From NCBI GenBank assembly GCA_963748825.1, contig CAVVKN010000010.1, forward strand, positions 140,760-204,759: a DNA stretch of 64,000 nucleotides, written 5' to 3'. Both the position numbers and the translations under genes were made by a program. Of this stretch, positions 1-64,000 are shown piece after piece. The notes beneath the pieces were generated by a model. It did not search any database and was not told where the DNA came from. It saw only the letters and a program-made list of their open reading frames with translations. Within the stretch, counting starts at the first letter, position 1. Each line of letters opens with the position of its first letter. This DNA is from Methanotrichaceae archaeon (GTDB lineage: Archaea > Halobacteriota > Methanosarcinia > Methanotrichales > Methanotrichaceae).

Positions 1-173
1 AATTAAGAATCCTGCTGCTTCCAATGCCTATGGCCACCAGCTCAAAGCTCACATCAGGCTCGGGAACGCTCTGGATAACGTTGGTGCGGTAGGCATCCCA
101 CTTTGCTTCTTGTTGGCTATGAAGGCGATCAGATCTCTTTCTTCACCCAGCCTTCATCCCTGCCAGCCCACCC

Positions 174-1049
174 TCACTCGGGCTCTGTTTCCTTCAGTTC
201 CTCCTTCATACGGCAACTGTGCATCTTTTCTTCTCCGTGCGCCTGCAAGGCCACCCTCTCCTCCACCTGGAAGGCAGATAGGCGCTCCATGAGCAGCTCG
301 TAGTTCACCAGGTGCCCGTCAAACTCAGGTCCATCCACGCAGGCCAGCTTCGTCTCTCCTCCCACCTCCACTCTGCAACTGCCGCACATGCCCGTGCCGT
401 CGATCATGATGGGGTTTAAGCTGACGATGGTCTTGATCTGGAGGGGCCGGGTGATATCGCTGACCAGTTTCATCATGGGCACGGGCCCGATGGCCACCAC
501 TAGTCCGGGCGTCTCTCTTTGCAGGGCCTCCACTAAAAGCTCTGTCACCAGTGCTTTGCGCCCCAATGAACCGTCATCCGTGCAGATCAAGAGCTCATCA
601 GAGACGGCTGCCATCTCCTCCTGAAGGATGACCAGCTCCTTTGTGCGTGCCCCGATGATGCTCACCACCCGGTTTCCCAGGCTCTTCAGCTTCTTGGCAA
701 TGGGATAGAGGACAGCCAGGCCTGTTCCCCCGCCAACGCAGATGGCTGTGCCCGCAAATCCCGCCTCTGTGGGCCGGCCCAGGGGTCCTGCCACATTCAG
801 GTAATAGTCGCCCACCTGCAGGGTTTTGAATAGGGCCGTGGACCGGCCCACCACATGGAAAATGATGGTTATGGTCCCTTTCTCAGCATTTATGTCGGCC
901 ATGGTCATGGGGACGCGCTCGCCCATCTCATTGGCCCTGAGAATCACGAACTGCCCTGGCTCTGCGATGCGGGCGATCTTGGGCGCCACAATCTCATTGA
1001 GAATGATCTCTCCGCCGGCCATCTCCTTGCGCCTGACTATCCTGTACAT
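174..1049 (-). CDS. Ferredoxin-NADP+ reductase-like FAD/NAD-binding subunit (NfnA/SudB family)
   Basis: PGQFVILR, ERVPMT, GPLG, GGGTGLA and TDDGS motifs plus the [2Fe-2S] motif DGTGMCGSCRV...CVDGPEFD; likely start MYRIVR at 1049. Confidence 0.85.
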   Translation of the reverse strand: MYRIVRRKEMAGGEIILNEIVAPKIARIAEPGQFVILRANEMGERVPMTMADINAEKGTITIIFHVVGRSTALFKTLQVGDYYLNVAGPLGRPTEAGFAGTAICVGGGTGLAVLYPIAKKLKSLGNRVVSIIGARTKELVILQEEMAAVSDELLICTDDGSLGRKALVTELLVEALQRETPGLVVAIGPVPMMKLVSDITRPLQIKTIVSLNPIMIDGTGMCGSCRVEVGGETKLACVDGPEFDGHLVNYELLMERLSAFQVEERVALQAHGEEKMHSCRMKEELKETEPE

Positions 1050-1179
1050 GCGAGCCTCAGCGAGCGGTATGCGGTTCAAATAAAAAAAACTATCGAGAAA
1101 AATTATCTTTGGCGAGATTCTTCCATGCATGATATTATTTATTTAATTTTTCCTTCATGCTAGTGAATAAATGCGCATC

Positions 1180-1343
1180 TCGTGTACATCTTGAAGGGCG
1201 ATAAGAAAATAATCTTTCTGGTAAGGTCGCTTTTGAGAAGCTAAATGATGAGTCTATTTGTATCTTACTATCTTCATCCTGTGATCAAGATCAACATCTT
1301 CCTGCGTAAGTTCGCTATCCTTGAGAAGATCATCGGAGAGCAT
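1180..1343 (-). pseudogene. Decayed antitoxin / PIN-domain toxin pair remnant
   Basis: Manual translation of the minus strand gives ..LLKDSELTQEDVDLDHR then MKIV/DTNRLII*LLKSDLTRKIIFLSPFKMYT, resembling the N-terminus of PIN toxins, with a frameshift and a stop. Confidence 0.5.
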
Positions 1344-1458
1344 TAAAATAAATGGGTCATTTTCTTAGATATTTTTTATATGATTCTCCTCCCCCATCTG
1401 CCCGTTCAGCTTGTAGACCAGAGGATCTATGTGCCTTTCTGGTTGCATCGTTCTCTTA

Positions 1459-1725
1459 TCATCCCTCTTTCTCATCCTCCGCTGTGTGCGCGTTAGGCAA
1501 GAAATCTTGCTCTTTGTTGTTTCCTCTAATATTCTCCACATCGTATCCGGTTTCTTTCGAAACCTCTGATTCCAGAACCCATATAATTTGCTCTGGCTCA
1601 TACGTATCTCCTGTGGAATAACACCTTACCATCGGAGCGCCGATAAATTCTATCCTTAATTTGCACAGCGGGCAAATCGCTACTACAACTTCCCCCTTTT
1701 CATTCTTCTTTTTGGTATCAAACAA
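1459..1725 (-). CDS. Small hypothetical protein with CPLC motif (low-GC patch)
   Basis: 88-aa ORF with TTG start preceded by GGAGA; no family recognised. Confidence 0.35.
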   Translation of the reverse strand: MFDTKKKNEKGEVVVAICPLCKLRIEFIGAPMVRCYSTGDTYEPEQIIWVLESEVSKETGYDVENIRGNNKEQDFLPNAHTAEDEKEG

Positions 1726-2125
1726 GGATTTTCATCTCCTCAAAGCATTATTACTGCGGTCGAACATTATATAATCACATTCACAGCCATCTTCATCCCA
1801 ATAAACATTCGGTCAGGCTACCTAGAGTTAGTATTGGCTCATTCTATCAAAGCGTTTAATGTTCCGGATAAAAATAAGCCACTTTTGGACGTAAAGAGAT
1901 CATTCTCAAAGGAAATTGCATCCAACAAAACTTGACCAGCGATCTCGATAACTCTTCTTACTCCGTAGTCTTTCTCCAGTACTCGCGAATCTATCTTCTG
2001 ATGCATCTTTGTCCAATCAATCCCTGCAAATGCACGTTGCCTTGCTCCACCAAGGAATAGAACCGGACTTGTTAGGCTCTATCAATCGATCACGCTCGAC
2101 TGTATAAAAAATATCGAAAAAAATG

Positions 2126-2764
2126 TCACTGAGCCTTCAAGAACTCCTTTTGAGCGGCATCGGCTTCGGCACGAGTCTGATCGGCTTCTTTGAAGGTACC
2201 AATCATCTGATCATGGTATTCTTGGGCCATTTCCGCGAACTTGATTACCTGATCATGAAAACTTGATGCCTGATCTCTCAAGAATTGCGCTTCATCGAGA
2301 AGCTTCCTCAGCTCTTCGTTCTTCTCAAGCTTCTCTTCTCTTCCTTTAAACTCTGCATGCAGGGCAGCGATCTTATCCACCAGTTGCTTCTCTTTATCCG
2401 GGCTTAAAACCTCCGTCTGTTGCCGAAACTCCAGGTGGTCCATCTCGGCGCGCAGATCTCTAATGGAGCGCTCACCTGTGAAGTCGTATTTCTTCCGGAT
2501 ATCGTCTATTCTTGCATAGAGCTGGTTGGTCTTCTCGTTGGACTCATCCCGCTTCTTCTTGGACTGTGCCACATTCTTGTTACTCTCGTCCCGCAGCTTC
2601 TTGAACTCCTGGGCCTTGTCAATCAGCTCTTCAGTGGCCCTATTGAGCTCATTTCGCTTGGCGGCCCATTTGCTCGCCTCAGCATTTAATTGACTGCGTC
2701 TATCCTTGACGGCAAGGGACTCTTGCCTGAGTTTGCCTCCCTTATCTTCCAGTTCTGCCAGCAT
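2126..2764 (-). pseudogene. Archaeal coiled-coil protein (COG1340-like), apparently 3'-truncated
   Basis: GGAGG RBS before MLAELEDK; heptad-rich with LEFRQQTEVLSPDKEKQLV motif; stops abruptly at KEFLKAQ where low-GC DNA begins. Confidence 0.6.
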
Positions 2765-3065
2765 ATATCCTCCAGTTCCAGCCCGCGACTGGGTTTGGTC
2801 CCACTCCAGAATCAAAAAACCCGGGAACACTTCGCTGGGTGGCGAAGCCCTTCCTTTTTGCACAATACATTGCGAGGTTTTTTGTATGCTCGTTTTTCGG
2901 CTCTTGTGATCAACATCGATCTTGATATATAATTACTAATATCCTTTAATTCTAGGCTTAAATAGCTTGATTCGGTGGCAATTGTTATAGCCAAAAGATG
3001 ATTTTCTCATAAGATCGATAGGAGCGAGCATACTACTACATATCCTTTTTACGTATTAACCTTTT

Positions 3066-3225
3066 TCCCGGCTTCTTACTATGGACTTGAACCGAGAGTA
3101 GCCATTCTTTCGAGCACCTTCGCGAACTCTTCTAAAGAAGTTATTAAAGGATTTCTGAAGCCTCCTCAAGACATCCTGTTCGACCTGAGAATGAACTGCA
3201 TTGAGGTAAGGATTTAGCTGTTTCT
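3066..3225 (-). mobile_element. tnpB: IS200/IS605 TnpB internal fragment (frameshifted remnant)
   Basis: Manual translation NPYLNAVHSQVEQDVLRRLQKSFNNFFR / RVREGARKNGYSRFKS matches the TnpB pattern HSQVxQDVLxRL..F..FFRR...GYPRFK. Confidence 0.75.
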
Positions 3226-3326
3226 ACCCCGTACCCCAAAAAGATAAATAGAATACGAACCGGCCTCTGGAAAACAGGCTAATTCGCATTCGTTAGTCAA
3301 ATCAAAATGGAATAAGAGGATAGACA

Positions 3327-3986
3327 ATGAAAAACGCTACATTATTTCTGATCTGCATGACATTCCTGGCGACCATTGTCGCTCTAGCTTCTTTTGCATC
3401 AGCCCAATGTGCATCCTGCGTGAAAGAAGGCGACTGGAGCCAGAGTGCCAGCAACTTTATTGAGGGCACGCCCACAAGCGACGAGGCCGTCGAGTTCGGG
3501 CCAAAGGCAGTGAGGAAGACCGCCTCTCAATTCGATAAGACCAAAGCTGAAGAAGAGACTGCACAGAGCAACACAAATCCTGCTGCAAGCTCTGCTACCA
3601 GCTCTGCGGCGCAGTCTCCGACAGCTGAATTGATTCTGAAAAGCATCAATGCCACGCCGGCTTTGGTAAACTCTACAAGCGCAGTAAAGATTACAGCCGT
3701 CTTTGCCTTGAACGGTTCTGAGCAGGCAGAAAATCCGACGGAAATACAGCTCACGGCCACGGCTTCCATCAAAGACTCGACAGGCATTGAGGTAGAAAAG
3801 CTCAGCCTGATCAAAAAATCTGGAAATGAGTACTCAAAAGACTGGAACGCCAGTGTCCCGGCGGGCATCTACAGTGTGGATATTGCCGCCTCATCTCTGC
3901 AGGGAGCAGGAAACTTCAATGACGCCCTGCAAATTGAGGTAGTCAGCACCGGAAATGCTACCATCGACGCAGCTACTGCAGCGTAA
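3327..3986 (+). CDS. Secreted/surface hypothetical protein
   Basis: N-terminal signal peptide, CASC motif, Ser/Ala/Thr linker, C-terminal Ig-like beta domain. Confidence 0.7.
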   Translation: MKNATLFLICMTFLATIVALASFASAQCASCVKEGDWSQSASNFIEGTPTSDEAVEFGPKAVRKTASQFDKTKAEEETAQSNTNPAASSATSSAAQSPTAELILKSINATPALVNSTSAVKITAVFALNGSEQAENPTEIQLTATASIKDSTGIEVEKLSLIKKSGNEYSKDWNASVPAGIYSVDIAASSLQGAGNFNDALQIEVVSTGNATIDAATAA

Positions 3987-4114
3987 TATCTGGGATGAGA
4001 ATGGCTTTTGCCCAGAGCGTCTAAACAAGCATTGAAGAAGTCGATAGACAAGCTACAAGCTGGCGAAAAAGCCAGCTCTATTCTTTAATCCATAGAAATC
4101 GCGAAGGACGAATA

Positions 4115-4186
4115 TGGACTTGACGGGATTCGAACCCGTGGCCTCCGCCTTGCGAAGGCGGCGATCTACCACTGATCTACAAGCCC
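4115..4186 (-). tRNA. tRNA-Ala (CGC)
   Basis: Reverse complement GGGCTTGTAGATCAGTGGTAGATCGCCGCCTTCGCAAGGCGGAGGCCACGGGTTCGAATCCCGTCAAGTCCA folds as a cloverleaf; anticodon CGC; G3:U70 Ala identity pair. Confidence 0.97.
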
Positions 4187-4204
4187 AATTGTAAAGAGAG
4201 TGGT

Positions 4205-4474
4205 TTAGAGGAGTCCGACCTCTTCCACCTCTGCCGATTCTACGCCGGGTAACTTGCGAACTGCTTCCTCAATCTCATCCGGGCTTCTGCCTCCCTTATC
4301 GTCCATTATTGTTACAACGATTAAGGCCTTCAAACCAAAGGCTATAGGCATCTCCTGGATGGCATGCAGCCTGGCAAAGGATGGCACTACCTTCTTGATC
4401 TCCTCGGCGAGCTCTTTCAGATCCACATCCATGCTCACCGGCATAACCTTCATTCTTACAGCAGCATCTCCCAT
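4205..4474 (-). CDS. ef1b: Translation elongation factor aEF-1beta
   Basis: 89 aa with KVMP and PIAFGLKAL motifs. Confidence 0.95.
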   Translation of the reverse strand: MGDAAVRMKVMPVSMDVDLKELAEEIKKVVPSFARLHAIQEMPIAFGLKALIVVTIMDDKGGRSPDEIEEAVRKLPGVESAEVEEVGLL

Positions 4475-4484
4475 CTATTACACC

Positions 4485-4655
4485 TCACGGTCCTGAGAAG
4501 CCACAGGCTTTGCAAGAATAAACGTTGCTCTGCTTTTTACATTTGTTACATCTGGCAATCACGGTTCCGCAGCTGGGGCAGGGGAACCTCGTCCCGCCCA
4601 CGCCGGTCAGCGTGATGCCACATGATATGCATTTCTCTGGTATTTCTTCCTTCAT
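4485..4655 (-). CDS. Small Zn-ribbon protein (DUF1610/HVO_2753 family)
   Basis: 56-aa ORF missing from the supplied track: [13 protein letters not shown]...FPCPSCG...[22 protein letters not shown]; four CxxC; usual position upstream of ef1b. Confidence 0.9.
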
Positions 4656-4737
4656 GTTATCTCCTCCCTGATTGATGTATTTCTCTGTATAAACCTTCCC
4701 ATAGATAGACGGAATTCAGGACGAATTTTGTTTCTTG

Positions 4738-5370
4738 TTAGCCCTTGATAATCGTGCCGCCTTCTCCGCTCTTCAAGGCTTTGGTGAATTGCTGCGCATC
4801 AGTGCCATTGAGTACCCAGATGCTGCTTCCTTTAAGAGGGCCACAGAGAAGTTTAATTGTGCCCTGATCGATGCAGCTAACGCGACCCAGCATACGGTTT
4901 GCCGGCACCTCTAAAACTACTTTTCCATCCAGCATCACGCCATCCACATCAGTAGCCTTGATGAGAGGGGCGGATAGCTGCGCCGCTACCAGGGCCGCCA
5001 CCGAATCGGAAGTATAGTCCCAGTTATGCAGGAGACCGCGATCGTCCTCAATGAGGGCCTGGTAAGGCAATAGAACCTGCACGCTGCAATCACTTTCAGA
5101 GCGGCGAATATCCCTGGTGAGAGCAGCCCCGCTTCCGTCCGCCAGAAAATAGGCATACTGCTCCATGGCTAAAATGGCCATCCAGTGCGCGGCCTCCTGG
5201 CTGAGATCGCCGCGAGAATAGATCTCTCGCACCAGATCGGCCATGGGACCGCCGCCCGGCACCACCAGGAAGCTGTAGCCCTCCTCCACGAGAGCCAGGA
5301 GAGCACGCATGAGCGGTCGAGCCCAAGTCATGAGGCTCCCTCCCATCTTCAGCACATAAAATGGCATCAA
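4738..5370 (-). CDS. mfnE: Amino-acid-kinase family protein, MfnE-like (methanofuran biosynthesis)
   Basis: KMGGSL, VPGGGPMAD, AHWMAILAM, WDYTSDS and TDVDG motifs. Confidence 0.75.
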   Translation of the reverse strand: MMPFYVLKMGGSLMTWARPLMRALLALVEEGYSFLVVPGGGPMADLVREIYSRGDLSQEAAHWMAILAMEQYAYFLADGSGAALTRDIRRSESDCSVQVLLPYQALIEDDRGLLHNWDYTSDSVAALVAAQLSAPLIKATDVDGVMLDGKVVLEVPANRMLGRVSCIDQGTIKLLCGPLKGSSIWVLNGTDAQQFTKALKSGEGGTIIKG

Positions 5371-5592
5371 TAATAGTAATCGCGCCTCCTATTAGAGCTT
5401 CGTCATTGGACCAAATATGAGGCAAGCAAGGGCAAAATATTTTTTGCAGATTCGTCTATGGCAAAAAGGATAGCTAAAGGCCGATTGGATGTAGGGTAGG
5501 GAGGGATCTGTGAATAATCGACCTTTGCCGTAAAAACATCCGTCTTCGGTCGTAGATAAGCCTTTTGCTTGTGACGATGGAAATTTAGCACA

Positions 5593-6036
5593 ATGAACGA
5601 GACGAAAAAGATTGTGACTCCTCTTCTGGCAGTGGACGCCGCCATACTCCTTGCTGGTGGAATTGTGCTCATCAAGAGAGATAACCCTCCCTTTGCAGGC
5701 AGCTATGCCCTGCCCGGCGGCTTTGTAGAGGTAGGCGAGACGGTTGAGGCTGCTGCGGTAAGAGAAGCCCGCGAGGAGACGGGCCTGATCATAGAACTGC
5801 TGGGGCTGGTGGGCATCTACTCAAATCCCGCCCGCGATCCCCGGGGACACGTCGTCTCCGCCGCCTTTCTCGCCAGAGGCAGGGGCGAGCTAATGGCCGG
5901 TTCTGACGCCAGATCGGCCCAAGTCTTTCCTCTGCAAAGCCTGCCGCCCCTGGCTTTCGACCATGATAAAATCATAAGCGATGCTCTTTCTCTGGCAAAA
6001 AGCCAGTCCATTTTAATGGCGGAACGATCAAATTAA
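5593..6036 (+). CDS. NUDIX hydrolase
   Basis: Nudix box GGFVEVGETVEAAAVREAREETG; RDPRGH; LAFDH. Confidence 0.92.
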   Translation: MNETKKIVTPLLAVDAAILLAGGIVLIKRDNPPFAGSYALPGGFVEVGETVEAAAVREAREETGLIIELLGLVGIYSNPARDPRGHVVSAAFLARGRGELMAGSDARSAQVFPLQSLPPLAFDHDKIISDALSLAKSQSILMAERSN

Positions 6037-6086
6037 AGTAGTGTGATCGAAATTAGCACCTTTACCTGAACGGGAAGAGATGTGTC

Positions 6087-7766
6087 ATGGAAGAGATCAG
6101 AGAGCTCATAGAAAAATATGCGCTGCAAAATGCCGTGAAGTACAAAGCCGCACCCAATGCAGGGGCGGTAATGGGCAAGCTCCTGGGCGAGCACGCAAAG
6201 CTACGCGCCCGGGCCAAAGAGCTATCGCCTCTGGTAAAAGAGGTCCTGGCCGGCGTGGAGAAGACCAGCCTAGAAGATTGGCAAGCGAGGCTACAGGCCA
6301 TAGCCCCAGAGCTGCTGACAGAGCTCTCGGAAAAGAAGGAGCCCGACAAGGGCCTACCCGCTCTGGAGGGTGCGGAAAGGGGTGTTGTCATGCGCTTTGC
6401 ACCCAACCCCAATGGGCCGCCAACTCTGGGCAGTGCGCGGGGCATCATCGTCAACTCCGAGTATGTTAAAAAGTACGGCGGCAAGTTCATCATTCGCTTC
6501 GATGACACCGATCCTGTGAAGAAGCGGCCCATGCCCGAGGCCTACGGCTGGTATTTAGAAGACTGCGCATGGCTTGGCGCCTTGCCCGATCTGGTGATCA
6601 CGGCCAGCGAGCGCGTTGACCAGTACTATCCCATTGCCGAAGAGCTAATCCGCAGGGGCGGAGCCTATGTTTGCGGCTGTGCGCAGGCCGTCTTCAAGGA
6701 GCACAAGGACAAGGGTCTAGAGTGCGAGCATCGGGATCAGAGCGTGGAGAAGAACCTGGATCTTTGGAAGCAGATGCTCGACGGCCGGATGGCGGAAGGC
6801 GGAGCAGTTTTGCGGGTCAAGACAGATATGCACCACAAGGACCCGGCCATACGCGACTGGCCAGCTTTTCGCATCGTAACCGCCTCCCATCCGCTGGTAG
6901 GCACAAAGTATCGCGTCTGGCCGCTGCTCGATTTCGAGTCGGCGGTGGAGGACCACCTGCTCGGCACAACGCACATCATTCGAGGTAAGGATCTGACCGA
7001 TAGCGGAAGCCGGCAGAGATATCTCTACGAGCATTTGGGCTGGAAGTACCCCCAGGTCATTCACTGGGGCAGGATCAAGATTCATCAGTTCGGCTCTTTC
7101 AGCACCAGTAAACTGCGCAAAGCCATCGAGGCCGGCGAGTACACGGGCTGGGACGACCCGAGGGTACCGACGGTACGGGCCATGCGCTGCCGGGGCATCC
7201 GGCCTGAGGCACTGAGAAAGTTCATGATCGACCTGGGCGTGGGCGAGACCGATATTTCCATCAGCATGGACTCCATCTATGCTGAGAACAGGAAACTGAT
7301 TGATCCAGAGGCCAACCGTCGCTTCTTCGTCTGGGAGCCGGTGGCCCTGGAAATCGAGGGCGAGGTCCCTGCCTTAGCACACGCGCCTCTGCATCCCACA
7401 GCAGATCGAGGCTTTCGGGAGATTCCTGCCGGGAACAAGCTGTTCATCTGCAGGAGCGATCTGGAAGCCTTCCAGGTAGGGGATAATATCCGGCTCAAGG
7501 ATCTATGCAACGTAGAAATTACGAGCCTGGATCCAGCCAGGGCGCGCTTCCTGGGCAAGGATATGGGCAAGAGGACCAAGATCATTCAATGGGCGCCCGT
7601 GGACGGGCCGAAGGTGCGAGTGCTCAAGCCCGACGGAGTGGATGAAGGTGTGGGCGAAGCTGGCATTGCCGAGGAGCTGGGCAAGGTGGTGCAGTTCGAG
7701 CGTTACGGATTCGTGCGGGTCAATTCCGTGGGCGAGACGATAGTGGCGAACTTTGCCCACCGTTGA
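6087..7766 (+). CDS. gltX: Glutamate--tRNA ligase (archaeal)
   Basis: RFAPNPNGPPTLG, RFDDTDP, THIIRGKD, STSK and WDDPR motifs. Confidence 0.97.
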   Translation: MEEIRELIEKYALQNAVKYKAAPNAGAVMGKLLGEHAKLRARAKELSPLVKEVLAGVEKTSLEDWQARLQAIAPELLTELSEKKEPDKGLPALEGAERGVVMRFAPNPNGPPTLGSARGIIVNSEYVKKYGGKFIIRFDDTDPVKKRPMPEAYGWYLEDCAWLGALPDLVITASERVDQYYPIAEELIRRGGAYVCGCAQAVFKEHKDKGLECEHRDQSVEKNLDLWKQMLDGRMAEGGAVLRVKTDMHHKDPAIRDWPAFRIVTASHPLVGTKYRVWPLLDFESAVEDHLLGTTHIIRGKDLTDSGSRQRYLYEHLGWKYPQVIHWGRIKIHQFGSFSTSKLRKAIEAGEYTGWDDPRVPTVRAMRCRGIRPEALRKFMIDLGVGETDISISMDSIYAENRKLIDPEANRRFFVWEPVALEIEGEVPALAHAPLHPTADRGFREIPAGNKLFICRSDLEAFQVGDNIRLKDLCNVEITSLDPARARFLGKDMGKRTKIIQWAPVDGPKVRVLKPDGVDEGVGEAGIAEELGKVVQFERYGFVRVNSVGETIVANFAHR

Positions 7767-7783
7767 GTAATAAGATATCAAAC

Positions 7784-8605
7784 TCAGAAGAGATTGATTG
7801 GCAGCAGCGCCGCAGCCAGAAAAGCCACCAGTGCCACTGCCATTCCCTTTTTTAGCGCCTTCTGACAGCCCGTTGCGTCCCCGCGGACGATCTTCAGCAC
7901 GGAGAAGAGGAAGAACAGATCCGCTACCGCTACTATCGCCAAATACACCCTGCCAAAAGGCGCAAAGAATCCCAGCACCACTGCCGCCAGGGCAAAGGCC
8001 GCGGCCAGCGCCGCTGAGGCGCGCTCGCCTGCCAGGATAGGCAGCGTGCGCGCGCCGCCCGCCTTGTCTCCGGCCATGTCCTCTATGTCTTTGGCGATCT
8101 CCCGGCTCATGCTAACCAGAAAGGAGAGCAAAAAGGGAACCTTGTTAGCTAGAAGGCCCGCGCCTCCTGCCGCTGCGCCACCGAAGAGAAAGGTAGAGCC
8201 GGTGAGAAAGGCCACGCAGATGTTGCCAGCCAGCGGCGTGGCCTTAAGATTGCGAGCGTAAAGGAATAGAAGTGCAGAGTTGAAGGCGGCCACGGTCAGA
8301 CAGATCTGGTTCACAAGTCCCGCGAAAAGGCAGCCTGCCACAAAGAGGGCAAGAGAATAATTAAAAGCCGCCCGCGCGCTGATGCGACCGCTGGGAATCG
8401 GCCGCTTGGGTCTATTTATGGCATCGATCTCTCTATCATAGTAATCGTTGATGGCGTTTCCTGCACCTGTAATCAGGAAAACCGTAAGGAAAATTAGCGC
8501 TGTCGCCCCAGGTTCCAGGCCCCCGGCGATAGCGAGACCTATGATGGCTGCTGCTGCCGCCATCATGCAGTTGAACGGCCGCAAGATCTCCCAATATGCC
8601 TTCAA
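7784..8605 (-). CDS. Digeranylgeranylglyceryl phosphate synthase (UbiA family)
   Basis: NDYYDREIDAINRPKRPIPSG and REIAKDIEDMAGD motifs; multiple TM helices. Confidence 0.9.
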   Translation of the reverse strand: MKAYWEILRPFNCMMAAAAAIIGLAIAGGLEPGATALIFLTVFLITGAGNAINDYYDREIDAINRPKRPIPSGRISARAAFNYSLALFVAGCLFAGLVNQICLTVAAFNSALLFLYARNLKATPLAGNICVAFLTGSTFLFGGAAAGGAGLLANKVPFLLSFLVSMSREIAKDIEDMAGDKAGGARTLPILAGERASAALAAAFALAAVVLGFFAPFGRVYLAIVAVADLFFLFSVLKIVRGDATGCQKALKKGMAVALVAFLAAALLPINLF

Positions 8606-8625
8606 TCCATAAGCCCCTGCGGCCC

Positions 8626-8958
8626 CTAGCCAGAGATGCCGCGCACCAGATAGAGCAGATAGAACTCAGTTAAGTAGCTATCGATGTTGCAGCGAGCGGG
8701 TTTGTCAAAAGAGAGCTCCTGTACGGGCCGGGTGAGCTTTATCAGATATGTGCTGCTGGCGGGAACCTTCTCTCGGTAGATGAGACCAGAGCTTTGCATC
8801 TTGCACACTATCTTCGAACACTTGCTACTGTCGATGGACATGAGACGCCGCAGCTCCGACTGAAACAGGCCGTCTCCTCGTGAGCCGATAAGATCAAGTG
8901 CTCTCTCCTGCAGGGCGGAGAAGCTGTTTGCGGGGGAGTTCCCTGAATTTTTTTGCAT
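8626..8958 (-). CDS. Winged-helix DNA-binding protein
   Basis: GLFQSELRRLMSIDSSKCSKIV..M...GLIYRE wHTH pattern. Confidence 0.65.
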   Translation of the reverse strand: MQKNSGNSPANSFSALQERALDLIGSRGDGLFQSELRRLMSIDSSKCSKIVCKMQSSGLIYREKVPASSTYLIKLTRPVQELSFDKPARCNIDSYLTEFYLLYLVRGISG

Positions 8959-9291
8959 TTTAACCACTGGGCCGGTATTAAAACTTAATTTATTTTGATA
9001 TACAGTAATTGTGTTCTTTGAGTATAAATTCTTTTTGTCAAGATACACATTTTGCAGGAAAAATTTTAGAAAATACAAATAATAGTAAGATTGTGAGAGG
9101 ATAAATTTATATTTAAGTATTTCAAAGAAAGTATACGAATTTTTAAGGTACTTTTTATGGCCATTGGTTATTCTCCGTTATTTTTACGGCTGCAGAAGAA
9201 TTTGAAGATAAACTGGGTAACTCAAAGCCTCTGCAATGGTTTCATAAAGAATGCCTAAGTCCGGCAAAAAGCAGATGACAAATTATGGAAA

Positions 9292-10107
9292 TTAGTCCTT
9301 TTCCTGCAGTGGGAATTTGGCTCGAATCTCCCGGCTTCTTAGCACAGGCAGATCCAGCTCAGCCAAAATTCCCTCAATTCTCTTTCTCTCTTCCGAGCGG
9401 AGGGACTTTCTATCAAGATATGCATAGGTAGCTTTCGATTTGTGGCATGCCTCCTCCACTACATCCCGATTTACTCCCGCCATCTGGTAATTGGAGAAGA
9501 GATGCCCAAAGGCCACAGCCGCCTTGAACATGAGATCCGTCTGCCTGGCCACATAGTGCCCACCGCCAAAGCCCAGGAATACGGGAAGTTCCTTTATCTC
9601 CAGGGCTAAAATCGCCCTGGCTACCGCCTCCCCTGCCTGCTTATCCTGCCATTCTTTCAGAGTGCTTCCGATCTCGGCAAAGAAGCAGGGTGTCTTCAAA
9701 TCCACCGGCCCGTGATGAGTGGCCTCGGCAGATACCGCGAAGCCGGGAAGAGCTTGGCTGGCAATGTTATGCAAAAATGAGCGTAGGCCGCAGGGCGCAG
9801 CCGCAGAAAGCTTACTCTGGCCGTCTTCCAGTATGCCTGTGAAGTGCCCTCCCAGCCATGGCAAACCGGCTTTCGCCTCATGCCGGCTGGCAAAGACTAC
9901 CATCTCCGGCTTCAGGCCTAAGCCAGCCAGCCGATCATCCAGGCCGCTTAGCCGCGTCTGCTTTTCATCATGAATTATCAGTCGAAAGCGACCACTAGAC
10001 CTGTAGCCTTCCAGGCACTGCCAGGACAATAGCTCCAGTAGACGCTCATAAATATTGAGGCTTGCCGGATCTGCCCGAGAGCAGACTACGGCAATCTCGC
10101 CCGACAA
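9292..10107 (-). CDS. dtdA: D-aminoacyl-tRNA deacylase (archaeal DTD2)
   Basis: DPAS.NI, FASRH, HFTG, EATHHGP, EIGS and GFGGGHY motifs. Confidence 0.9.
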   Translation of the reverse strand: MSGEIAVVCSRADPASLNIYERLLELLSWQCLEGYRSSGRFRLIIHDEKQTRLSGLDDRLAGLGLKPEMVVFASRHEAKAGLPWLGGHFTGILEDGQSKLSAAAPCGLRSFLHNIASQALPGFAVSAEATHHGPVDLKTPCFFAEIGSTLKEWQDKQAGEAVARAILALEIKELPVFLGFGGGHYVARQTDLMFKAAVAFGHLFSNYQMAGVNRDVVEEACHKSKATYAYLDRKSLRSEERKRIEGILAELDLPVLRSREIRAKFPLQEKD

Positions 10108-10115
10108 TGCAATCT

Positions 10116-11183
10116 TCAGATCTCCTTGCTCACATCCAGCATTTTAGCCACCATGGGCGCGTAATCGATCTTGCTGGCCTTGATCTCGGTGAGGGGCATG
10201 ATCACTAGCATGGGCCGCTCCTCGATGAGGCCCTTGGCAGAGAGAGCGCGAAGCTCCTTATCCATGCGGCTCTTTAAATCCGGATAGCCTGTGGACAGGA
10301 ATGCGCCGAAGATCTCCCCCGGCTGCAGATAGCTGAACAGAGGCGCTCCGATCCTGCGGAAGGCCTGGTAGACCTGGGAAAGATCCTCGCGATCGTGACC
10401 GTGCCTGATGCGCACATGATAAAAGGACATCAGCTCGCAGCAGATCTTTTGCCAATCCACGTAGGCTTCGCGGGTCAATAGGCCGCTCTGGAAGAACTTG
10501 GTTCGCTTTCCGGAGATGGTGGGCCGGGAGATGCCCGTCCTGCGGGAAAGCTCCAGGTCGGAGAGCATGGGATACTTCACAAAGGCGTAGAGCGTGAGCT
10601 TGTCCTTCTCTGTGAGACGGGAGTCCTCAGTTAAAGCGGCCTTGGGTGGTATTATCTCCCCAGAAAGATCGGATCTGGTGAGATCAAAGAGGCCGTCTAC
10701 CGCGAGAGCAGCATCTGCAGAGTAGCTGGAGACCTGGAAGGGATAATGGAAGTAATGAATATCCTCCACAAAATCGTTCCGGTAATATTCGTCGATTATA
10801 GGATCGAAGTTCACCCGGAAGTCAGTGAGACTTCGAGAGTAGAACGTTGATACTGAATCGGTATCTGTGGCAATGTGCGAGACGCAATTGGGATAATTCA
10901 CCCAATTCTGATAAGAGGGGGACCCCTTTCTTACCTCAAAGGGAGCGGTCGGACTGTATTTAACGAAGACGGAGGTCAGGATTTCGGCACCTACAGCTTC
11001 TCCGGAAGGCACATTTAAAAGCTTTATGAGTTTCCAATCTCTAAACTTTCGTTTGCTCTTGAATATCGTTGAGCGATCAACGCCTATATTAGAAGCGAGA
11101 TCTATGTCACTGAGCCCCGGATATCTGGCAAGACCATAAAGAACTAACCTCTCCTTTGATGTCAATTTTAGCTGCATTCGCAT
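10116..11183 (-). CDS. Transcriptional regulator with internally duplicated HTH + effector domain (Lrp/AsnC-like tandem)
   Basis: Two repeats: LTSKERLVLYGLARYPGLSDIDLA..IGVDRSTI and LTEKDKLTLYAFVKYPMLSDLELS..TGISRPTI. Confidence 0.75.
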   Translation of the reverse strand: MRMQLKLTSKERLVLYGLARYPGLSDIDLASNIGVDRSTIFKSKRKFRDWKLIKLLNVPSGEAVGAEILTSVFVKYSPTAPFEVRKGSPSYQNWVNYPNCVSHIATDTDSVSTFYSRSLTDFRVNFDPIIDEYYRNDFVEDIHYFHYPFQVSSYSADAALAVDGLFDLTRSDLSGEIIPPKAALTEDSRLTEKDKLTLYAFVKYPMLSDLELSRRTGISRPTISGKRTKFFQSGLLTREAYVDWQKICCELMSFYHVRIRHGHDREDLSQVYQAFRRIGAPLFSYLQPGEIFGAFLSTGYPDLKSRMDKELRALSAKGLIEERPMLVIMPLTEIKASKIDYAPMVAKMLDVSKEI

Positions 11184-11312
11184 AACATATACATTTTATA
11201 AGTATTTATAGATTACCTAATCTTCGATTTCCAGGTATATCTCTCCTTCATATACAAGGGATCGCATGATCAATTTTGCCAGAATTTAATCTGGGAGCTC
11301 AGAGCCTGCACT

Positions 11313-11975
11313 CTACCCGCGAGACTCTATTCTGAAAGGAGGGGGAACGTAAGCTTTTTTCCGGATAGAGAACGCAAAATCGTGCCCAGGAACTACAAAG
11401 TCTGCAAGTGCCATTATTCTCTGCATGCTAGCAATGGCCAGGTCACGATTGACATGCAAGGCTGGCGGAACCGTTTTAAGGAAGTTTCCAAGAGTAGGAA
11501 GGGCATCGCCCGCTATTACTATTACCCCGGAACCATTGCTTTCCAGCTCCATTTCAGCCTCCGTTTCCCTCTCTAATTCTTCTTCCTTTGTTTTCATTTG
11601 CAGGGCACCGGCCTTTGTCTCTACCACCACAGAAATGCTATCCATGCTGTGGCCGGGAGTTGCCAGAACCCAAACGCCGGGTGCGATGATATCTCCTTCC
11701 TTTGCTGCCAGGACCTTCGCATGGGAAAATAGATGATTGTTGCCACAATGATCCGGATGGGAATGGGTATTGACAATGCTGTCGATCTCCTCCGGCTTTA
11801 TGCCAAGCTTTGCCAATGCCCTGCAAAGCAGCTCTTCTTCACCCAGAAGGCCGCTGTCCACTACAATCTTATGCCGCCCGCTGATTATCAGCGTCACTGA
11901 AGATCTTGCGTCTAAGATCCGGCCGCACTCGTCCCTTTCAATCGAACCGGGCTTGAGAAGGAAAACCGATGGCAT
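11313..11975 (-). CDS. Metallo-beta-lactamase fold hydrolase
   Basis: THSHPDHCGN, TPGHS, AGDA and PGHD motifs. Confidence 0.9.
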   Translation of the reverse strand: MPSVFLLKPGSIERDECGRILDARSSVTLIISGRHKIVVDSGLLGEEELLCRALAKLGIKPEEIDSIVNTHSHPDHCGNNHLFSHAKVLAAKEGDIIAPGVWVLATPGHSMDSISVVVETKAGALQMKTKEEELERETEAEMELESNGSGVIVIAGDALPTLGNFLKTVPPALHVNRDLAIASMQRIMALADFVVPGHDFAFSIRKKAYVPPPFRIESRG

Positions 11976-12096
11976 AAAAATGAAGCTCTCCGTATATGGC
12001 TCCAGGATGGCCAAGATATCAGCGCAAAAAGGAGGATGATTGACGCAAAATCCTTGCGGAAATTTGCTTTCCATTCAATTCTCCTTTTTGCCATCA

Positions 12097-13440
12097 TTAA
12101 GCCAGATAGAGCTTTTGCAGCTTCTCGTAGAGCCTCTCTACCTGAGCCACGGCTGTCCCGATGTACTGGTGCGGATCTAGCATTGCCTCTATATCCTTGG
12201 CATTGAGGTGGCGCATGACAGTCTCGTTCTCTAAAAGAACATCGACCAGCTCTCTCTTCTGCTCGAAGGCAGCCATAGAGCTCTGGCGCATGATCTCATG
12301 TGCCTGCTGCCGGCCCACGCCCTTCTTGGCCAGCTCCACCATCACGTTCTCGGCCATATTCAGTCCGTGTAGCATTGTCAAATTGCGCTCGATATTATCA
12401 GGCCGTAGCCGTAGCCCGCTGAGCGTGCGCGTGGCCAGGGTGATGAGGTGGTCGGTGAAGATGAAAGCCTCCGGGAAGATGACACGCTCACAGCTACTGT
12501 TGGTCAGATCGCGCTCGTCCCAGAGGGGAATGTTCTCAAAGGCGGGCAGGATTTGTGCTCGCACGATTCTGGAAAGGCCGCAGATCTGCTCCGACTTAAT
12601 CGGATTTCGCTTGTGAGGCATGGTAGAGGAGCCCACCTGCTTTTTGCCGAAGCCCTCCTCTACCTCGGCAATCTCCGTGCGCTGCAAGGTGCGCATCTCC
12701 ACGAATATCTTGTCCAGGGTGGAGGCAACGAGCGCCATCCAGCAGACCATCTCTGCATGCCGGTCGCGCTGCACAACCTGATTGGATACGTCCACTTCGT
12801 TAAGCCCGAGATGCTCCATGACTCGCGCCTGAATCACCATTCCATTCTGGCCATAGGCAGCCTGAGTGCCCACAGCGCCGCTCATCTTGCCTACGGCAGC
12901 ACGGGGCCGCATCTGCATCAGCCGCTCGATGTGGCGTGCGATCTCCGAGGCCCAGATGCCGAATCGCAGGCCGTAGGTGGTGGGTACGGCAATCTGGCCG
13001 TGTGTGCGACCGGCGCAGACCAGGTTTTTATTTTTCATGGCCAGATCCAGCAGCAGCGCCAGGAGCTTCTTCAATTTGGGTTCCAGCACATCCAGGGAGG
13101 CCTTGATCTGCAGGCCGGTGGCTGTATCCAGGATGTCGTTGGAGGTAGCGCCCAGGTGAATCCACTCCCCAAACTTCGGAGCGCACTCCGCCATGGCCAG
13201 GACGGTGGCCATCATGTCGTGGCCGATCTCATCCTCAATCTGCTTGGCCCTCTCCGGGAGAGTAGACTCGGCGGCAGCGGCGATCTCCGCGGCTGCGCCC
13301 TGGGGGATCATGCCCAGCTCTTCTTCTGCCAGAGAGAGGGCCGCTTCCACGCGGAAGAGACAACGCAGCCGGAAGTCCTCTTCCCAGATATCTTTCATCT
13401 CTTTGGTGCCGTATCGAAATTCAATAGGGTGAATAGACAT
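12097..13440 (-). CDS. purB: Adenylosuccinate lyase
   Basis: HLGATSNDI, GRTHGQ and GSSTMPHKRNP signature. Confidence 0.97.
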   Translation of the reverse strand: MSIHPIEFRYGTKEMKDIWEEDFRLRCLFRVEAALSLAEEELGMIPQGAAAEIAAAAESTLPERAKQIEDEIGHDMMATVLAMAECAPKFGEWIHLGATSNDILDTATGLQIKASLDVLEPKLKKLLALLLDLAMKNKNLVCAGRTHGQIAVPTTYGLRFGIWASEIARHIERLMQMRPRAAVGKMSGAVGTQAAYGQNGMVIQARVMEHLGLNEVDVSNQVVQRDRHAEMVCWMALVASTLDKIFVEMRTLQRTEIAEVEEGFGKKQVGSSTMPHKRNPIKSEQICGLSRIVRAQILPAFENIPLWDERDLTNSSCERVIFPEAFIFTDHLITLATRTLSGLRLRPDNIERNLTMLHGLNMAENVMVELAKKGVGRQQAHEIMRQSSMAAFEQKRELVDVLLENETVMRHLNAKDIEAMLDPHQYIGTAVAQVERLYEKLQKLYLA

Positions 13441-13934
13441 GGTGGGAGGATGGTGCAAGGGGTTGATGGAACTTTTGGTTGCGCGAAAATGGATCATATT
13501 TACTGAGGCAGGCACAAAAACTGTGATTTTATGAAATGGGCAGGCGAAAGAAGCGGTTTGGGATTAAAATATTCAGAAATTAGTAATATTCTTAAATAGC
13601 CATGATCTTATTGGATCTATGGCGATGGAGAATATATCGATGGAGAAACTCTCTATCCAGTGCCGCATTTTCAAGGAAAATCCACTGAATAGCGCGAATT
13701 TAACGATATCCTTTTCAGCAGCCAGATCGTGCATAGTTGTCCATAAATCCTCAGACGGAAATAGCCGGAGCGACAAGCCAGAACTCTTTTCCCTATTATT
13801 TTTTCTAGCATCAATCATCCTTGAATGAACACTACAACATCTAAAAAATATTTATTATATAATTAATAAGGAATATAATAAAATATTAATAGTTGAAGCT
13901 TGTTGATATAATGAAATGATGCAGGAGGAGTGAG

Positions 13935-15089
13935 TTGATGTTCGTGCCGGGAAGGAAGGGCTTGATAAGGATACTTTTATTGGCGAGCATAATTTTGATG
14001 GTAGATCCGATAAGCAGTTCGGTCTATCCCTTCGGCAGCAAAGTCCTGCTGGGTCACTCTGATATTGGCATGCCACTTTATCGACTTCCCGCCGAGACCA
14101 CCATTGCTTTCTGGGACATAGGAACTCCCGGTTACGATGTAGATGATCCTGTATATTTGCACATCAGCTATTCCACCAGTTGCACAACCAACGCCAACGA
14201 CGTGAGACTATCTTTTTTAGGAAATGTGTCGCCCGGATCCAAGGTTAGGTTTAACGATTCTGATATGAATAAACCTCTAACACGACTGCCCTCGATAATC
14301 TGCTTCCTGAATGAGAACGGCAGCCAGGCATATGATCTCAACGATCCGGTTTATCTGCACCATATCACCTATCGTGACCATTCAAGTCATTGCGATCATC
14401 CCGATCTTGCCGATCATTCCTGTTGCGATAATCCGGATAATTCCAAAGATTTGACTGCAGGTTTCTTCGAGCGCATCCCCTACCGAGGCGAGGAGTTCCC
14501 TTCGCATGGATTGAGCTATGCCTTGTTTACAGATAATTATAAATTATTCATTTCTGATAAATTAATTGACAAAAGGCCGAGAAAGGTTGGAGAAATGCGG
14601 GGCCTATGCATTGAGATGATTCAAGGCTTAGAGGCAGACTACTACCACGTTCTCGGAACCTGGCTCATCAAGATTGAAGCCCATAAGAATGAGGATGAAT
14701 GCTCCCGAAGAGATGGCAAATGTGATGACAAATGCGATAACGAACCTAATGACGAATGCGATGACAAATGTGATGACGAATCTTCCGGCTGCAGAAAAGA
14801 AGTGCTTGGGGACGAGTTTATCCAAACCAATGACATTATATTAAGTTCGATGCTGGAGACAGTGGAAAATGGAACAAAGGTCACCAACGGCATGGATAAA
14901 GATATGGTGGCTTTGCCGCCCTTAGCAAGCTTCCTTGGGGAGAGTGATGCTACAAAAGTTGGATTCTTTGATGCAAACGGCAACAGAATTTACGACTACG
15001 AAGACGATGTATACTTGAATGTGCCTGTTGGTGTGTCGAAGGGCATTGTGACAGTAAATAATGTGCGACTCTCTGGGCCGATTCAGTGA
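13935..15089 (+). CDS. Secreted repeat protein with Asp/Cys/His-rich inserts
   Basis: Signal peptide; three (F)xD/NxxxxxYDxxDxVYL repeats; CDD repeats. Confidence 0.7.
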   Translation: MMFVPGRKGLIRILLLASIILMVDPISSSVYPFGSKVLLGHSDIGMPLYRLPAETTIAFWDIGTPGYDVDDPVYLHISYSTSCTTNANDVRLSFLGNVSPGSKVRFNDSDMNKPLTRLPSIICFLNENGSQAYDLNDPVYLHHITYRDHSSHCDHPDLADHSCCDNPDNSKDLTAGFFERIPYRGEEFPSHGLSYALFTDNYKLFISDKLIDKRPRKVGEMRGLCIEMIQGLEADYYHVLGTWLIKIEAHKNEDECSRRDGKCDDKCDNEPNDECDDKCDDESSGCRKEVLGDEFIQTNDIILSSMLETVENGTKVTNGMDKDMVALPPLASFLGESDATKVGFFDANGNRIYDYEDDVYLNVPVGVSKGIVTVNNVRLSGPIQ

Positions 15090-15125
15090 AACGACGGCGC
15101 ACCCCGATGCGAGCATCGGGGTATT
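15087..15125 (+). repeat. REP-like palindromic repeat copy 1 (TGAAACGGCGGC..ACCCCG..CGGGGTATT family)
   Basis: tgaaacgacggcgcaccccgatgcgagcatcggggtatt with a perfect hairpin; four more copies in the window. Confidence 0.75.
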
Positions 15126-15144
15126 ACGATAAAAATCAAACTGC

Positions 15145-15177
15145 GTGAGGCCACCCCGCCCTAAAGGACGGGGATTC
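15145..15177 (-). mobile_element. IS200/IS605-like right-end palindrome (orphan)
   Basis: Reverse complement GAATCCCCGTCCTTTAGGGCGGGGTGGCCTCAC resembles the subterminal hairpin plus TCAC end of tnpB-carrying elements. Confidence 0.6.
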
Positions 15178-15315
15178 TATTACTTTTGCGAACAGACTGC
15201 ATCCCCAGTCTGAGAATGTTGCTGCTTTGCTCTCGGTTGCTTTTACCAGTAGGCAGAAGCAGGGGCAAAGGACTCCGCTTTCATCCCCACCCTGCAGGCA
15301 TCGGCATTCTTTCAG

Positions 15316-15862
15316 CTACCGAGCCAGTTTATGGCCCTTCTCCAGCTGCTGAATCTGTTCTTCGCTTTTGGCGGCCAATTCCTTGAACTGATTGATAGTA
15401 TCCCGCATTTTGGGCAGAGCTTCCTGCTTATAGGTGCTGATGGAATCCAACGCTTCCATGACATCGGCAAAGGCAGTCTTCAGCGTCTCGACAGAGATAT
15501 TGGCTTCCATTGATTGTTTCTGGATTTCCGCCCCTTGTCCCTTCAGCATTTGCGCGTTGCTCCTGATGAAATTATTCGTGATCTCATTGAGCATTTGAAT
15601 CTTCTTCAGGACAATCTTCTGGTTATAGAGAGCGCCGGCAACCATAACTGAGATCCGCAAAGCGTTAATCGTCACATTTCTGGCCCGTTCTACCCCGCGC
15701 ATCAGTTCCTTATTATTTCTGATCACAATCTCTGTCGCCATTACGCCCTGCTGATTGACGACGATCATCTGCTGCATATCCATAAACCGCTGCCGCAGCG
15801 GAAAGAGGACTTCTTCAGTGACAAATTTAACTTTTTCCGGGTCTTCGTTCCTGGCTTTGTAG
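15316..15862 (-). pseudogene. telA: Toxic anion resistance protein TelA/KlaA, C-terminal fragment
   Basis: EEVLFPLRQR..DMQQ, IIRNNKELMRGVERA.NVT.NAL-type helices; N-terminal half missing. Confidence 0.7.
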
Positions 15863-15929
15863 CTGAGAGGTGTTGCCGGGAGGATTGGCCGGCAAGGCTC
15901 TCTCAAATCTCGTAAAAAATTGCTGGGAA

Positions 15930-16745
15930 TCAGCCCGTGTACCCCAGCTCTGTGGCTTTAGCATATGCATCCTGAGCCTCAGGCGAGCGCCCCAGAGCCT
16001 GCAGATTGATGGCTTTTCTCTGCCAGGCTTCGGGAAACTCTGGATTTATGCTCAGTGTCTCGTTAAAAGCCTGCACTGCCTCCTCAAATCTGCCCATTTC
16101 TCCCAGAGCCAGTCCTTTGTGGTACCATGCGGCTTCGAACTGCTGGTTGATTTTGATGGCCTCATTGAAAGCCTGCAAAGCCTCTTCGTGCTTGCCCTGG
16201 CTTACCAGAGCCGTGCCTTTGTATCGCCAGGCCAGTGCAAATTGAGGTTCGATAGCTATGGCTTCATCAAAGGCGGCCACGGCCTCTCCGTTCTTGCCGA
16301 GGCCAATAAGAGCCCTGCCTTTGTTGTACCAGGCCTCAGCAAGTAAGGGATCAGCTTCGATCGATTTATTGTAAGCCTGAACCGCCTCTTCAAACCGGCC
16401 CATTTCATTAAGAGAATTTCCTTTATTGGTCCAGGCATTTGCATATTGAGGGTCAATCTTAATGGCTTCATCGCAAATCTGGATAGCTTCCTCGAAATTA
16501 CCCATTTGGTTAAGAGCAGCAGCTTTGTTGGACATGGCACCTGCATGCTGAGGATTTCTCTCTATTGCCTCATCATACGCCTGGATGGCTTCCTGTAGTT
16601 TTCCCTGCGCAAAAAAAACATTCCCTATTTTGAACGAGTCGTCTGCATTCTGTCCAGTGCTTGATTCTTTGCTCCATACAGCCGGAGAGATAATAGTGCA
16701 GATCCCGAGTATTAAGACCATGAAGATTAATATGCTCTTCAACAA
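15930..16745 (-). CDS. Secreted TPR-repeat protein
   Basis: Signal peptide and about six 34-aa repeats (AWxxKG..L...G..EEA..A). Confidence 0.9.
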   Translation of the reverse strand: MLKSILIFMVLILGICTIISPAVWSKESSTGQNADDSFKIGNVFFAQGKLQEAIQAYDEAIERNPQHAGAMSNKAAALNQMGNFEEAIQICDEAIKIDPQYANAWTNKGNSLNEMGRFEEAVQAYNKSIEADPLLAEAWYNKGRALIGLGKNGEAVAAFDEAIAIEPQFALAWRYKGTALVSQGKHEEALQAFNEAIKINQQFEAAWYHKGLALGEMGRFEEAVQAFNETLSINPEFPEAWQRKAINLQALGRSPEAQDAYAKATELGYTG

Positions 16746-16781
16746 AACACCACCCAGATTAATTATGTCTATCTCAAATAC

Positions 16782-17855
16782 TTAAGTTATATTATCTTCA
16801 ATTATCTTCAGCCCCTCATTATCCACCTTTGTCTCAATGGCGATCTTGAGCCCCAGAGGCTCGATCAGCTTTGCTACTTCCTCTCGGCTGCGGTCGGTTA
16901 CGATGGCGATGGAGGGCCCCACCGAGCTCATACCCACGAATTCCAGGCCGCTCTCCCGGAGCAGGCTCATGTGCCGGTAGATCTCAAAGCCGTGATGCTC
17001 CACCTCGGCCCGCTTCGAGCCGCGAAACTCGATCTCCCAGATGATATCTCCCATCTTTTTCAGGTCTTCTCTCTCCAGGGCCGGGATGAGATCCATGAGC
17101 AGGAGATAGGCCTTGAGTTCCCGGTCCTGATAATCCAGGTTGCGAGCCCGGTTCATGAGCAGGTCAAACTCCGCCCTTCCGGCAGAGGATACGACAGTTG
17201 GTGGTATGGTGACAAAGACGTTTTTGCCTTCTGCAAAGTTGTGGCGGTAGGCCAGTGCCAGCTCGTCCCCGGTAATGACCATGCCTCCGTAAGTGGCAGC
17301 CGCAGGGCCCACGCCCGTCTCAAAGCCGCTTGTCACTCGCCCGTCCTCCGTCTCCTCCACATAGTTGTGACCCAAAAGCAGGCGGATCTGACCGGAATTG
17401 AGTGGAGAGCCCAAGGCAACGTTCATGGCATGGCCCAGGGCCAAAAGCACCGATCCGGTCGAGCCCAGGCCGACGTGCTTTCTTTCGTGGTCCTTGATCA
17501 CAATCTTAAAGCCGCCATCGTAATGCACCGTCTTTTTAAAGACCTCTGCAAAATGGCGGATGATGGGCTCACGCGAATAATCGATGTCAAGGCCGGAGGA
17601 GGTGCACTCTACCTCGGCGGAGCAGTAGATCTGCAGGGCAAAGCCCACGCCTCCGCCACCTGGTCGGTTGGGAGCAAAGCGGTTCATGTCCAGCACAGTG
17701 AGATGAATGCGCCCCGGAGCCGTTGCCTTAACTTTGCCGGAGTGGGGCGTGAGTTGGTAGTCTTTTTCAAATCCCAATGTGTGGATGCATTCTCCCGGGT
17801 GAAAGGGCTGGAACTCGTATTCCACCAGGTCCAGGTCCCCGCCTCTAATCTTCAT
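16782..17855 (-). CDS. GHMP-kinase-fold / beta-RFAP synthase family protein
   Basis: PGRIHL, GGGGVG, HVGLGST and GMSSVGP motifs. Confidence 0.8.
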   Translation of the reverse strand: MKIRGGDLDLVEYEFQPFHPGECIHTLGFEKDYQLTPHSGKVKATAPGRIHLTVLDMNRFAPNRPGGGGVGFALQIYCSAEVECTSSGLDIDYSREPIIRHFAEVFKKTVHYDGGFKIVIKDHERKHVGLGSTGSVLLALGHAMNVALGSPLNSGQIRLLLGHNYVEETEDGRVTSGFETGVGPAAATYGGMVITGDELALAYRHNFAEGKNVFVTIPPTVVSSAGRAEFDLLMNRARNLDYQDRELKAYLLLMDLIPALEREDLKKMGDIIWEIEFRGSKRAEVEHHGFEIYRHMSLLRESGLEFVGMSSVGPSIAIVTDRSREEVAKLIEPLGLKIAIETKVDNEGLKIIEDNIT

Positions 17856-17879
17856 TTTGACCAAGACTGCTCACCTACC

Positions 17880-18431
17880 TCAGATCGGTCTATCAAAGTA
17901 GATGCTCTTTCCTGAGGCTTTGAGGGGCAATCCATAGGCCACACGGCAGCCCTCCAGCCAATTCAGGGAAAGCGCTGCTACTCCTGCGGTGAACATGACG
18001 CGGTTGTCGACATTGTGCAGGCTGGCCGTCTTGGCAGCCGAACCCAAAGCGATGCCAAGGTCAGCCATCTTGATGACGCAGTTCGGGCCGTGGAAGAATT
18101 TTTCCGGCTCTTCCTCCAGGAACTGTTTTTGTGCCTCCAGCATCTCTTTGCAGGTGGCATAGCCGCATCCTCCGCAGTCCAGGCCCGCACTGTCGGTTGC
18201 CTTGCTGCCTATGAGCAGGCAGGCTTCGCTATTTTCCAGGTTGCTGGCGTCCCTGAGAAAGAATTTGATGCCCCGCGCTTCTCCTAGACGGCGCAGCTCT
18301 CTTGAAAGCACCACCAGCTCTTCGCCGATCACCACTTTGATTGATATGGAGTCCTGGCCCCGGCCTTTGGGCGCGGTGCGCGCAGAGAGGGCCATCAGCT
18401 CTGCTACCATTTCCACGGCTTTGAAGGTCAT
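17880..18431 (-). CDS. DUF2148 ferredoxin-domain protein
   Basis: SARTAPKGRG, CGGCGYATC, DLGIALGSA and DNRVM motifs. Confidence 0.85.
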   Translation of the reverse strand: MTFKAVEMVAELMALSARTAPKGRGQDSISIKVVIGEELVVLSRELRRLGEARGIKFFLRDASNLENSEACLLIGSKATDSAGLDCGGCGYATCKEMLEAQKQFLEEEPEKFFHGPNCVIKMADLGIALGSAAKTASLHNVDNRVMFTAGVAALSLNWLEGCRVAYGLPLKASGKSIYFDRPI

Positions 18432-18542
18432 GAAAATAGGATATGCAGATTCGTATTTATAGGATGCTTTTTAGCACTTCATTAAATTGATTTAAATAGA
18501 TATTATAGATTTATTAAATGAAATATGTAGTAAATCAATCCA

Positions 18543-18947
18543 TCAATGCCTGTCATCCAGGATGGTGTATTCATCAATGTCAATGACTTGATCCTTTTGC
18601 TTCTTGCTGTTTGTGCCCGAATTTTCTTCTCTTCCTCTCATCGTGGCCAGCAGGAGAGCAGCGAGGGCTGAGAGTGCCGCCGGCCCGGAAAAGCCGCTTC
18701 TTTTTGCAAATCGGAGGAGCGCTAATTCCGCTGCAACCTTGAAAAGACTCGCAAGAAAATTGGTCCCACTGCTGCCTGGCGCAGTCTTTAACAGGTTGGT
18801 AAAAAATGCCATTATTCTTGTTATGGTCGATGGCCGGAGAATCCAATTCACCGACTTAATCAGCGAGGCTATGAAGGCATTCCTGACCGCTTTGTTGAGC
18901 AAAGCAGCGCCAATAACGGCTTTTATCAACCTTACCAGAATTCCCAT
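18543..18947 (-). CDS. Hypothetical membrane-associated protein
   Basis: 134-aa ORF with amphipathic/hydrophobic segments. Confidence 0.55.
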   Translation of the reverse strand: MGILVRLIKAVIGAALLNKAVRNAFIASLIKSVNWILRPSTITRIMAFFTNLLKTAPGSSGTNFLASLFKVAAELALLRFAKRSGFSGPAALSALAALLLATMRGREENSGTNSKKQKDQVIDIDEYTILDDRH

Positions 18948-19023
18948 CAGGCCTAATTACTGCTCGCACGGATATATTATTATCTGTCGAGGAGTGAGAA
19001 AAGGGACCCTTATTCGCCCTGCT

Positions 19024-19248
19024 TTACTCCTCGGTTTGAAATATCTCAGGCCAGAGCATTCTCTCTTTGCTTCTCTGTTTTATCATCTCTTCCGCTTCGA
19101 CAACTGTGATGCCAAAGACCTCTGCCAGAATCTCCTGGGCGGCATGAAGCTTCAGATCTATCACGTCATCGTCGCTTATTCGCGAGCTTTCGCGAGGCAC
19201 AATAGGGTTTCTCTTGGTTTTGCCCATGTTGTCGAGGACTTTTGCCAT
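19024..19248 (-). CDS. Small hypothetical protein
   Basis: 74-aa ORF with GAAGGT RBS; acidic helical C-terminus. Confidence 0.55.
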   Translation of the reverse strand: MAKVLDNMGKTKRNPIVPRESSRISDDDVIDLKLHAAQEILAEVFGITVVEAEEMIKQRSKERMLWPEIFQTEE

Positions 19249-19770
19249 ACAGAAAATACCTTCTTCATACAAATTTAACTCGTTGGATTGCGAAGGACAA
19301 TGATCGCCGACTTAGGATCAGCGAGATTTTCGACGAGAACTCGAAATCGCGGCAAGTCCCCGGCCTTCCTGGTAGATTTCGTTAACACGCAGAGTTAATG
19401 AGAGTTGCGACCATCGTCACAACGGGTGAATGCAGAGTCATTCGTCCTGATTATTTTCGCTCTGCACTCATTTGATATAAATATAATGCCTTCATGCAAG
19501 TATTCGTTGATAATTCGCTACATGTACCTGATTAACAAATCAAACTATGCCATTAGCCAACGAGCAAAGGTAAAAGGGCATGATGTGAGCCACGATATAG
19601 TGAGACGCCTTTGAAAGAAGGTGGCTATTTGCTTCAAGTCAATCAAAAAACATAAAAATTATTAAACTTTTTTTATATTATATACTTTGGTGAGGTTAAG
19701 GATTTAGGCGTTATTCCTGTGCGAATGAGAATTATAATAGTTACAAAAAAAAGGGAGGGTGATATCCCAC

Positions 19771-21762
19771 TTACAGATCAATGCGTGGGATATTGTCTAC
19801 GGACTCTGGATTGGCCAGAGCAGACAGGTCTCCGGTCTCCTTTCCAAGAGCCTTGGCCTTGATGACACGGCGCATGATCTTGCCGGACCGGGTCTTGGGG
19901 ACATCCTTGACGAAGTAGACCTTGTCGGGGTAAGCGACGGGGCCCAGTACCTTGCGTACGTGGGTGGAGATCTCTTTCGCGAGCTCTGGAGACTCGGCAA
20001 CGCCATCCCTGAGAATGACGAAGGCCACGATCTTCTCGCCCTTGACTTCATCGGGCTGTCCGATGACTGCGGTCTCGGCGACCTTGGGGTGAGAAACGGC
20101 GGCGGACTCGACTTCTGCGTTGGAGATTCTGTGTCCAGCTACCTTCAGCACATCATCGATTCTGCCCTGGATCCACCAGTAGCCATCCTTGTCGCGGGTG
20201 GCCTTGTCTCCAGCCAGGTATGTGCCGGGCTTGGTCTGCCAGTACATCTCCCAGTATTCCTTCTGGTACCTGACGGTATCTCTGAAGAAGGCCCTGAGCA
20301 TGGACGGCCAGGGAGTCTTCTGGACGATGTTTCCGCCGTAGCCGAGTGGCACGGAGTTGGCATCCTCGTCGAAGATATCGGTGTTGAATCCGGGCAATGG
20401 GAAGCATACGGAGCCGGGCTTCTCGGGTGTCATGGCCAGAGGGGCAATGACGTGGCATCCGGTCTCAGTCTGCCACCAGGTATCAATGATTGGTGCCTGG
20501 TCTGCGCCGATGTTCTTCCTGTACCACATATAGGCTTCGGGGTTCAGAGGCTCGCCAACAGATGCCAGAATTCTGATTGAGGAAAGGTCGTACTTCTTCA
20601 CGAAGGCCTCGCCGGTCTTCATGAACATCCTGATGGCGGTTGGTGCGGTGTACAAGATAGATACGCCGTACTGCTCAATGATGGACCACCAGCGGCCCAG
20701 ATCGGGGAAGTCGGGAGATCCCTCGTAAAGGATGCTGGAAGCGCCGAGGCAGAGCGGGCCGTATACTACGTAGCTGTGGCCGGTGATCCAGCCGCAGTCT
20801 GCGGTGCACCAGAAGACATCGTGATCATGTATATCCAGTACCCAGGCAGAAGTCTGAGCCGGAGCTACGGCATATCCACCGTGGACGTGCTCAATACCCT
20901 TGGGCTTGCCGGTTGTGCCGGATGTGTACAGAATGAACAGCCTATCCTCTGGGTCAAGCTGAGCGGTCTCGCACACTGCGGACTGGCCAGCTACGAAATC
21001 ATTGTAGAAGACATCGCGTCCCTCGGTCATGGGAACGGTAACGCCTGTTCTCTTGACGACTACTACCTTCTTGACGGAGGGGGCAGTCTTCATGGCCTCA
21101 TCTACATTGGGCTTGAGGGGCAGTGGCTTGCCGCGCCTGTAGAAGCCATCGGCGGTGACGACAACCTTGGCCTCAGCATCGTTGACCCTGCTTGCCAGGC
21201 CACCGGAGGAGAATCCGGAGAAGACGATGGTGTGAATGGCTCCGATCTTGGCGCATGCCAGCATGGTGATGGGCAGTTCAGGGATCATAGGCAGGTATGC
21301 GACTACTCTGTCTCCCTTCACTACGCCAACGCTCTTGAGGGCATTGGCCATCTTGTTGACCTCTCTGTACAGCTCGTAGTAGGTGATGGTCCTGGTGTCG
21401 CCCACGGGCTCGCCGATGAAGTAGTAGGCTACCTTGTTCCGGTTTGCGGACTTGGCATGCCTGTCTACTGCGTTGTAGACTACATTGATCTTGCCGCCGG
21501 TGAACCACTTGTAGTAAGGCTTGCCGGAGTCGTCAAGAACCTGGGTGTAGGGCGTATACCAATCAGCGTAGGTCTTAGCCATCTCATCCCAAAACTCAAT
21601 GTAATTATCGGAGCACCACTTGCGCATCTCGGTCTCAGTCTTGAAGCCCTTCTTCTTCATCCACTGATACGCATTGGATTGCTCAATTATCGCCTGTGGG
21701 GTGTTGAAAATCCTGGTTTCTTCTTGCAGCGAAGCCGTTTTTGCTGTGTCAGCCAATTTCAT
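19771..21762 (-). CDS. acs: Acetyl-CoA synthetase (AMP-forming), paralog 1
   Basis: [20 protein letters not shown] and [11 protein letters not shown] motifs; AAGGAGG RBS. Confidence 0.97.
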
Positions 21763-21913
21763 ACCTCCTTAAGATCAAGTGTTTCCCCAATCTGTTGTGT
21801 CCGGGCCTATTTGTGTAGAATCATTGCTTGTACCTCTCTTTTGCCTTTGCCCGGACAACCACTCGACAAAGCGCGGAATGGTTTTGGGAAACATCGGCTC
21901 AAAACCTACTTGA

Positions 21914-21937
21914 TCATTTATAAAGTTATCGCGATAA
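21914..21937 (-). promoter_or_regulatory. acs paralog 1 promoter (TATA box plus overlapping palindrome)
   Basis: Minus strand CGATAACTTTATAAATGA; palindrome TTATCGCGATAA at 21926-21937; near-identical to the acs paralog 2 promoter. Confidence 0.6.
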
Positions 21938-22143
21938 AAATCATAATGATCTTTCATCATAATGATTTTTCACTAAAGATATCAATTAGAGCAAATAATT
22001 AAATATGTTGTAACTGCCGACCCATTTTTCATTATCTTTTGTGATTAACAATGATTTAGAAATCTTTGCAACAAGAATTATGGCGATAAATTCCAGAATG
22101 AAACAGGACGCGAGAAATAAAAAAGAAAAAAGGTTTGTTCCGC

Positions 22144-24129
22144 TCACTTGATGAGCGGAATGGCCTCTACTGCATCGGGGTTAGCCAGAGCGGAAATATC
22201 TCCGGTGGGGTTGCCCAGTGCCTTGGCCTTGATGACGCGGCGCATGATCTTGCCGGACCTGGTCTTGGGCACATCGTTTACGAAGTAAATCGCCTCTGGG
22301 CTGGCTACTGGTCCCAGAGCGGACCTCACATGCTTAACCAGTTCCTTCTTCAGCTCATCGCTCTCCACGTTTCCTGTTCGGAGGGTGACGAAAGCCACGA
22401 TGACCTCGCCCTTGACTTCGTCGGGCTTGCCGATGACGGCTGCCTCGGCGACCTTGGGATGAGATACCAGTGCGGACTCAACCTCAGCGTTGGAGAGCCT
22501 GTGTCCTGCAACCTTCAGCACATCGTCGATCCTGCCCTGGATGGTGATATATCCATCCTTGTCCTTGGTGGCCTTGTCGCCGGCCAGGTATGTGCCGGGC
22601 CTGATCTGCCAGTACATATCCCAGTATTCTTTCTGGTAGCGGACGGTGTCTTTGTAGAAGGCACGGAGCATGGACGGCCAGGGTGTGTTGCTGACGATGT
22701 TGCCTCCGGAGCCTGCCGGCACGGGATTGGCATCCTCATCCAAGATATCGATGTTGAATCCGGGCAATGGGAATGTCGGGGATCCGGGCTTGAGCGGGGT
22801 GATGGGCAGAGGGGATATCAAGAAGCATCCTGTCTCAGTTTGCCACCAGGTGTCCATGATCTGCAGCTTGCCGCCGCCGAAGTTGTTTCTGTACCAGATC
22901 CAGGCCTCAGGATTGATGGGCTCGCCAACTGATCCAAGCAGCCTCAGGCATGAGATGTCGTACATCTTGGGCCACTGATCTCCAGCCTTCATGAACATCC
23001 TCACGGCTGTAGGTGCGGTGTAGAGTATAGACACCTTGTTCTCACTGATGATCTTGAACCACCTGCTGAAGTCGGGATAGTCAGGAGAACCCTCATAGAT
23101 CATGCTGGTAGCACCGAGGCAGAGTGGTCCATAAACCACGTAGCTGTGGCCGGTGATCCATCCTACGTCTGCTGTGCACCACCAGACGTCTGTGTCTTTG
23201 ATGTCGAAGACCCAGGAAAGTGTCTGAGCGGGAGTTACGCAGTAGCCGCCATGGACGTGCTCGATACCCTTGGGCTTGCCGGTAGTGCCGGAGGTGTATA
23301 GGATAAACAGCCGATCTTCGCCGTCCATCTTCTCGCTCTCGCACACATCAGACTGCTTGGCAACCAGTTCGTGGTACCAGACATCTTTGCCCTCTTTCAT
23401 TGGCACTTCTATGCCCGCCCTCTTCACCACAACTACGTTCTTGACGCTTGGGGTGTTGGAGGTAGCCTCATCCACATTAGGCTTGAGGGGCAGCGGCTTG
23501 CCGCGCCTGAAGAAACCGTCCGTGGTAATTACTACCTTGGACTCGGCATCGAGAACTCTGCTGTTCAGGCCGCCGGAGGAGAATCCAGAGAATACCACGC
23601 TGTGTATGGCGCCAATCTTTGCGCAGGCCAGCATGGCAATGGGTGTCTCGGGGATCATGGGCATATATATGCTAACTCTATCGCCCTTGACAACTCCCAG
23701 GCTCTTGAGGCCGTTTGCAAACTTGTTGACCCTCTTAGCCAGATCTGCATAGGTGATCTTCTGGGTAGGCTGATCGACGGGCTCGGGGACAAATATGTAG
23801 GCTACTTTATCTTTTTTAGCGCCTGCAGCATGCCTGTCCACAGCGTTGTAGGCCACATTAATCTTACCGCCCACGAACCACTTGGCATAGGGTGGCACCC
23901 AATTGAGAACCTGGGCATAGGGCTCAAACCAATCGGCATAGGTCTTGGCCATCTCATCCCAGAACTGCAAGTAATTCTGTCCGGTCCAGGCGCGCATCTC
24001 ACGCTCGGTCTTGAATCCCTTCTTCTTCATCCACGCCATGACATTGGAATTCTCAACGAGCTCCTTGGACGGCTCGAATACTCTCGTCTCCTCATAAAGA
24101 ACAGACGTTGTTGCTTTTTGCTCAGCCAA
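22144..24129 (-). CDS. acs: Acetyl-CoA synthetase (AMP-forming), paralog 2
   Basis: Same signature motifs; TTG start with GGAGG RBS. Confidence 0.97.
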
Positions 24130-24312
24130 TTTTGTAACCTCCTTTTTGAATCCCTACGTGTTTCCAGACACCCTCTAAATCTGCCTGAATGCCTGCTCAT
24201 ATCCTCAGGACAGCCTTCCAGCACAATCTTTCCCAAATCATCTAAGACCGAAAGGCTCCGCGCACAGCAGGCTCCTGGGAACACTATAGTGATCGATAAT
24301 TATACTGGTTTT

Positions 24313-24340
24313 TCATTTATAAAGTTGTCGAGGTAACTTT
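24313..24340 (-). promoter_or_regulatory. acs paralog 2 promoter (TATA box plus imperfect palindrome)
   Basis: Minus strand CGACAACTTTATAAATGA, 17 of 18 identical to 21914-21931; AAAGTT-N8-AACTTT inverted repeat. Confidence 0.6.
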
Positions 24341-24501
24341 AATTAATGTTCGATTATTATCATTATTAATCTTCTTATTAGCAAAATTCCGAAATTATTT
24401 CGGAAACTTTGAGTGAATGGGACGCGCAAAATTATTATCGCATTTCAGGCAAAGACTGAAGAAAAAAGCAATAAGAAAAAAGAAAAAAAGAAGGTTCCCG
24501 C

Positions 24502-26493
24502 TCACGTGATGAGGGGGATGGCCTCTACTGCTTCGGGGTTAGCCAGGGCGGAGACGTCACCCGTGGGTTGGCCCATTGCTTTGGCCTTGATGACGCGGCG
24601 CATAATCTTGCCGGACCGGGTTTTGGGAACGTCCTTGACGAAGTAAATCGCCTCTGGACTGGCTAATGGTCCAAGGGCCGATCTCACATGCTTAACCAGC
24701 TCCTTCTTCAGCTCATCGGTCCCCTCGACCCCTCCTCTGAGGGAAACGAAGGCCACGATGACCTCGCCCTTGACCTGGTCGGGCTTGCCGATGACAGCAG
24801 CCTCGCCAACCTTGGGATGAGAGACGAAAGCGGACTCGACCTCAGCATTGGAGATTCTGTGGCCAGCTACCTTCAGCACATCATCGATTCTTCCCTGGAT
24901 GGTGAAGTATCCGTCCTTGTCCTTGGTGGCCTTATCGCCAGCCAGGTATGTGCCGGGCCTGATCTCCCAGTAGGTGGACCAATACTCCTTCTGGTACCTA
25001 ACCGTGTCTTTGTAGAAGGCCCTGAGCATGGATGGCCAGGGTGTATTGCTCACTATATTGCCGCCGGAGCCGGCTGGCACGGGGTTGGCATCCTCGTCCA
25101 GGATATCGATGTTGAATCCGGGCAGCGGGAAGGTCGCAGAGCCTGGCTTCAGGGGGGTAATGGGCAGAGGAGACACCAGGAATGTGCCTGTCTCAGTCTG
25201 CCACCAGGTATCCATGATCTGACATTTGCCGGCACCGAAGTGCTCTCTGTACCACATCCAAGCCTCGGGGTTAATGGGCTCGCCTACAGATCCCAGCAGC
25301 CTTATGCTGGAGATATCATAATCCTTGGCCCATTTCTCGCCGGCCTTCATGAACATCCTGATGGCCGTAGGTGCGGTGTAGAAGACGGAGACCTTGTTGT
25401 CCTGGATGATCTTGAAGAACCGACCAAAGTCCGGGAAGTCAGGAGCGCCCTCATACATCATGCTTGTTGCACCGAGGCAGAGAGGTCCATAAACTATGTA
25501 GGAGTGGCCTGTGATCCATCCGATATCGGCTGTGCACCACCAGACATCGCTATCCTTAATGTCGAAGACCCAATGCAAAGTCTGAGCCGGTCCCACGCAG
25601 TATCCGCCGTGAACGTGCTCGATACCCTTGGGTTTGCCGGTTGTGCCGGAGGTGTAAAGGATGAACAGCCGATCCTCAGAGTCCATCTTCTCGCACTCGC
25701 ATTCTTCGGACTTTCCGGCCACCAGGTCGTGCCAGTAGATGTCTCTGCCCGCCTTCATGGGCACTTCAAGTCCTGTCCTCTTGACCACTATTACATTTTT
25801 CACCGTTGGGGTATTGGCTGTGGCCTCGTCCACATTAGGCTTGAGGGGAATGGGCTTTCCACGCCGGTATAAACCATCGGTGGTTATCACAGCTTTGGCC
25901 TCGGCATCCATGATTCTGCTGTTAAGGCCGCCCGAAGAAAATCCGGAGAAAACGATGCAGTGAATGGCTCCGATCTTGGCGATGGCGAGCATGGCAATGG
26001 GCAGTTGGGGGATCATGGGCATGTACAACATGACTCTGTCTCCCTTCTGCACGCCCAGGCTCTTCAGGCCGTTGGCGAACTTGTTGACCTCTTTGTAGAG
26101 CTCTCCATAGGTGATCTTTTGGGTGGGCTGGTCAACGGGCTCAGGCACGAATATGTAAGCTACCTTGTCCTTTTTCGCGCCCAAGGCATGCCTGTCCACA
26201 GAGTTGTAGGCCACGTTGCACTTGCCGCCCACGAACCACTTGGCATAGGGCGGTATCCATTCCAGTGTCGAGGACCAGGGCTCAAACCAATCGGCATAGG
26301 TCTTGGCCATCTCGCCCCAGAACTGAATATAGTTAGCAGAGCACCAGAGGCGCAGCTCCCTCTCTGTCTTGAACCCCTTCTCCTTCATCCATTTCATGAC
26401 GTTGGAGTTATCTACGAGTTCCTTGCTCGGCTCGAATAATCTGGTCTCCTCATATAGCACTGATGTTTTTGCGGTTGCTTTTTGCTCAGCCAT
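24502..26493 (-). CDS. acs: Acetyl-CoA synthetase (AMP-forming), paralog 3
   Basis: Same signature motifs; AAGGAGG RBS. Confidence 0.97.
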
Positions 26494-26828
26494 TTTGAAC
26501 CTCCTTCATCAATTTATGTCTCTAAAACCCACTCAATCTGCTTTCTGTAAGCAAGTTTGCAAATAAACAAGCAAATATTGGGCTCCCTCTATATTTGGAG
26601 GGGGTCTTAGATGCATTATCAGGATTGATTATTTTCATGATTAATAAGCTTAATGGTGTACCAAGAAGATCGTCTTAAAAAGCCGAACTGGATACTCTGC
26701 TACAGGAGACTGTTTGTTCCGGCAGGCCATTTACCGTCATCGAATAGCTTTTTATGAGTTACCTATTTATATTTTTAAAATTTAATAAAAATATTTAAAT
26801 CATAAGAGACTCTTCGCGATTTAGCTAA

Positions 26829-28094
26829 TCACACCTGACCGGATACATAGAAGGGATTGCTGTCCGTCACTACAACCCGGACGATAGAGCCGGGCCTGGG
26901 GCGGCCTTTAACCACTATGCCCAGATAATTCTCTGCCCTGGCCTTCATGGTGCCATCCCGCCCTAGCTCTGTGACCCTGGCCTCCAAGACCTCGCCCTCG
27001 TATCTTTGATTTCTTTCTGCGGCGATCTTCAGCCACAGACGGGTCATCTCTCTTGATCTGTCCTTCTTGATGCGGTCCGGCATATCGTAGAGCCTGGCCG
27101 CCGGCGTGCCCGGTCGCGCCGAAAATCTGGTGATATTGACCTTATCCGGTTGCAAGCGCTTTATGAGGTTCATGGTCTCTATGAAGTCCCCATCGGTCTC
27201 GCCCGGAAAACCCACTATGACATCCGTGATTATAGTGATCTTTGGATGAGCCGATCGGAAGACGCTCACAAGCTCGAGAAAGTCCGCCGCCGAGTATCTG
27301 CGTCCCATGCTTCTCAGAATCCCCTCTGAGCCTGATTGGACCGGGATATGCAAGAAGCGGTATATTTTTGGGCTCCGGTACGCCCTTATTAGCTGATCTT
27401 TGATTAGAAGGGCACTATTGGGATTCATCATGCCCACGCGCAGCATGAAATCTCCCGGAACCTCAACCAACCTCTCCAGCAATTGCCCCAGATTTGTCCC
27501 GATATCCGATCCATAAGCTGCCGTGTCCTGGGCAGAGATCTGCACCTCTGCTGCTCCCAAAGCCGCCAGCTTTTCCACTTCGGTTACCACATCTTTCGCC
27601 CTGCAGCTCTTCAGCCTGCCCCTAGCCTTTGCAACTATGCAGTAGCTGCAGGAACCGTTGCACCCTTCTGCTACATTGACAATACCGCAGAGATCGTCCA
27701 AGGGGAATTGTCCATGGGGCAAGGCATTACGGGAAGAGCTATGCAGCAACTCATCCTGATATGTGATGAAAGATTCAGTAAAGAGATCCGAGATCCTGGC
27801 GGCCTCGCACCGATTCAGCAGTCCCAGTCGCTCCCGGCAGCTTATGCCGCCAATCGATTCCGGTATTGCGACGGGCAGGCATCCAGCCACTATCAGTCGC
27901 TCGCCTTGCAGCAGGCTCAGCCTTCGCAGAACCTTTCGCTCCGTCTTTTCCGTGACCGCACAGGTATTCACGATTACTGCATCTGCCTCCTGCAGAGAAG
28001 AAGGAATATGGCCCATCTCCTGCAACGCCCGGGCCAGATCCTGCGAGTTTCCCAGGTTAGCGGTGCAGCCGTAAGTCTCGATATAAAATTTCAT
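26829..28094 (-). CDS. tRNA threonylcarbamoyladenosine methylthiotransferase (e-MtaB, MiaB-like radical SAM)
   Basis: ETYGCTAN, NTCAV, GCLP and CNGSCSYC motifs; C-terminal TRAM domain. Confidence 0.88.
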   Translation of the reverse strand: MKFYIETYGCTANLGNSQDLARALQEMGHIPSSLQEADAVIVNTCAVTEKTERKVLRRLSLLQGERLIVAGCLPVAIPESIGGISCRERLGLLNRCEAARISDLFTESFITYQDELLHSSSRNALPHGQFPLDDLCGIVNVAEGCNGSCSYCIVAKARGRLKSCRAKDVVTEVEKLAALGAAEVQISAQDTAAYGSDIGTNLGQLLERLVEVPGDFMLRVGMMNPNSALLIKDQLIRAYRSPKIYRFLHIPVQSGSEGILRSMGRRYSAADFLELVSVFRSAHPKITIITDVIVGFPGETDGDFIETMNLIKRLQPDKVNITRFSARPGTPAARLYDMPDRIKKDRSREMTRLWLKIAAERNQRYEGEVLEARVTELGRDGTMKARAENYLGIVVKGRPRPGSIVRVVVTDSNPFYVSGQV

Positions 28095-29128
28095 GCTACT
28101 TCCGGGTTAGACATCTCTTCCCTTCGTACCTGATATATTCCTACTATTATGCCCATTATGGCAGGGGCGAGGAAGAAGCCGCCAATTCCGGCCACGAGAG
28201 CACCTCCCAAAAAGGAGAGCATTACCAGTAAGGGATGCAAGGAGGATTTAGCCGCTACCAGGTATGGCCGGATTAAGAGCTCCGAAGGCAGATAGATGAG
28301 TACGGAAGCCAGAAGGAAGAAAATGGCGGCGCCTTCCATTCCCACCTCGAAATATCGGTAAACGGTCACCGGAATGATAACTACCCAGGAGGTGAGGAAG
28401 GGGACCATTCCGGCCACGAATACAATGCTCGCCAGGGCAAAGGGTCTTGGCAGATTAAAGGCATAGAAAATGAAAGCGGCTATGATACTGCCGAATATTG
28501 AGGTATAAATCGTGCCGATGAAGATGCCGCTCAAGATATAATCGATGCGGCTTATGTATTTTCGATACGCCTCTTTCTCCCTTTGTGGCAGCAGGGATAT
28601 TATCGACTCCACAAAGCTCTCACCGTCCACCAGCACGAAGTAGCAGATGGGTATGGAGACGATAAAGTTGATAATTGCCAGAGAGGCGACTCTTCCGATG
28701 TGAAAGACGGGGATGGAAGCGGCAATGGGAGCAATGATGCTCGCCGCATTCTCCAGGCCGCTGGTCAATAGGTCCTTCATCCAGGGTGCCAGATCTCGAG
28801 AGGTCTGCTCCGTTAGAATGCTGAGCGCGGTTCTGATGGCCTCTTGATTCCTGGCCAGGATTAAGATCTGGTTGGCGATCTCAATCATTCCCAGGCCCAG
28901 GACGAAAAATATGGGTACGACTATGCATACGGCGGCAACCAATGATCCCAGCCGTTTCCTCTTGCCGAATTTATCCCGGATGGGCCTGCCCACGTAGGCG
29001 AAGACCGTGCCAAGGATTATGCCATCCAGAAAGGGAAAGAAAAAATAGGAGATCAAAAGCATCGAGGCCAAGGCTATGATCAGCATTCCTTTATGTTCAG
29101 AGCACCATTTACCGGGATCAATGTCCAT
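28091..29128 (-). CDS. AI-2E family (PerM-like) transporter
   Basis: Multi-TM protein with LIRPYL..KSSLHPLLVMLSFLGG...GIGGFFLAP motif. Confidence 0.85.
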   Translation of the reverse strand: MDIDPGKWCSEHKGMLIIALASMLLISYFFFPFLDGIILGTVFAYVGRPIRDKFGKRKRLGSLVAAVCIVVPIFFVLGLGMIEIANQILILARNQEAIRTALSILTEQTSRDLAPWMKDLLTSGLENAASIIAPIAASIPVFHIGRVASLAIINFIVSIPICYFVLVDGESFVESIISLLPQREKEAYRKYISRIDYILSGIFIGTIYTSIFGSIIAAFIFYAFNLPRPFALASIVFVAGMVPFLTSWVVIIPVTVYRYFEVGMEGAAIFFLLASVLIYLPSELLIRPYLVAAKSSLHPLLVMLSFLGGALVAGIGGFFLAPAIMGIIVGIYQVRREEMSNPEVA

Positions 29129-29187
29129 GTATTACACTGCAGAAGATATCCTGGTCTCCCTGATAGATATGAGTTATGCTAATAAAA

Positions 29188-30300
29188 TCAAGAGCCTGCC
29201 TGGGCCAGCATTTCCTCCAATTTTTCCAGGGGCCGGCCGGCGTCCAGGTTTTGTTCTGCCACCCAGGCTTTCAGCTTTTTTATGGGCTTGCCGCAATCGA
29301 TGATATCGGCGGCCTTGTCCATTCCCTCTTTGAGGTTTGATGTATGATCGGTTATGCAAAGCAGCGGGGCGGCATTAAGGCAAACGATGTCTCTCCGAAA
29401 GCTCCTGTCCTCCCCGGACAAGACCCTCAGCAGCTTTATGGCTTCTGCCTCTCTGTCGCTCTGGTAAAGGATAGATGATTCATCTGCTTCTCTTAGCCCC
29501 AGGTCCTGCGGGTTTATGGCATACTCTCGGATCGTTCCATCCTCGGTGAGCTCTGCTACGAGAGACCGGCCCAGGGTGGAGAGCTCATCCATGCCCCGTG
29601 CGTCATCCCGACTCCTGCCGTGCACGACAAAGGCTCTCTGGTAGCCAATTTCTTTCATGGCCTCTGCAATGGGTTGCACCATTTTCTCAGAATAGACGCC
29701 CCGCACGGCGTAAGCTGGCTTGGCGGGGTTAGCCAGAGACCCGGCCACATTGAGAACGGTGCCGAATCTGATCTGAGATAAAATCCTGTAAAGGGCGGAG
29801 GGGTGCACTTTGGCGCTCATGCCGTTGAAGATGCCGATGCCGGCACGCTCAATGCTTCTTTTCACCAGATCAGCGTCACACTCCACATCGACCCCGAGAG
29901 TCTCCAGGATATCAACGGCGCCGCACTTTGAGGTTATGGCCCGCGCTCCATGTTTGGCCATGATTATGCCGTCGGCGGCAGCCACCAGCGATGCGGCGGT
30001 GCTGATATTGAAGGTCTTGACAGCGTCCATGCCAGTGCCGCAATTCTCCACCAGAGGGCCGTCTACATTGGGATGAACCTTAACGGTATCGATCTCGTAA
30101 ATGGCTTCCCAGATGCCGGCAATTTCCTGAGCCGTTGCGCCCTTGGCGGTTATGGCGGCGAGAAATGCACCCTGCTGCAAATCCGGCTGCTCGTTATTCA
30201 AAATCTGCTTGAAAAGAAATGACGCATCTTCTCTTGTCAGGTTGCTGCCCTTAATCATGGCGTCCACACGGCTGCCAAAATACCTCAAACTCTCTTCCAT
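29188..30300 (-). CDS. Anthranilate phosphoribosyltransferase-like protein (divergent TrpD)
   Basis: CGTGMD, TFNIST, KHGAR, NP and DE motifs; several canonical residues changed; no other trp genes nearby. Confidence 0.8.
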   Translation of the reverse strand: MEESLRYFGSRVDAMIKGSNLTREDASFLFKQILNNEQPDLQQGAFLAAITAKGATAQEIAGIWEAIYEIDTVKVHPNVDGPLVENCGTGMDAVKTFNISTAASLVAAADGIIMAKHGARAITSKCGAVDILETLGVDVECDADLVKRSIERAGIGIFNGMSAKVHPSALYRILSQIRFGTVLNVAGSLANPAKPAYAVRGVYSEKMVQPIAEAMKEIGYQRAFVVHGRSRDDARGMDELSTLGRSLVAELTEDGTIREYAINPQDLGLREADESSILYQSDREAEAIKLLRVLSGEDRSFRRDIVCLNAAPLLCITDHTSNLKEGMDKAADIIDCGKPIKKLKAWVAEQNLDAGRPLEKLEEMLAQAGS

Positions 30301-30380
30301 TATACTGTCTCCGCATTGCTAAAATGCTCTTCGCTATTTCTAGTAGCTAACCTCAGATTACTATGGTTTTCCCGTTGTTA

Positions 30381-30514
30381 GTAGTTCGTCTCTGTGCGTT
30401 CTCTGTGAACTCTGTGCCTCTGTGGTGGAAAACGCCGTTAACCACTGGTTATAACCAAATGGTTACGGACTACAATCACCACAGAGACACAGAGCGCACG
30501 GAGGACTCACAGAG
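30381..30514. repeat. CTCTGTG/CACAGAG heptamer inverted-repeat element (large palindrome)
   Basis: Four CTCTGTG units at 30390-30427 face CACAGAG units at 30477-30514 around a palindromic core GGTTATAACC. Confidence 0.8.
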
Positions 30515-30564
30515 GCCTCAATTATTCTATTACCAACTCGATACAGCGAGGAACCCCACAATAT

Positions 30565-31608
30565 TCAAATTAGAACAACCGATTTCAACCCGGTTCTCTG
30601 GGACGAGTGGGAAAATGCGTCCTCAATTCTGGCAAGAGATGTCCTCCTGGTGACGATCCAGTCGGCCTTGATCTTGCCAGAGGTCAAAAGCTCTACAGCC
30701 TGCCGGTTATGCTGGCTGGAGCAGCCGTAGGCCCCGGTGATGGCAAGCTCATGGTAGTGAATTGAGCGGATGTCAATCTGCTCTTGATAGTTTCCCGGAG
30801 CCGGCCCGGAGAAGATGCAGATTCTTCCTCCCGGGGAGAGCAGCTTGAGAAGATCGTTATCCACCCGGACGGCCGGAGTGGCGGTGAGGATGACGTCCAC
30901 GCCTGCTCTTCCGATCTCTGCGGCCAGGACGGTTTTCCCAGACTCTTCCGACGGATTGACGACCAAAGCGCAGGTGTGTCTTTCCAGCAGGTGGATGCGG
31001 CCGGGCAATCTTTCAGCTATTATTATCTTCTTGGCTCCATGAAGCTCGGCTAAAAGAGCATGCAGAGCGCCGATGGGCCCGCCACCGTAGATGAGAACGC
31101 GGTCGCCCTTAGAGACGCAGGCCTGCTCCTGGCCGTTGATGCAACAGGCTAAAGGCTCTGCCAGAGCGGCCAGAGCCGGATCAGATCCGTGGGGCAGCAG
31201 GTTCACGCCGCCTGGAAGGCTCTGCATGGGCAAGGCCAAGAGCTGTGCAAAGCCCCCATCGCAGTTGAATCCCATGATTTTTATGTCGGGGCAGCGGTTG
31301 TTGGCTCCCCGCTGGCACGGCCCGCACTTTTCGCAGGCGATGCCCGGCCAGACCTGTACCAGGTCACCCTCGGCCAGGCTGATGTCCGCATCGACATTAC
31401 AGCCCATCTCCATGATCCTACCCACCATCTCGTGCCCCAGAACGCGCGGGTAGGAGAGGTCCCGGTGGCCCTGCTCTTTCATTTTGATATCTGTGCCACA
31501 GACGGCGCAGGCTAAGATCTCCAGAAGGGCTCCGCCTTTGGGGCACAGCGGATCAGGCAGGTCGTCCAGATCCATAACTCCCGGAGCCTTTAGAACAGCA
31601 GCTTTCAT
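30565..31608 (-). CDS. Zn-dependent medium-chain dehydrogenase (sorbitol/threonine DH-like)
   Basis: CGTD, GHE, CEKCGPC..NRC structural Zn site, EPLAC and GGGPIG motifs. Confidence 0.9.
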   Translation of the reverse strand: MKAAVLKAPGVMDLDDLPDPLCPKGGALLEILACAVCGTDIKMKEQGHRDLSYPRVLGHEMVGRIMEMGCNVDADISLAEGDLVQVWPGIACEKCGPCQRGANNRCPDIKIMGFNCDGGFAQLLALPMQSLPGGVNLLPHGSDPALAALAEPLACCINGQEQACVSKGDRVLIYGGGPIGALHALLAELHGAKKIIIAERLPGRIHLLERHTCALVVNPSEESGKTVLAAEIGRAGVDVILTATPAVRVDNDLLKLLSPGGRICIFSGPAPGNYQEQIDIRSIHYHELAITGAYGCSSQHNRQAVELLTSGKIKADWIVTRRTSLARIEDAFSHSSQRTGLKSVVLI

Positions 31609-31644
31609 GATCGGGATAAATTGTGCGGGTATTTTGCCGTAGCT

Positions 31645-32706
31645 TTACTTCTTGGGCAGTTCCACGGTCATGAGCACGCGGTCTGTCTCCTCGACGAGTT
31701 GCATTTGCGAGACTCCGTAAAGCCCGGCCAGAAGGCTGGCTCCACCCATGCCCACGCCTTCTTTGACGTAACCCTTCGCATATATCTGCACGCCCGGTAT
31801 CTTAGAGTTCTCCAGCCCCGGGTCGGAGTAGTAGTAGGGCCGGCCCACAGACTCCACGATCTCCTTAAAGTTGGCCGTTTTGTCTTCCACTATATATTTA
31901 GTCGTGGCAATGGAGATGTCACCTTCGATTTTCATGGATTTTCCCAGAGCCAGCACAGCGGCCATTTGCGTTCCGCCCGCCAGTACGACTTTGCAGCCCT
32001 GCAGACCTTGCATGAGGCCAAGAGCCGCAGGCATCATGGGATCGCCGACCTGCTGCACTGCTTGCAAGGGGTCGTTCTTCAGGCTGCCAATAGTGATACC
32101 GGCCCGGCCCAGGGCCTCGGCCACCACGTTCTTCTTCAGGGAAGTGGGATTGGACTGGAAGCTGCTGCTCACATTGACATCGTAGCCCAGGGCCCAGAGA
32201 ACGGCCATAGCCGTGGTCGTGCCTCCGGCGATGGACTCACCGATGAAGACGCAGTCGGAAAGTCTGGCGACCTTCTTTCCCAGAAGGACGGCATTTTCAA
32301 AGAGGGCGCGAGCACCAGGCACGGCCGGCTCTTTACGGATGTCGCTTCCCGCCGCTCCGCCAAGCTCCGCATAGGGAATGGCCGGCTTCTTACGCAGGCC
32401 CGAGGCCACGAACAAGGAAGGTATGCCGGTCAGGTTCAGAGCAGCCTTGGTGACGATGGCGGGAGTTGGCGAGCCGCCTGGGGCCTCGGGCAGCTCGGGC
32501 ATGGTGATGATGCGGTTGGTCTCCACCAGCTCGGCATCGGCGCCAGGGGTGTAGTCGGTCAGTTCCGGCGTGGTTCCAGCGGCGGAGAGACCGGGAATCT
32601 TGCCGGTGTCTGTGTTGGAGATGATGCAGAGAAATAAAGGCCGCTGGGGCCGCGGCCCGAAATCGGGGTAGATCCAGTTTGGCATGCTTCTAGCCCAGGT
32701 CTGCAC
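31645..32706 (-). CDS. cobT: Nicotinate-nucleotide--benzimidazole phosphoribosyltransferase (archaeal-type CobT)
   Basis: IPGLSAAG, TPGADAE, PTPA, GESIAGGTTTA, GDPMM, LAGGTQM and KEGVGMGG motifs; start may be the ATG at 32685. Confidence 0.88.
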   Translation of the reverse strand: MQTWARSMPNWIYPDFGPRPQRPLFLCIISNTDTGKIPGLSAAGTTPELTDYTPGADAELVETNRIITMPELPEAPGGSPTPAIVTKAALNLTGIPSLFVASGLRKKPAIPYAELGGAAGSDIRKEPAVPGARALFENAVLLGKKVARLSDCVFIGESIAGGTTTAMAVLWALGYDVNVSSSFQSNPTSLKKNVVAEALGRAGITIGSLKNDPLQAVQQVGDPMMPAALGLMQGLQGCKVVLAGGTQMAAVLALGKSMKIEGDISIATTKYIVEDKTANFKEIVESVGRPYYYSDPGLENSKIPGVQIYAKGYVKEGVGMGGASLLAGLYGVSQMQLVEETDRVLMTVELPKK

Positions 32707-32782
32707 CTATAAGAAACCAACGCCAGTGGACTTAATTTAACTAAACTTGCTTTGACTGGCACACAAGCGGGCTTTGGCGAGA

Positions 32783-33025
32783 TAATCGTAGACTGATGAT
32801 TAAACTATGACGACTTGCGGAATTAAACCGCAGAGTCACAGAGCGCACAGAGAACGAACGCACGGGGACGACTACTATTCAGAAGCTATGCAGTTCCTTT
32901 CAGGTGCTGGTAATAAGGTAAATTTCACGTCTCTGTGAATTCTGTGCCTCTGTGGTTAGTAATCGTAGATTGACAACTAAACCCTGGTGATTACGGAATT
33001 AAACAGCAGAGCGCACGGAGGACTC
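32783..33025. repeat. CACAGAG heptamer repeat element, second locus
   Basis: CAGAG units at 32827-32877 are inverted to CTCTGTG units at 32929-32957; AATCGTAGA..CGGAATTAAAC direct repeat at 32783 and 32961; 19-mer CAGAGCGCACGGAGGACTC shared with 30490. Confidence 0.8.
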
Positions 33026-33029
33026 TATT

Positions 33030-33590
33030 ATTCTGTCGGATAGATTTTCTGGAGGGCGACGGCCAGGCCGTAACTCCGGTGGAGTACAAGCGGAGCGAAG
33101 CGCCCAAGACACAAGGCTTTTACGAGCCGCATCTGATCCAGCTTGCTGCTCAGTGCCTGGCCCTGCGGGAGATGGAGGCGGAAAAAGAGCTTGAAGGCAA
33201 GCCCGAAGAGGAAAAGATCAGAATGCTCCTCGCCTGCCGGGACGATCAGGTGCCGGTTTACGTGGTGGGCCAGGGCAAGACGGTTCGAAAGCGTGGCGAG
33301 CGGTTGGAGGTCTGGTCTTATGAAGAAGGCAAGATCAGCGAAGCCCGGATCAGGGAGATCTCCAAGATCTGCCTTTACAGAGGAGTGGAGATCACCACTC
33401 CGGCCATGGTGGAGCTGATGCAAAGGAATGTGCCGGTGCTGCACTTCTCCCACGGCGGCTGGTTTCAGGGTATTTGTCTAGGCATGAGCCACAAGAATGT
33501 TCTCTTGCGCATCAAGCAGTTCCAGGGGCAGGAGATGAGGAGAAGTCGCTATCCATTGCCAGAAAGATCGTATCCGGAAATTCAAATCTA
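33030..33590 (+). pseudogene. cas1: cas4-cas1 fusion remnant (type I-G/I-U-like), internally deleted and frameshifted
   Basis: Cas4 part CRIDFLE..PVEYKR..QLAAQCLALRE is joined directly to a Cas1 N-terminus PVYVVGQG..RKRGERL..ITTPAMVELM..HFSHGGWFQG..KNVLLRIKQF; the shifted frame continues SLSIARKIVSG. Confidence 0.85.
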
Positions 33591-33593
33591 TTT

Positions 33594-36566
33594 TTACCTA
33601 ACTTCTGCTAGTCGCTCCTCATATCGCCCTGCGGCAGGGAACACTCTTCCCAGAGCGCTGGCCAACTCTTCCAGGCGCACGGGCTTGCTGATGTAGTCAT
33701 CCATTCCTGCCTCGATGCATCTTTTCCTGTCGCCCTCTAAAGCGTGCGCAGTGACTGCGATTATGTGAGGCGATCCATTCGGCCAGCGTTCGCGAATGGC
33801 CTTTGCCGCATCAAAGCCGTCCATCTCTGGCATTTGCACATCCATCAGGACCACGTCATAGTTCTGGCGTTCCAAAGCCTGCAAGACCTCTCTGCCGTTG
33901 GCTGCCACATCCGCTCTGATCCCCAGCTTCCTGAGCATGAGCAGGGCAACCTTCTGATTTACCAGATTATCCTCTGCAATCAGCAGCTTCAAATGGCCAG
34001 GAATATCTTGCTGCAAATCGACCATATTGGGCTTCTTTTTCATCTCCAAACATTGCTCTGGTGTCGCTTCATCAGCCAGAATTGTGAAGCCAAATGTGCT
34101 TCCCCTGCAAATTTCGCTTTGCGCCCAAATGGTCCCGCCCATAAGCTGCACCAGCTTTTTGCTGATGGCTAGACCCAAACCCGTTCCGCCATATTTGCGA
34201 GTGGTAGACATATCCACCTGGCTAAAGGACTGGAAGAGGCTGCTCATGCGATCCTGGGGAATGCCGATCCCCGTATCTCTGACCGAGAAGAACAGCTTAG
34301 TCTTTCCATTCTCCTGGCCGTCGCCCGAGACATGTACCGATACCTCTCCACGGTCTGTAAACTTGATTGCATTGCCGAGGAGGTTTATTAAGACCTGGGA
34401 AATGCTGGTGGCGTCTCCCTGCAGCCTCTTCGGAATGCAGTCATCAATATGATAATAAAAATGGATATACTTCTTCGCAGCAATGGGCTTGAGCAAGTCC
34501 ATGGCATCTTCAATGCATTTGCTTAGTTCGAAGGGCTGCTTTTCTATCTCCCTCTTGCCTTCTTCGATCTTGGAGAAGTCCAAGATATTGTTGATAACGG
34601 ATACGAGGATATCACCGCTGCTACGCACCGTCTCCAGGCAATCTTTTTGATCTGGCAGAAGAGGAGTATCGAGAAGTATTCCCGTCATGCCTATGATGGC
34701 GTTGAGGGGAGTCCTGATCTCATGGCTCATATTAGCCAAAAATTCGGATTTGGCGCGAGCAGCGGCTTCTGCATCCTCTTTGGCCTTGCGAAGAGCCTCT
34801 TGTGCCTTTTTGCTATCGGTAATATCCCGTACCAATAGTAAAAACGTGTCCTCTCCGCCAGGGTTGATGCGCGCCTCAAAGAATGACATCTTGCCATCTA
34901 TAATGAGCGCATACTCGAAGATCTGCATCTTTCTGGTTTTTTTGGCCTGATTCACATGATAAAGAGCCTGGTCAACCATATCCTCCGGTAGAAGATCCTG
35001 CATTTTCTTGCCCAGAAATGACTGAGGAGGCAAGTAGAGTGGTGATGTCTCCTGCACATTATAGTCCAAAAAGGTGCCGTCCTCGGCGATCAGGAACATC
35101 ATATCGGGAATTGCATCCAGAAGAGATCTATTCTTAGCCTCGTTTTTTTTCAGCTCCATTTGAGCCCTCATGCGCTCTGTTATATTGCGCACGGATTCAA
35201 TGGCACCGGTGACATTGCCTTCAGAATCGTAAAGTGCCGTTGCACTTCCCTGCAAAAAGGCCTCGCCCCCCCTCATATTGGGCATAAAGCCCTCCCAAAA
35301 GATATGGCCGTCTTCCTGTCTCATCATTTTATCGTAAAATTCATTCGAAATCCAATATCTTCTGCCCCACTCGTCATATTCATCCGGTGATTCCTTATTA
35401 TATTCAAGCACGATATCGGCAAGCGTCGGCCGGCGTTTGCCATAAAAAGGAAGCGCATACTCATAATGGCCTTTTCCCAGCATATCTTTGGCAATAATAC
35501 CGGTCATCGCCTCGATAGCCCGATTCCAGGCTATGACTGTGCCCTGTCTGTTAATAACAAAGGTGGCGTCTGGCAGGAAATTGATAATATCCGCCAGGCG
35601 GCGTTCGGAGTCTTTTAGCGCATCTTCAGCTTCTTTTCGATCAGTTATGTCTCGTATGGATTCAATAGCTCCAATTAATTCTCCCTCGTTATCCCGAAGA
35701 GGGGATGCTGTAGCCCAGACATAAGTTCTCTGGCCGGCCAATAAAAAAGGTGCCACCGATTCGGCATAGAGGGTATCCCCTTTCTTTTCCACATAACGGT
35801 ATTGAGACCTGGTCTCTGGATTGTCGCCATATATCAGGTCGACCAGAATAGGCCGTTGCTCTCCATAAAAGGGAACGCTGTATGCATAGTCGCCCTTTCC
35901 TATTATCTCCTGTTTTTTGATGCCGGTCATTTCCTCTATGGCCCGGTTCCAGGCAATCACTTTCCTGCTCTTATCTATGACGAAGGTGGCATCAGGCAGA
36001 AAGTCAATTATGTCCATAAGCTGGCGGCGGGTGAGATTCGCCACCTCATCCGAACTAAAGCTCTTTTTTGCTTCTTCGCATATAAGCTGATTTCCCCCAT
36101 TTTCCTGCTGGACAGCTGCAAATCGTATGGTCTTTTTCGTCCCATCCTTGCAGGTTACCGTAAAGGTCCGGCACCTCTTGGCGCCAGCTCCAATTTCATT
36201 TTTATCTTTGATCCAGGCTGCTATGGCAGCATTTCGATAATCTGGGTCAGGAAAGGCTCTCTTAAACCATTCTCTTCCGCACGAAATCTCTTCTAGATCA
36301 TAACCAAAAATCTCGATAAATTTAGGATTTATGCTGCAGAATGTCCCGTCTTTTTCAATGATGGCAATAGCTAAAGGAGCGTTTTCGATAATGCTGGTGA
36401 TGTTTCTGCTTCTATCCTCCAGCTCTTCCAGGCCGACTATAAGACGCTCTACCGTCTCTGAAACGGCCCGGCAAGTCGGGCAGGTCTCTGCGATTTTACT
36501 GCCAAGCTCATCTAATGTGAGGCTGATCTCATTTATCTTATCGCTAAAATAGCTGCCCATAACCAA
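33594..36566 (-). CDS. Multi-PAS hybrid sensor histidine kinase with C-terminal receiver
   Basis: Four PAS-type repeats; [15 protein letters not shown]-box; NAIKFT; DTGIG; GGTGLGL; receiver LMDVQMP..KP. Confidence 0.95.
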
Positions 36567-36750
36567 GACACCAGGTTAGAATCGACCTTAAGCATTCTCA
36601 TTAATATTCATTTCGATGTGCATGATATTAGCAGAAAAAATTGTGAGAACGTTCTGTTTCCATACAGCAAGCAAATCTTCCAGCATCAATTGACAGCAGA
36701 TGCAGGAAAAAGATTTGCTGTTCGTGTATATTTCAACTTCCCAAAAAATT

Positions 36751-37628
36751 GGTAGTGTACCTTAAATAAGTTTATATGTCTTCATCGCATAATTTAACCG
36801 GGGAAAGCAATGAAGGCAGATCGATTAGCTTTAGCAGGTTCGTTTTGTTGGAATAGAGGCTGTACAAGCTATGGCAAAGTGGATCACGGAAACATTGTCC
36901 GATACGGTCGTACTGCCAAAGGCACGCAGCGTTTGAAATGCAAAATATGTGGCAGTGTTTTTGTAGGTAATAAAGGGACTATATTTTATGGTCTGCATCA
37001 TAGCCCAAAAGAGATCCTAGAATGCTTGTCTCTGCTTGCTGAAAGGAACAGTCTGGCAGCCATCCATAGAACTAAAGGAATAAAAGAGGAAACCGTTATG
37101 GATTGGCTCCATAAAGCAGCAAACCATGCTGAGGAGATCGAAGCGTTATTGCTTGCCAATCACCATCTGACTCGTGTTCAGCTTGATGCCATGTGGACCT
37201 ATGTAGGTCACGAAGGGGAAAAAGCAACCATTCCGAGGAGCCCGATCGAGGTACATTCTGGCGGGGTACTGCTATAGATATTGATACGAGGTTGAGGGTT
37301 GCACGTGCAATAGGAAAGAATGAGGAAGAAGTCGCAGTGGTTATGATGTCGCAAATAAAAGATCGCTACAACCCCATTGAACCTCCCGCGATATCAAGCG
37401 ACGGAAATGATAGTTATCCTGAAGCAATGCTTGAGATCTGGGGTAAGTTGCCCGAATACAATGGTCGAGGAAGACCTCCTACTCACAAACAACCGCAACC
37501 TGGATGGAAATGCCTTCAAGTGACCAAGCATCGTTCTGGCAGAAGGTTGGTTGGCGTCACTCACAAAGTGGCCTACGTGATGATGTTAGTTGTTTCTGAA
37601 AGGAACAACGCATAATGGGGAGACTACC
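36751..37628 (+). mobile_element. IS1-family insertion sequence (InsA-like 36810-37277 plus InsB-like to 37615), probably truncated
   Basis: Ends GGTAGTGTACC / GGGAGACTACC; Zn finger C-N-C..QRLKCKICG; HTH; QLDAMWTYVG; GGGGAAAAAG slippery site; SDG second Asp; C-terminus short. Confidence 0.8.
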
Positions 37629-37662
37629 TAACATCATTCATTCGATAAAAATTCCAATATTC

Positions 37663-38667
37663 TCAATCAGATTTGTGAACCTGAAAGTCAATGACCACAT
37701 TGCTTCTGTGGGGTGCATAACTTCTTACTATCTCTTTGTAGAGCACTTCCCCTTCGGCACCTATCTCCTCAGCCGCCTTTCTTAACAGAGCCTCATCCCT
37801 GTAAAGATCATCTTCTGGAGCTATGCAGTAGTAATGGATGATTCCCTCCGGCTTTGCCGCCCTCATGGCAGGAATTAAGAATGCAGATGCGCTGTGGGGA
37901 AGGTTCATGATCACATGATCTGCTCGGTTCTCGTAGCGCAGGGCCAGCTCTGCAGCATCGCCTTCCAGGATCTCGATGCGCTTTATTTTATTCAAGAGCG
38001 CATTCTCTCTCAGGTATTTCACAGCGACGGGATTCTTGTCCATGGCGATGACGTTTGCCCCCTTTTTTGCCAGAAGCAGGGCGAACGGCCCCACACCTGC
38101 GAACATATCGAGAACGACGTCACCAGATCGAACCAGGCTGGCGATTCTTAGCCTTTCTGTGCCCAGGCGAGGAGTGAAATATGCCCCTTCCAAGTCTACC
38201 CGGTAGCGCAGGCCGTGCTCCTTGTGGAGGGTGACGGTTCGAATCTCTCCGGCCACATGCCGGAAGCGGCGGGTGCGAAATTCCCCTTCTACGTCAGAGA
38301 TGGGAGCAATGACCGTTTTTATGCTCTTGCTGGTGGACATGAGGGCGGCGGCCACGCGCTCTGCATCACTGTCCTCTATCATGGCAATGTCGCCCACCAC
38401 CTCGAAGCTGGGCCGAAAGCCCAAAAGATCCTCCGGGCTTGGCACGCACTCTTCCTGCTGGAAATTGATATGCACCAGTTCAAACTCTGCAATGCTGCCG
38501 ACCATAGCGGCTGACTTTTCATCCATCTCCAAAACCGGCAGATAGACATGGGATTCATCCGAGCAAATCTTGCGGGTGCGATCGAATGTGCCCATCTCCA
38601 CCAGAGCCTTGCGAATTTTCTCTCCACTTTTTCGGCTAACCTTCAAACCCAGGGATTTATCCAGCAT
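37663..38667 (-). CDS. trm5: Trm5-family tRNA methyltransferase (class I SAM)
   Basis: VVGDIA, YFTPRLGTER, DMFAGVGPF and IMNLP motifs. Confidence 0.85.
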   Translation of the reverse strand: MLDKSLGLKVSRKSGEKIRKALVEMGTFDRTRKICSDESHVYLPVLEMDEKSAAMVGSIAEFELVHINFQQEECVPSPEDLLGFRPSFEVVGDIAMIEDSDAERVAAALMSTSKSIKTVIAPISDVEGEFRTRRFRHVAGEIRTVTLHKEHGLRYRVDLEGAYFTPRLGTERLRIASLVRSGDVVLDMFAGVGPFALLLAKKGANVIAMDKNPVAVKYLRENALLNKIKRIEILEGDAAELALRYENRADHVIMNLPHSASAFLIPAMRAAKPEGIIHYYCIAPEDDLYRDEALLRKAAEEIGAEGEVLYKEIVRSYAPHRSNVVIDFQVHKSD

Positions 38668-38865
38668 CTTGGGGGACTATAGGATGCCATCTATTAAATA
38701 TGCCTGTCAGGGAGGTCTATGTGCGTCTTGGCTGGTTATGCGCGCATCTATCAGGCAGTCTGCTTTCAATTCTCAGTTGCCAAATTGCAGATAGCCAAAA
38801 TTGCGGATAGAATAGCGGATGCCAGAAATAGCTTTATCTCTGATCGGGTCCTGGACAAAATCATT

Positions 38866-39138
38866 ATGCTAAAGCGCAATAATGGCAGCAAGGCAATATC
38901 GGCATCCGAGATCTCGCAATATGTCTACTGCCCAGTCTCATGGTACCTGAAAAGATGCGGAGTGCAGCCGCAATCATACGGCCTGAAGAGAGGAATCGAT
39001 GCGCATGAAAAAGCGGGAAGCAGGCTGGTCCTTCTAGAGAGACGGGAGAGGGCGGCCGGAGTATTCCGATTGATGGGCTATTTCTCTGTGGTTGCTGCAA
39101 TTTTGCTCATGGGATGGGTTTTATGGACTTATTTTTAA
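38866..39138 (+). CDS. Cas4-like nuclease N-terminal half with C-terminal TM helix
   Basis: ISASEISQYVYCPVSWYL...RGIDAH (Cas4 N-terminal Cys motif), then hydrophobic YFSVVAAILLMGWVLWTYF. Confidence 0.75.
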   Translation: MLKRNNGSKAISASEISQYVYCPVSWYLKRCGVQPQSYGLKRGIDAHEKAGSRLVLLERRERAAGVFRLMGYFSVVAAILLMGWVLWTYF

Positions 39139-39668
39139 TTTTATTTTCCTTAGTTTTGGTTCTCTTGATTTTAGCCGTTGCTTTCCAATTGCTGTCAAAG
39201 AGAGAGTCGTCATCGGCAAAAACCATGCGCATGGTTTATGGAATTCCTGCGGGAAAGGTGATCTACTCTGATCTGGACCGCCCAGGAAAGGCCCTGTATT
39301 CCAAGAGCCTCGGCATCAGCGGCAAGCCGGATTACATAGTCAAAGGCAGAGGTCGCAGCTTGATTCCCGTGGAAATTAAGAGCGGACGAGCCCAAGAGCC
39401 CCATAGAAACCACGTCATGCAATTGGCGGCATACTGCTATCTGGTAGAAGAGAACTACCACAGGTCGGTTCCCTATGGGATAATTGTATATTCCGATGCA
39501 AAACAGCATAGAATCAATTTCGATAAATACCTGAGATCCGATTTGCTGGCAACGGTAGACGAGATGAAGAGGGCTTTAGGGCATGATTGTCCCAAGAGAA
39601 CGCATAACTATAAACAAAAATGCCGCCACTGTTCATTTAGCGGCAGCTGCAAGAACAGTCTGGTGTAG
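39123..39668 (+). CDS. Cas4-like PD-(D/E)xK nuclease C-terminal half with N-terminal TM helix
   Basis: TM LFLILFSLVLVLLILAVAFQLL; GISGKPDYIV, PVEIKS, QLAAY and CRHCSFSGSC motifs. Confidence 0.85.
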   Translation: MDLFLILFSLVLVLLILAVAFQLLSKRESSSAKTMRMVYGIPAGKVIYSDLDRPGKALYSKSLGISGKPDYIVKGRGRSLIPVEIKSGRAQEPHRNHVMQLAAYCYLVEENYHRSVPYGIIVYSDAKQHRINFDKYLRSDLLATVDEMKRALGHDCPKRTHNYKQKCRHCSFSGSCKNSLV

Positions 39669-39696
39669 TGATGAGGCATTCTAACATTTGATATAT

Positions 39697-39737
39697 TGAA
39701 ACGGCGGCGTACCCGCGCAGCAAGCAACAAAGAGGTT
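39697..39737 (+). repeat. REP-like repeat copy 2 (degenerate)
   Basis: tgaaacggcggcgtacccgcgcagcaagc. Confidence 0.6.
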
Positions 39738-39759
39738 GATACCGGTAAATTTCAATTTA

Positions 39760-40006
39760 GCGCGCTCGATAGCCTGTGTAGACTCTCCTATCTTGTATAG
39801 TACCTTGCTCATATTGAAGAGAATATTTCCTTCAGCCTTTTTATCGGCGCAATTACTACGACCTGCTCATCCATCTCGATAGCCTTGCGAGTATCGCCTG
39901 ATTCTAGGTAGATTCGGCTTAGGGCAACTAAATGGGCTAATTGGCTCTGTTTATCTCCAAGTTCTTGGGTTAATGATAAAGCCCTTTCTAAAGATTTGAT
40001 AGCCAT
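39760..40006 (-). pseudogene. TPR-repeat fragment
   Basis: AIKSLERALSLTQELGDKQSQLAHLVALSRIY..GD..KAIE; broken frame. Confidence 0.55.
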
Positions 40007-40208
40007 AGCTACCTGGCTTTGTTCGCCCTGGATTTTAATGAATTGATCAGAATGTAATAAAACAGGCGGGTGTAAAGTTGTAGCCTCGGGAAGTTATCGT
40101 ATTCGCGCCATTCTCTTTCATCAACCTTATGCATATATCGCTTCGTGGTTATTATGTTGTTGTGCAGCACCATTGTATTTAAAATAAATATGTGTATTGA
40201 CCTCACTA

Positions 40209-40997
40209 TTAATATATATTTTTCATCATTTTTAAGTTAATCCTGGCAGTCGAGTCCAGCGTGAGCGGAGTCAGGGAGATCTTCCTGTCCTGGTAGATAG
40301 TCTGCACATCGGTGCCCTCTGCATCACAGCAGATCAGATCGCCATCTATCCAGTAGTAGGGCCTTCCTCTCGGATCAAAGCGCTCCTGCACAGTGGTCTT
40401 GAAGATCTTGCGAGCCAGCCTGGTGACGACAATCTCCGTATCCTCTGTGGCATCGGCCGGCACATTCAGATTCAAAACATCCACTCCCTCAGGAAGGCCG
40501 TGCTCCAGCACCTTGGTGGCCACGCGGCGCAGCACTTTCGTGGCTATGTCAAAATTGTGCTTCTCGCCGTGGTGCATATCGAATTTGTCGCCCTGGTCTA
40601 CAACCTGAATCGATGCGGCGATGGAGGGAATGCCGTAGCTGGCAGCCTCCAGTGCTGCGCCGATGGTCCCGCTTGTGGTGACCGTGTCGGTGCTGATGTT
40701 CTCGCCCACATTGATTCCCGAGACGACAAGGTCGGGAAGCTCGCCCTTCATGATGGCGAAGATGCCGATAATGACGGAATCGACGGGCGTTCCCGTGACG
40801 GCATAGGCATGAAAACCATTCAGGTTTACTTCTGCGTAGCGCAGCGGCTCAAAGACAGAAACGGATCTTCCTACGCCGCTCATCTGCCCGGAGGGCGCAG
40901 CTACTACTACCTGGCCCAGGCCCTGCACGCTTCTAGCGGCAGCCTGCAGCCCAGAGGCGTAAACGCCGTCGTCATTGCTGACCAGTATGCGATGCAT
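40209..40997 (-). CDS. surE: 5'/3'-nucleotidase SurE
   Basis: ILVSNDDG, GTPVD, SGINVGEN and SGTIGAA motifs. Confidence 0.95.
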   Translation of the reverse strand: MHRILVSNDDGVYASGLQAAARSVQGLGQVVVAAPSGQMSGVGRSVSVFEPLRYAEVNLNGFHAYAVTGTPVDSVIIGIFAIMKGELPDLVVSGINVGENISTDTVTTSGTIGAALEAASYGIPSIAASIQVVDQGDKFDMHHGEKHNFDIATKVLRRVATKVLEHGLPEGVDVLNLNVPADATEDTEIVVTRLARKIFKTTVQERFDPRGRPYYWIDGDLICCDAEGTDVQTIYQDRKISLTPLTLDSTARINLKMMKNIY

Positions 40998-41036
40998 CGC
41001 TACAGTCCTAAGTTGCCTTAGATATTAAAACATCTG

Positions 41037-41888
41037 CTAATTGAACATCTCCAGCAGCCGTTCTACGATCTTGTTGAAGCTGCCGCCCGCATTCGTCTCA
41101 CTCTGCACAAATGACTGCCCTCGGTCGCCCAAGGCGCAGACACTGGGATCAATGGGAATTGCCCCCAGGAAGGGAACATCCATCTCCTCTGCCATTCTTT
41201 TCCCTCCGCCAGCACCGAAGATGCTTATGCTTTCGCCGCAATGCGGACAGTTCAGGCCGGACATATTCTCCACAATGCCCAGAACGGGGATCTTCATGGC
41301 CTTAACCATGTTCACCGCCTTTCGAGAGTCGAGCAGAGCGACCTCCTGGGGTGTGGTTACTATTATCGCCCCGGCCAGCTCGGGGATGAGCTGCACCACG
41401 GAAAGCGGCTCGTCAGAGGTTCCTGGCGGCAGATCAACGATGAGAAAGTCAAGATCACCCCAGTTCACATCCTGAATGAACTGCTTGATGGCGGCCATCT
41501 TCATGGGCCCGCGCCAGACCACGGGCGAGTCGCGGCTGGAGAGAATTAGAGCCATGGATGCCGCCTTTATGCCGTCCGCCTTTGCGGGCTCAATCCCATC
41601 TTGCCCTTGCATCAGCCTTGCATCCTCTATTCCGAGGAGCTTGGGAATATCCGGGCCGGTGATATCGGCATCCAGTATGCCCACTCGCATGCCCTTTATC
41701 TGCAGAGCGCGGGCCAGGTTAACAGAGACTGTACTCTTGCCTACGCCACCTTTGCCGCTGGCGATAATGATTTTGTGCTTGATTTTGGCCATGCGATCGA
41801 CTTTGTGCGTGCATTCTTTTCCATCATTCTGATCTTTGCAGGAGCCCTTTTGGGCACACGAATCGCAATCATTGTTCTGTTTTGTCAT
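41037..41888 (-). CDS. Mrp/NBP35 Fe-S cluster carrier ATPase
   Basis: N-terminal Cys cluster; SGKGGVGKS, DLPPGTSD, ENMS and CPHC motifs. Confidence 0.95.
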   Translation of the reverse strand: MTKQNNDCDSCAQKGSCKDQNDGKECTHKVDRMAKIKHKIIIASGKGGVGKSTVSVNLARALQIKGMRVGILDADITGPDIPKLLGIEDARLMQGQDGIEPAKADGIKAASMALILSSRDSPVVWRGPMKMAAIKQFIQDVNWGDLDFLIVDLPPGTSDEPLSVVQLIPELAGAIIVTTPQEVALLDSRKAVNMVKAMKIPVLGIVENMSGLNCPHCGESISIFGAGGGKRMAEEMDVPFLGAIPIDPSVCALGDRGQSFVQSETNAGGSFNKIVERLLEMFN

Positions 41889-41990
41889 GAGAGTCATTCC
41901 GCTAGTTGGCATGTAATTGGTTATTATGATTTGTATAACAATAGTTACAATTTATATTATTTATAACTTTCAATTTTAATCAGTTTTTGA

Positions 41991-42899
41991 TCATTGCTCG
42001 ATTGGATTTTCAGTTGCATGAAAATAGAGCTTGCCATTATGCTGCCTTCTGGATATCAGGCTGTCCTTCTCCATGATCTTGCAGTATTTGATGGCGTCGC
42101 TTCCGTCTATTTCCAGGTGGCGGCTTATCTCCTCTAGGGTGCAGGGCCTGGCAGAGAGAAGATCTATCAGCCTGTCTCGGATACGGGCGGGAACACTCCA
42201 GTCCCAGTCCGGTATCAACTCAGCACCGGGAAAGATCTCCAGCATCCTTTGCATCTCCTCCTCGCTCAGAGCTTGCACGGGCTCAGCCGGCGGCCGGACC
42301 ACCGTGTTGAGCTGAATCCTGTCCGGCTGGGTAGACTCAGCCGCCCTTGCGATCAATTCAGCCTCCTGGTCATTTATGCCCCTCACCAGCATCACCTCCA
42401 GCCAGATCTCGCCGGAAAATTCCTTCCGGAAGTCCTTTAAGCCCTGAATCATATCCTTCGCATAAAGACCGGATGCTGGCCTGTTGACGGCCAAAAAAGC
42501 CGCCTGGCTGGCTGCATCCAAGGACGGCAAGACCACATCCGCAGCCGCGATCTCTCTTCGAACCGAGGGGCTGGAGAGAAGGGTGCTATTGGTGATCACT
42601 GCCACGGGAGAGTCGACAATCTCCTTGGCCTGGGCCACGATCTCGCCCAGATCAAGGCTTAACGTCGGCTCTCCCGATCCGGCAAAGGTGAGGTGGTCGA
42701 AAGGCTCTCCCCGTCTCAGCTCGATCTCCTTCAAGACCTTCTGGCGGGGCACGAAACGATCCCGGCATGAGGTTAAACAGGCGGTCCGGCCCAGCTCACA
42801 GTAGACGCAATCCAGGTTGCAGGTCTTGTATTTGAGCAGGTCCACGCCCATGGACAGGCCCAGGCGCCGAGAGAGCACAGGCCCAAAGAGGTATCCCAT
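41991..42899 (-). CDS. Radical SAM protein with C-terminal HTH
   Basis: FGPVLSRRLG, CNLDCVYC and GSGEPTL motifs. Confidence 0.88.
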   Translation of the reverse strand: MGYLFGPVLSRRLGLSMGVDLLKYKTCNLDCVYCELGRTACLTSCRDRFVPRQKVLKEIELRRGEPFDHLTFAGSGEPTLSLDLGEIVAQAKEIVDSPVAVITNSTLLSSPSVRREIAAADVVLPSLDAASQAAFLAVNRPASGLYAKDMIQGLKDFRKEFSGEIWLEVMLVRGINDQEAELIARAAESTQPDRIQLNTVVRPPAEPVQALSEEEMQRMLEIFPGAELIPDWDWSVPARIRDRLIDLLSARPCTLEEISRHLEIDGSDAIKYCKIMEKDSLISRRQHNGKLYFHATENPIEQ

Positions 42900-43020
42900 A
42901 ATTATTTCCCGATCTGCATTTGTCCTTACTATTTATCCTTTCCAGATGATGACTGACCCTCATTCAGATTTAACTCTATTTATTTGCCCGTTCCTTCTTT
43001 TGATTTTGTCTTTTTTAGTC

Positions 43021-43075
43021 AAACGGCGGCGGCAAACCCCGCAGCAGAGCCTGCGGGCATACGAGGCGCCGCCGC
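43021..43075 (+). repeat. REP-like repeat copy 3
   Basis: aaacggcggcggcaaaccccgcagcagagcctgcgggcatac with outer stem ggcgccgccg. Confidence 0.65.
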
Positions 43076-43165
43076 ATGAAGACGGAAACAGGTAGCTGAT
43101 CTCTTCTGTCTTTCACATTCTCCTTACCGATAAAGCTTAAATTACAGCGCGCCTGAACAACCCGC

Positions 43166-44110
43166 ATGGACGAGGCTCTTGAACTGATCGAAAAGCTCGG
43201 GGCAAGCGATGACTACTTCGAACGCCAGAAGGCAGCTTGGGCCCTGGTGAATCTGGGAGAAGCCGCTGTAGACCAGGCTGCAAAAGCCCTGGAGAATGGC
43301 GAGTTTTCCGATCTGCGATACAAATCCGCCTGGGTTCTGGGAAAGATCGGCAGCTCCAGGGGAGTAGAGCCGCTCTGCCGGGCCATGCTCAATGATCCTG
43401 ATCAAGTGGTTCGCGAATGGTGCGCTGCTGCCCTAGAAGCTGTGAAGAGCCAGGATGCGGTTCCCGCACTGGTTTTAGCTATGAAACGGGACAGCTCCAA
43501 AGATGTGCGTCTGCGGGCGGCAATGTCACTGCGCAAGCTGGAGGCTGCAGAGGCCTTGCATGATCTCTTAAGCTATGCTGAGCCCGAGATCCGGGGCATG
43601 GCAGTGACTGGTCTTGCCAAGATCGGGCACCGGGAATCTCTGCAGGATGTGGCCCGGCTGATGCAGGATGAGGAAATGGAGGTTCGGCGCAGAGCTGCAG
43701 CCTTCATGGGAGAGGTGGCCTGTGATGAGGGCTTGAGCTGTCTGGCCCAGGCATTGCAGGACAGCGAGAGCGCCGTCAGGTGCGAGGCGCTAAAATCCCT
43801 GGGAAAGATAAAGGACGAGAGAGCCTCTGATCTAGCTTTGCAGGCCTTGAAAGATCAGGACTGGCAGGTTCGCTACACTGCCGTCATAGCCCTTGGCGAA
43901 ATCGGTCACAACAAAGCACTGGTGCCCCTGGTGGAGATCATGTTCGGGCAGGAGGATGAGGAGATGCGGGCCTGGGCAGCCTGGAGTCTGGGAGAGATTG
44001 GAGATGAGAGGGCGATAGAGCCGCTGCAGAAGGCCTACAAGACCTGTCCCACGGAAGTGATGAAGAAGGCCAAAGATTCGCTGGAAGAGGTTTTCGGGCT
44101 GAAGATTTGA
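43166..44110 (+). CDS. HEAT/PBS-lyase repeat protein
   Basis: Repeated VR..AA.ALG.IG...A...L units. Confidence 0.9.
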   Translation: MDEALELIEKLGASDDYFERQKAAWALVNLGEAAVDQAAKALENGEFSDLRYKSAWVLGKIGSSRGVEPLCRAMLNDPDQVVREWCAAALEAVKSQDAVPALVLAMKRDSSKDVRLRAAMSLRKLEAAEALHDLLSYAEPEIRGMAVTGLAKIGHRESLQDVARLMQDEEMEVRRRAAAFMGEVACDEGLSCLAQALQDSESAVRCEALKSLGKIKDERASDLALQALKDQDWQVRYTAVIALGEIGHNKALVPLVEIMFGQEDEEMRAWAAWSLGEIGDERAIEPLQKAYKTCPTEVMKKAKDSLEEVFGLKI

Positions 44111-44151
44111 CAGGTATTGACGAGGAAAAAAGGCAGGCTTTTAGAATTACA

Positions 44152-45159
44152 TCATTCCTCATAATAATAAGGCTCTGAAGATTGTTTAAGAGAAGAGGCC
44201 GCCTCAGGGACCACCTCGGGCTGCCTCTGAAGAACAATGTTTCGGTAGGGGTAGGGGATCTCTATCCCCTCAGCATCAAACCTTTTTTTAACCGCTTCGC
44301 GGATATCGCATCCTGTATCAAATGCTAATCCTCTATTAGGCACGTGGAATGTCAGCCGGAGATTTACGGCAAAGTCTCCCAGCTCCGTAAGGCGGACGTT
44401 GATCTCCTCATCCTTCAATACATGGGGATGCCGTTTGGTCTCCTCTATGATGATGCTTCGGGCCTTGTCGATGTCGGATGAGTAGCCTATTCCGAAATCA
44501 ACCGGCCAGATCGTCTCCGGGCTGCCGAGGCTCCAGTTGACGATATAGTCGCTGCTCATCAAACTGTTTGGGACTATTATCCTCCTCAGATCCCATGTGC
44601 AAACTATCGTATGCCTCAAAGTAAGATCCTCAATATGCCCGTATTCTCCTTTGAAGTCGACATAATCACCAATGCGGATTGGTTTAAAAATCACCAACAA
44701 GATTCCCGATATTACATTAGATAGAGAGTCTTGAGCAGCAAAACCTATGGCGAGGCCAGCTACACCTGCACCGGCCAGCATGGCGATAGCAACCCGATTC
44801 AAGGATGGTATCTGCAGTATTATCATTAAAATTCCAATTGTATATATTGCAGCAACTATCAGCCTGCGAGTCATGGCATGAGAGGTCTCATCGAACTCCT
44901 TGTCCATCTTGCTGGCTTCAAGGATTCGCGGGATGTGCTTTTTGAGCAACTCATCGACTATTCTGGCGATTAGGATAGTTGCAAGAATAATCACCAATAT
45001 AGAAAAAACGGTCGTGATGAGATCCCAGAGATTCGTTCCAAGAACTTTTTCGATATAATTTATGGAAAAATATTCTGTGATTGAGGCTGGCTCAGATACG
45101 GGGCTCTGTCCAATTAATTGAGTAGAAATTGCAGGATTCTTTACAACTGGATCGGCCAT
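44152..45159 (-). CDS. Small-conductance mechanosensitive channel (MscS family)
   Basis: AGAGVAGLAIGFAAQDSLSN..G, KPIRIGD, VPNS and GIEIPYP motifs. Confidence 0.92.
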   Translation of the reverse strand: MADPVVKNPAISTQLIGQSPVSEPASITEYFSINYIEKVLGTNLWDLITTVFSILVIILATILIARIVDELLKKHIPRILEASKMDKEFDETSHAMTRRLIVAAIYTIGILMIILQIPSLNRVAIAMLAGAGVAGLAIGFAAQDSLSNVISGILLVIFKPIRIGDYVDFKGEYGHIEDLTLRHTIVCTWDLRRIIVPNSLMSSDYIVNWSLGSPETIWPVDFGIGYSSDIDKARSIIIEETKRHPHVLKDEEINVRLTELGDFAVNLRLTFHVPNRGLAFDTGCDIREAVKKRFDAEGIEIPYPYRNIVLQRQPEVVPEAASSLKQSSEPYYYEE

Positions 45160-45216
45160 TAATCAAATTTCATCTACCGCAATACTTAAACGTTTTGTGA
45201 TCAAACAGTTTAAAAG

Positions 45217-46458
45217 ATGTTGCGTATAGTATTCAAACATAAGATAGATTTTAAAGACTCAAGGCGCAAAACGAGAAAGATATCATTTCCAGGCATTCTT
45301 CGTGTTTGCCTTCTGGCTCTGTTGGCATTCTTACTCGTATCGGCTACCATAACTTCGACAACATATATTGTCTCAGAAAAATCGGATGACTATTCCATTC
45401 AAAGCGCCATTAACAAGGCAAAGGAAGGAGATAGAGTCATTGTCAAGAGTGGAATCTATTCGGAAAGACTGAATATTACAAAAAAATTAATTATCATAGG
45501 TGTGGATACGGGAAAAGGATTGCCAGTAGTAAATGCAAATGAGAAAAATAGTGCGATAACTCTATTTGTGGATGGTATCTGGCTCGAGGGCTTCTCGGTC
45601 GTAAACTCAGGCAGCTCTTGGCAAGATGCAGGAATTAAGGTCTTCTCCAATAACAACCTTATTCGTGGAAATATTTTGAATAATAATTCTTATGGTATCT
45701 ATCTAAGAAATTCTGCAAATAATAGATTAGAATCCAATCTAGCCAGGGGAAATGATGTAGGCATTGCACTTCAATCCTCTAATAATAATATAATATCAAA
45801 TAATATTGCAACAAACAACTATTTTGCAGGATTTTTTTCAGGCAATTCGAGGAATAATACGATTAGAAATAATACAGGTCAGGCAAATGCCTGGGTGGGT
45901 TTCCTATTTAACGATACCGAAAATAGTTCGATTCAAGGAAATATTGCTGTCGAAAATGCTAACGCAGGCATTTGGATCCTGAATTCCAGATCGAATCAGA
46001 TAAAAGAGAATAACGCAAGCAATAGCCCCATATTTGGATTTGTCTTAGATGCATCATTCAATAATACTCTCTTTGGGAATACTGCATATAGAAACCTTGA
46101 CGGCATCAGCATGGATAGATCAAGCGGCAACATTATAATAAATAATAATATTAGTGATAATATCTTTGGTATGTACTTAGATAGGTCCAGCAATAATTCG
46201 ATTTATCTTAATAATTTCGTAGGAAATGCAATAAATGTTAATTCATATAGCTCCTCAAATCAATGGAACTCGGATAAAGCATTCAATTACCTGTATAAAG
46301 GCATGATATATTCGAACGACCTGGGAAATTTCTGGTGCGATTACGAAGGAAACGATACATATGAATCAGGGATCGGAAATACGGATTACGTTAAAGAATT
46401 CGTAAAAGATAGAAGACCTTTAGTCTCCAGGAAGGAATTCTATCAAATCCTGACGTAA
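45217..46458 (+). CDS. Parallel beta-helix (NosD/CASH) surface protein
   Basis: SIQSAIN, repeated GI.L..S.NN.I..N, GNFWCDY; Asn-rich and low GC. Confidence 0.88.
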   Translation: MLRIVFKHKIDFKDSRRKTRKISFPGILRVCLLALLAFLLVSATITSTTYIVSEKSDDYSIQSAINKAKEGDRVIVKSGIYSERLNITKKLIIIGVDTGKGLPVVNANEKNSAITLFVDGIWLEGFSVVNSGSSWQDAGIKVFSNNNLIRGNILNNNSYGIYLRNSANNRLESNLARGNDVGIALQSSNNNIISNNIATNNYFAGFFSGNSRNNTIRNNTGQANAWVGFLFNDTENSSIQGNIAVENANAGIWILNSRSNQIKENNASNSPIFGFVLDASFNNTLFGNTAYRNLDGISMDRSSGNIIINNNISDNIFGMYLDRSSNNSIYLNNFVGNAINVNSYSSSNQWNSDKAFNYLYKGMIYSNDLGNFWCDYEGNDTYESGIGNTDYVKEFVKDRRPLVSRKEFYQILT

Positions 46459-46482
46459 TATTCAATTCAACACATCAGCGAG

Positions 46483-47484
46483 CTATTTCTTCCTCAACAC
46501 GTGGCACGCTCCTCCGCCCTGCTTTTCAAAATAGTCCTGATGATACTCTTCCGCTGCATAGAAAGTCGAGGCCGGGACGATCTGGGTCGTGGCTTTGTTT
46601 AAGTAGACCCCGGAGCGGTCGAACTCCTCTTTGGATCTTTCTGCCGCCCCCCTCTGCTCCTCACTATGATAGAAGATGGCAGAGCGATACTGCGTGCCCA
46701 CATCCGGGCCCTGGCGGTTTTTTGTGGTTGGGTCATGCATCCTCCAGAATAAAGAGAGCAGCTCTTCATAGGATATTATCCCAGGATCAAATTTTAGCTG
46801 CACCGCCTCAGCATGGCCGGTAATTCCCGTGCAAACCTTCCGGTAGGTGGGGTCAGGAGAAGTTCCACCGGTGTAGCCCACGGTTGTCTCCACCACGCCT
46901 TTGGTCTGTTTAAAAAGGGATTCAACGCCCCAAAAGCAGCCGGCGGCAAAGGTGGCCGTCTGGAGCTCTGAATCAGCCTTTTCCGAGCCCCTGGATTTTT
47001 CATCGTTTTTGGTTGGATTCTGGCTGGATGGGTCCTGGCCAAACAGCTTCACGTATTCGCCGTAGCCCTCTTTTTCCAGATCCTCCACGGGAATAAAGCG
47101 CAAAGACGCGGAATTGATGCAGTAGCGAAGGCCCGTGGGCTTGGGCCCGTCATCGAATACATGTCCCAGGTGCGAATTGGCGTTCTTGCTGCGCACCTCT
47201 TCCCGGTTCATGCCGTAGCTGCTGTCCGTCTTGCTGACAACGTTTTCATCTTTCAAGGGCCTGGTGAAGCTGGGCCAGCCTGTTCCCGAGTCAAATTTAT
47301 CCTGCGAGCTGAATAGCGGTTCGCCGGATACCACATCCACATAGATGCCAGCCTTTTTGTTGTTCCAGAATTCGTTCTGGAAGGGCGGCTCTGTTCCGCA
47401 TTGCTGGGTCACATGGAACTGGAGGGGAGTCAGTTTCTTTTTGACATTTCCGTTCGAATTATCAGTGGTCACTTGCACACGCAC
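46483..47484 (-). CDS. msrAB: Bifunctional methionine sulfoxide reductase MsrB-MsrA
   Basis: MsrB GTEPPF, GWPSF, HLGHVF, RYCINS, followed by MsrA GCFWG, GHAE, QYRS, AEEYHQ. Confidence 0.95.
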
Positions 47485-47509
47485 ACCTCTCTTGAAAGTA
47501 TCATTTTTT

Positions 47510-48004
47510 TTACGTTTTAACCAGTAGTGCTACCTCATTTCGGCGCATGAAGGGCGGAGTCCAGGGAGGATTATAACGCATGACAAAGGGCTTGCCTTCT
47601 GTTTTGATCCCGTGCTCCTGCAAAGTTTGCTCCAGGACCCTCAGATTTTTTTCATCCTGCTCCGGGCCAGCAAATCCGGAAAATCTTATGACGGCCAATG
47701 TCCTGGAAGCAACGGATTCGATTTTTATCTGCTCGTCGGTGGGCTTGGGAAGGCTCAACAAATCATACCTCTTGGGCATGACAAAGGCCATGCGCTCCTC
47801 GTCCGTAACAACCGGCGCAGTCATTCCGATGCGCTCTTTATGGCTGTTATCTCCAAAGATGTAGCCTGCCAGAGTGCCAAAGGCCCCGTTCTCGCTTCCT
47901 TTAACGGTTGCCGCCCAAATCTGCGGCCGGTACTCTCTGATCTCAACATTGTTCTCCAGGCTCCCCAGAACGGTATAACCAGGCTCTTCAACTTTTGAGA
48001 ACAT
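47510..48004 (-). CDS. SOUL family heme-binding protein
   Basis: EIREY, LAGYIFG, IGMTAPV and [15 protein letters not shown] motifs. Confidence 0.9.
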
Positions 48005-48240
48005 TTATGTCCATCCAGAATGATCGATCTCTGCAAACTATGCAATCATGGCCCCGAGGTCCAGGGCTTTGCATGGATGAGTTTTTCTTGATGATCAAGT
48101 GAATTATTTCGCCATATTGGGATAAATCCTTTTGGGCCTTGTTCTCTATTTTCAATGACCAGCCAATGCCAATCAAGGATTGAATTGATCTTCAGGCCAT
48201 GCCAGCTAGGACAATACCTACATCTTTTTTAATCGCTTTT

Positions 48241-48915
48241 TTAATCGCAGTATCCATATTCATTGCATGGTTCAGAGCAGCATTTGTCTTTGCAGGAATA
48301 CTGCCAGGATAAACACGTTTCTGGTGGGGTGCAGATATTCCTATAATTAGGCATCAATTGTATCGATTTAAATACATCCAAAAGCATTGGTGCATCCGTA
48401 TCGAATTGATCTGCTGGAGCATAGATCCCCGCGAGAAATTCCACTGTCGTACCATACCCCATCAGTTCATTTGTTACAATTGTAAAAGATCCTTTTGCAG
48501 GGATGCCATTAACTGAGAACGAACCGCGCATTGACTTTCCTGAAGCCAAAAAACCAGTATAAGAAGCAAACGCATTTGCTAAATCCTGATTATCTTCATA
48601 TCCGATAATTCTCATGTCTGTTACCTGACTATCTCCCAGACTGAAATCCTGTGGCATATAATTCTCCAAGTAAGTCTCAGGAGTGGTGTATGCCGGTAAC
48701 ATGTCGAAGCCTTGATGTAAACGGTTCAGGGCAATTATTCCTCTTGCTGGGTTAGTAGAATCTGATGCAGCTATCCCGCAGCATCCCATGCCAACAATGC
48801 TCCAGCCCTCTGGCGCAGAAATAGTATAATATACCACTCCCGGGGGACAATCCATATCTCCCATGCATGTGCCCGCAGTCGCCATCAGAAGCATCAATGA
48901 TAATATGTATTTCAC
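48241..48915 (-). CDS. Secreted hypothetical protein with Cys-rich tail
   Basis: GGAGG RBS, signal peptide, C-terminus CTPPETCLSWQYSCKDKCCSEPCNEYGYCD. Confidence 0.7.
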   Translation of the reverse strand: MKYILSLMLLMATAGTCMGDMDCPPGVVYYTISAPEGWSIVGMGCCGIAASDSTNPARGIIALNRLHQGFDMLPAYTTPETYLENYMPQDFSLGDSQVTDMRIIGYEDNQDLANAFASYTGFLASGKSMRGSFSVNGIPAKGSFTIVTNELMGYGTTVEFLAGIYAPADQFDTDAPMLLDVFKSIQLMPNYRNICTPPETCLSWQYSCKDKCCSEPCNEYGYCD

Positions 48916-49378
48916 GATTTATCCTCCCATTATTGCCATTCCATAGATATTCTCAAAATAAATACTTAAAAACGTCGGATGTGAAATAGAGACTTCAATA
49001 ACGCAGCCAGACAATGTCTCATATGTTTTTGCTTGATATTTGTTATTATCAAAAAAGGGAAGACAATGCACTCAAATCCCTGGGTTGGACCTGCGAAGCC
49101 ATGCTGCCTTCGCCAAAGAAATTGCTCATACTGGTTCACCCCAACGAAAATATCTTCGACTTGCGTTGTCCCTTTGAGTGGACTACACCCCTAATAGTAG
49201 ACAGATAGTTAAGCAATGATATTTAAATCAACTTCCTGTTCGAATTCAAAAACCAATGCAATTCTAAAAGCCATTGAAGCTAAGTCGCAGCCATTGCAAT
49301 TCCTCTGACTTCAGAAATTGATGGTTTTGGGATCACCAAGGATAAATATCCAGCCGTCCTATTGTTAATTGGTTTTTT

Positions 49379-50378
49379 ATGAGGCAGTTTGCAAAGCCGA
49401 AGGTGGTTATCAGCAAGTGCATCGAGTTTGACCATTGCCGGTACGATGGCAGCATGATCCCCAGCGATTTCGTCCAAGCTCTAAAGCCCTATGTAGACTT
49501 CCTTCCCGTTTGCGCCGAAATGGAGATTGGCCTTGGAGTTCCCAGAGATACTGTGAGGATTGTATCGGTTGACAGTGAGATCAGGCTCATGCAGCCGGCC
49601 AAAAACCTTGATGTAACAGACAAGATGATGGACTTTTCCAACCGCTTCCTGGCCTCCTTGCCGGAGGTGGATGGCTTCATTCTCAAGTTCCACTCGCCAT
49701 CTTGCGGCATGAAGGATATCAAAGTCTATTCCTCCGCAGCCAAGTCGGGAGCAACATCTAAAGCGACAGGCTTCTTTGGAGGAGCCGTGGTCAAGTCGTT
49801 TCCCGATCTTGCCATAGAGGATGAAGGCAGACTGAGAAATTTTAATATCAGAGAGCACTTCCTGACCAAACTTTATGCCCTGGCAAGCTTCCGGAAAGTC
49901 AGAAGTGAGGGTGAGGTTTCCGGTTTAGTTCAATTCCAGGAAGCCAATAAATTTCTGCTGATGGCTCATAGCCAGAAGGAGAGCCGGATTTTGGGAAATA
50001 TTGTCGCAAATCACGAAGGCCTGGATTATGCAAAGCAGGCTGCTCATTACAGGGAGCATCTGGCAAAAGCGCTCCACAGGCCGCCTAAGAGCAGCATTAA
50101 AGGCCAATGTGTTCATGCATTGCCTGGGATATTTTAAAGATAAACTCTCTTTGCAGGAGAAGGAGCATTTCCTGCAGAGCATCGAGAGATACAAGAATAA
50201 GAAAATTCCCTCAAGCGTTCTGCTGGCTATGCTGCAGAGCTGGATAGTTCGCTTCAGCGAGGAATATGTAAAGAATCAGACCTTCTTTGAGCCTTTCCCT
50301 GAGGAGCTTGTAGAGCTTTGCAGAGATTCGCAATGCGAATGGGCGGGAGAAGAGCTCTTCCTGGGCCGAGGGGTGTAA
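49379..50378 (+). pseudogene. DUF523 (2-thiouracil desulfurase-like)-DUF1722 (YbgA) fusion, frameshifted near 50100
   Basis: ISKC, RYDG, VCAE.EIGLGVPR, SPSCG, EDEGRL; the C-terminal NV..H..GYFK and QTFFEPFP lie in another frame; one extra A at 50099-50101. Confidence 0.8.
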
Positions 50379-50381
50379 AAT

Positions 50382-51008
50382 TTGGATAACTTTTCCGTCT
50401 ATGTGGCTCTTTATCTTGTCGGCTTCGCAGCCTTGCACAGTCTTCTGGTCAGCCTGCCGGCAAAGAAGATGGCGAGAAAGCACTTCGGCTCCAAGGTAGA
50501 TCCCTGGTACCCTATGTTCTTCAGCACTATTGCAGTTATTACTATCCTTCCTCTTGTGATTATGCTAATCCGGTCTCCCGGCCCGGTGCTTTATATCGTT
50601 CCCCGGCCATGGATCTGGCTTTTCTTTCTGGCCCAGCTCCTCATGGGAATTGCCACTATGAGGGCTTTCCTGGACGCGCCTCACCGGTTCCTGATTCGTG
50701 CTCAGCTTACCAAGCCCCAAAGCCCGGATGCATTTGCTCTGGGGATAAAAGGGATCTATTGCTGGATTCGTGATCCTTTTCTGCTGTCCGGCCTTATCCT
50801 CATCTGGCTCACGCCCTTTATGACCGAGAACCTATTTTTGGTTTACCTCATAGCCTCCGTCTACCTATTCCTGGGCTCGCTTCATTGGGAGAGCAGGCTT
50901 CTCATTCAGTTCGGCGAGGATTACGTCGCTTACCAGAATGAAGTTCCACGCATGATTCCCCATAGAAATAAAAGGTGGAAAGGATGCCGCAGCAAAGACA
51001 AAAGATAG
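50382..51008 (+). CDS. Membrane methyltransferase-like protein (NnrU/ICMT/MddA-like)
   Basis: FAALHS, GIYCWIRDP and ESRL..FGEDY..YQ..VP motifs; multi-TM. Confidence 0.75.
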   Translation: MDNFSVYVALYLVGFAALHSLLVSLPAKKMARKHFGSKVDPWYPMFFSTIAVITILPLVIMLIRSPGPVLYIVPRPWIWLFFLAQLLMGIATMRAFLDAPHRFLIRAQLTKPQSPDAFALGIKGIYCWIRDPFLLSGLILIWLTPFMTENLFLVYLIASVYLFLGSLHWESRLLIQFGEDYVAYQNEVPRMIPHRNKRWKGCRSKDKR

Positions 51009-51103
51009 CATTCTTTCTAAAATATAGTCTAAATAGATCCATTAACTTTAAATCTTTCAAACGCGTAATTATATGACTGTTTAGATTATGGGTAGGTGGA
51101 AGA

Positions 51104-51385
51104 ATGGCAAGTACTTTAGACGAATATAAAAGGCTCTTTCGAGAGGCTCACGTCTCGGACCAGATGAAACTGTTCCAGCTTCACATTGCAATCTATCTGG
51201 TAGTGAACATAATTTGGCTGGCCCTAAACATGATGGGCACGATCATGATTACTCCAGTCTGGGCAATGTATTACTCTCCGGTTGGATGGGGTCTGCTAGT
51301 AATCGTACACTACTGGTTCTACGTCCGCGGCGCAGAGAACCTATGCAAGCTCAGGGAAGAGATGGTGGAGAGAAAGATCAAATAG
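51104..51385 (+). CDS. 2TM domain small membrane protein
   Basis: F.LH...YLVVN..W...N and W......GWG....H pattern. Confidence 0.75.
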   Translation: MASTLDEYKRLFREAHVSDQMKLFQLHIAIYLVVNIIWLALNMMGTIMITPVWAMYYSPVGWGLLVIVHYWFYVRGAENLCKLREEMVERKIK

Positions 51386-51593
51386 ATCCGAATATCGCCT
51401 CTGACGCTTCTTCTATTTTTCAGACTACTTGAGATCAATTGGCGCGGGGGGGATGTAGAACAGACTTCAAAACCCATGTGCGTTATCGCTAGCGTTTTTG
51501 GTTTGAATCTGACGAAGATGGGTAATAAACAAAAAATTATGTTTGAGCTTTTGGCGAATAGAAAAGGCGGTAAATAAGAGAGAAGTGATGCGG

Positions 51594-52769
51594 TCACTTC
51601 GTTGACACGATCTTTATGACGTCCCCGTCCTTCAGCTCGTGCTTCTCTCCCAGCCTCATCTTCGTCTTGGCATCGATGGCGAAGAGGAAACTCTCACCGA
51701 TGTCGGAGTGTACCCGGAAGGCCAGATCGCGTGCCGTGCTGCCCCGCTTCATGAGGAAGGCATCGGGCAGGATCACGCCCTTTCTGTCCGTGAATTTGCC
51801 CTCATCCTCTACTGGATAGAGCACGATGTAATCCAAGAGCTCGAAGACGGCCCGGTTGATGCACTTCTGCACTCCCGTTCCGCCGTACTGCTTCATGAGC
51901 GCCCGGATCTTCTCCAGACCTGCCGTCTGAGCCTTGTTAAGCTGGCCCACGATCTCAAAGTCGGAGTCGCCAGGCTTGTATTTGATCAGCCCCGCCTTCT
52001 CGGCCATACGTAGGGCAATCTCAGCCGATCCGCTCACCGGTATTACCAGCTCTTCCTTCAATTCCAGCAGCTTTTTCACATACTCGGGAGGCGCTATGTC
52101 CATCTTGTTGGCCGCCAGAATCATGGGTTTGCTGTAGGCGCGAAGCATCCCGGCAAAGCGGAGCACATCCTCATCCTTCCAGCTGCCCAGATCTTTCTTC
52201 ATCTCCGACACAGCTCGACGGACCTGGCTGTCTGAGACCCCGGCGCCAGCCATCTGTTCTATGAGGACCTGCTCGGGCTTGCCTCCCACGCCTTTGTAGT
52301 TGCGCATCAGCTTGTCCCAGTTGCGCTTGAGAATGCCGTTTAGCCACATGCTGATCTCGTACTCCAGGAACTTGACATCGGAGACGGGATCGTGGTTGCC
52401 CAGGCCCACGGGATTGCCCTCCAAGTCCGTTCCGCCCGAGGCGTCCAGCACGTGAATAACTGCTTCCGCTACGCGCAGAGCATCCAGGAACTCATTGCCC
52501 AGGCCCTTGCCCAGATGGGCATCAGGCACCAGGCCAGCCACGTCAATCAGCTCGATGGCTATGAAGCGCTGGCCGTCCTTGCATCTGCCGCAGCCTTCCT
52601 TGATGCCCAGCTCCTTGCAGGGGCAGGGCGCGCGCACATAGGATACGCCGTGGTTGGCGTCGATAGTAGTAAACGGATAGTTGGCAATATCCACTTCTAC
52701 CAGGGTCGCTGCCTTGAAAAAGGTGGATTTGCCTGAGTTGGGCTTTCCAGCCAGACCGACGGAGAGCAT
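51594..52769 (-). CDS. ychF: Redox-regulated ATPase/GTPase YchF (Obg family)
   Basis: GKPNSGKST, NYPFTT, DVAGL and NKMD motifs; C-terminal TGS domain. Confidence 0.92.
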   Translation of the reverse strand: MLSVGLAGKPNSGKSTFFKAATLVEVDIANYPFTTIDANHGVSYVRAPCPCKELGIKEGCGRCKDGQRFIAIELIDVAGLVPDAHLGKGLGNEFLDALRVAEAVIHVLDASGGTDLEGNPVGLGNHDPVSDVKFLEYEISMWLNGILKRNWDKLMRNYKGVGGKPEQVLIEQMAGAGVSDSQVRRAVSEMKKDLGSWKDEDVLRFAGMLRAYSKPMILAANKMDIAPPEYVKKLLELKEELVIPVSGSAEIALRMAEKAGLIKYKPGDSDFEIVGQLNKAQTAGLEKIRALMKQYGGTGVQKCINRAVFELLDYIVLYPVEDEGKFTDRKGVILPDAFLMKRGSTARDLAFRVHSDIGESFLFAIDAKTKMRLGEKHELKDGDVIKIVSTK

Positions 52770-52824
52770 TTTTAATCAGTGTTCCTTCTCGATTATCTCT
52801 GACTTCTCTGACATCTCGTTCTCA

Positions 52825-53922
52825 TTAACGGATGATGCCGCTCACATTCATTTCGACGGATTTGCTCTCAAAACGGCTGACCTTTCCCGCGGCCAGCTTC
52901 TTAGCAAGAGCCAGACCCTTCTCGGAGACGGGCTTCTCCTGCACCGCGCCCGCGGAGAGCGTTGCCGCGTAGAGCTTCTCGCCTGCATCCGTGCGGGTGA
53001 GAACAGTAGACCAGCCCTCGCCCGAGCCCACACTGCCCACGGAGACGTCGGCCAGCTCGCTGGCAAAGTCAAAGCAGGGGCCGCATCCCGGGAATGTGAA
53101 CGCGTCCGTCTCCTCTATCTTGACCTCGTGAGCCTTGCCGGTCTTGTCGATTACCCGGAACATGCCCTTCTTGATCTCGAAGCGGGCCACATCCTTTGGC
53201 AAGAGCCCGAACCTGGCCTTAACCAGGCCCTTCATGAGCGCATCGTAGTCGAAGTTCTCCATGCAGAAGAGGCCGACCAAGAGCGCGATCTTATCCTGGC
53301 CGAACTGATAGGGCTCATCCAGAAGCATGACTTTTCGTAGCCCTTGAATCTGGCAGGGGGTACCCACAAAACCGATCTTCTTGTAGCCCTTCTCCAGAGC
53401 TTCCTTGACGGCATTGACGCTGTTGGATATGGTGTACTTGGTTCCGGTAGCGGCGCTAATCTCCTCGGCCGTGGTAGCCACGCGGGCCACAGTTCTCCAC
53501 TCTTCATCCCTGTCAGTGACAACGGCGCAGTCTATCATGCCCGACTGCAGAGCCTGCACCAGCAGAGCGGTGGCCAAGCCACCGTCTTGAGCCTTTCCTA
53601 GCGCAGGCTGTGCCTGAGCGGAAACGGCCTTCTTGTAGATTCCCAGGGCCTCGTCCGCATTTCGCGTCCGGCCGAAGAGCTTGGACTCCATTGCTCCCAT
53701 GTCCAGGAAGGTCCTGGGGCAGTAGGTGAAGCACAGGCCGCAGAGGGGATCGTAATTTACCAGGGCAGGCTTATTCTCAACGTGCTCAATTCTGGGGCAG
53801 AAGGCCTCGCAGGTGCCGCAGCGGCAGCAAATCTCCGACTTTATGACCTTATACTCCAGCTCTCCGAATCCACATTCCAGGTAAGTGGGCTCGGCAAACT
53901 TCTCCTTGGCAGCCATGATCAT
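52825..53922 (-). CDS. F420-binding FrhB/FpoF-family protein with N-terminal ferredoxin
   Basis: CCRCGTCEAFCP, CGLCFTYCP, QDGG, GTKY, VGTPCQ, GLFCMENF, CGPC and DVSVGSVGS motifs. Confidence 0.88.
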   Translation of the reverse strand: MIMAAKEKFAEPTYLECGFGELEYKVIKSEICCRCGTCEAFCPRIEHVENKPALVNYDPLCGLCFTYCPRTFLDMGAMESKLFGRTRNADEALGIYKKAVSAQAQPALGKAQDGGLATALLVQALQSGMIDCAVVTDRDEEWRTVARVATTAEEISAATGTKYTISNSVNAVKEALEKGYKKIGFVGTPCQIQGLRKVMLLDEPYQFGQDKIALLVGLFCMENFDYDALMKGLVKARFGLLPKDVARFEIKKGMFRVIDKTGKAHEVKIEETDAFTFPGCGPCFDFASELADVSVGSVGSGEGWSTVLTRTDAGEKLYAATLSAGAVQEKPVSEKGLALAKKLAAGKVSRFESKSVEMNVSGIIR

Positions 53923-53997
53923 GATCTCCGAAAGTTGGTGGCTTAAAGATACCTTCCGACCTAAAGCTTTTATGGTTCGAATGGTCTCAAGACTGCA

Positions 53998-54969
53998 ATG
54001 ATTCTGGGCCTGGATATAGGTGGTGCCAACACCAAAGCAGCAAGCTCGGATGGGCTATTCGCACAAAGCGTCTACCTGCCCCTCTGGAAGCATGCGCCGC
54101 TGGAAGAGGTGTTGAGACTCTTGGCCCTGCAAGAGCCCCGGGCGGTGGCGGCCGTCATCACCGGCGAGCTGGCCGACTGCTTCTCCACCAAGCGAGAGGG
54201 CATTTCAAGCCTTACTGCGACGATAAAACGGGCCTTCTCCTGCCCCGTCTATTTCTGGGGCACGAGGGGCTTTTCCTGGACGGACCTCCTGGAACTGGCT
54301 GCAGCCAACTGGTCCGCTTCCGCAGCCTTGCTGGCGCGCGAGGTAGGAGACTGCCTCTTCGTGGACATGGGCAGCACCACCACGGACCTCATTCCCATCC
54401 GGGGAGAGGCGTTGGCAGCGAAGACGGACTTTCTGCGCCTGGCAGCGGGCGATTTAGTCTACATGGGGATGCTGAGAACGAGGCTGGATGCCCTGCTGCC
54501 CGCGGCCAGGATTAGAGGGCAGAGAGTTCCGCTTGCGCCTGAATTTTTCGCCATCATCGCCGATGCCCGACTGGCTTTGGGCCGGATCTCGGAGGAGTGC
54601 TATGCCTGCGAGACCCCCGACGGAGCAGGAACGGACAGGGAAGCAGCGCTGCGCCGGCTTGCGCGCTCTGTGTGCGCCGACCTGGAGGAGATCGGCGAGG
54701 CCGGGGCCCTGGCCATAGCCGAGCAAGCCTGCGAGAGGCAGAAGAGTATTCTCGTGGTGGCCATGGAGAGGCAGGCGGAAAAGCACGGCCTGACAAAAGT
54801 AGCGGCGGCGGGGATTGGCGAGGGGCTGATCGCGGAGGCGGCGTCATTCCTGGGCCTGGAGTGCATTCGCCTGTCGGAGAGGTACGGGGCCGGAATATCG
54901 GATGTGTTCCCGGCCTACGCGGTGGCTAGGCTGGCAGAGACGGAGCTATCTAAAATTGACGGAACTTAG
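53998..54969 (+). CDS. mfnF: MfnF-like hydantoinase/oxoprolinase family protein (methanofuran biosynthesis)
   Basis: GLDIGGANTK, TGELADCF, AAANW, DMGSTTTD, TPDG and PAYAVA motifs. Confidence 0.8.
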   Translation: MILGLDIGGANTKAASSDGLFAQSVYLPLWKHAPLEEVLRLLALQEPRAVAAVITGELADCFSTKREGISSLTATIKRAFSCPVYFWGTRGFSWTDLLELAAANWSASAALLAREVGDCLFVDMGSTTTDLIPIRGEALAAKTDFLRLAAGDLVYMGMLRTRLDALLPAARIRGQRVPLAPEFFAIIADARLALGRISEECYACETPDGAGTDREAALRRLARSVCADLEEIGEAGALAIAEQACERQKSILVVAMERQAEKHGLTKVAAAGIGEGLIAEAASFLGLECIRLSERYGAGISDVFPAYAVARLAETELSKIDGT

Positions 54970-55234
54970 GGGCAGGCTATTACTATCAGGAATATGGATA
55001 TTACTATGATGACTATTCTTAGCTCAGAATGCGCCAATGCACATTTAATTAAATTTAAATAGTTAAAAATACAAGTAGTCTCTTGAGCCTTCCCCTGAGC
55101 AATCCCTTCAACTCGAAGGCTCAAGCTCCCTTTATATTCATTTCACTATTTTATTCGTCTCCCAACTCTTTCCGGCAGAATATCAATCCTTACGCTCTCG
55201 AGACAGCATGCTCTTGCACGCGCGGGCAGGCGGG
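54966..55234. repeat. ~270 bp direct repeat, copy 1
   Basis: Co-linear with 59600-59868; near-identical AT-rich first ~130 nt, conserved GAGCCTTC..GAAGGCTC stem, GC-rich end. Confidence 0.85.
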
Positions 55235-55386
55235 TTCGCAGGGTGCGGGACTGCCCTGTTCTAAAAAGACCCTCCGCAGCTTTTGCCGGACGACAGCAAA
55301 GAGACGAAGGTATGATCTTTAATTAGATTGAAGTGTCCAATAGTTATTGAAGCCAGAAATCCAGCAACACTATCTGTCGAGGTTTT

Positions 55387-57459
55387 ATGAAGATGTTTAG
55401 AAATTATCGCAATCCTGAAGGATTACATGCAGCACGATGGATACAAGCCCCCTCATGTCGGCAAGCTGGAATTGACCTCATAGTTTTAGGCTTATCAATC
55501 AGCTTATTGATTATTCTGCTTTTCGTCGGCATGGCTTATGCATCTAATGCAGCATCTCCTGCCGCATCTTCCAATGCATCTTCATATTCCAGCGGCCCCA
55601 CCGACGAAAAGGAGCTGGCGACCTTTATGGATGGGGTCGTGTCTGCCCAAATCATAGCTTACCACATCCCCGGCGCTACAGTGGCGGTGGTCAAAGACTG
55701 CCGGATCATCCTCTGCCAGGGCTACGGATATGCCGATATCGATAAACGGCAGAAAGTAGTGGCCAATCAGACCCTCTTTAGAGTGGGCTCGGTAAGCAAG
55801 CTCTTTATCTGGACAGCGGTAATGCAGCTCGCTGAGCAAGGAAAGCTGGACCTTGATGCTGATGTCAACATCTATCTCAAAGCCTTTAAGATTCCGGATA
55901 CTTTTGCGAAACCTATCACTCTCAAGAGCCTCATCTCCCATACCTCGGGCTTCGAGGATCTGGCGGCCGGCGGGCGAATATTTGTTCACAATGCCTCCGA
56001 TATCATTCCTCAAGAGGAATACCTGAAGGATAGGATGCCGGCCAGGGTGCGCCCTCCCGGAACTGTTACCGCCTACTCCAACTACGGCTCCACCCTGGCA
56101 GCATACATCGTTGAACAGGTATCGAAAAAGCCCTTTGAAGAATACGTTCACGAGAATATCCTGCTGCCTCTGGACATGAAAAACACCACTTACAAGCAGC
56201 CGCCCCAGCCAAATCTGGCTTCACACATGGCTAAAGGCTACCTTTACACAAATGATGCCTTCTCAGAAGAGCCTTTTGAGTTCCTGCAACCCTGGCCGGC
56301 AGGCTCGATGAGTTCAACCTCCGAGGACATGGCCAGGTTCATGATCGCCCATCTGCAAAACGGCAGGTATGATGATCGCCGCATAATGGATGAGGCCACA
56401 GCAGAGCGCATGCACAGCCGGCTCTTTTCTAACGACCCCAAGGTCAGCGGCATGGCTTACGGCTTTTATGAGATGGAGCTGAATAATCAAAGCATGATTT
56501 TGCACGGAGGCGATACCATTCTCTTCCACACGCAGCTTGTGCTTCTGCCGAAAAGCAACCTGGGTCTATTTGTGTCCTACAATAGCCCGAGCGGAGAGAG
56601 CGGAGAGCAGGCAGGCCAGGACCTCATGCGGGCCTTTATGGACCATTACTATCCGCCTGACGCTGAAGATCTGCATAAATCTATCTCCGGCTCTGGAGAA
56701 AACCTGACCCTCTTTGTGGGCAGCTACCGTCCGGCCAGAAGCGCCTTTACGACCTTCGAGAAGGCGGGAAACCTCTTTTCCCAGGTAAAGGTATCCACCG
56801 GCCCAAATGGTACTCTGTCAATTGCCCAGCCAGGCCAGGCTGCAAAGCAATGGATTGAGGTTGAACCTTCAGTCTTTTGGCCCGCAGACGGCACAGGCGA
56901 TAAGGCATCCTCAGAAAGACTGGTTTTCGGCAAAGACGGCCAGGGTGAGATAAATTATCTTTTCTTTGAAAATAATCCGACGACCGCCTATGAGAAGGTA
57001 GCCTGGTATGAAGAAGCCGGCTTTTCGTTTGATATCCTTGCCGTATGCATTCTCCTCTTCCTCTCCACTCTGATCTGGCCGCTGAGCTCAATATTCAATC
57101 GATGCTCTTCAAAGCAAGAGAGGTCCGTCAAACAGCAGAGGATGGCCAGAGCGGCCCGATGGCTGGCGGGAGGAGCCGGCATGCTTAACCTGCTATTTTT
57201 GATAGGACTGATATCTGTTGCCTCGGTCAGCCTGACAAGTGAGATAATATACTCTACACCTGCTTCATTGATAGCCCTGCTGACCATTCCCCTGTTCACT
57301 GCCATACTCGCTTTGGCATGCACGGCATTTTGTGCTTGGGCCTGGAAGAACGGCTATTGGAGTCTTAAAGGAAGGATTCATTATACCTCAGTGGTCCTGG
57401 CTCTGCTGACTTTCATATGGTGGCTGAACAACGGGAATCTGCTTGGCTATAAGCTGTGA
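55387..57459 (+). CDS. Serine hydrolase (class C beta-lactamase family), membrane-anchored
   Basis: SVSK (SxxK), SHTSG, YSNYG and HGG motifs; N-terminal signal/TM; about three C-terminal TM helices. Confidence 0.9.
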   Translation: MKMFRNYRNPEGLHAARWIQAPSCRQAGIDLIVLGLSISLLIILLFVGMAYASNAASPAASSNASSYSSGPTDEKELATFMDGVVSAQIIAYHIPGATVAVVKDCRIILCQGYGYADIDKRQKVVANQTLFRVGSVSKLFIWTAVMQLAEQGKLDLDADVNIYLKAFKIPDTFAKPITLKSLISHTSGFEDLAAGGRIFVHNASDIIPQEEYLKDRMPARVRPPGTVTAYSNYGSTLAAYIVEQVSKKPFEEYVHENILLPLDMKNTTYKQPPQPNLASHMAKGYLYTNDAFSEEPFEFLQPWPAGSMSSTSEDMARFMIAHLQNGRYDDRRIMDEATAERMHSRLFSNDPKVSGMAYGFYEMELNNQSMILHGGDTILFHTQLVLLPKSNLGLFVSYNSPSGESGEQAGQDLMRAFMDHYYPPDAEDLHKSISGSGENLTLFVGSYRPARSAFTTFEKAGNLFSQVKVSTGPNGTLSIAQPGQAAKQWIEVEPSVFWPADGTGDKASSERLVFGKDGQGEINYLFFENNPTTAYEKVAWYEEAGFSFDILAVCILLFLSTLIWPLSSIFNRCSSKQERSVKQQRMARAARWLAGGAGMLNLLFLIGLISVASVSLTSEIIYSTPASLIALLTIPLFTAILALACTAFCAWAWKNGYWSLKGRIHYTSVVLALLTFIWWLNNGNLLGYKL

Positions 57460-57512
57460 TTTTCTCCTTGGCGGTACCCGCTACAGAATGCTCCCCTGGC
57501 TGCCCCGCGTGT

Positions 57513-57792
<280 letters not shown>

Positions 57793-57878
57793 ATTACAAC
57801 TAGCAAATTTTATTTAATATTTAAAATTTAAGTCTGAGGAGCTGCAGGTTTTCTGCACTGGCTCCGCCGTCATGCAGG

Positions 57879-57904
57879 AAAGTTGGGGGAGAGGCCCCAA
57901 CTTT
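57879..57904. other. Perfect hairpin upstream of the nifH remnant
   Basis: AAAGTTGGGG-GAGAGG-CCCCAACTTT, 10-bp stem. Confidence 0.45.
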
Positions 57905-58224
57905 GAGGAATATGCTCTTGAAAAGGAGTGCTTGCCCCGTGTCTGTGGTCGTCTTCGCCGCCTCACCTCCAAGATAGCGGTGGGGCCGGGATTATAAGGA
58001 ATTATTTGAGAAGATGGCAGTGGATATCGGAATTGTGCAGCGGAATTGTGAAACGGTATGAAGAGCTTAATGAGAGGGGAGGCGGTCTTCGCAATTCGCG
58101 CCCGGATCTTGTGCTTTTCCTGTTGCCTTTGAACGCCTTTCGTGGATTATCACCAATTCATATCTCCACAGGAACGGAAAGCTCCTCAATTGCAGCACAT
58201 GCCCCAGGCTGACAGGCTTCAAGT

Positions 58225-58434
58225 GCCTTCAGATCAACCTCGCCCGCAGCGAGTGGCTTGGCAAGCAATCTTCCTTCATGAAAAGCCTTCATGATGCGAT
58301 CGATTTTTCTTTGAGTATCAAACAAATCCAGGGATGTTCTTGATTACTACTACCTGCTCACCAACTCTAGCGACAAATTCTGTTGTTCCTTCTCGCATTT
58401 TGCTCTTGCATAGAAGGCATTCACCAGGGTCCAT
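58225..58434 (-). pseudogene. YgiT/MqsA-type Zn-finger antitoxin, broken
   Basis: MDPGECLLCKSKMREGTTEFVARVGEQVVVIKNIPGFV*; second CxxC lost; the shifted frame continues RKIDRIMKAF. Confidence 0.7.
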
Positions 58435-58435
58435 T

Positions 58436-58612
58436 CTATTTCCTCCGCCTACTATTGATCCAATCATCTTCATTTGGCAAATATGCTGTTACTATTATCA
58501 GTCGATCTTTGCAGATTGCCACAACCATATGATGCGGTATTCCTCTTGTCTGCCCTAACATCAGCACGGCGGGGCAGCGATAATTATCATGATATTCCTC
58601 TATTATCTCTCC
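58436..58612 (-). pseudogene. DUF4258 toxin-like protein, C-terminal fragment
   Basis: GEIIEEY.D....P..L.LG...HMVVA.....IIVTAY.P....W pattern; N-terminus replaced by unrelated GC-rich DNA. Confidence 0.7.
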
Positions 58613-58767
58613 AAGGCCGCAAGCCCACACGAGCACACGCACGAGTGCCTGCATGCGCTCACCTGGCGGCTCTGCCATCAGCTCCCGCAATCCACATCTC
58701 AGCCAGCACCGGTGAATTCGCAGTGGCGCAAGGTATATTTTCCTTCATCTCTCAATAGAAGCATAAC

Positions 58768-59025
58768 ATGTTCTCTGAATATATCGAGGCTGCTCTAGAA
58801 CGGGCTGTTTACAAGACTATCGATGATGAGGAACCTATCTTCGTCTCGGTACCCGAACTTCAGGGCGCTTGGGCAACAGGCAAGACCATTGAGGAGGCCC
58901 GCAAAGAGCTCATCTCGGTTATCGAAGGCTGGATAGCACTCAGGCTCCGCATGGGACGGTCCATTCCACCAATAGGCGGGCATGTGATAACTGCATCAAT
59001 AGAACCGGTGACTGCAATTGAGTAA
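58768..59025 (+). CDS. hicB: HicB family antitoxin
   Basis: VPELQGAWATGKTIEEARKEL..VIEGWI motif. Confidence 0.88.
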   Translation: MFSEYIEAALERAVYKTIDDEEPIFVSVPELQGAWATGKTIEEARKELISVIEGWIALRLRMGRSIPPIGGHVITASIEPVTAIE

Positions 59026-59238
59026 ACTTGTGCCGGTTTCAAGAGCCAAGCTCATCAAGCGATTGAAAAAATAGGATTCGAAGGACCATTTCCAGGTTCG
59101 GATCACGATTACATGGTCCGCGGAGACAATTTCGTGCGCATACAAAACCTCCATAAACGAGAGATCGGTGCAAATCTCATATCAGAGATTCTTCGGGAAG
59201 GTGGGATCTCTCGTAATGAGTGGCTTTCGGCAGATTAG
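59018..59238 (+). pseudogene. hicA: HicA family toxin, frameshifted
   Basis: MSKLVPVSRAKLIKRLKK* continues in a shifted frame as GFEGPFPGSDHDYMVRG..IGANLISEILREGGISRNEW; one base missing at the A6 run. Confidence 0.8.
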
Positions 59239-59599
59239 CCCTAATTTTTGTTGGTAGCATACATCATCTCTTGCATCCTTCGTGCCTTTGTGGTTGGTCG
59301 TTGCTGCTTAGTTATAATTATCAGCTAATAGTATTAGCAAACTGCCATTGTTTCCCAAAATCCAGCACCCGGAAAACTTCCTTACCTGAGGCAGGCACAT
59401 CAGGCTCTCAGGCCCGACCGGTCTCCAGGCCCCCGAGCACGAGCACTTGCCAGACAAGATGGCCCGCCCTGACAACGACGGCAAGCCCGGACGGCCCGGC
59501 CCACGGGCGGCAGCCCTGCGCGCGCGGGCAGACGGGCACGTGGCCTCCCACGGTGGACAGGTGGCCCGGGAAAGCCGCAAGAAATGAAAAGAGGACATG

Positions 59600-59868
59600 T
59601 TAGGATCAAGCTATTACTATCCGGAGTATGGATATTACTATGATGACTATTTCTAGCTCAAAATGCGCCAATGCACATTTAATTAAACTTAAATAGTTAA
59701 AAATACAAGTAATCTCTTGGAGCCTTCCCAAGAGTCAATCCCTTTCGCCCCGAAGGCTCATACTCCCTTAAGATTCTATCACGATTCTTATTCATCTTCC
59801 AACTCTTGCCTGCATGGCCTCAATCTCGCGCTCTGCGGGCAGCGGGCTCCCGTGCGCGAGCAGGCGGG
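59600..59868. repeat. ~270 bp direct repeat, copy 2
   Basis: Co-linear with 54966-55234. Confidence 0.85.
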
Positions 59869-59931
59869 AAGGATAGAAGGGCAGCTAATTTATATTTATT
59901 GGAAAATTTTAGAAATTTAAATTGCATAAAG

Positions 59932-59971
59932 TGAAACGGCAGCGCACCTGCGAAGCAAGCTGCTGGGTATT
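59932..59971 (+). repeat. REP-like repeat copy 4
   Basis: tgaaacggcagcgcacctgcgaagcaagctgctgggtatt. Confidence 0.65.
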
Positions 59972-60011
59972 ATGAAATTAAAGCTATTGATGAATATCTC
60001 CTTAGAAGTGC

Positions 60012-60563
60012 TTAAAGTAGCCCCATGTTCTCAAGCTGCCTCCTAACGATCTGCTCGCCTTCTTCGCACTCCTCCGGTGATTTGCCGCCCGTGATCACCA
60101 GTTTGCCTGAGCTGAAGATGAGCACTACTACCTTGGGTTTCTTGATCCTGTAAACTAGCCCTGGAAACTGCTCCGGCTCGTACTCGATGTTCTCCAGGCC
60201 CAGGCCCAGGGCGACGGCGTTTAAGTTCAAGTCCGTCTTCAGATCTGCGGAGGCCACAATATTCTGAACATGGATCTCGGGCTCCATATCGATCATCTCG
60301 AAGCCGATTGACTTGAGCGTCTTGGCCAGGGTGGTGATGACCGTGCGAACATCCTCGACGTTCTTGGATCCGGTGCATACTATCTTGCCAGAAGTGAATA
60401 TGAGAAAAGCAGCTTTAGGGGCCTTGACTCTGTAGACGAGACCGGGAAACTTTTTCTTATTGTACACCGCACCCTCCAGCTCGGTTTCGATCTTGGGCAG
60501 ATCGAATGCTTCCGCCAGCTTGGTAGATGCCACCACATTCACGATATCTATTGTGGACTTCAT
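60012..60563 (-). CDS. tbp: TATA-box binding protein
   Basis: Two repeats [24 protein letters not shown] and [29 protein letters not shown]. Confidence 0.97.
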
Positions 60564-60626
60564 ACGCACGTAATATCCAAACCATTCTTTATAAAGTGCC
60601 GCATTGGGCCTATGGTGAGCCCTGAA

Positions 60627-60666
60627 TGAAACGGCGGCACACCCGCTCAGCAAGCTACGGGGTATT
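60627..60666 (+). repeat. REP-like repeat copy 5
   Basis: tgaaacggcggcacacccgctcagcaagctacggggtatt. Confidence 0.7.
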
Positions 60667-60832
60667 CATTTTAAATTTAGAACAAAAAAGCTCTTTGAGC
60701 TTCATAATTTCAGTTACAGGCGAGGAGGTTTCAGCGGCGAATAGGCACAAACTCTTGCTTCCTGCTTCCTGCATAGTCAGTATCTCAGCTAACCTTGGCA
60801 TGGCAATAGAATTTGAATAAATATCGATGATA

Positions 60833-61444
60833 TCAAGGAATGCCTCTCATTAACCGATCTTCTTCTTCCAGCTTAAGAAGAGCTTTTTTTCTTCTGCTGT
60901 ATGTAACAAAGGAAATTACGGCTGCAATCGCGATGGAGCCGAAGAGGGCCGCCATAGAGATCATAATTGATGAGAATATGCCTTCAACGATGCCTTTTCC
61001 TATAGCCAGTACGATCTCGGCCCCTTCCCTTCCTGAATACGACGTATTAATCTGATAGATGCCGGCACGTTGAGCTGTGAAAGCCATTATGGACCGGCCG
61101 CTTCGACTGCCCAGGCTGTAGGTGAAGCTGCTATTTACCGGATAGGTGGCCAAATCAAGGCCGGTGGATTTTTCCCGCACATGGATCTCCAGACCCGATA
61201 TTTGCTCGCTCGTGCTGTAGAACTTGCCGTTCATGTAGCTGTTGTTCTCGTAGAAGATGACGTATTCGCCCGGCTCTGATATATTCAGGTTCGCATCTCC
61301 TGGTGCTGCAATCTGCAAGAGGCCGCTTTCTGCGTCAGTTATGCCGAAGTAGATGGACCCGGCAAACGCGGCAAATCCTATGAATATTATCAGCACGGCC
61401 AGGCCATAGTACCAAATGCCTGGCTGAACATTATTGCTATTCAT
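60833..61444 (-). CDS. Hypothetical membrane protein (2 TM, extracellular beta domain)
   Basis: TM helices at both ends; ATGA overlap with the photolyase stop codon. Confidence 0.75.
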
Positions 61445-62794
61445 TGAGTGTAACTCCATTTGCTGATGTAAGCCTTCACATCGAATTTGCTCTTTGCGCC
61501 ATTGTAGTTCATGTAGCGCACCTTGCCAAAGATCGTCCTTTCCTTCCAGGCTCGATCATGAACACCGCCCAAGCTCCAGGCAATTCCCGCATAGCCGTTT
61601 GGATCCCTGCCGTCCAGTTCATACCGGTCGTTAAGGTAGATGACTGCGACTTGAGCCGCCGCGGGCGACTCCGTCCACTCCAGGATCTTTTTGGCCCAGT
61701 ACATCCTCATGTATCCGTGCATCTTTCCAGTTCGGAGCATCTCCTGCTGGGCCGCATTCCACAGGTCGTCGTGGGTGCGGGCCCTCTCCAGTTCTTGCAG
61801 AGTATAGAGGTATTCTCTTCTGTCCTTTTCATGCTCACTTAAACTCGTTTTTGCCCAGCCAGGAAAGCCCTGCATGTCATCGTAATGCTGGTTGTAGTAG
61901 CAGAAGTTGTCCGACAATTCCTTTCGCACTATCATCTCTTCTAAAAATGCTCCGGCGTCTTTCATGCTCTTCAAAACCTCCAGGGCGATACGTTGAGCTG
62001 ATATCTGGCCGAAGTGCAGATAAGGAGAAAGGCCGGACTGGCCGTCTTTATTGGGATCATTTCTGTCCCTTTCATAACCGTCCAGCTTATGCTCCAGGAA
62101 ATTGCCCAGTTGCTTCATAGCCGCCGCCTCTCCCGGCATGATCCATTTTGCTTCCGGTGCAGCATCTGCTTTGAGAAATCCTTGCGCTGCAGTCCAATCA
62201 TTCTCGATAGTGCCATTCCCGGAGGGAGAATTCCTTTCCGGGCTCTTTTGCGAGACCGGGAATTCATCGAGAAATTCAAAGAGAAGACGGTGCACTTTGG
62301 GACGGAAGCTGTAGGCAGCCCACTCCTGTTTGGGAGAGGCAAACCAGCAAGGAATGATGTTGTGGGCATCTACCTCGTAAAAGGGAATTTCAATCTCGTC
62401 GGCAACCGCGCTCTTCCATTCCCGGCTTTGACGCAGAGGGCGAAAAGTCAGAGACCAGAGCTCCTGCACCCAATTCGCTCAGCAAGCGCGCCATCTCTTT
62501 GCCGGGATCGCCCTGGAGAAGGAAAAAGGGAATATTCAGGGCCTGTAGGTTCTTTTCCACCTCTTTTAGGCCTTGCAGCAGAAAACGATACTGCCTGCTG
62601 GTCGCACCCAGAAACTGGGGAACCAGGCAGAAGGCCACAGCAAGATGTGAATCGTGCTTTTGGGCCAGTTCCTTTGCATAGAGCAGAGCCCAGTTGTCGT
62701 TAACACGCTGGTCGCGGCTCATCCAATAGATAACAGGGCCTTTCGTTTGGCTCTCTTTCTTCAAGGCCCTTATCCTTTTGGGATTGACGAGCAT
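61441..62794 (-). pseudogene. phr: Class II CPD photolyase, frameshifted near 62440
   Basis: N-part YWMSRDQRVNDNWAL; C-part [55 protein letters not shown]; one extra base in the run at 62438-62440. Confidence 0.88.
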
Positions 62795-63891
62795 AACAAA
62801 TGCTTACTGTTGCTACTATTATTTATAGGACTAATTTTGGAAGATCAAATCATCCAATAGATGTATCAATCAGTACAATTCATCCGTGATGTTCATGGGC
62901 AATGATATCATCGAACAACCAAAGACTGAGGAAGCTTTGCGAAAAGCCAAGCAAGCTGCAAAAGAGAGCAGAGCCCAGTTTGAACAGGTACTCTCGATGA
63001 TATCCGATATCGTGTGGCTCTACGATGTTGATTCTCAGGCACAGAACATTGGCTGCTATATATCGCCGATTGCGGACAAGATGCTGGGCTTGCCGGAAGG
63101 AACCATCGGAAACAGCTTCGACAAATATATTTCATATGTTCATCCTGATGACTTGCCGGCCCTGCAAGAGATTCTTTCCGATGGAATAAGAGCACTTGCA
63201 AGAGACAAAACTGCAGAATACCGTATGAGAAAGGCAGACGGCTCGATCTTTTGGGTTCGTTCCAAGGGTTCGGCCTATCCCCAGCCAGACGGTCGAGTCG
63301 CCATTTTTGGCACCACAAGCGATATCACTGAACGGGCTCTCTTTCTTCAAGGCCCTTATCCTTTTGGGATTGACGAGCATAACGGCTCTCACTGTTTCTA
63401 TTGCTATTTATAGAGCTATTGATGGACAAGGTCGAAAAGTCTAAGGTACAATGAACTTGCGGAGTCCGGAACGCCGAATATCATGCAAATATCTTCCGAA
63501 AGATGTATAAAGCCGCTAAAGAGAGCAGAGCCCAGTTTGAACAGGTAGTCTCGATGATATACGATATCTTATGGCGCTATGATGTTGATTCTCGGATACG
63601 GAACATTGGTTCCTATATCTCGCCAGTTGCGGACGAGATGCTGGGCTTGCCGGAAGGTACCATCGGAAACAGCTTCGAAAAATATTGCTCTTATGTTCAT
63701 CCCGATGACTTGCCAGCCCTACAGAAAATGTTTTACGACGGGATGAGTGCATTTGCAGGAGACATAACCGCAGAATACCGTATGAGAAAGGCCGACGGCT
63801 CGATCCTTTGGGTTCGCTCCAGGAGTTCGGCTCATTCCCAGCCGGACGGCCGGATCACAGTTTTTGGCACTACAATTGATATCACTGAACG
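62749..63891. repeat. Imperfect tandem duplication of photolyase 5' end + promoter + PAS coding segment
   Basis: 49-nt identity 62749-62797 = 63335-63383; PAS segments 62961-63334 and 63518-63891 are co-linear. Confidence 0.85.
62886..63413 (+). pseudogene. PAS/PAC domain fragment (truncated sensor)
   Basis: YISP..DKMLG, VHPDD, EYRMRKADGS.FWV and DITER, then runs into the duplicated phr antisense sequence. Confidence 0.7.
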
Positions 63892-64000
63892 CAGGTATGC
63901 GGAGCAGGCGCTACTGGAAAACGGGGAGAGGTCCCGTACTCTTCTTTTGGAACGCTCTCAGGACGCATTGATGACCCTCTCCCCGCCTTTGTGGAGATTC
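63503..64000 (+). CDS. PAS-domain sensor protein, open past the window end
   Basis: MYKAAKESRAQFEQ..VHPDD..EYRMRKADGS..DITERRYAEQAL; frame open to the edge. Confidence 0.7.
   Translation, partial: MYKAAKESRAQFEQVVSMIYDILWRYDVDSRIRNIGSYISPVADEMLGLPEGTIGNSFEKYCSYVHPDDLPALQKMFYDGMSAFAGDITAEYRMRKADGSILWVRSRSSAHSQPDGRITVFGTTIDITERRYAEQALLENGERSRTLLLERSQDALMTLSPPLWRF

Follow-up and report, generated by a model that had tools for sequence, protein, structure and literature searches.

In Propionibacterium freudenreichii, the synthase of a cobamide lower-ligand base is reportedly joined to the base-activating enzyme as a BluB/CobT2 fusion. Known genes account for the hydroxy-, methoxy- and dimethyl-benzimidazoles; to our knowledge, none explains 5-methylbenzimidazole, benzimidazole or several of the steps of loop assembly in archaea. 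Archaeal-type CobT is a nicotinate-mononucleotide-dependent phosphoribosyltransferase. The anaerobic benzimidazole operon has the organization bzaAB/bzaF-cobT-bzaCDE, and archaeal-type and bacterial-type CobT are not homologous, as stated in a published account (PMC7617358). For the anthranilate phosphoribosyltransferase TrpD, a review (PMC9835598) gives the roles of residues in both substrate sites: the PRPP/Mg2+ site consists of the GTGGD loop, the start of the N-x-S-T helix, a Lys/His-Gly strand and an Asp-Glu pair, while the anthranilate carboxylate is clamped by the Asn of KHGN and a conserved Arg of helix 8.

The locus described here lies in a window of 64,000 nucleotides (the whole stretch of DNA analysed) from a Methanothrix genome, and contains, all on the minus strand, ORFs for an archaeal-type CobT (31645-32706, 353 aa), a Zn/NAD dehydrogenase (30565-31608, 347 aa) and a TrpD-like phosphoribosyltransferase (29188-30300, 370 aa). 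We propose, with a probability of about 0.7, that the dehydrogenase acts together with the TrpD-like protein as a two-enzyme module in cobamide lower-ligand or nucleotide-loop metabolism; the pair probably carries out a step of B12 assembly that has so far not been described. The ORF coordinates bear out the initial annotation of three co-oriented genes with a gap of 36 nt between cobT and the dehydrogenase gene (31609-31644). The cobT product is identified as archaeal CobT by its scores against TIGR00303 (307.1 bits, cut-off 240) and NF003372 (432.4 bits); it is the single copy in its genome, and the module lies directly downstream of this only cobT. The spacer between the dehydrogenase and TrpD-like genes (30301-30564, 264 nt), not mentioned in the initial annotation, carries one copy of a short, MITE-like repeat that is dispersed in the genome, and gave 53 HSPs on many contigs at 71-97% identity when compared with its own genome by blastn. 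In relatives the corresponding spacers, taken as the distance between tblastn matches, are much shorter, at 21 nt (locus L016), 22 nt (L021) and 45 nt (L012 and L013), and with its repeat-bearing spacer the TrpD-like gene of the window may be transcribed separately. Each of the three genes is matched in part, at 90-95% identity, by contigs of two metatranscriptome libraries, and one of 660 nt spans the dehydrogenase/TrpD-like junction, these being contigs that may derive from carried-over DNA and from which neither strand nor a single transcript can be read.

Judged by its sequence, the TrpD-like protein is a TrpD paralogue of a separate clade, with the PRPP/Mg site kept and the anthranilate site remodelled. 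It matches PF00591 (213.8 bits) and PF02885 (53.1 bits), exceeds the TIGR01245 (trpD) cut-off with 284.8 against 199.05 bits, and aligns over its full length with canonical members at 32-40% identity. The AlphaFold2 model (pLDDT 91.7) has the two-domain fold of type III phosphoribosyltransferases, and its best Foldseek matches are all TrpD (TM 0.77-0.93). The motifs quoted in the initial annotation, CGTGMD, FNIST, KHGAR, GMDE and HPSALYRILSQIRFGTVLN, are all present in the translation. The PRPP/Mg2+ site is intact, with N98, S100, T101, H117, R120, T123, S124, D238 and E239 invariant in 31 members, and its GTGMD loop has Met for the fourth-position Gly. The anthranilate carboxylate clamp, in contrast, is lacking: the Asn of KHGN is replaced by Ala119, the column of the canonical helix-8 Arg holds Leu, and helix 8, shortened by two residues, carries an invariant Arg172 displaced by roughly one helical turn from where the canonical Arg stands. 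GTGMD rather than GTGGD, HGAR rather than KHGN and the shortened helix-8 region separate the paralogues (n=76) from canonical TrpDs (n=8), and the clade also has a six-residue insertion before GMDE and the invariant cysteines C126 and C141. In a quick maximum-likelihood tree, 37 subfamily rows split from 40 canonical TrpD rows with an SH-aLRT value of 100, which, together with the replaced anthranilate residues, supports the earlier proposal of a TrpD paralogue that is not a tryptophan enzyme.

The dehydrogenase contains ADH_N (69.9 bits) and ADH_zinc_N (50.9 bits) domains, and is probably a Zn-dependent, NAD-linked, medium-chain enzyme of the polyol/threonine-dehydrogenase group. C37, H59, E60, E151 and C155 are invariant in 28 dehydrogenase partners, as are the structural-zinc cysteines C92, C95, C98 and C106, the glycines G175, G177 and G180, and E199. 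With the zinc ligands and the NAD-type Rossmann motif of medium-chain dehydrogenases invariant in the 28 sequences, the enzyme looks catalytically complete. It falls below every NCBIfam equivalog cut-off (IolM, 156 of 450; Tdh, 149 of 380), and the L-threonine 3-dehydrogenase models TIGR00692 and NF003808 give 142.1 of 458.35 and 149.1 of 380 bits respectively. Among proteins of solved structure it is closest to a putative Zn dehydrogenase (4ej6) and to archaeal L-threonine 3-dehydrogenases (202.7 bits).

The conserved unit is the dehydrogenase/TrpD-like pair. The two genes lie side by side in 68 of 72 named genome loci, the contig ending within 234 nt upstream in the other four, and they are adjacent in 15/15 loci of an even sample of the same phylum, covering four archaeal families and both gene orders, and in eight of the ten loci of an even sample of Desulfobacterota. 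This pairing supports the suggestion that the TrpD-like protein works with the neighbouring dehydrogenase. The three-gene linkage itself did not hold up as a conserved unit: archaeal cobT adjoins the pair in 14/14 same-genus loci and in 33 of the 72 named genome loci, but only in some genera of Methanotrichaceae, and it is missing from beside the pair in the Methanomassiliicoccales loci and in one genus of Methanotrichaceae. Thus the comparison of gene neighbourhoods upheld the pair and a recurrent link to CobT, while limiting cobT adjacency to part of one family. Two of the ten sampled Desulfobacterota subfamily hits (L219 and L227) have neither the dehydrogenase nor CobT, so that more than one function may exist within the TrpD-like subfamily. 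Next to L219 is a shikimate kinase gene, and next to L227 one for a molybdopterin enzyme. The genome studied here also carries the pair a second time, there with an overlap of 11 nt between the two genes. A literature search found no paper describing the pair.

The proposed tie to CobT and cobamides gains support from fusions to a non-homologous CobT, from cobalamin riboswitches and from CobS and CobD-like neighbours. Seven of 17 Desulfobacterota loci encode the dehydrogenase and bacterial-type CobT (PF02277) as one fused protein, and in one fusion-bearing genome the dehydrogenase-CobT fusion is the only CobT. A cobalamin riboswitch (RF00174) stands at the head of the operon, on the operon's own strand, at 12 of these 17 loci, and none was found at the other five. 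Separate CobT and then CobS genes occur at L223 and L226, the latter also with a class I/II aminotransferase, and bacterial-type CobT is directly upstream of the pair in five archaeal loci (one of these proteins was scanned with a profile, TIGR03160, scoring 449.6 bits, and blastp clustering grouped the other four with it). Further neighbours are CobW (L080) and a gene resembling that for cobyric-acid synthase (L078), and six archaeal loci have beside the pair a ribbon-helix-helix protein, one region of which weakly resembles AIR synthase (AIRS, E = 1.4e-4, below cut-off). The pair has no cobamide gene beside it in one genus of Methanotrichaceae and in 27 loci that mostly carry the label Methanomassiliicoccales; the neighbours there are housekeeping genes, for example those for dihydropteroate synthase, ThiL and a LarA-like protein. 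Nor is the cluster in the window a bza operon, the two ThiC-family genes of this genome being on other contigs (C23 and C9). Some genomes with the pair have a second, BzaF-like ThiC paralogue and others do not, which does not fit a strict role downstream of 5-hydroxybenzimidazole and by itself does not fit a base-synthase role either; three complete Methanomassiliicoccales chromosomes with the pair have CobT or its remains and only one ThiC-family gene.

Could the pair be unrelated to cobamides, and its adjacency to cobT in the window simply inherited synteny? In Methanotrichaceae, synteny extends over the entire block of cobT, the pair, an AI-2E transporter, MtaB and acetyl-CoA synthetases, so that adjacency in this family alone proves little, and the Methanomassiliicoccales loci without cobamide neighbours would also agree. 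However, the associations in other phyla are independent and involve a non-homologous CobT, fusions included, and the riboswitches at 12/17 loci and the CobS, CobW and CobQ-like neighbours point the same way; we strongly disfavour this explanation. There is similarly little chance that the TrpD-like protein is an ordinary anthranilate phosphoribosyltransferase for tryptophan synthesis, as automatic annotation would say. The TIGR01245 score and the TrpD fold are what such an enzyme would show, and no TrpD homologue besides the two paralogues passes that cut-off in their assembly, but the separate clade, the replaced carboxylate-binding residues and the riboswitch control of the operon elsewhere argue otherwise. 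The gene has cobT and the dehydrogenase as neighbours, and the window does indeed hold no other trp gene. The assembly (94.88% complete) has trpB-trpA on another contig; searches of it revealed no IGPS, PRAI or chorismate-binding domain, and it seems to be without trpE, trpC and trpF. Among 31 related genomes, canonical TrpD (406-436 bits against TIGR01245) is present in 23, and a second class (267-292 bits) occurs 16 times, in 15 genomes that all belong to the same genus; 11 same-genus genomes have both canonical trpD and the paralogue, and in the complete relative G005 canonical trpD and trpC share a strand, with trpD about 2.8 kb upstream. A canonical trpD elsewhere in the genome is thus missing from this assembly, but sister genomes have one beside trpC as well as the paralogue. 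The notion that being the only trpD of its genome would mark the gene as a tryptophan enzyme needs rewording, since trpE, trpC and trpF are missing too.

The recurrent link to CobT, the fusions, the riboswitches and CobS lead us to place the pair in lower-ligand or nucleotide-loop metabolism. In the mechanism that we consider most likely, the TrpD-like enzyme, in view of its intact site, would use PRPP and Mg2+ to ribosylate a nitrogen nucleophile; given the replacement of the Asn/Arg pair that grips the anthranilate carboxylate, this would not be anthranilate. The Zn/NAD dehydrogenase would then oxidize or reduce a hydroxyl or carbonyl group of the phosphoribosyl adduct or of its open-chain (Amadori-type) form, and the product would be, or would yield, a substrate from which CobT makes the alpha-ribotide that CobS joins to the corrinoid. 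TrpD-type transfer from PRPP gives a beta-N-glycoside and cobamides need the alpha form, so the TrpD-like enzyme could not simply replace CobT. What the acceptor is, which of the two reactions comes first, and that a base rather than a ribosyl donor results are our inferences. A more specific, and doubtful, version is that the pair constitutes the missing anaerobic route to 5-methylbenzimidazole and/or unsubstituted benzimidazole, lower ligands that the bza pathway leaves unexplained. Here the TrpD-like enzyme would phosphoribosylate an ortho-substituted aromatic amine, C1' of the ribose would end up as C2 of the imidazole ring, just as happens in the final steps of BluB catalysis, and oxidation by the NAD-dependent dehydrogenase would aromatize the ring with departure of the sugar remnant, leaving the free base to be taken by the adjacent or fused CobT. 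If true, this would explain the 5-methylbenzimidazolyl cobamide of Methanothrix and some sulfate reducers, reportedly described in M. soehngenii (Methanothrix) by Kohler in 1988 and, to go by a title, in sulfate reducers by Krautler, Kohler and Stupperich in the same year, and also the presence of the pair in the three Methanomassiliicoccales chromosomes with only one ThiC-family gene.

Tight coupling to CobT, including by fusion, suits either substrate of that enzyme, and the pair might instead serve the ribosyl donor, the TrpD-like enzyme remaking nicotinate mononucleotide from CobT-released nicotinate and PRPP, or making another beta-ribotide donor. Nicotinate, like anthranilate, is an aromatic carboxylate, and Arg172 remains close to the canonical Arg; however, NadC (quinolinate phosphoribosyltransferase, the de novo source of the donor) is present in 5/5 module-bearing genomes tested, the flux required for cobamides is small and the dehydrogenase would have no role, so that this is unlikely. 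The dehydrogenase would have one if the base were trapped as a beta-ribotide and a ribose hydroxyl transiently oxidized to permit anomeric inversion to the alpha form, or if salvaged ribosides were processed likewise, and the intact PRPP site, the action of related dehydrogenases on secondary alcohols of polyols and sugar phosphates, and the ribbon-helix-helix protein with its AIR-synthase-like region would be in keeping with this. Such a route seems improbable nonetheless: it would duplicate CobT, to which the pair is fused or adjacent rather than replacing it, the AIRS match is weak, and we know of no precedent for inversion by such a pair. It is very unlikely that a threonine-dehydrogenase-type enzyme makes the aminopropanol linker of the nucleotide loop with the TrpD-like protein as an accessory, despite the archaeal L-threonine 3-dehydrogenases among the nearest solved relatives and the aminotransferase-fold gene after CobS in L226, possibly a threonine-phosphate decarboxylase; the Tdh equivalog cut-offs are far off (149 of 380; 142 of 458), the fusion partner is the base-activating CobT and not a linker enzyme, and linker synthesis offers no role for a PRPP-dependent partner.

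A lower-ligand or nucleotide-loop module would bear on cofactors that lie at the heart of acetoclastic and methylotrophic methanogenesis, the acetyl-CoA pathway and organohalide respiration, and in which the identity of the lower ligand determines which organisms use which cobamide. Methanothrix is an acetate-using methanogen and among the main methane producers on Earth, and the module that lies beside its only cobT is fused to CobT and B12-switched in bacteria. It offers a concrete and cheap experimental handle, namely two soluble enzymes, PRPP and NAD. The analysis also corrects an annotation, as TrpD-like genes that pass the trpD cut-off are named trpD automatically and can make a genome look tryptophan-prototrophic when it is not.

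Compared with known systems, the TrpD-like protein shares its two-domain fold and PRPP/Mg positions with TrpD (EC 2.4.2.18; type III PRT, glycosyltransferase family 3; PDB 9UCW, 1ZYK, 1ZVW), but its clade has GTGMD for GTGGD, Ala for the KHGN Asn and a remodelled helix-8 Arg region, and the gene lies in no trp operon among the loci here, being paired with a dehydrogenase instead. The dehydrogenase resembles the Zn polyol and L-threonine 3-dehydrogenases (PDB 2DFV, 4EJ6) in its zinc ligands, structural-zinc cysteines, GxGxxG motif and the acidic residue that follows, and differs from them in reaching no equivalog cut-off, in forming its own partner family and in being fused to CobT in some bacteria. 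The module is like the bza operon in its clustering with cobT and its cobalamin riboswitch control, with genome G034 having a riboswitch, a ThiC-like gene and cobT besides the pair and locus L222 an O-methyltransferase gene downstream of it, although it contains no ThiC-like radical SAM enzyme and occurs in genomes with a single ThiC-family gene. In comparison with the BluB/CobT2 fusion, the partner here is a Zn dehydrogenase and not the O2-dependent flavin destructase BluB, the hosts live strictly anaerobically, and the fusion always comes with a partner gene whose product depends on PRPP; what the two have in common is an enzyme fused to CobT, which suggests that a lower-ligand substrate is handed over to CobT.

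The three genes studied here lie co-oriented on the minus strand of the window, which spans 140760-204759 of contig C10, as the initial annotation had described: cobT at 31645-32706, a gene with both medium-chain dehydrogenase domains at 30565-31608 and a TrpD-like gene at 29188-30300, separated by 36 nt and 264 nt respectively. The CobT belongs to the archaeal type, with 307.1 bits for TIGR00303 where the cut-off is 240, and, by a search of its own genome, is encoded once in the assembly (2.88 Mb, 25 contigs, 94.88 % complete). The dehydrogenase scores below every equivalog cut-off in an NCBIfam scan, and among solved structures it comes closest to a putative Zn dehydrogenase and to threonine dehydrogenases of archaea. 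An alignment of 28 partner dehydrogenases shows no variation at the zinc ligands, at the four cysteines for structural zinc, or in the GxGxxG motif and its following acidic residue, so that the protein appears to be an active Zn enzyme of the NAD type. The longer spacer (30301-30564) contains one copy of a short, dispersed, partly palindromic, MITE-like repeat that gives 53 blastn HSPs over many contigs of the genome; measured as the distance between tblastn matches, the same spacer in relatives is far shorter, at 21 nt (locus L016), 22 nt (L021) and 45 nt (L012 and L013). Each of the three genes is partly covered by contigs, 90-95 % identical to the window, from two metatranscriptome libraries, and a 660 nt metatranscriptome contig spans the dehydrogenase/TrpD-like junction including the repeat, with a 13 nt deletion and a 50 nt skip. 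This is consistent with expression of the three genes in relatives, without proving a single transcript, library DNA being another possible source. At 33079-33696, on the plus strand, is a 205-aa ORF whose similarity to Cas1 (PF01867, 61.3 bits) is confined to the N-terminal third of that protein and whose end overlaps the 3' end of an opposite-strand gene for a 990-aa sensor histidine kinase; the ORF is probably what remains of a cas1 gene.

Judged from its sequence, the TrpD-like protein is a paralogue and not the tryptophan enzyme. It has the TrpD fold (predicted model pLDDT 91.7; Foldseek TM scores of 0.77-0.93 against solved TrpDs) and reaches 284.8 bits, against a cut-off of 199.05, with the trpD model TIGR01245, whose scores fall into two classes across 31 related genomes. 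Canonical TrpD makes up the first class (406-436 bits, 23 genomes), which in the complete relative G005 is represented by a gene about 2.8 kb upstream of that for indole-glycerol-phosphate synthase (IGPS); the second (267-292 bits) occupies 16 places in 15 genomes, every one of the window's genus, and is absent from the 12 other-family genomes in the same draw. The phylogeny that the initial annotation had proposed as a check, here a quick maximum-likelihood tree built from 77 rows (the loci collected in this analysis plus 50 %-identity cluster representatives), places the 37 subfamily rows and the 40 canonical rows on opposite sides of a branch with an SH-aLRT value of 100. The PRPP and Mg positions are retained throughout (76 paralogues and eight canonical sequences compared), while the departures from canonical TrpD noticed initially recur across the subfamily: GTGGD is replaced by GTGMD, the Asn of KHGN by Ala, and the helix-8 segment has lost the canonical Arg column. 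That segment is also shorter by two residues, and the paralogues have in addition a new invariant Arg172, placed by alignment about one helical turn before the canonical Arg position, a six-residue insertion preceding GMDE, and invariant C126 and C141. An excerpt of the review PMC9835598 has the anthranilate carboxylate held by the KHGN Asn and the helix-8 Arg, with the remaining positions binding PRPP and Mg, in agreement with the anthranilate contacts originally ascribed to these two residues.

A search for a canonical trpD elsewhere in the genome, also proposed at the outset, returned only two TrpD paralogues, and the early trp genes are missing too: neither canonical trpD nor genes for IGPS, PRAI or a chorismate-binding enzyme were found in this 94.88 % complete assembly, and trpB-trpA are present on contig C23 at about 85-87 kb. 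The genes that flank the trp operon in a complete relative map inside another contig of the assembly, at 64-66 % identity. IGPS and canonical TrpD were likewise both not found in the three same-genus genomes whose paralogues are the most similar to the window's copy at 89-93 % identity (G001, G011 and G016; 79, 93 and 77 % complete), so that it is plausible, though unproven from incomplete assemblies, that this sub-lineage has truly lost its early trp genes. The missing genes may reflect either loss of the early pathway with indole salvage kept or gaps in the assembly; whether or not the loss is real, the paralogue cannot serve tryptophan synthesis in the window's genome.

The initial annotation treated cobT, the dehydrogenase gene and the TrpD-like gene as one conserved linkage, a view that has to be revised, as the conserved unit is the pair formed by the last two. 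Taking as paired any TrpD-like gene with a dehydrogenase of this type within 1.5 kb, pairing is found in 68 of the 72 loci from named genome records (one of the 68 being a deletion remnant), and the contigs of the other four stop within 234 nt upstream; it also holds for all 15 loci retrieved when the window's phylum was sampled evenly, and for 8 of 10 more when Desulfobacterota were. The pair occurs in both gene orders. The subfamily is present in 23 of 401 genomes sampled evenly from the window's phylum, where it is restricted to four families, and in 11 of 301 evenly sampled Desulfobacterota genomes; the pair was not found in any of six sampled genomes of one genus in the window's family. 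Matches in a metagenome scan were all close relatives (at least 57 % identity) and provided no additional gene contexts. In the Methanotrichaceae record L092 (6646-9325), all that remains of the pair after cobT is the N-terminal 104 residues of the dehydrogenase and the C-terminal 76 of the TrpD-like protein, whether through a deletion in nature or through faulty assembly. Two Desulfobacterota subfamily matches lack the dehydrogenase, one adjoining a molybdopterin oxidoreductase (L227, 4026-7448) and the other a shikimate kinase (L219, 7980-9699), and the subfamily may have more than one function.

The distribution of the pair may have a horizontal component. In the tree, the Methanotrichaceae TrpD-like copies are nested within those of the Methanomassiliicoccales, with 60-69 % identity across phyla, which suggests transfer between the two lineages. 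The pair occurs again in the window's own genome, on contig C23 at 255872-258041 (L004, 7873-10042), as a copy in which the genes overlap by 11 nt and the dehydrogenase and TrpD-like proteins are 64 % and 77 % identical to those in the window; no cobT lies alongside, and an IS3-family transposase gene is about 1 kb downstream. This copy clusters with other Methanotrichaceae lineages and not with the window's copy, suggesting that it was laterally acquired rather than recently duplicated. The same contig has two quinolinate phosphoribosyltransferase matches of equal score 5 kb apart (20793-21299 and 25785-26291), which suggest a recent local duplication.

Archaeal cobT adjoins the pair in all 14 same-genus loci and in 33 of the 72 loci overall; this adjacency is absent in one genus of the family and in all Methanomassiliicoccales loci examined. 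Because an entire block comprising cobT, the pair, an AI-2E transporter, MtaB and acetyl-CoA synthetases is syntenic within the family, cobT adjacency in Methanotrichaceae alone is weak evidence. The window has two tandem AMP-forming acetyl-CoA synthetase genes on the minus strand (22144-24129 and 24502-26493), an arrangement typical of acetate-activating Methanothrix, and relatives carry a third copy further along.

The cobamide link of the pair rests decisively on loci outside the window, in the form of fusions, CobT neighbours and riboswitches, and the initial proposal of a cobamide lower-ligand-type module was therefore right in its main point, if not in which linkage is conserved. The dehydrogenase is fused to a bacterial-type CobT (PF02277) in 7 of 17 Desulfobacterota loci, the fusion being the sole CobT of one such genome, and in two further Desulfobacterota loci the pair is followed by a separate CobT and then CobS, one of them continuing with a class I/II aminotransferase gene. 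A cobalamin riboswitch leads the operon on the same strand in 12 of the 17. In three other archaeal families, five loci encode a bacterial-type CobT immediately upstream of the pair (one member scanned, TIGR03160, 449.6 bits; four assigned by blastp clustering with it), CobW and a cobyric-acid-synthase-like gene adjoin the pair in two more loci, and a corrinoid-ABC-ATPase-like gene is near it in three, the scanned member scoring 346.7 bits, below the cut-off of 537. As archaeal and bacterial CobT are non-homologous according to an excerpt of PMC7617358, the association has arisen with two unrelated CobT families. The neighbours of the pair in Methanomassiliicoccales (dihydropteroate synthase, ThiL, LarA-like and TfrB-like proteins) give no functional clue. 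In six archaeal loci (L241, at 7086-8162, and the clustered L242, L246, L247, L253 and L254) the pair is adjoined by a divergently oriented gene for a 358-aa protein that combines a ribbon-helix-helix domain with a weak AIR-synthase-like region.

From gene content, the pair is independent of the known anaerobic base synthase, with ThiC and BzaF told apart by score classes, and once by a riboswitch, given that NCBIfam has no BzaF-specific model. Of the two ThiC-family genes in the window's genome one scores below the ThiC cut-off, and one Desulfobacterota genome has, besides the pair, a riboswitch-led ThiC-like gene adjoining cobT. In three complete Methanomassiliicoccales chromosomes, CobT or what is left of it is accompanied by just one ThiC gene, a high-scoring one, and a second, lower-scoring ThiC copy was not seen in about 7 of 12 module-bearing Desulfobacterota assemblies, which may be incomplete.

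Since its PRPP site is kept, the TrpD-like enzyme would transfer phosphoribosyl onto a nitrogen nucleophile other than anthranilate; the dehydrogenase's relatives act at a secondary alcohol, on polyols, sugar phosphates and threonine. TrpD-type transfer yields a beta-glycoside, so the TrpD-like enzyme cannot itself form an alpha-ribotide. We rank first a step before CobT in which the base is made or tailored. That the pair instead serves donor recycling for CobT is improbable, as NadC is present in all five module-bearing genomes tested and a donor supply thus seems unnecessary. An anomer-conversion or salvage route, which we place alongside donor recycling and below base making or tailoring, is likewise improbable. 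Linker chemistry ranks last and seems very improbable indeed. The boldest form of the argument, that the pair is a route to 5-methylbenzimidazole or benzimidazole, is speculative and on balance unlikely, and it draws in part on older literature, including a paper on Methanothrix soehngenii reportedly by Kohler in 1988 and a companion paper that, going by its title, deals with sulfate reducers.

We found no description of the dehydrogenase/TrpD-like pair in the literature searched (TrpD with cobamide or CobT topics). A neighbourhood-network study of glycosyltransferase family 3, in the excerpt available (PMC5445326), limits its named clusters to the TrpD, DeoA and YbiB types and does not mention cobalamin there, and a Chlorobium figure legend lists 'trpD' and 'DH' together with cobalamin genes, uncommented in that part of the paper (PMC8620254), an arrangement that might be similar to the pair. 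A parallel for a base-making or base-tailoring role is the BluB/CobT2 fusion, which reportedly joins a base synthase to the base activator (PMC4657239); the dehydrogenase-CobT fusion resembles it, and this likeness favours a step in which the pair would deliver a substrate to CobT.

Follow-up and report, generated by a model that had tools for sequence, protein, structure and literature searches.

Here, we report that a Methanotrichaceae archaeon carries a pair of genes that is probably translationally coupled and jointly makes one Cas4-family PD-(D/E)XK nuclease, cut within an inserted transmembrane (TM) hairpin. As judged from sequence, this two-piece layout is conserved across many archaea and some bacteria, and because the enzyme is usually made from two genes, two chains would contribute to its metal site and likewise to its Fe-S cluster. 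An initial annotation of the same DNA had described a Cas4-family nuclease divided over two overlapping genes in different frames and divergent from trm5; both open reading frames and the orientation of trm5 were confirmed. All positions refer to the window, that is, the whole stretch of 64,000 nucleotides that was analysed, and the features are as follows.

37663-38667, minus strand: trm5 (Trm5/TYW2 methyltransferase), divergent neighbour, outside the gene pair's system
38866-39138, plus strand: gene 1, 90 aa, ending in TAA; Cas4 N-terminal module and C-terminal TM helix
38929-38931, plus strand: Cys22 codon of gene 1, predicted fourth [4Fe-4S] ligand, supplied in trans
39004-39006, plus strand: His47 codon of gene 1, in the G..H motif
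39073-39135, plus strand: predicted TM helix 1, gene-1 residues 70-90, tail anchor; Kyte-Doolittle 19-residue maximum 1.99
39123-39138, plus strand: gene overlap of 16 nt, from the gene-2 ATG (39123) to the gene-1 TAA (39136-39138)
39123-39668, plus strand: gene 2, 181 aa; N-terminal TM helix and Cas4 nuclease core
39129-39194, plus strand: predicted TM helix 2, gene-2 residues L3-L24, 22 uncharged residues, N-out signal anchor
39621-39650, plus strand: CX2CX5C of gene 2 (C167, C170, C176), three predicted Fe-S ligands

The frame of gene 2 is -1 relative to that of gene 1. If gene 2 were started at the alternative ATG at 39114, its product would be 184 aa long and the overlap would extend to 25 nt.

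Cas4 motifs distributed over two genes

In the HMM search of each open reading frame that the initial annotation had called for, gene 2 scored 48.3 bits with PF01930 and 92.4 bits with TIGR00372 (model positions 61-179 of 180), in each case above the curated cut-off, which is 22.7 and 65, respectively. Gene 1 alone remained below all curated family cut-offs, and its weak matches were consistently to the Cas4 family and each time to the N-terminal part: positions 1-45 of TIGR00372 (E 0.0088, 15.9 bits) and positions 3-49 of the PADLOC Cas4 model PDLC01447 (E 1.2e-5). Half of the gene-1 homologs (31 of 62) matched TIGR00372 at E <= 0.01, and the sole other family matched was cas4g_cas1g, by three members of the 62. 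Among PDB sequences gene 2 found the Cas4 protein 8d3l (E 1.9e-10) and also 4r5q, 4ic1 and 7mi4, and the gene-1 profile gave chance-level matches only (E 0.44 or worse).

The motifs and cysteines of Cas4, which had been reported as intact, could all be read directly from the sequence. Gene 1 contains E15, C22, W26 and the motif I residues G43..H47, and these five positions are invariant in an alignment of 62 sequences. Gene 2 contains GKPD (D70), VEIK (E84 and K86), H97, QLAAY (Q100 and Y104) and the cysteines C167, C170 and C176. The RecB-type motifs are thereby spread over two chains, with H47 in gene 1 and D70, E84, K86, Q100 and Y104 in gene 2, all of them invariant in the 62-sequence alignments. 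In Cas4 and AddB nucleases one N-terminal and three C-terminal cysteines bind a [4Fe-4S] cluster. A cysteine within the first 35 aligned residues of gene 1 was found in all 77 split loci described below, and CxxCx4-6C in gene 2 in 74 of them, with C170 and C176 invariant and C167 present in at least 90% of the sequences. The G..H motif with His47 was likewise present in 77 loci, GKPD in 74, hExK in 77 and Q..Y in 76. The spacing suggests that His47 corresponds to His62 of SSO0001, which is a metal ligand according to the accessible part of PMC13621843.

It might be argued that the pair is a decaying remnant, or that gene 2 functions without gene 1, which would then be a small membrane protein of no relation to it. 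The scores of gene 1 below every curated cut-off would agree with this, as would the lack of the pair in 46 of 81 sampled family genomes, and the accessible part of PMC12501428 describes Cys mutants of the Methanosarcina mazei Solo-Cas4 that lost the cluster and kept nuclease activity, so that a cysteine supplied in trans might be dispensable for catalysis. We consider either version highly improbable. Both genes are under purifying selection, the median dN/dS being 0.22 (n = 16) in gene 1 and 0.19 (n = 14) in gene 2, and the invariant residues of gene 1 include the Cas4 Cys and His; the absence of conservation that had been named beforehand as fatal to a membrane heterodimer was thus not what the data revealed. 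Gene 1 is always found directly upstream of gene 2, and the fused forms place it at the N-terminus of Cas4. A profile built on gene 1 recovered 1302 cluster representatives (50% identity), which define a large unnamed Cas4 subfamily. Among the best 150 of these 1302 matches, 142 were stand-alone small proteins, with a Cys in the first 45 residues in 140 and a hydrophobic segment in 136, and seven were fused forms containing at least two TM segments; two stand-alone clusters that were looked up carried no name. The size of the predicted interface between the two products (see below) also speaks against gene 2 acting alone.

Conservation of the split and the nature of the junction

Whether the two-gene layout is conserved had been raised by the initial annotation, and in the Methanotrichaceae every one of 30 loci had gene 1 immediately before gene 2, with the gene-1 stop placed alike in each (TAA in 16, TAG in 2 and TGA in 12). 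In a broader set, which has some genomes in common with the first, 77 of 80 loci had the split layout, and these came from Methanosarcinales, Thermoplasmatota, Chloroflexota and others. An equivalent layout, in which the genes do not overlap, is present on a Bacillus subtilis plasmid. The shift of frame from gene 1 to gene 2 is -1 in 29 of the 30 family loci and in 73 of the 77 split loci, the remainder of the 77 being in the +1 frame (three loci) or in the same frame after the stop (one locus).

A run of five Ts lies exactly at the junction, where one extra T would join the frames, and a sequencing or assembly indel in this T-rich tract could in principle have split one open reading frame artificially. 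This explanation is scarcely credible and was rejected on account of the conservation across genomes and the gap-free contigs over the junction. All 30 independent genomes of the first set and 77 of the 80 of the second retain both the stop and the frame change, many of them without any T-run, and contigs from three independent DNA metagenome assemblies span 39107-39143 with no gap and no listed insertion or deletion. Neither these contigs nor the homologs provided the continuous frame that had been specified as the finding that would undo the split. The homologs are nearly all of the size of stand-alone gene 2 (147-208 aa) in the 120 listed of 134 found. Four of those listed are longer; P0121 alone among these is a true fusion, and in the other three the gene-2 frame seems to be extended upstream out of frame with gene 1. 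Fused relatives with two TM segments, L079 and P0121, have the gene-1 part where the Cas4 N-terminus belongs, and a single-chain relative of 205 aa without TM segments (L088) matched TIGR00372 over positions 1-179 of 180 with 83.5 bits.

Another explanation for the overlapping frames is that T TTT TAA is a site of programmed -1 ribosomal frameshifting, or of transcriptional slippage, which would yield a single Cas4 polypeptide with two TM segments. With the stop in the A site, a tRNA-Phe in the P site could shift its pairing from TTT 39133-39135 to TTT 39132-39134, the prevailing -1 frame relation would agree with such a mechanism, and the joined protein would be viable since fused forms exist. 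In addition, no ATG, GTG or TTG was found near the junction in 20 of the 73 loci with the -1 relation, mostly from Thermoplasmatota, with one exception among these 20 in that L071 has a TTG at position -1, outside the bounds of the scan. The T-run is, however, not conserved. Close relatives carry ATC TAA (L015) or ATC TGA (L019) in its place, making a slip at the run unlikely, and a conserved slippery site, sought among relatives with the frame change, was not found, the codons beyond the close relatives being an assortment. Starts are available instead: the clade of the window (Methanothrix) retains an ATG at -13 from the gene-1 stop and usually an ATG or GTG at -22. The -1 relation is also expected from the four-nucleotide NTGA overlaps found in distant loci as ATGA, GTGA or TTGA, an arrangement typical of coupled genes, and slippage into the -1 frame does not account for the three +1 loci, the locus in the same frame after a stop or the non-overlapping plasmid genes of B. 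subtilis. Where a canonical start is absent, the last sense codon varies (TTA, CTA, CCA, TCA), in contrast to an upstream GGTGAT and an ATA that overlaps the stop, both of which are retained, and initiation therefore fits better than slippage. Taken with this evidence, synthesis of one joined polypeptide is very unlikely, and translational coupling of two separate products is the reading we prefer.

In the phylogenetic tree 27 Thermoplasmatota rows form one clade (support 97) and 19 Methanotrichaceae rows another (support 89), and split and fused forms intermix in it. The backbone lacks resolution and the branches to the outgroup have lengths of 5.6 and 6.1, which is very long, so that either the split or the fused form may be ancestral.

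Membrane helices and the predicted complex

Each gene had been said to encode a TM helix, and hydrophobic segments are indeed present in both genes here and conserved over the 77 loci, TM helices being predicted from hydropathy and charge only. The family median of the Kyte-Doolittle 19-residue score was 2.37 for the gene-1 helix, with a minimum of 1.52, and 2.84 for the gene-2 helix. The helix sides adjoining the soluble domains bear net positive charge in these loci, and gene 2 has a median net charge of +3 across the 12 residues that follow its helix.

Structure prediction of the complex of both products, likewise suggested by the initial annotation, gave ipSAE values of 0.79, 0.80 and 0.95 in three runs (median 0.80), compared with 0.00 for the best of three controls. 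The runs agreed in at least 95% of contacts, the pLDDT of the partner was at least 81, and the interface comprised 199-212 contacts. The chains are halves of a split gene, and the score may for this reason owe much to solved single-chain Cas4 structures. Of 80 solved complexes, 58 attained the mark of 0.80, as did 2 of 110 mismatched pairs, counts that are only a rough guide here because our own alignments were fed to the prediction. In the models, gene-1 residues 10-30 and 42-48 contact gene-2 residues 64-71, 85-87, 94-104 and 166-178, which would place the Cys-bearing N-terminus of gene 1 (10-30) against the Cys-rich C-terminus of gene 2 (166-178), as the proposal of a shared cluster had envisaged. 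Gene-2 residues 11-25 are predicted to pair in antiparallel fashion with gene-1 residues 78-64.

Heterodimer formation and membrane topology are thus predicted features, and they lead to the following proposed architecture. The cut would be positioned at the outer turn of the inserted TM hairpin. The product of gene 1 would be tail-anchored and bring the first Fe-S cysteine (C22) and the motif I histidine (H47), and that of gene 2, with its N-terminus out and its C-terminus in, would bring the catalytic D70, E84, K86 and QxxxY together with the other three cysteines. Within the membrane the helices would pair antiparallel, and both soluble parts would consequently face the cytoplasm, where they may rebuild the Cas4 fold with an active site and a [4Fe-4S] cluster that are both composite. 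Such a complex would be a metal-dependent nuclease that acts on DNA ends along the cytoplasmic side of the membrane, and a membrane tether would confine its action to that site. The pair also offers a natural system for the study of Fe-S ligation in trans and of tail-anchored protein insertion in archaea, and the two-gene layout on the B. subtilis plasmid makes testing in a tractable host possible.

Genomic context, possible roles and known relatives

The initial annotation had placed the pair away from any repeat array or cas operon. No array was found in the window or within 30-46 kb of it, and that part of the claim stood; the neighbourhood nevertheless includes a truncated Cas4g/Cas1g-like open reading frame at 33079-33696, 5.2 kb upstream, which is decayed and not conserved with the pair. 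The two full Cas1 genes of the genome adjoin other Cas4 genes, on contigs C24 and C12, and no cas genes occurred among the conserved neighbours of the 80 loci. The pair accordingly lacks the adjacent cas1/cas2 and array of a Cas4 in CRISPR adaptation, and has the location outside CRISPR-cas loci and the mostly vertical inheritance of a Solo-Cas4. Clustering of the neighbours in the 80 loci by blastp identified clade-specific housekeeping genes only and no conserved functional partner. Transcription is represented by a single 228-nt contig (39296-39523), inside gene 2, from one metatranscriptome run; DNA carry-over is possible and no start or end is visible, and the contig is for these reasons not taken as a sign of transcription. 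No meaning attaches to the gaps in X4 coverage at 39181-39291.

Our best guess is that the pair encodes a cytoplasm-facing, membrane-tethered nuclease acting on DNA ends. As to its role, we tentatively prefer the trimming or destruction of linear DNA during its entry or movement at the membrane, and the same architecture is about as likely to serve a membrane-bound housekeeping role in repair, recombination or the handling of chromosomes. The latter would fit the stable synteny with housekeeping genes within clades, namely trm5 in 28 of the 80 loci, all in the Methanotrichaceae/Methanosarcinales set, and an eRF1/pelota-like gene in 23 Thermoplasmatota loci, as well as a tree that is largely congruent with taxonomy. 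It would also fit the search for viral relatives, in which 0 of 137 pattern matches on IMG/VR contigs were confirmed and the queries used gave no tblastn match in 50,697 phage records, and the vertical evolution of solo-cas4 genes in general, like that of ordinary genes, described in the accessible part of PMC5704561. Presence is, however, patchy even within a genus: orthologs were found in 35 of the 81 sampled family genomes, and five genomes of the same genus without an ortholog keep trm5 with no trace of the pair beside it. A repair nuclease also has no obvious need for a membrane anchor. With presence this patchy and no viral relatives found by these queries, the data point to no core role, and equally to no role in mobile defence. 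In favour of housekeeping, several neighbours resemble repair proteins (an SbcCD-like one in L077, helicases in L067 and L071, and a DinG/XPD-like helicase on the B. subtilis plasmid); against it, two bacterial loci adjoin membrane DNA translocases, which are a type IV secretion system (T4SS) coupling protein (L106) and a HerA-like ATPase (L098). These scattered bacterial neighbours are leads rather than evidence, as each occurs once.

A bolder and rather doubtful extension of the preferred role is that this widespread two-subunit nuclease is a guard gated by its own assembly, destroying or trimming DNA that crosses the membrane through injection by a virus, conjugation or uptake. Only once the tail-anchored and head-anchored halves meet in the membrane would there be an active site and a [4Fe-4S] cluster, in hosts comprising anaerobic archaea and some bacteria. 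If true, the Cas4 fold would have an innate function independent of CRISPR, which would answer what solo-Cas4 proteins do. That solo-Cas4 genes occur in most archaea and that their role is an acknowledged open question is stated in the accessible part of Hudaiberdiev et al. 2017 (PMC5704561). The words 'transmembrane' and 'split' have 0 occurrences in the main text of that paper, and the clade may already be contained in its supplementary tree or tables. No description of a TM or split Cas4 was found in the literature open to searching, in the main texts of papers that are not paywalled. Annotation pipelines give gene 2 the name 'Cas4', which may inflate counts of CRISPR adaptation genes.

Canonical single-chain Cas4 proteins (SSO0001, 4IC1; Pcal_0546, 4R5Q; type I-C, 8D3L; the Cas4/Cas1 fusion 7MI4) belong to the same family by HMM and have in common with the pair the catalytic D, ExK and QxxxY as well as one N-terminal and three C-terminal cysteines. 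They are soluble parts of the adaptation module, whereas the pair is not encoded beside cas1/cas2 and, unlike the single soluble polypeptide of about 160-220 aa that defines a Cas4, consists of two polypeptides cut between motif I and motif II, with an insert of about 80 residues that includes two TM helices. Being two polypeptides, each with a TM helix, the pair is a variant of the Cas4 family rather than an ordinary member. It resembles the Solo-Cas4 lineages, as far as these are covered by the accessible parts of PMC5704561 and PMC12501428, in its location outside CRISPR-cas loci, mainly vertical inheritance and moderate purifying selection. Purification of the M. mazei Solo-Cas4, according to the accessible part of Rentz et al. 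2025 (PMC12501428), gave a single protein that was soluble and oligomeric, in contrast to the two subunits and predicted membrane anchors of the pair. The fused relatives with two TM segments, L079, P0121 and a 266-aa protein of Methermicoccus shengliensis (annotated as Cas4, in the cluster of P0132), share subfamily, TM hairpin and motifs with the pair and differ in being single polypeptides, a form seen in 7 of the best 150 gene-1 profile matches as against 142 that stand alone. In animals, TREX1 has an unrelated DEDD fold and is a single-chain eukaryotic enzyme without an Fe-S cluster. It serves here as a working analogy and no more: according to the accessible part of PMC10802300 it is a tail-anchored DNA exonuclease of the endoplasmic reticulum that faces the cytosol and removes cytosolic DNA, and, like the predicted complex, it is a nuclease held at a membrane by a C-terminal anchor.

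Conservation of a divided cas4 gene

Two overlapping reading frames in the window divide between them the sequence of a Cas4-family nuclease.

Features of the gene pair
38866 to 39138, forward strand: gene 1 (P0001), from ATG 38866 to TAA 39136-39138, 90 aa
39123 (or 39114) to 39668, forward strand: gene 2 (P0002), from ATG 39123 (or ATG 39114) to TAG 39666-39668, 181 or 184 aa, -1 frame

The overlap is 16 nt, or 25 nt if gene 2 begins at the earlier ATG 39114. Direct reading of the sequence reveals ISASEISQYVYC(22)P and G(43)IDAH(47) in gene 1, whose C-terminal 21 residues are hydrophobic, and in gene 2 a head of 22 residues without charge (L3-L24) followed by GKPD(70), VE(84)IK(86), Q(100)LAAY(104) and C167-x2-C170-x5-C176. 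Gene 2 scored 48.3 bits against PF01930 (curated cut-off 22.7) and 92.4 bits against TIGR00372 (curated cut-off 65), which identifies it as Cas4. The latter match covered model positions 61-179 of 180 only, and the part of the model absent from gene 2 was matched by gene 1 (positions 1-45, E 0.0088). Gene 1 also matched the PADLOC Cas4 model PDLC01447 (positions 3-49, E 1.2e-5) and PDDEXK_1 (positions 2-43, E 0.034). The initial annotation, which had described a Cas4 split over two frames with a 16-nt overlap, is borne out by the reading frames, the motifs and these profile matches alike.

When gene 2 was searched against 81 genomes of the Methanotrichaceae, strong matches (E 1.6e-42 or better) came from 35, and the best match after these stood at 8e-14, a gap that sets the orthologs cleanly apart from canonical Cas4 paralogs. 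A gene-1 homolog lay directly upstream in all 30 best loci (the window's own included); it stopped at the equivalent place with TAA in 16, TAG in 2 and TGA in 12, and gene 2 was in the -1 frame in 29. A wider scan, which took one genome for each GTDB species, yielded 583 relatives. The best 80 loci, which share some genomes with the family set, span Methanothrix and other Methanotrichaceae, other Methanosarcinales, Methanocellaceae, Methanofollis and many Thermoplasmatota, as well as Chloroflexota, one Syntrophobacterales bin and one Blastocatellales bin. HMMs made from the family sequences classed 77 of these 80 as split, 2 as fused and 1 as cut off by a contig end; 73 of the split loci have gene 2 in the -1 frame and 3 in the +1 frame, and the remaining 1 has it in the frame of gene 1, behind a stop.

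A single continuous frame in reads or homologs had been named as the observation that would speak against the split, and both sources came out in its favour. Logan contigs of three DNA runs (two from named studies, the third without a study name) crossed the junction at 39107-39143 without a gap, and their alignments listed no insertions or deletions. In pairwise comparisons with the window, median dN/dS came to 0.22 over 16 relatives for gene 1 and to 0.19 over 14 for gene 2, where 2 were skipped for indels. Conservation of the split together with the gap-free contigs excludes sequencing error for practical purposes, and conservation together with the dN/dS values likewise excludes a pseudogene.

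Some entries call for care. The pair also occurs on contigs of a 'Chloroflexia bacterium' bin (L059) and a 'Methanoregula sp.' bin (L045), at 87-88% identity to the Methanothrix gene 2 of the window, and these are therefore probably mis-binned Methanothrix contigs; gene 2 of L059 is interrupted, with an HMM match at positions 74-180 only, in another frame. Some gene callers extend the gene-2 frame a long way upstream (P0044, P0079 and P0084, 242-308 aa). These proteins look fused in length tables and were rejected as fused forms, their N-terminal extensions being gene 1 read out of frame.

The layout extends to a plasmid of Bacillus subtilis.

Plasmid locus
4703 to 5441 of NZ_OX419568.1 (L123): two-gene, two-anchor Cas4 layout, 81 aa and 162 aa, 4 nt apart

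Its two proteins matched our HMMs at E 2.9e-7 and 2.6e-29 (Z = 1e6) and both contain hydrophobic segments. A DinG/XPD-like helicase lies two genes upstream, a primase-like gene nearby and hfq downstream. Two further B. subtilis plasmids match likewise.

Translation across the junction

The constant -1 relation could in principle reflect programmed frameshifting that joins both halves into one product, and the window's T TTT TAA would permit a -1 P-site slip. That site is not kept, however: close relatives have TTC TAA, ATC TAA or ATC TGA, whereas the window's clade retains an ATG at -13 (in nt, counted back from where the stop codon of gene 1 begins) and, in most cases, an ATG or GTG at -22. 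More distant family members and other phyla have four-base overlaps, ATGA, GTGA or TTGA, the usual signature of translational coupling, which explains the constancy of the -1 relation, and in the B. subtilis plasmid the genes are 4 nt apart. On these grounds frameshifting appears very improbable, and the pair is read as two translationally coupled cistrons.

In 20 of the 73 -1-frame loci, mostly Thermoplasmatota, no ATG, GTG or TTG is available to gene 2 near the junction (among them L074, L075, L081, L083, L084, L089, L091, L096, L101, L107, L109 and L112, with the junction near locus position 4000). In 18 of them an ATA codon overlaps the stop of gene 1 (as ATAG or ATAA), and a Shine-Dalgarno-like GGTG or GAGG, often inside GAGGTGATTTTATAG, lies just upstream in 19. 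The pattern is analogous to the ATGA overlap and suggests that initiation at ATA, or termination-reinitiation, is conserved.

One enzyme from two membrane-anchored chains

Cas4 motifs are distributed over both chains with great constancy.

Motif retention among the 77 split loci
Gene 1, Cys within the first 35 aligned residues: 77/77
Gene 1, G..H: 77/77
Gene 2, GKPD: 74/77
Gene 2, hExK: 77/77
Gene 2, Q..Y: 76/77
Gene 2, CxxCx4-6C: 74/77

In alignments of 62 sequences each, E15, C22, W26, G43 and H47 of gene 1 are invariant, as are, among others, D70, E84, K86, H97, Q100, Y104, C170 and C176 of gene 2; C167 is kept in at least 90%. PMC13621843 gives the metal site of SSO0001 as His62, Asp99, Glu113 and Lys115. 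By position, H47 would correspond to His62, in which case the predicted metal site and the four-Cys cluster site would both be composite. Single-chain relatives tie the halves together: L088 (205 aa, without the transmembrane insert) matches TIGR00372 over positions 1-179 of 180 (83.5 bits), and L079 (311 aa) and P0121 (266 aa) are fused forms retaining a hydrophobic insert. Against solved structures the gene-2 profile matched Cas4 8d3l (E 1.9e-10) and also 4r5q, 4ic1 and 7mi4; the gene-1 profile matched none.

Complex prediction from our alignments of both genes gave ipSAE values of 0.79, 0.80 and 0.95 in three runs (median 0.80; best of 3 controls 0.00). Of 80 solved complexes 58 reach this mark, as do 2 of 110 mismatched pairs, counts that are only roughly valid here because our own alignments were used. 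Contact agreement between runs was at least 95% and partner pLDDT at least 81. Gene-1 residues 10-30 and 42-48 contact gene-2 residues 64-71, 85-87, 94-104 and 166-178, so that the Cys and His regions of gene 1 are placed against the catalytic and Cys-rich regions of gene 2, as the initial annotation had envisaged for the cysteines. Since the two genes are halves of a split gene, the predictor may be reproducing this soluble interface from Cas4 structures already solved, and the prediction shows likeness, not proof of binding. The contacts of least error pair gene-2 residues 11-25 with gene-1 residues 78-64 in a predicted antiparallel hairpin, a helix pairing without counterpart among the single-chain Cas4 structures matched by the gene-2 profile.

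The proposed membrane helices are kept across the 77 split loci by hydropathy and charge: for the highest-scoring Kyte-Doolittle stretch of 19 residues the median is 2.37 (minimum 1.52) in the gene-1 tail and 2.84 in the gene-2 head, where the sole low value (-0.34) belongs to the broken gene 2 of L059. Median net charge is +2 in the 12 residues that precede the gene-1 helix and +3 in the 12 after the gene-2 helix, and on their far sides the helices are followed by only a few residues. Under the positive-inside rule, gene 1 is predicted to be N-in/C-out and gene 2 N-out/C-in with both soluble parts cytoplasmic, which fits cytoplasmic Fe-S assembly. As no residue within either helix is invariant in the 62 sequences of each gene, they seem to serve for anchoring and dimerisation and not as a channel.

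Distribution, genomic setting and relation to Cas4

The gene-1 profile retrieved 1302 cluster representatives (50% identity) at E <= 0.001, 287 of them at E <= 1e-10. Among the best 150 of the 1302, 142 were at most 140 aa long (136 with a hydrophobic segment, 140 with a Cys within the first 45 residues), one of 187 aa looks like a misframed call, and seven exceeding 200 aa were fused forms, in which hydrophobic stretches number from two to four. Methermicoccus shengliensis contributes a 266-aa protein, annotated as Cas4, to one fused cluster; the two stand-alone gene-1 clusters looked up carried no names. A quick maximum-likelihood tree built from 73 gene-2 domains puts fused forms in at least three supported places: P0206 groups with the split Methanofollis sequence (support 100), P0150 nests among Chloroflexota in one clade (97), and four fused forms make up a further clade (95). 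The split or fused state has therefore changed more than once, in a direction that the tree, with backbone and root unresolved, does not assign.

The pair is flanked by trm5, divergent as first reported, a small TPR gene and surE. The earlier statement that neither array nor cas operon is adjacent held, with one correction: no repeat array was found, and both complete Cas1 genes of this genome are on other contigs, adjoining ordinary Cas4 genes, but a cas remnant is present in the window.

Mobile and decayed genes near the pair
33079 to 33696, forward strand: truncated Cas4g/Cas1g-like ORF, 205 aa, model positions 198-309 of 546 only, E 1.4e-31
36810 to 37277 and 37193 to 37615, forward strand: two overlapping ORFs, the first matching an IS1-family transposase (E 1.7e-15) with zinc-binding N-terminus

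The first ORF, which matches Pfam Cas1 over positions 1-92 of 283 and whose end overlaps the 3' end of an opposite-strand histidine-kinase gene, is probably a remnant of a decayed type I-G-like adaptation gene; the kinase gene, IS1 fragments and trm5 separate it from the pair. The stretch 36810-37615, between the kinase gene and trm5, is by its sequence matches an IS1-like element or what is left of one.

The neighbours that recur among the 80 loci are housekeeping genes and differ from clade to clade: 28 loci have Trm5, and Thermoplasmatota loci have an eRF1/pelota-like gene (23), AlaDH (25) and saccharopine dehydrogenase (19). Individual loci from bacteria or archaea neighbour a T4SS coupling protein (L106), a HerA-like ATPase and a Cdc6-like AAA protein (L098), SbcCD-like genes (L077) or DEAD-family helicases (L067, L071). 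Searches of IMG/VR contigs and of phage records found no relatives. Five genomes of the same genus that lack the ortholog retain trm5 and show nothing of the pair next to it. In a same-genus genome without the split pair, an ordinary Cas4-like gene (L122, G066:C2, 1-279) lies about 1.3 kb from trm5 on its other side, probably by coincidence.

We infer that the pair is a cytoplasm-facing, membrane-tethered, metal-dependent DNA nuclease. Linear DNA appearing at the membrane through entry or translocation is tentatively put forward as its leading substrate, with a role in repair or recombination about equally likely. The pair is experimentally approachable, and the B. subtilis plasmid pair offers a tractable model. 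No description of a split or membrane-anchored Cas4 was found in the literature searched, including the main text of the phylogenomic study of solo-Cas4 (Hudaiberdiev et al. 2017, PMC5704561), in which neither 'transmembrane' nor 'split' occurs. Judged by sequence and motifs, the pair would work like Cas4 and belongs to its superfamily, whereas it departs from Cas4 in being neither a single soluble polypeptide nor cas-associated. The most fitting description is a branch of solo-Cas4 that is split and membrane-anchored.
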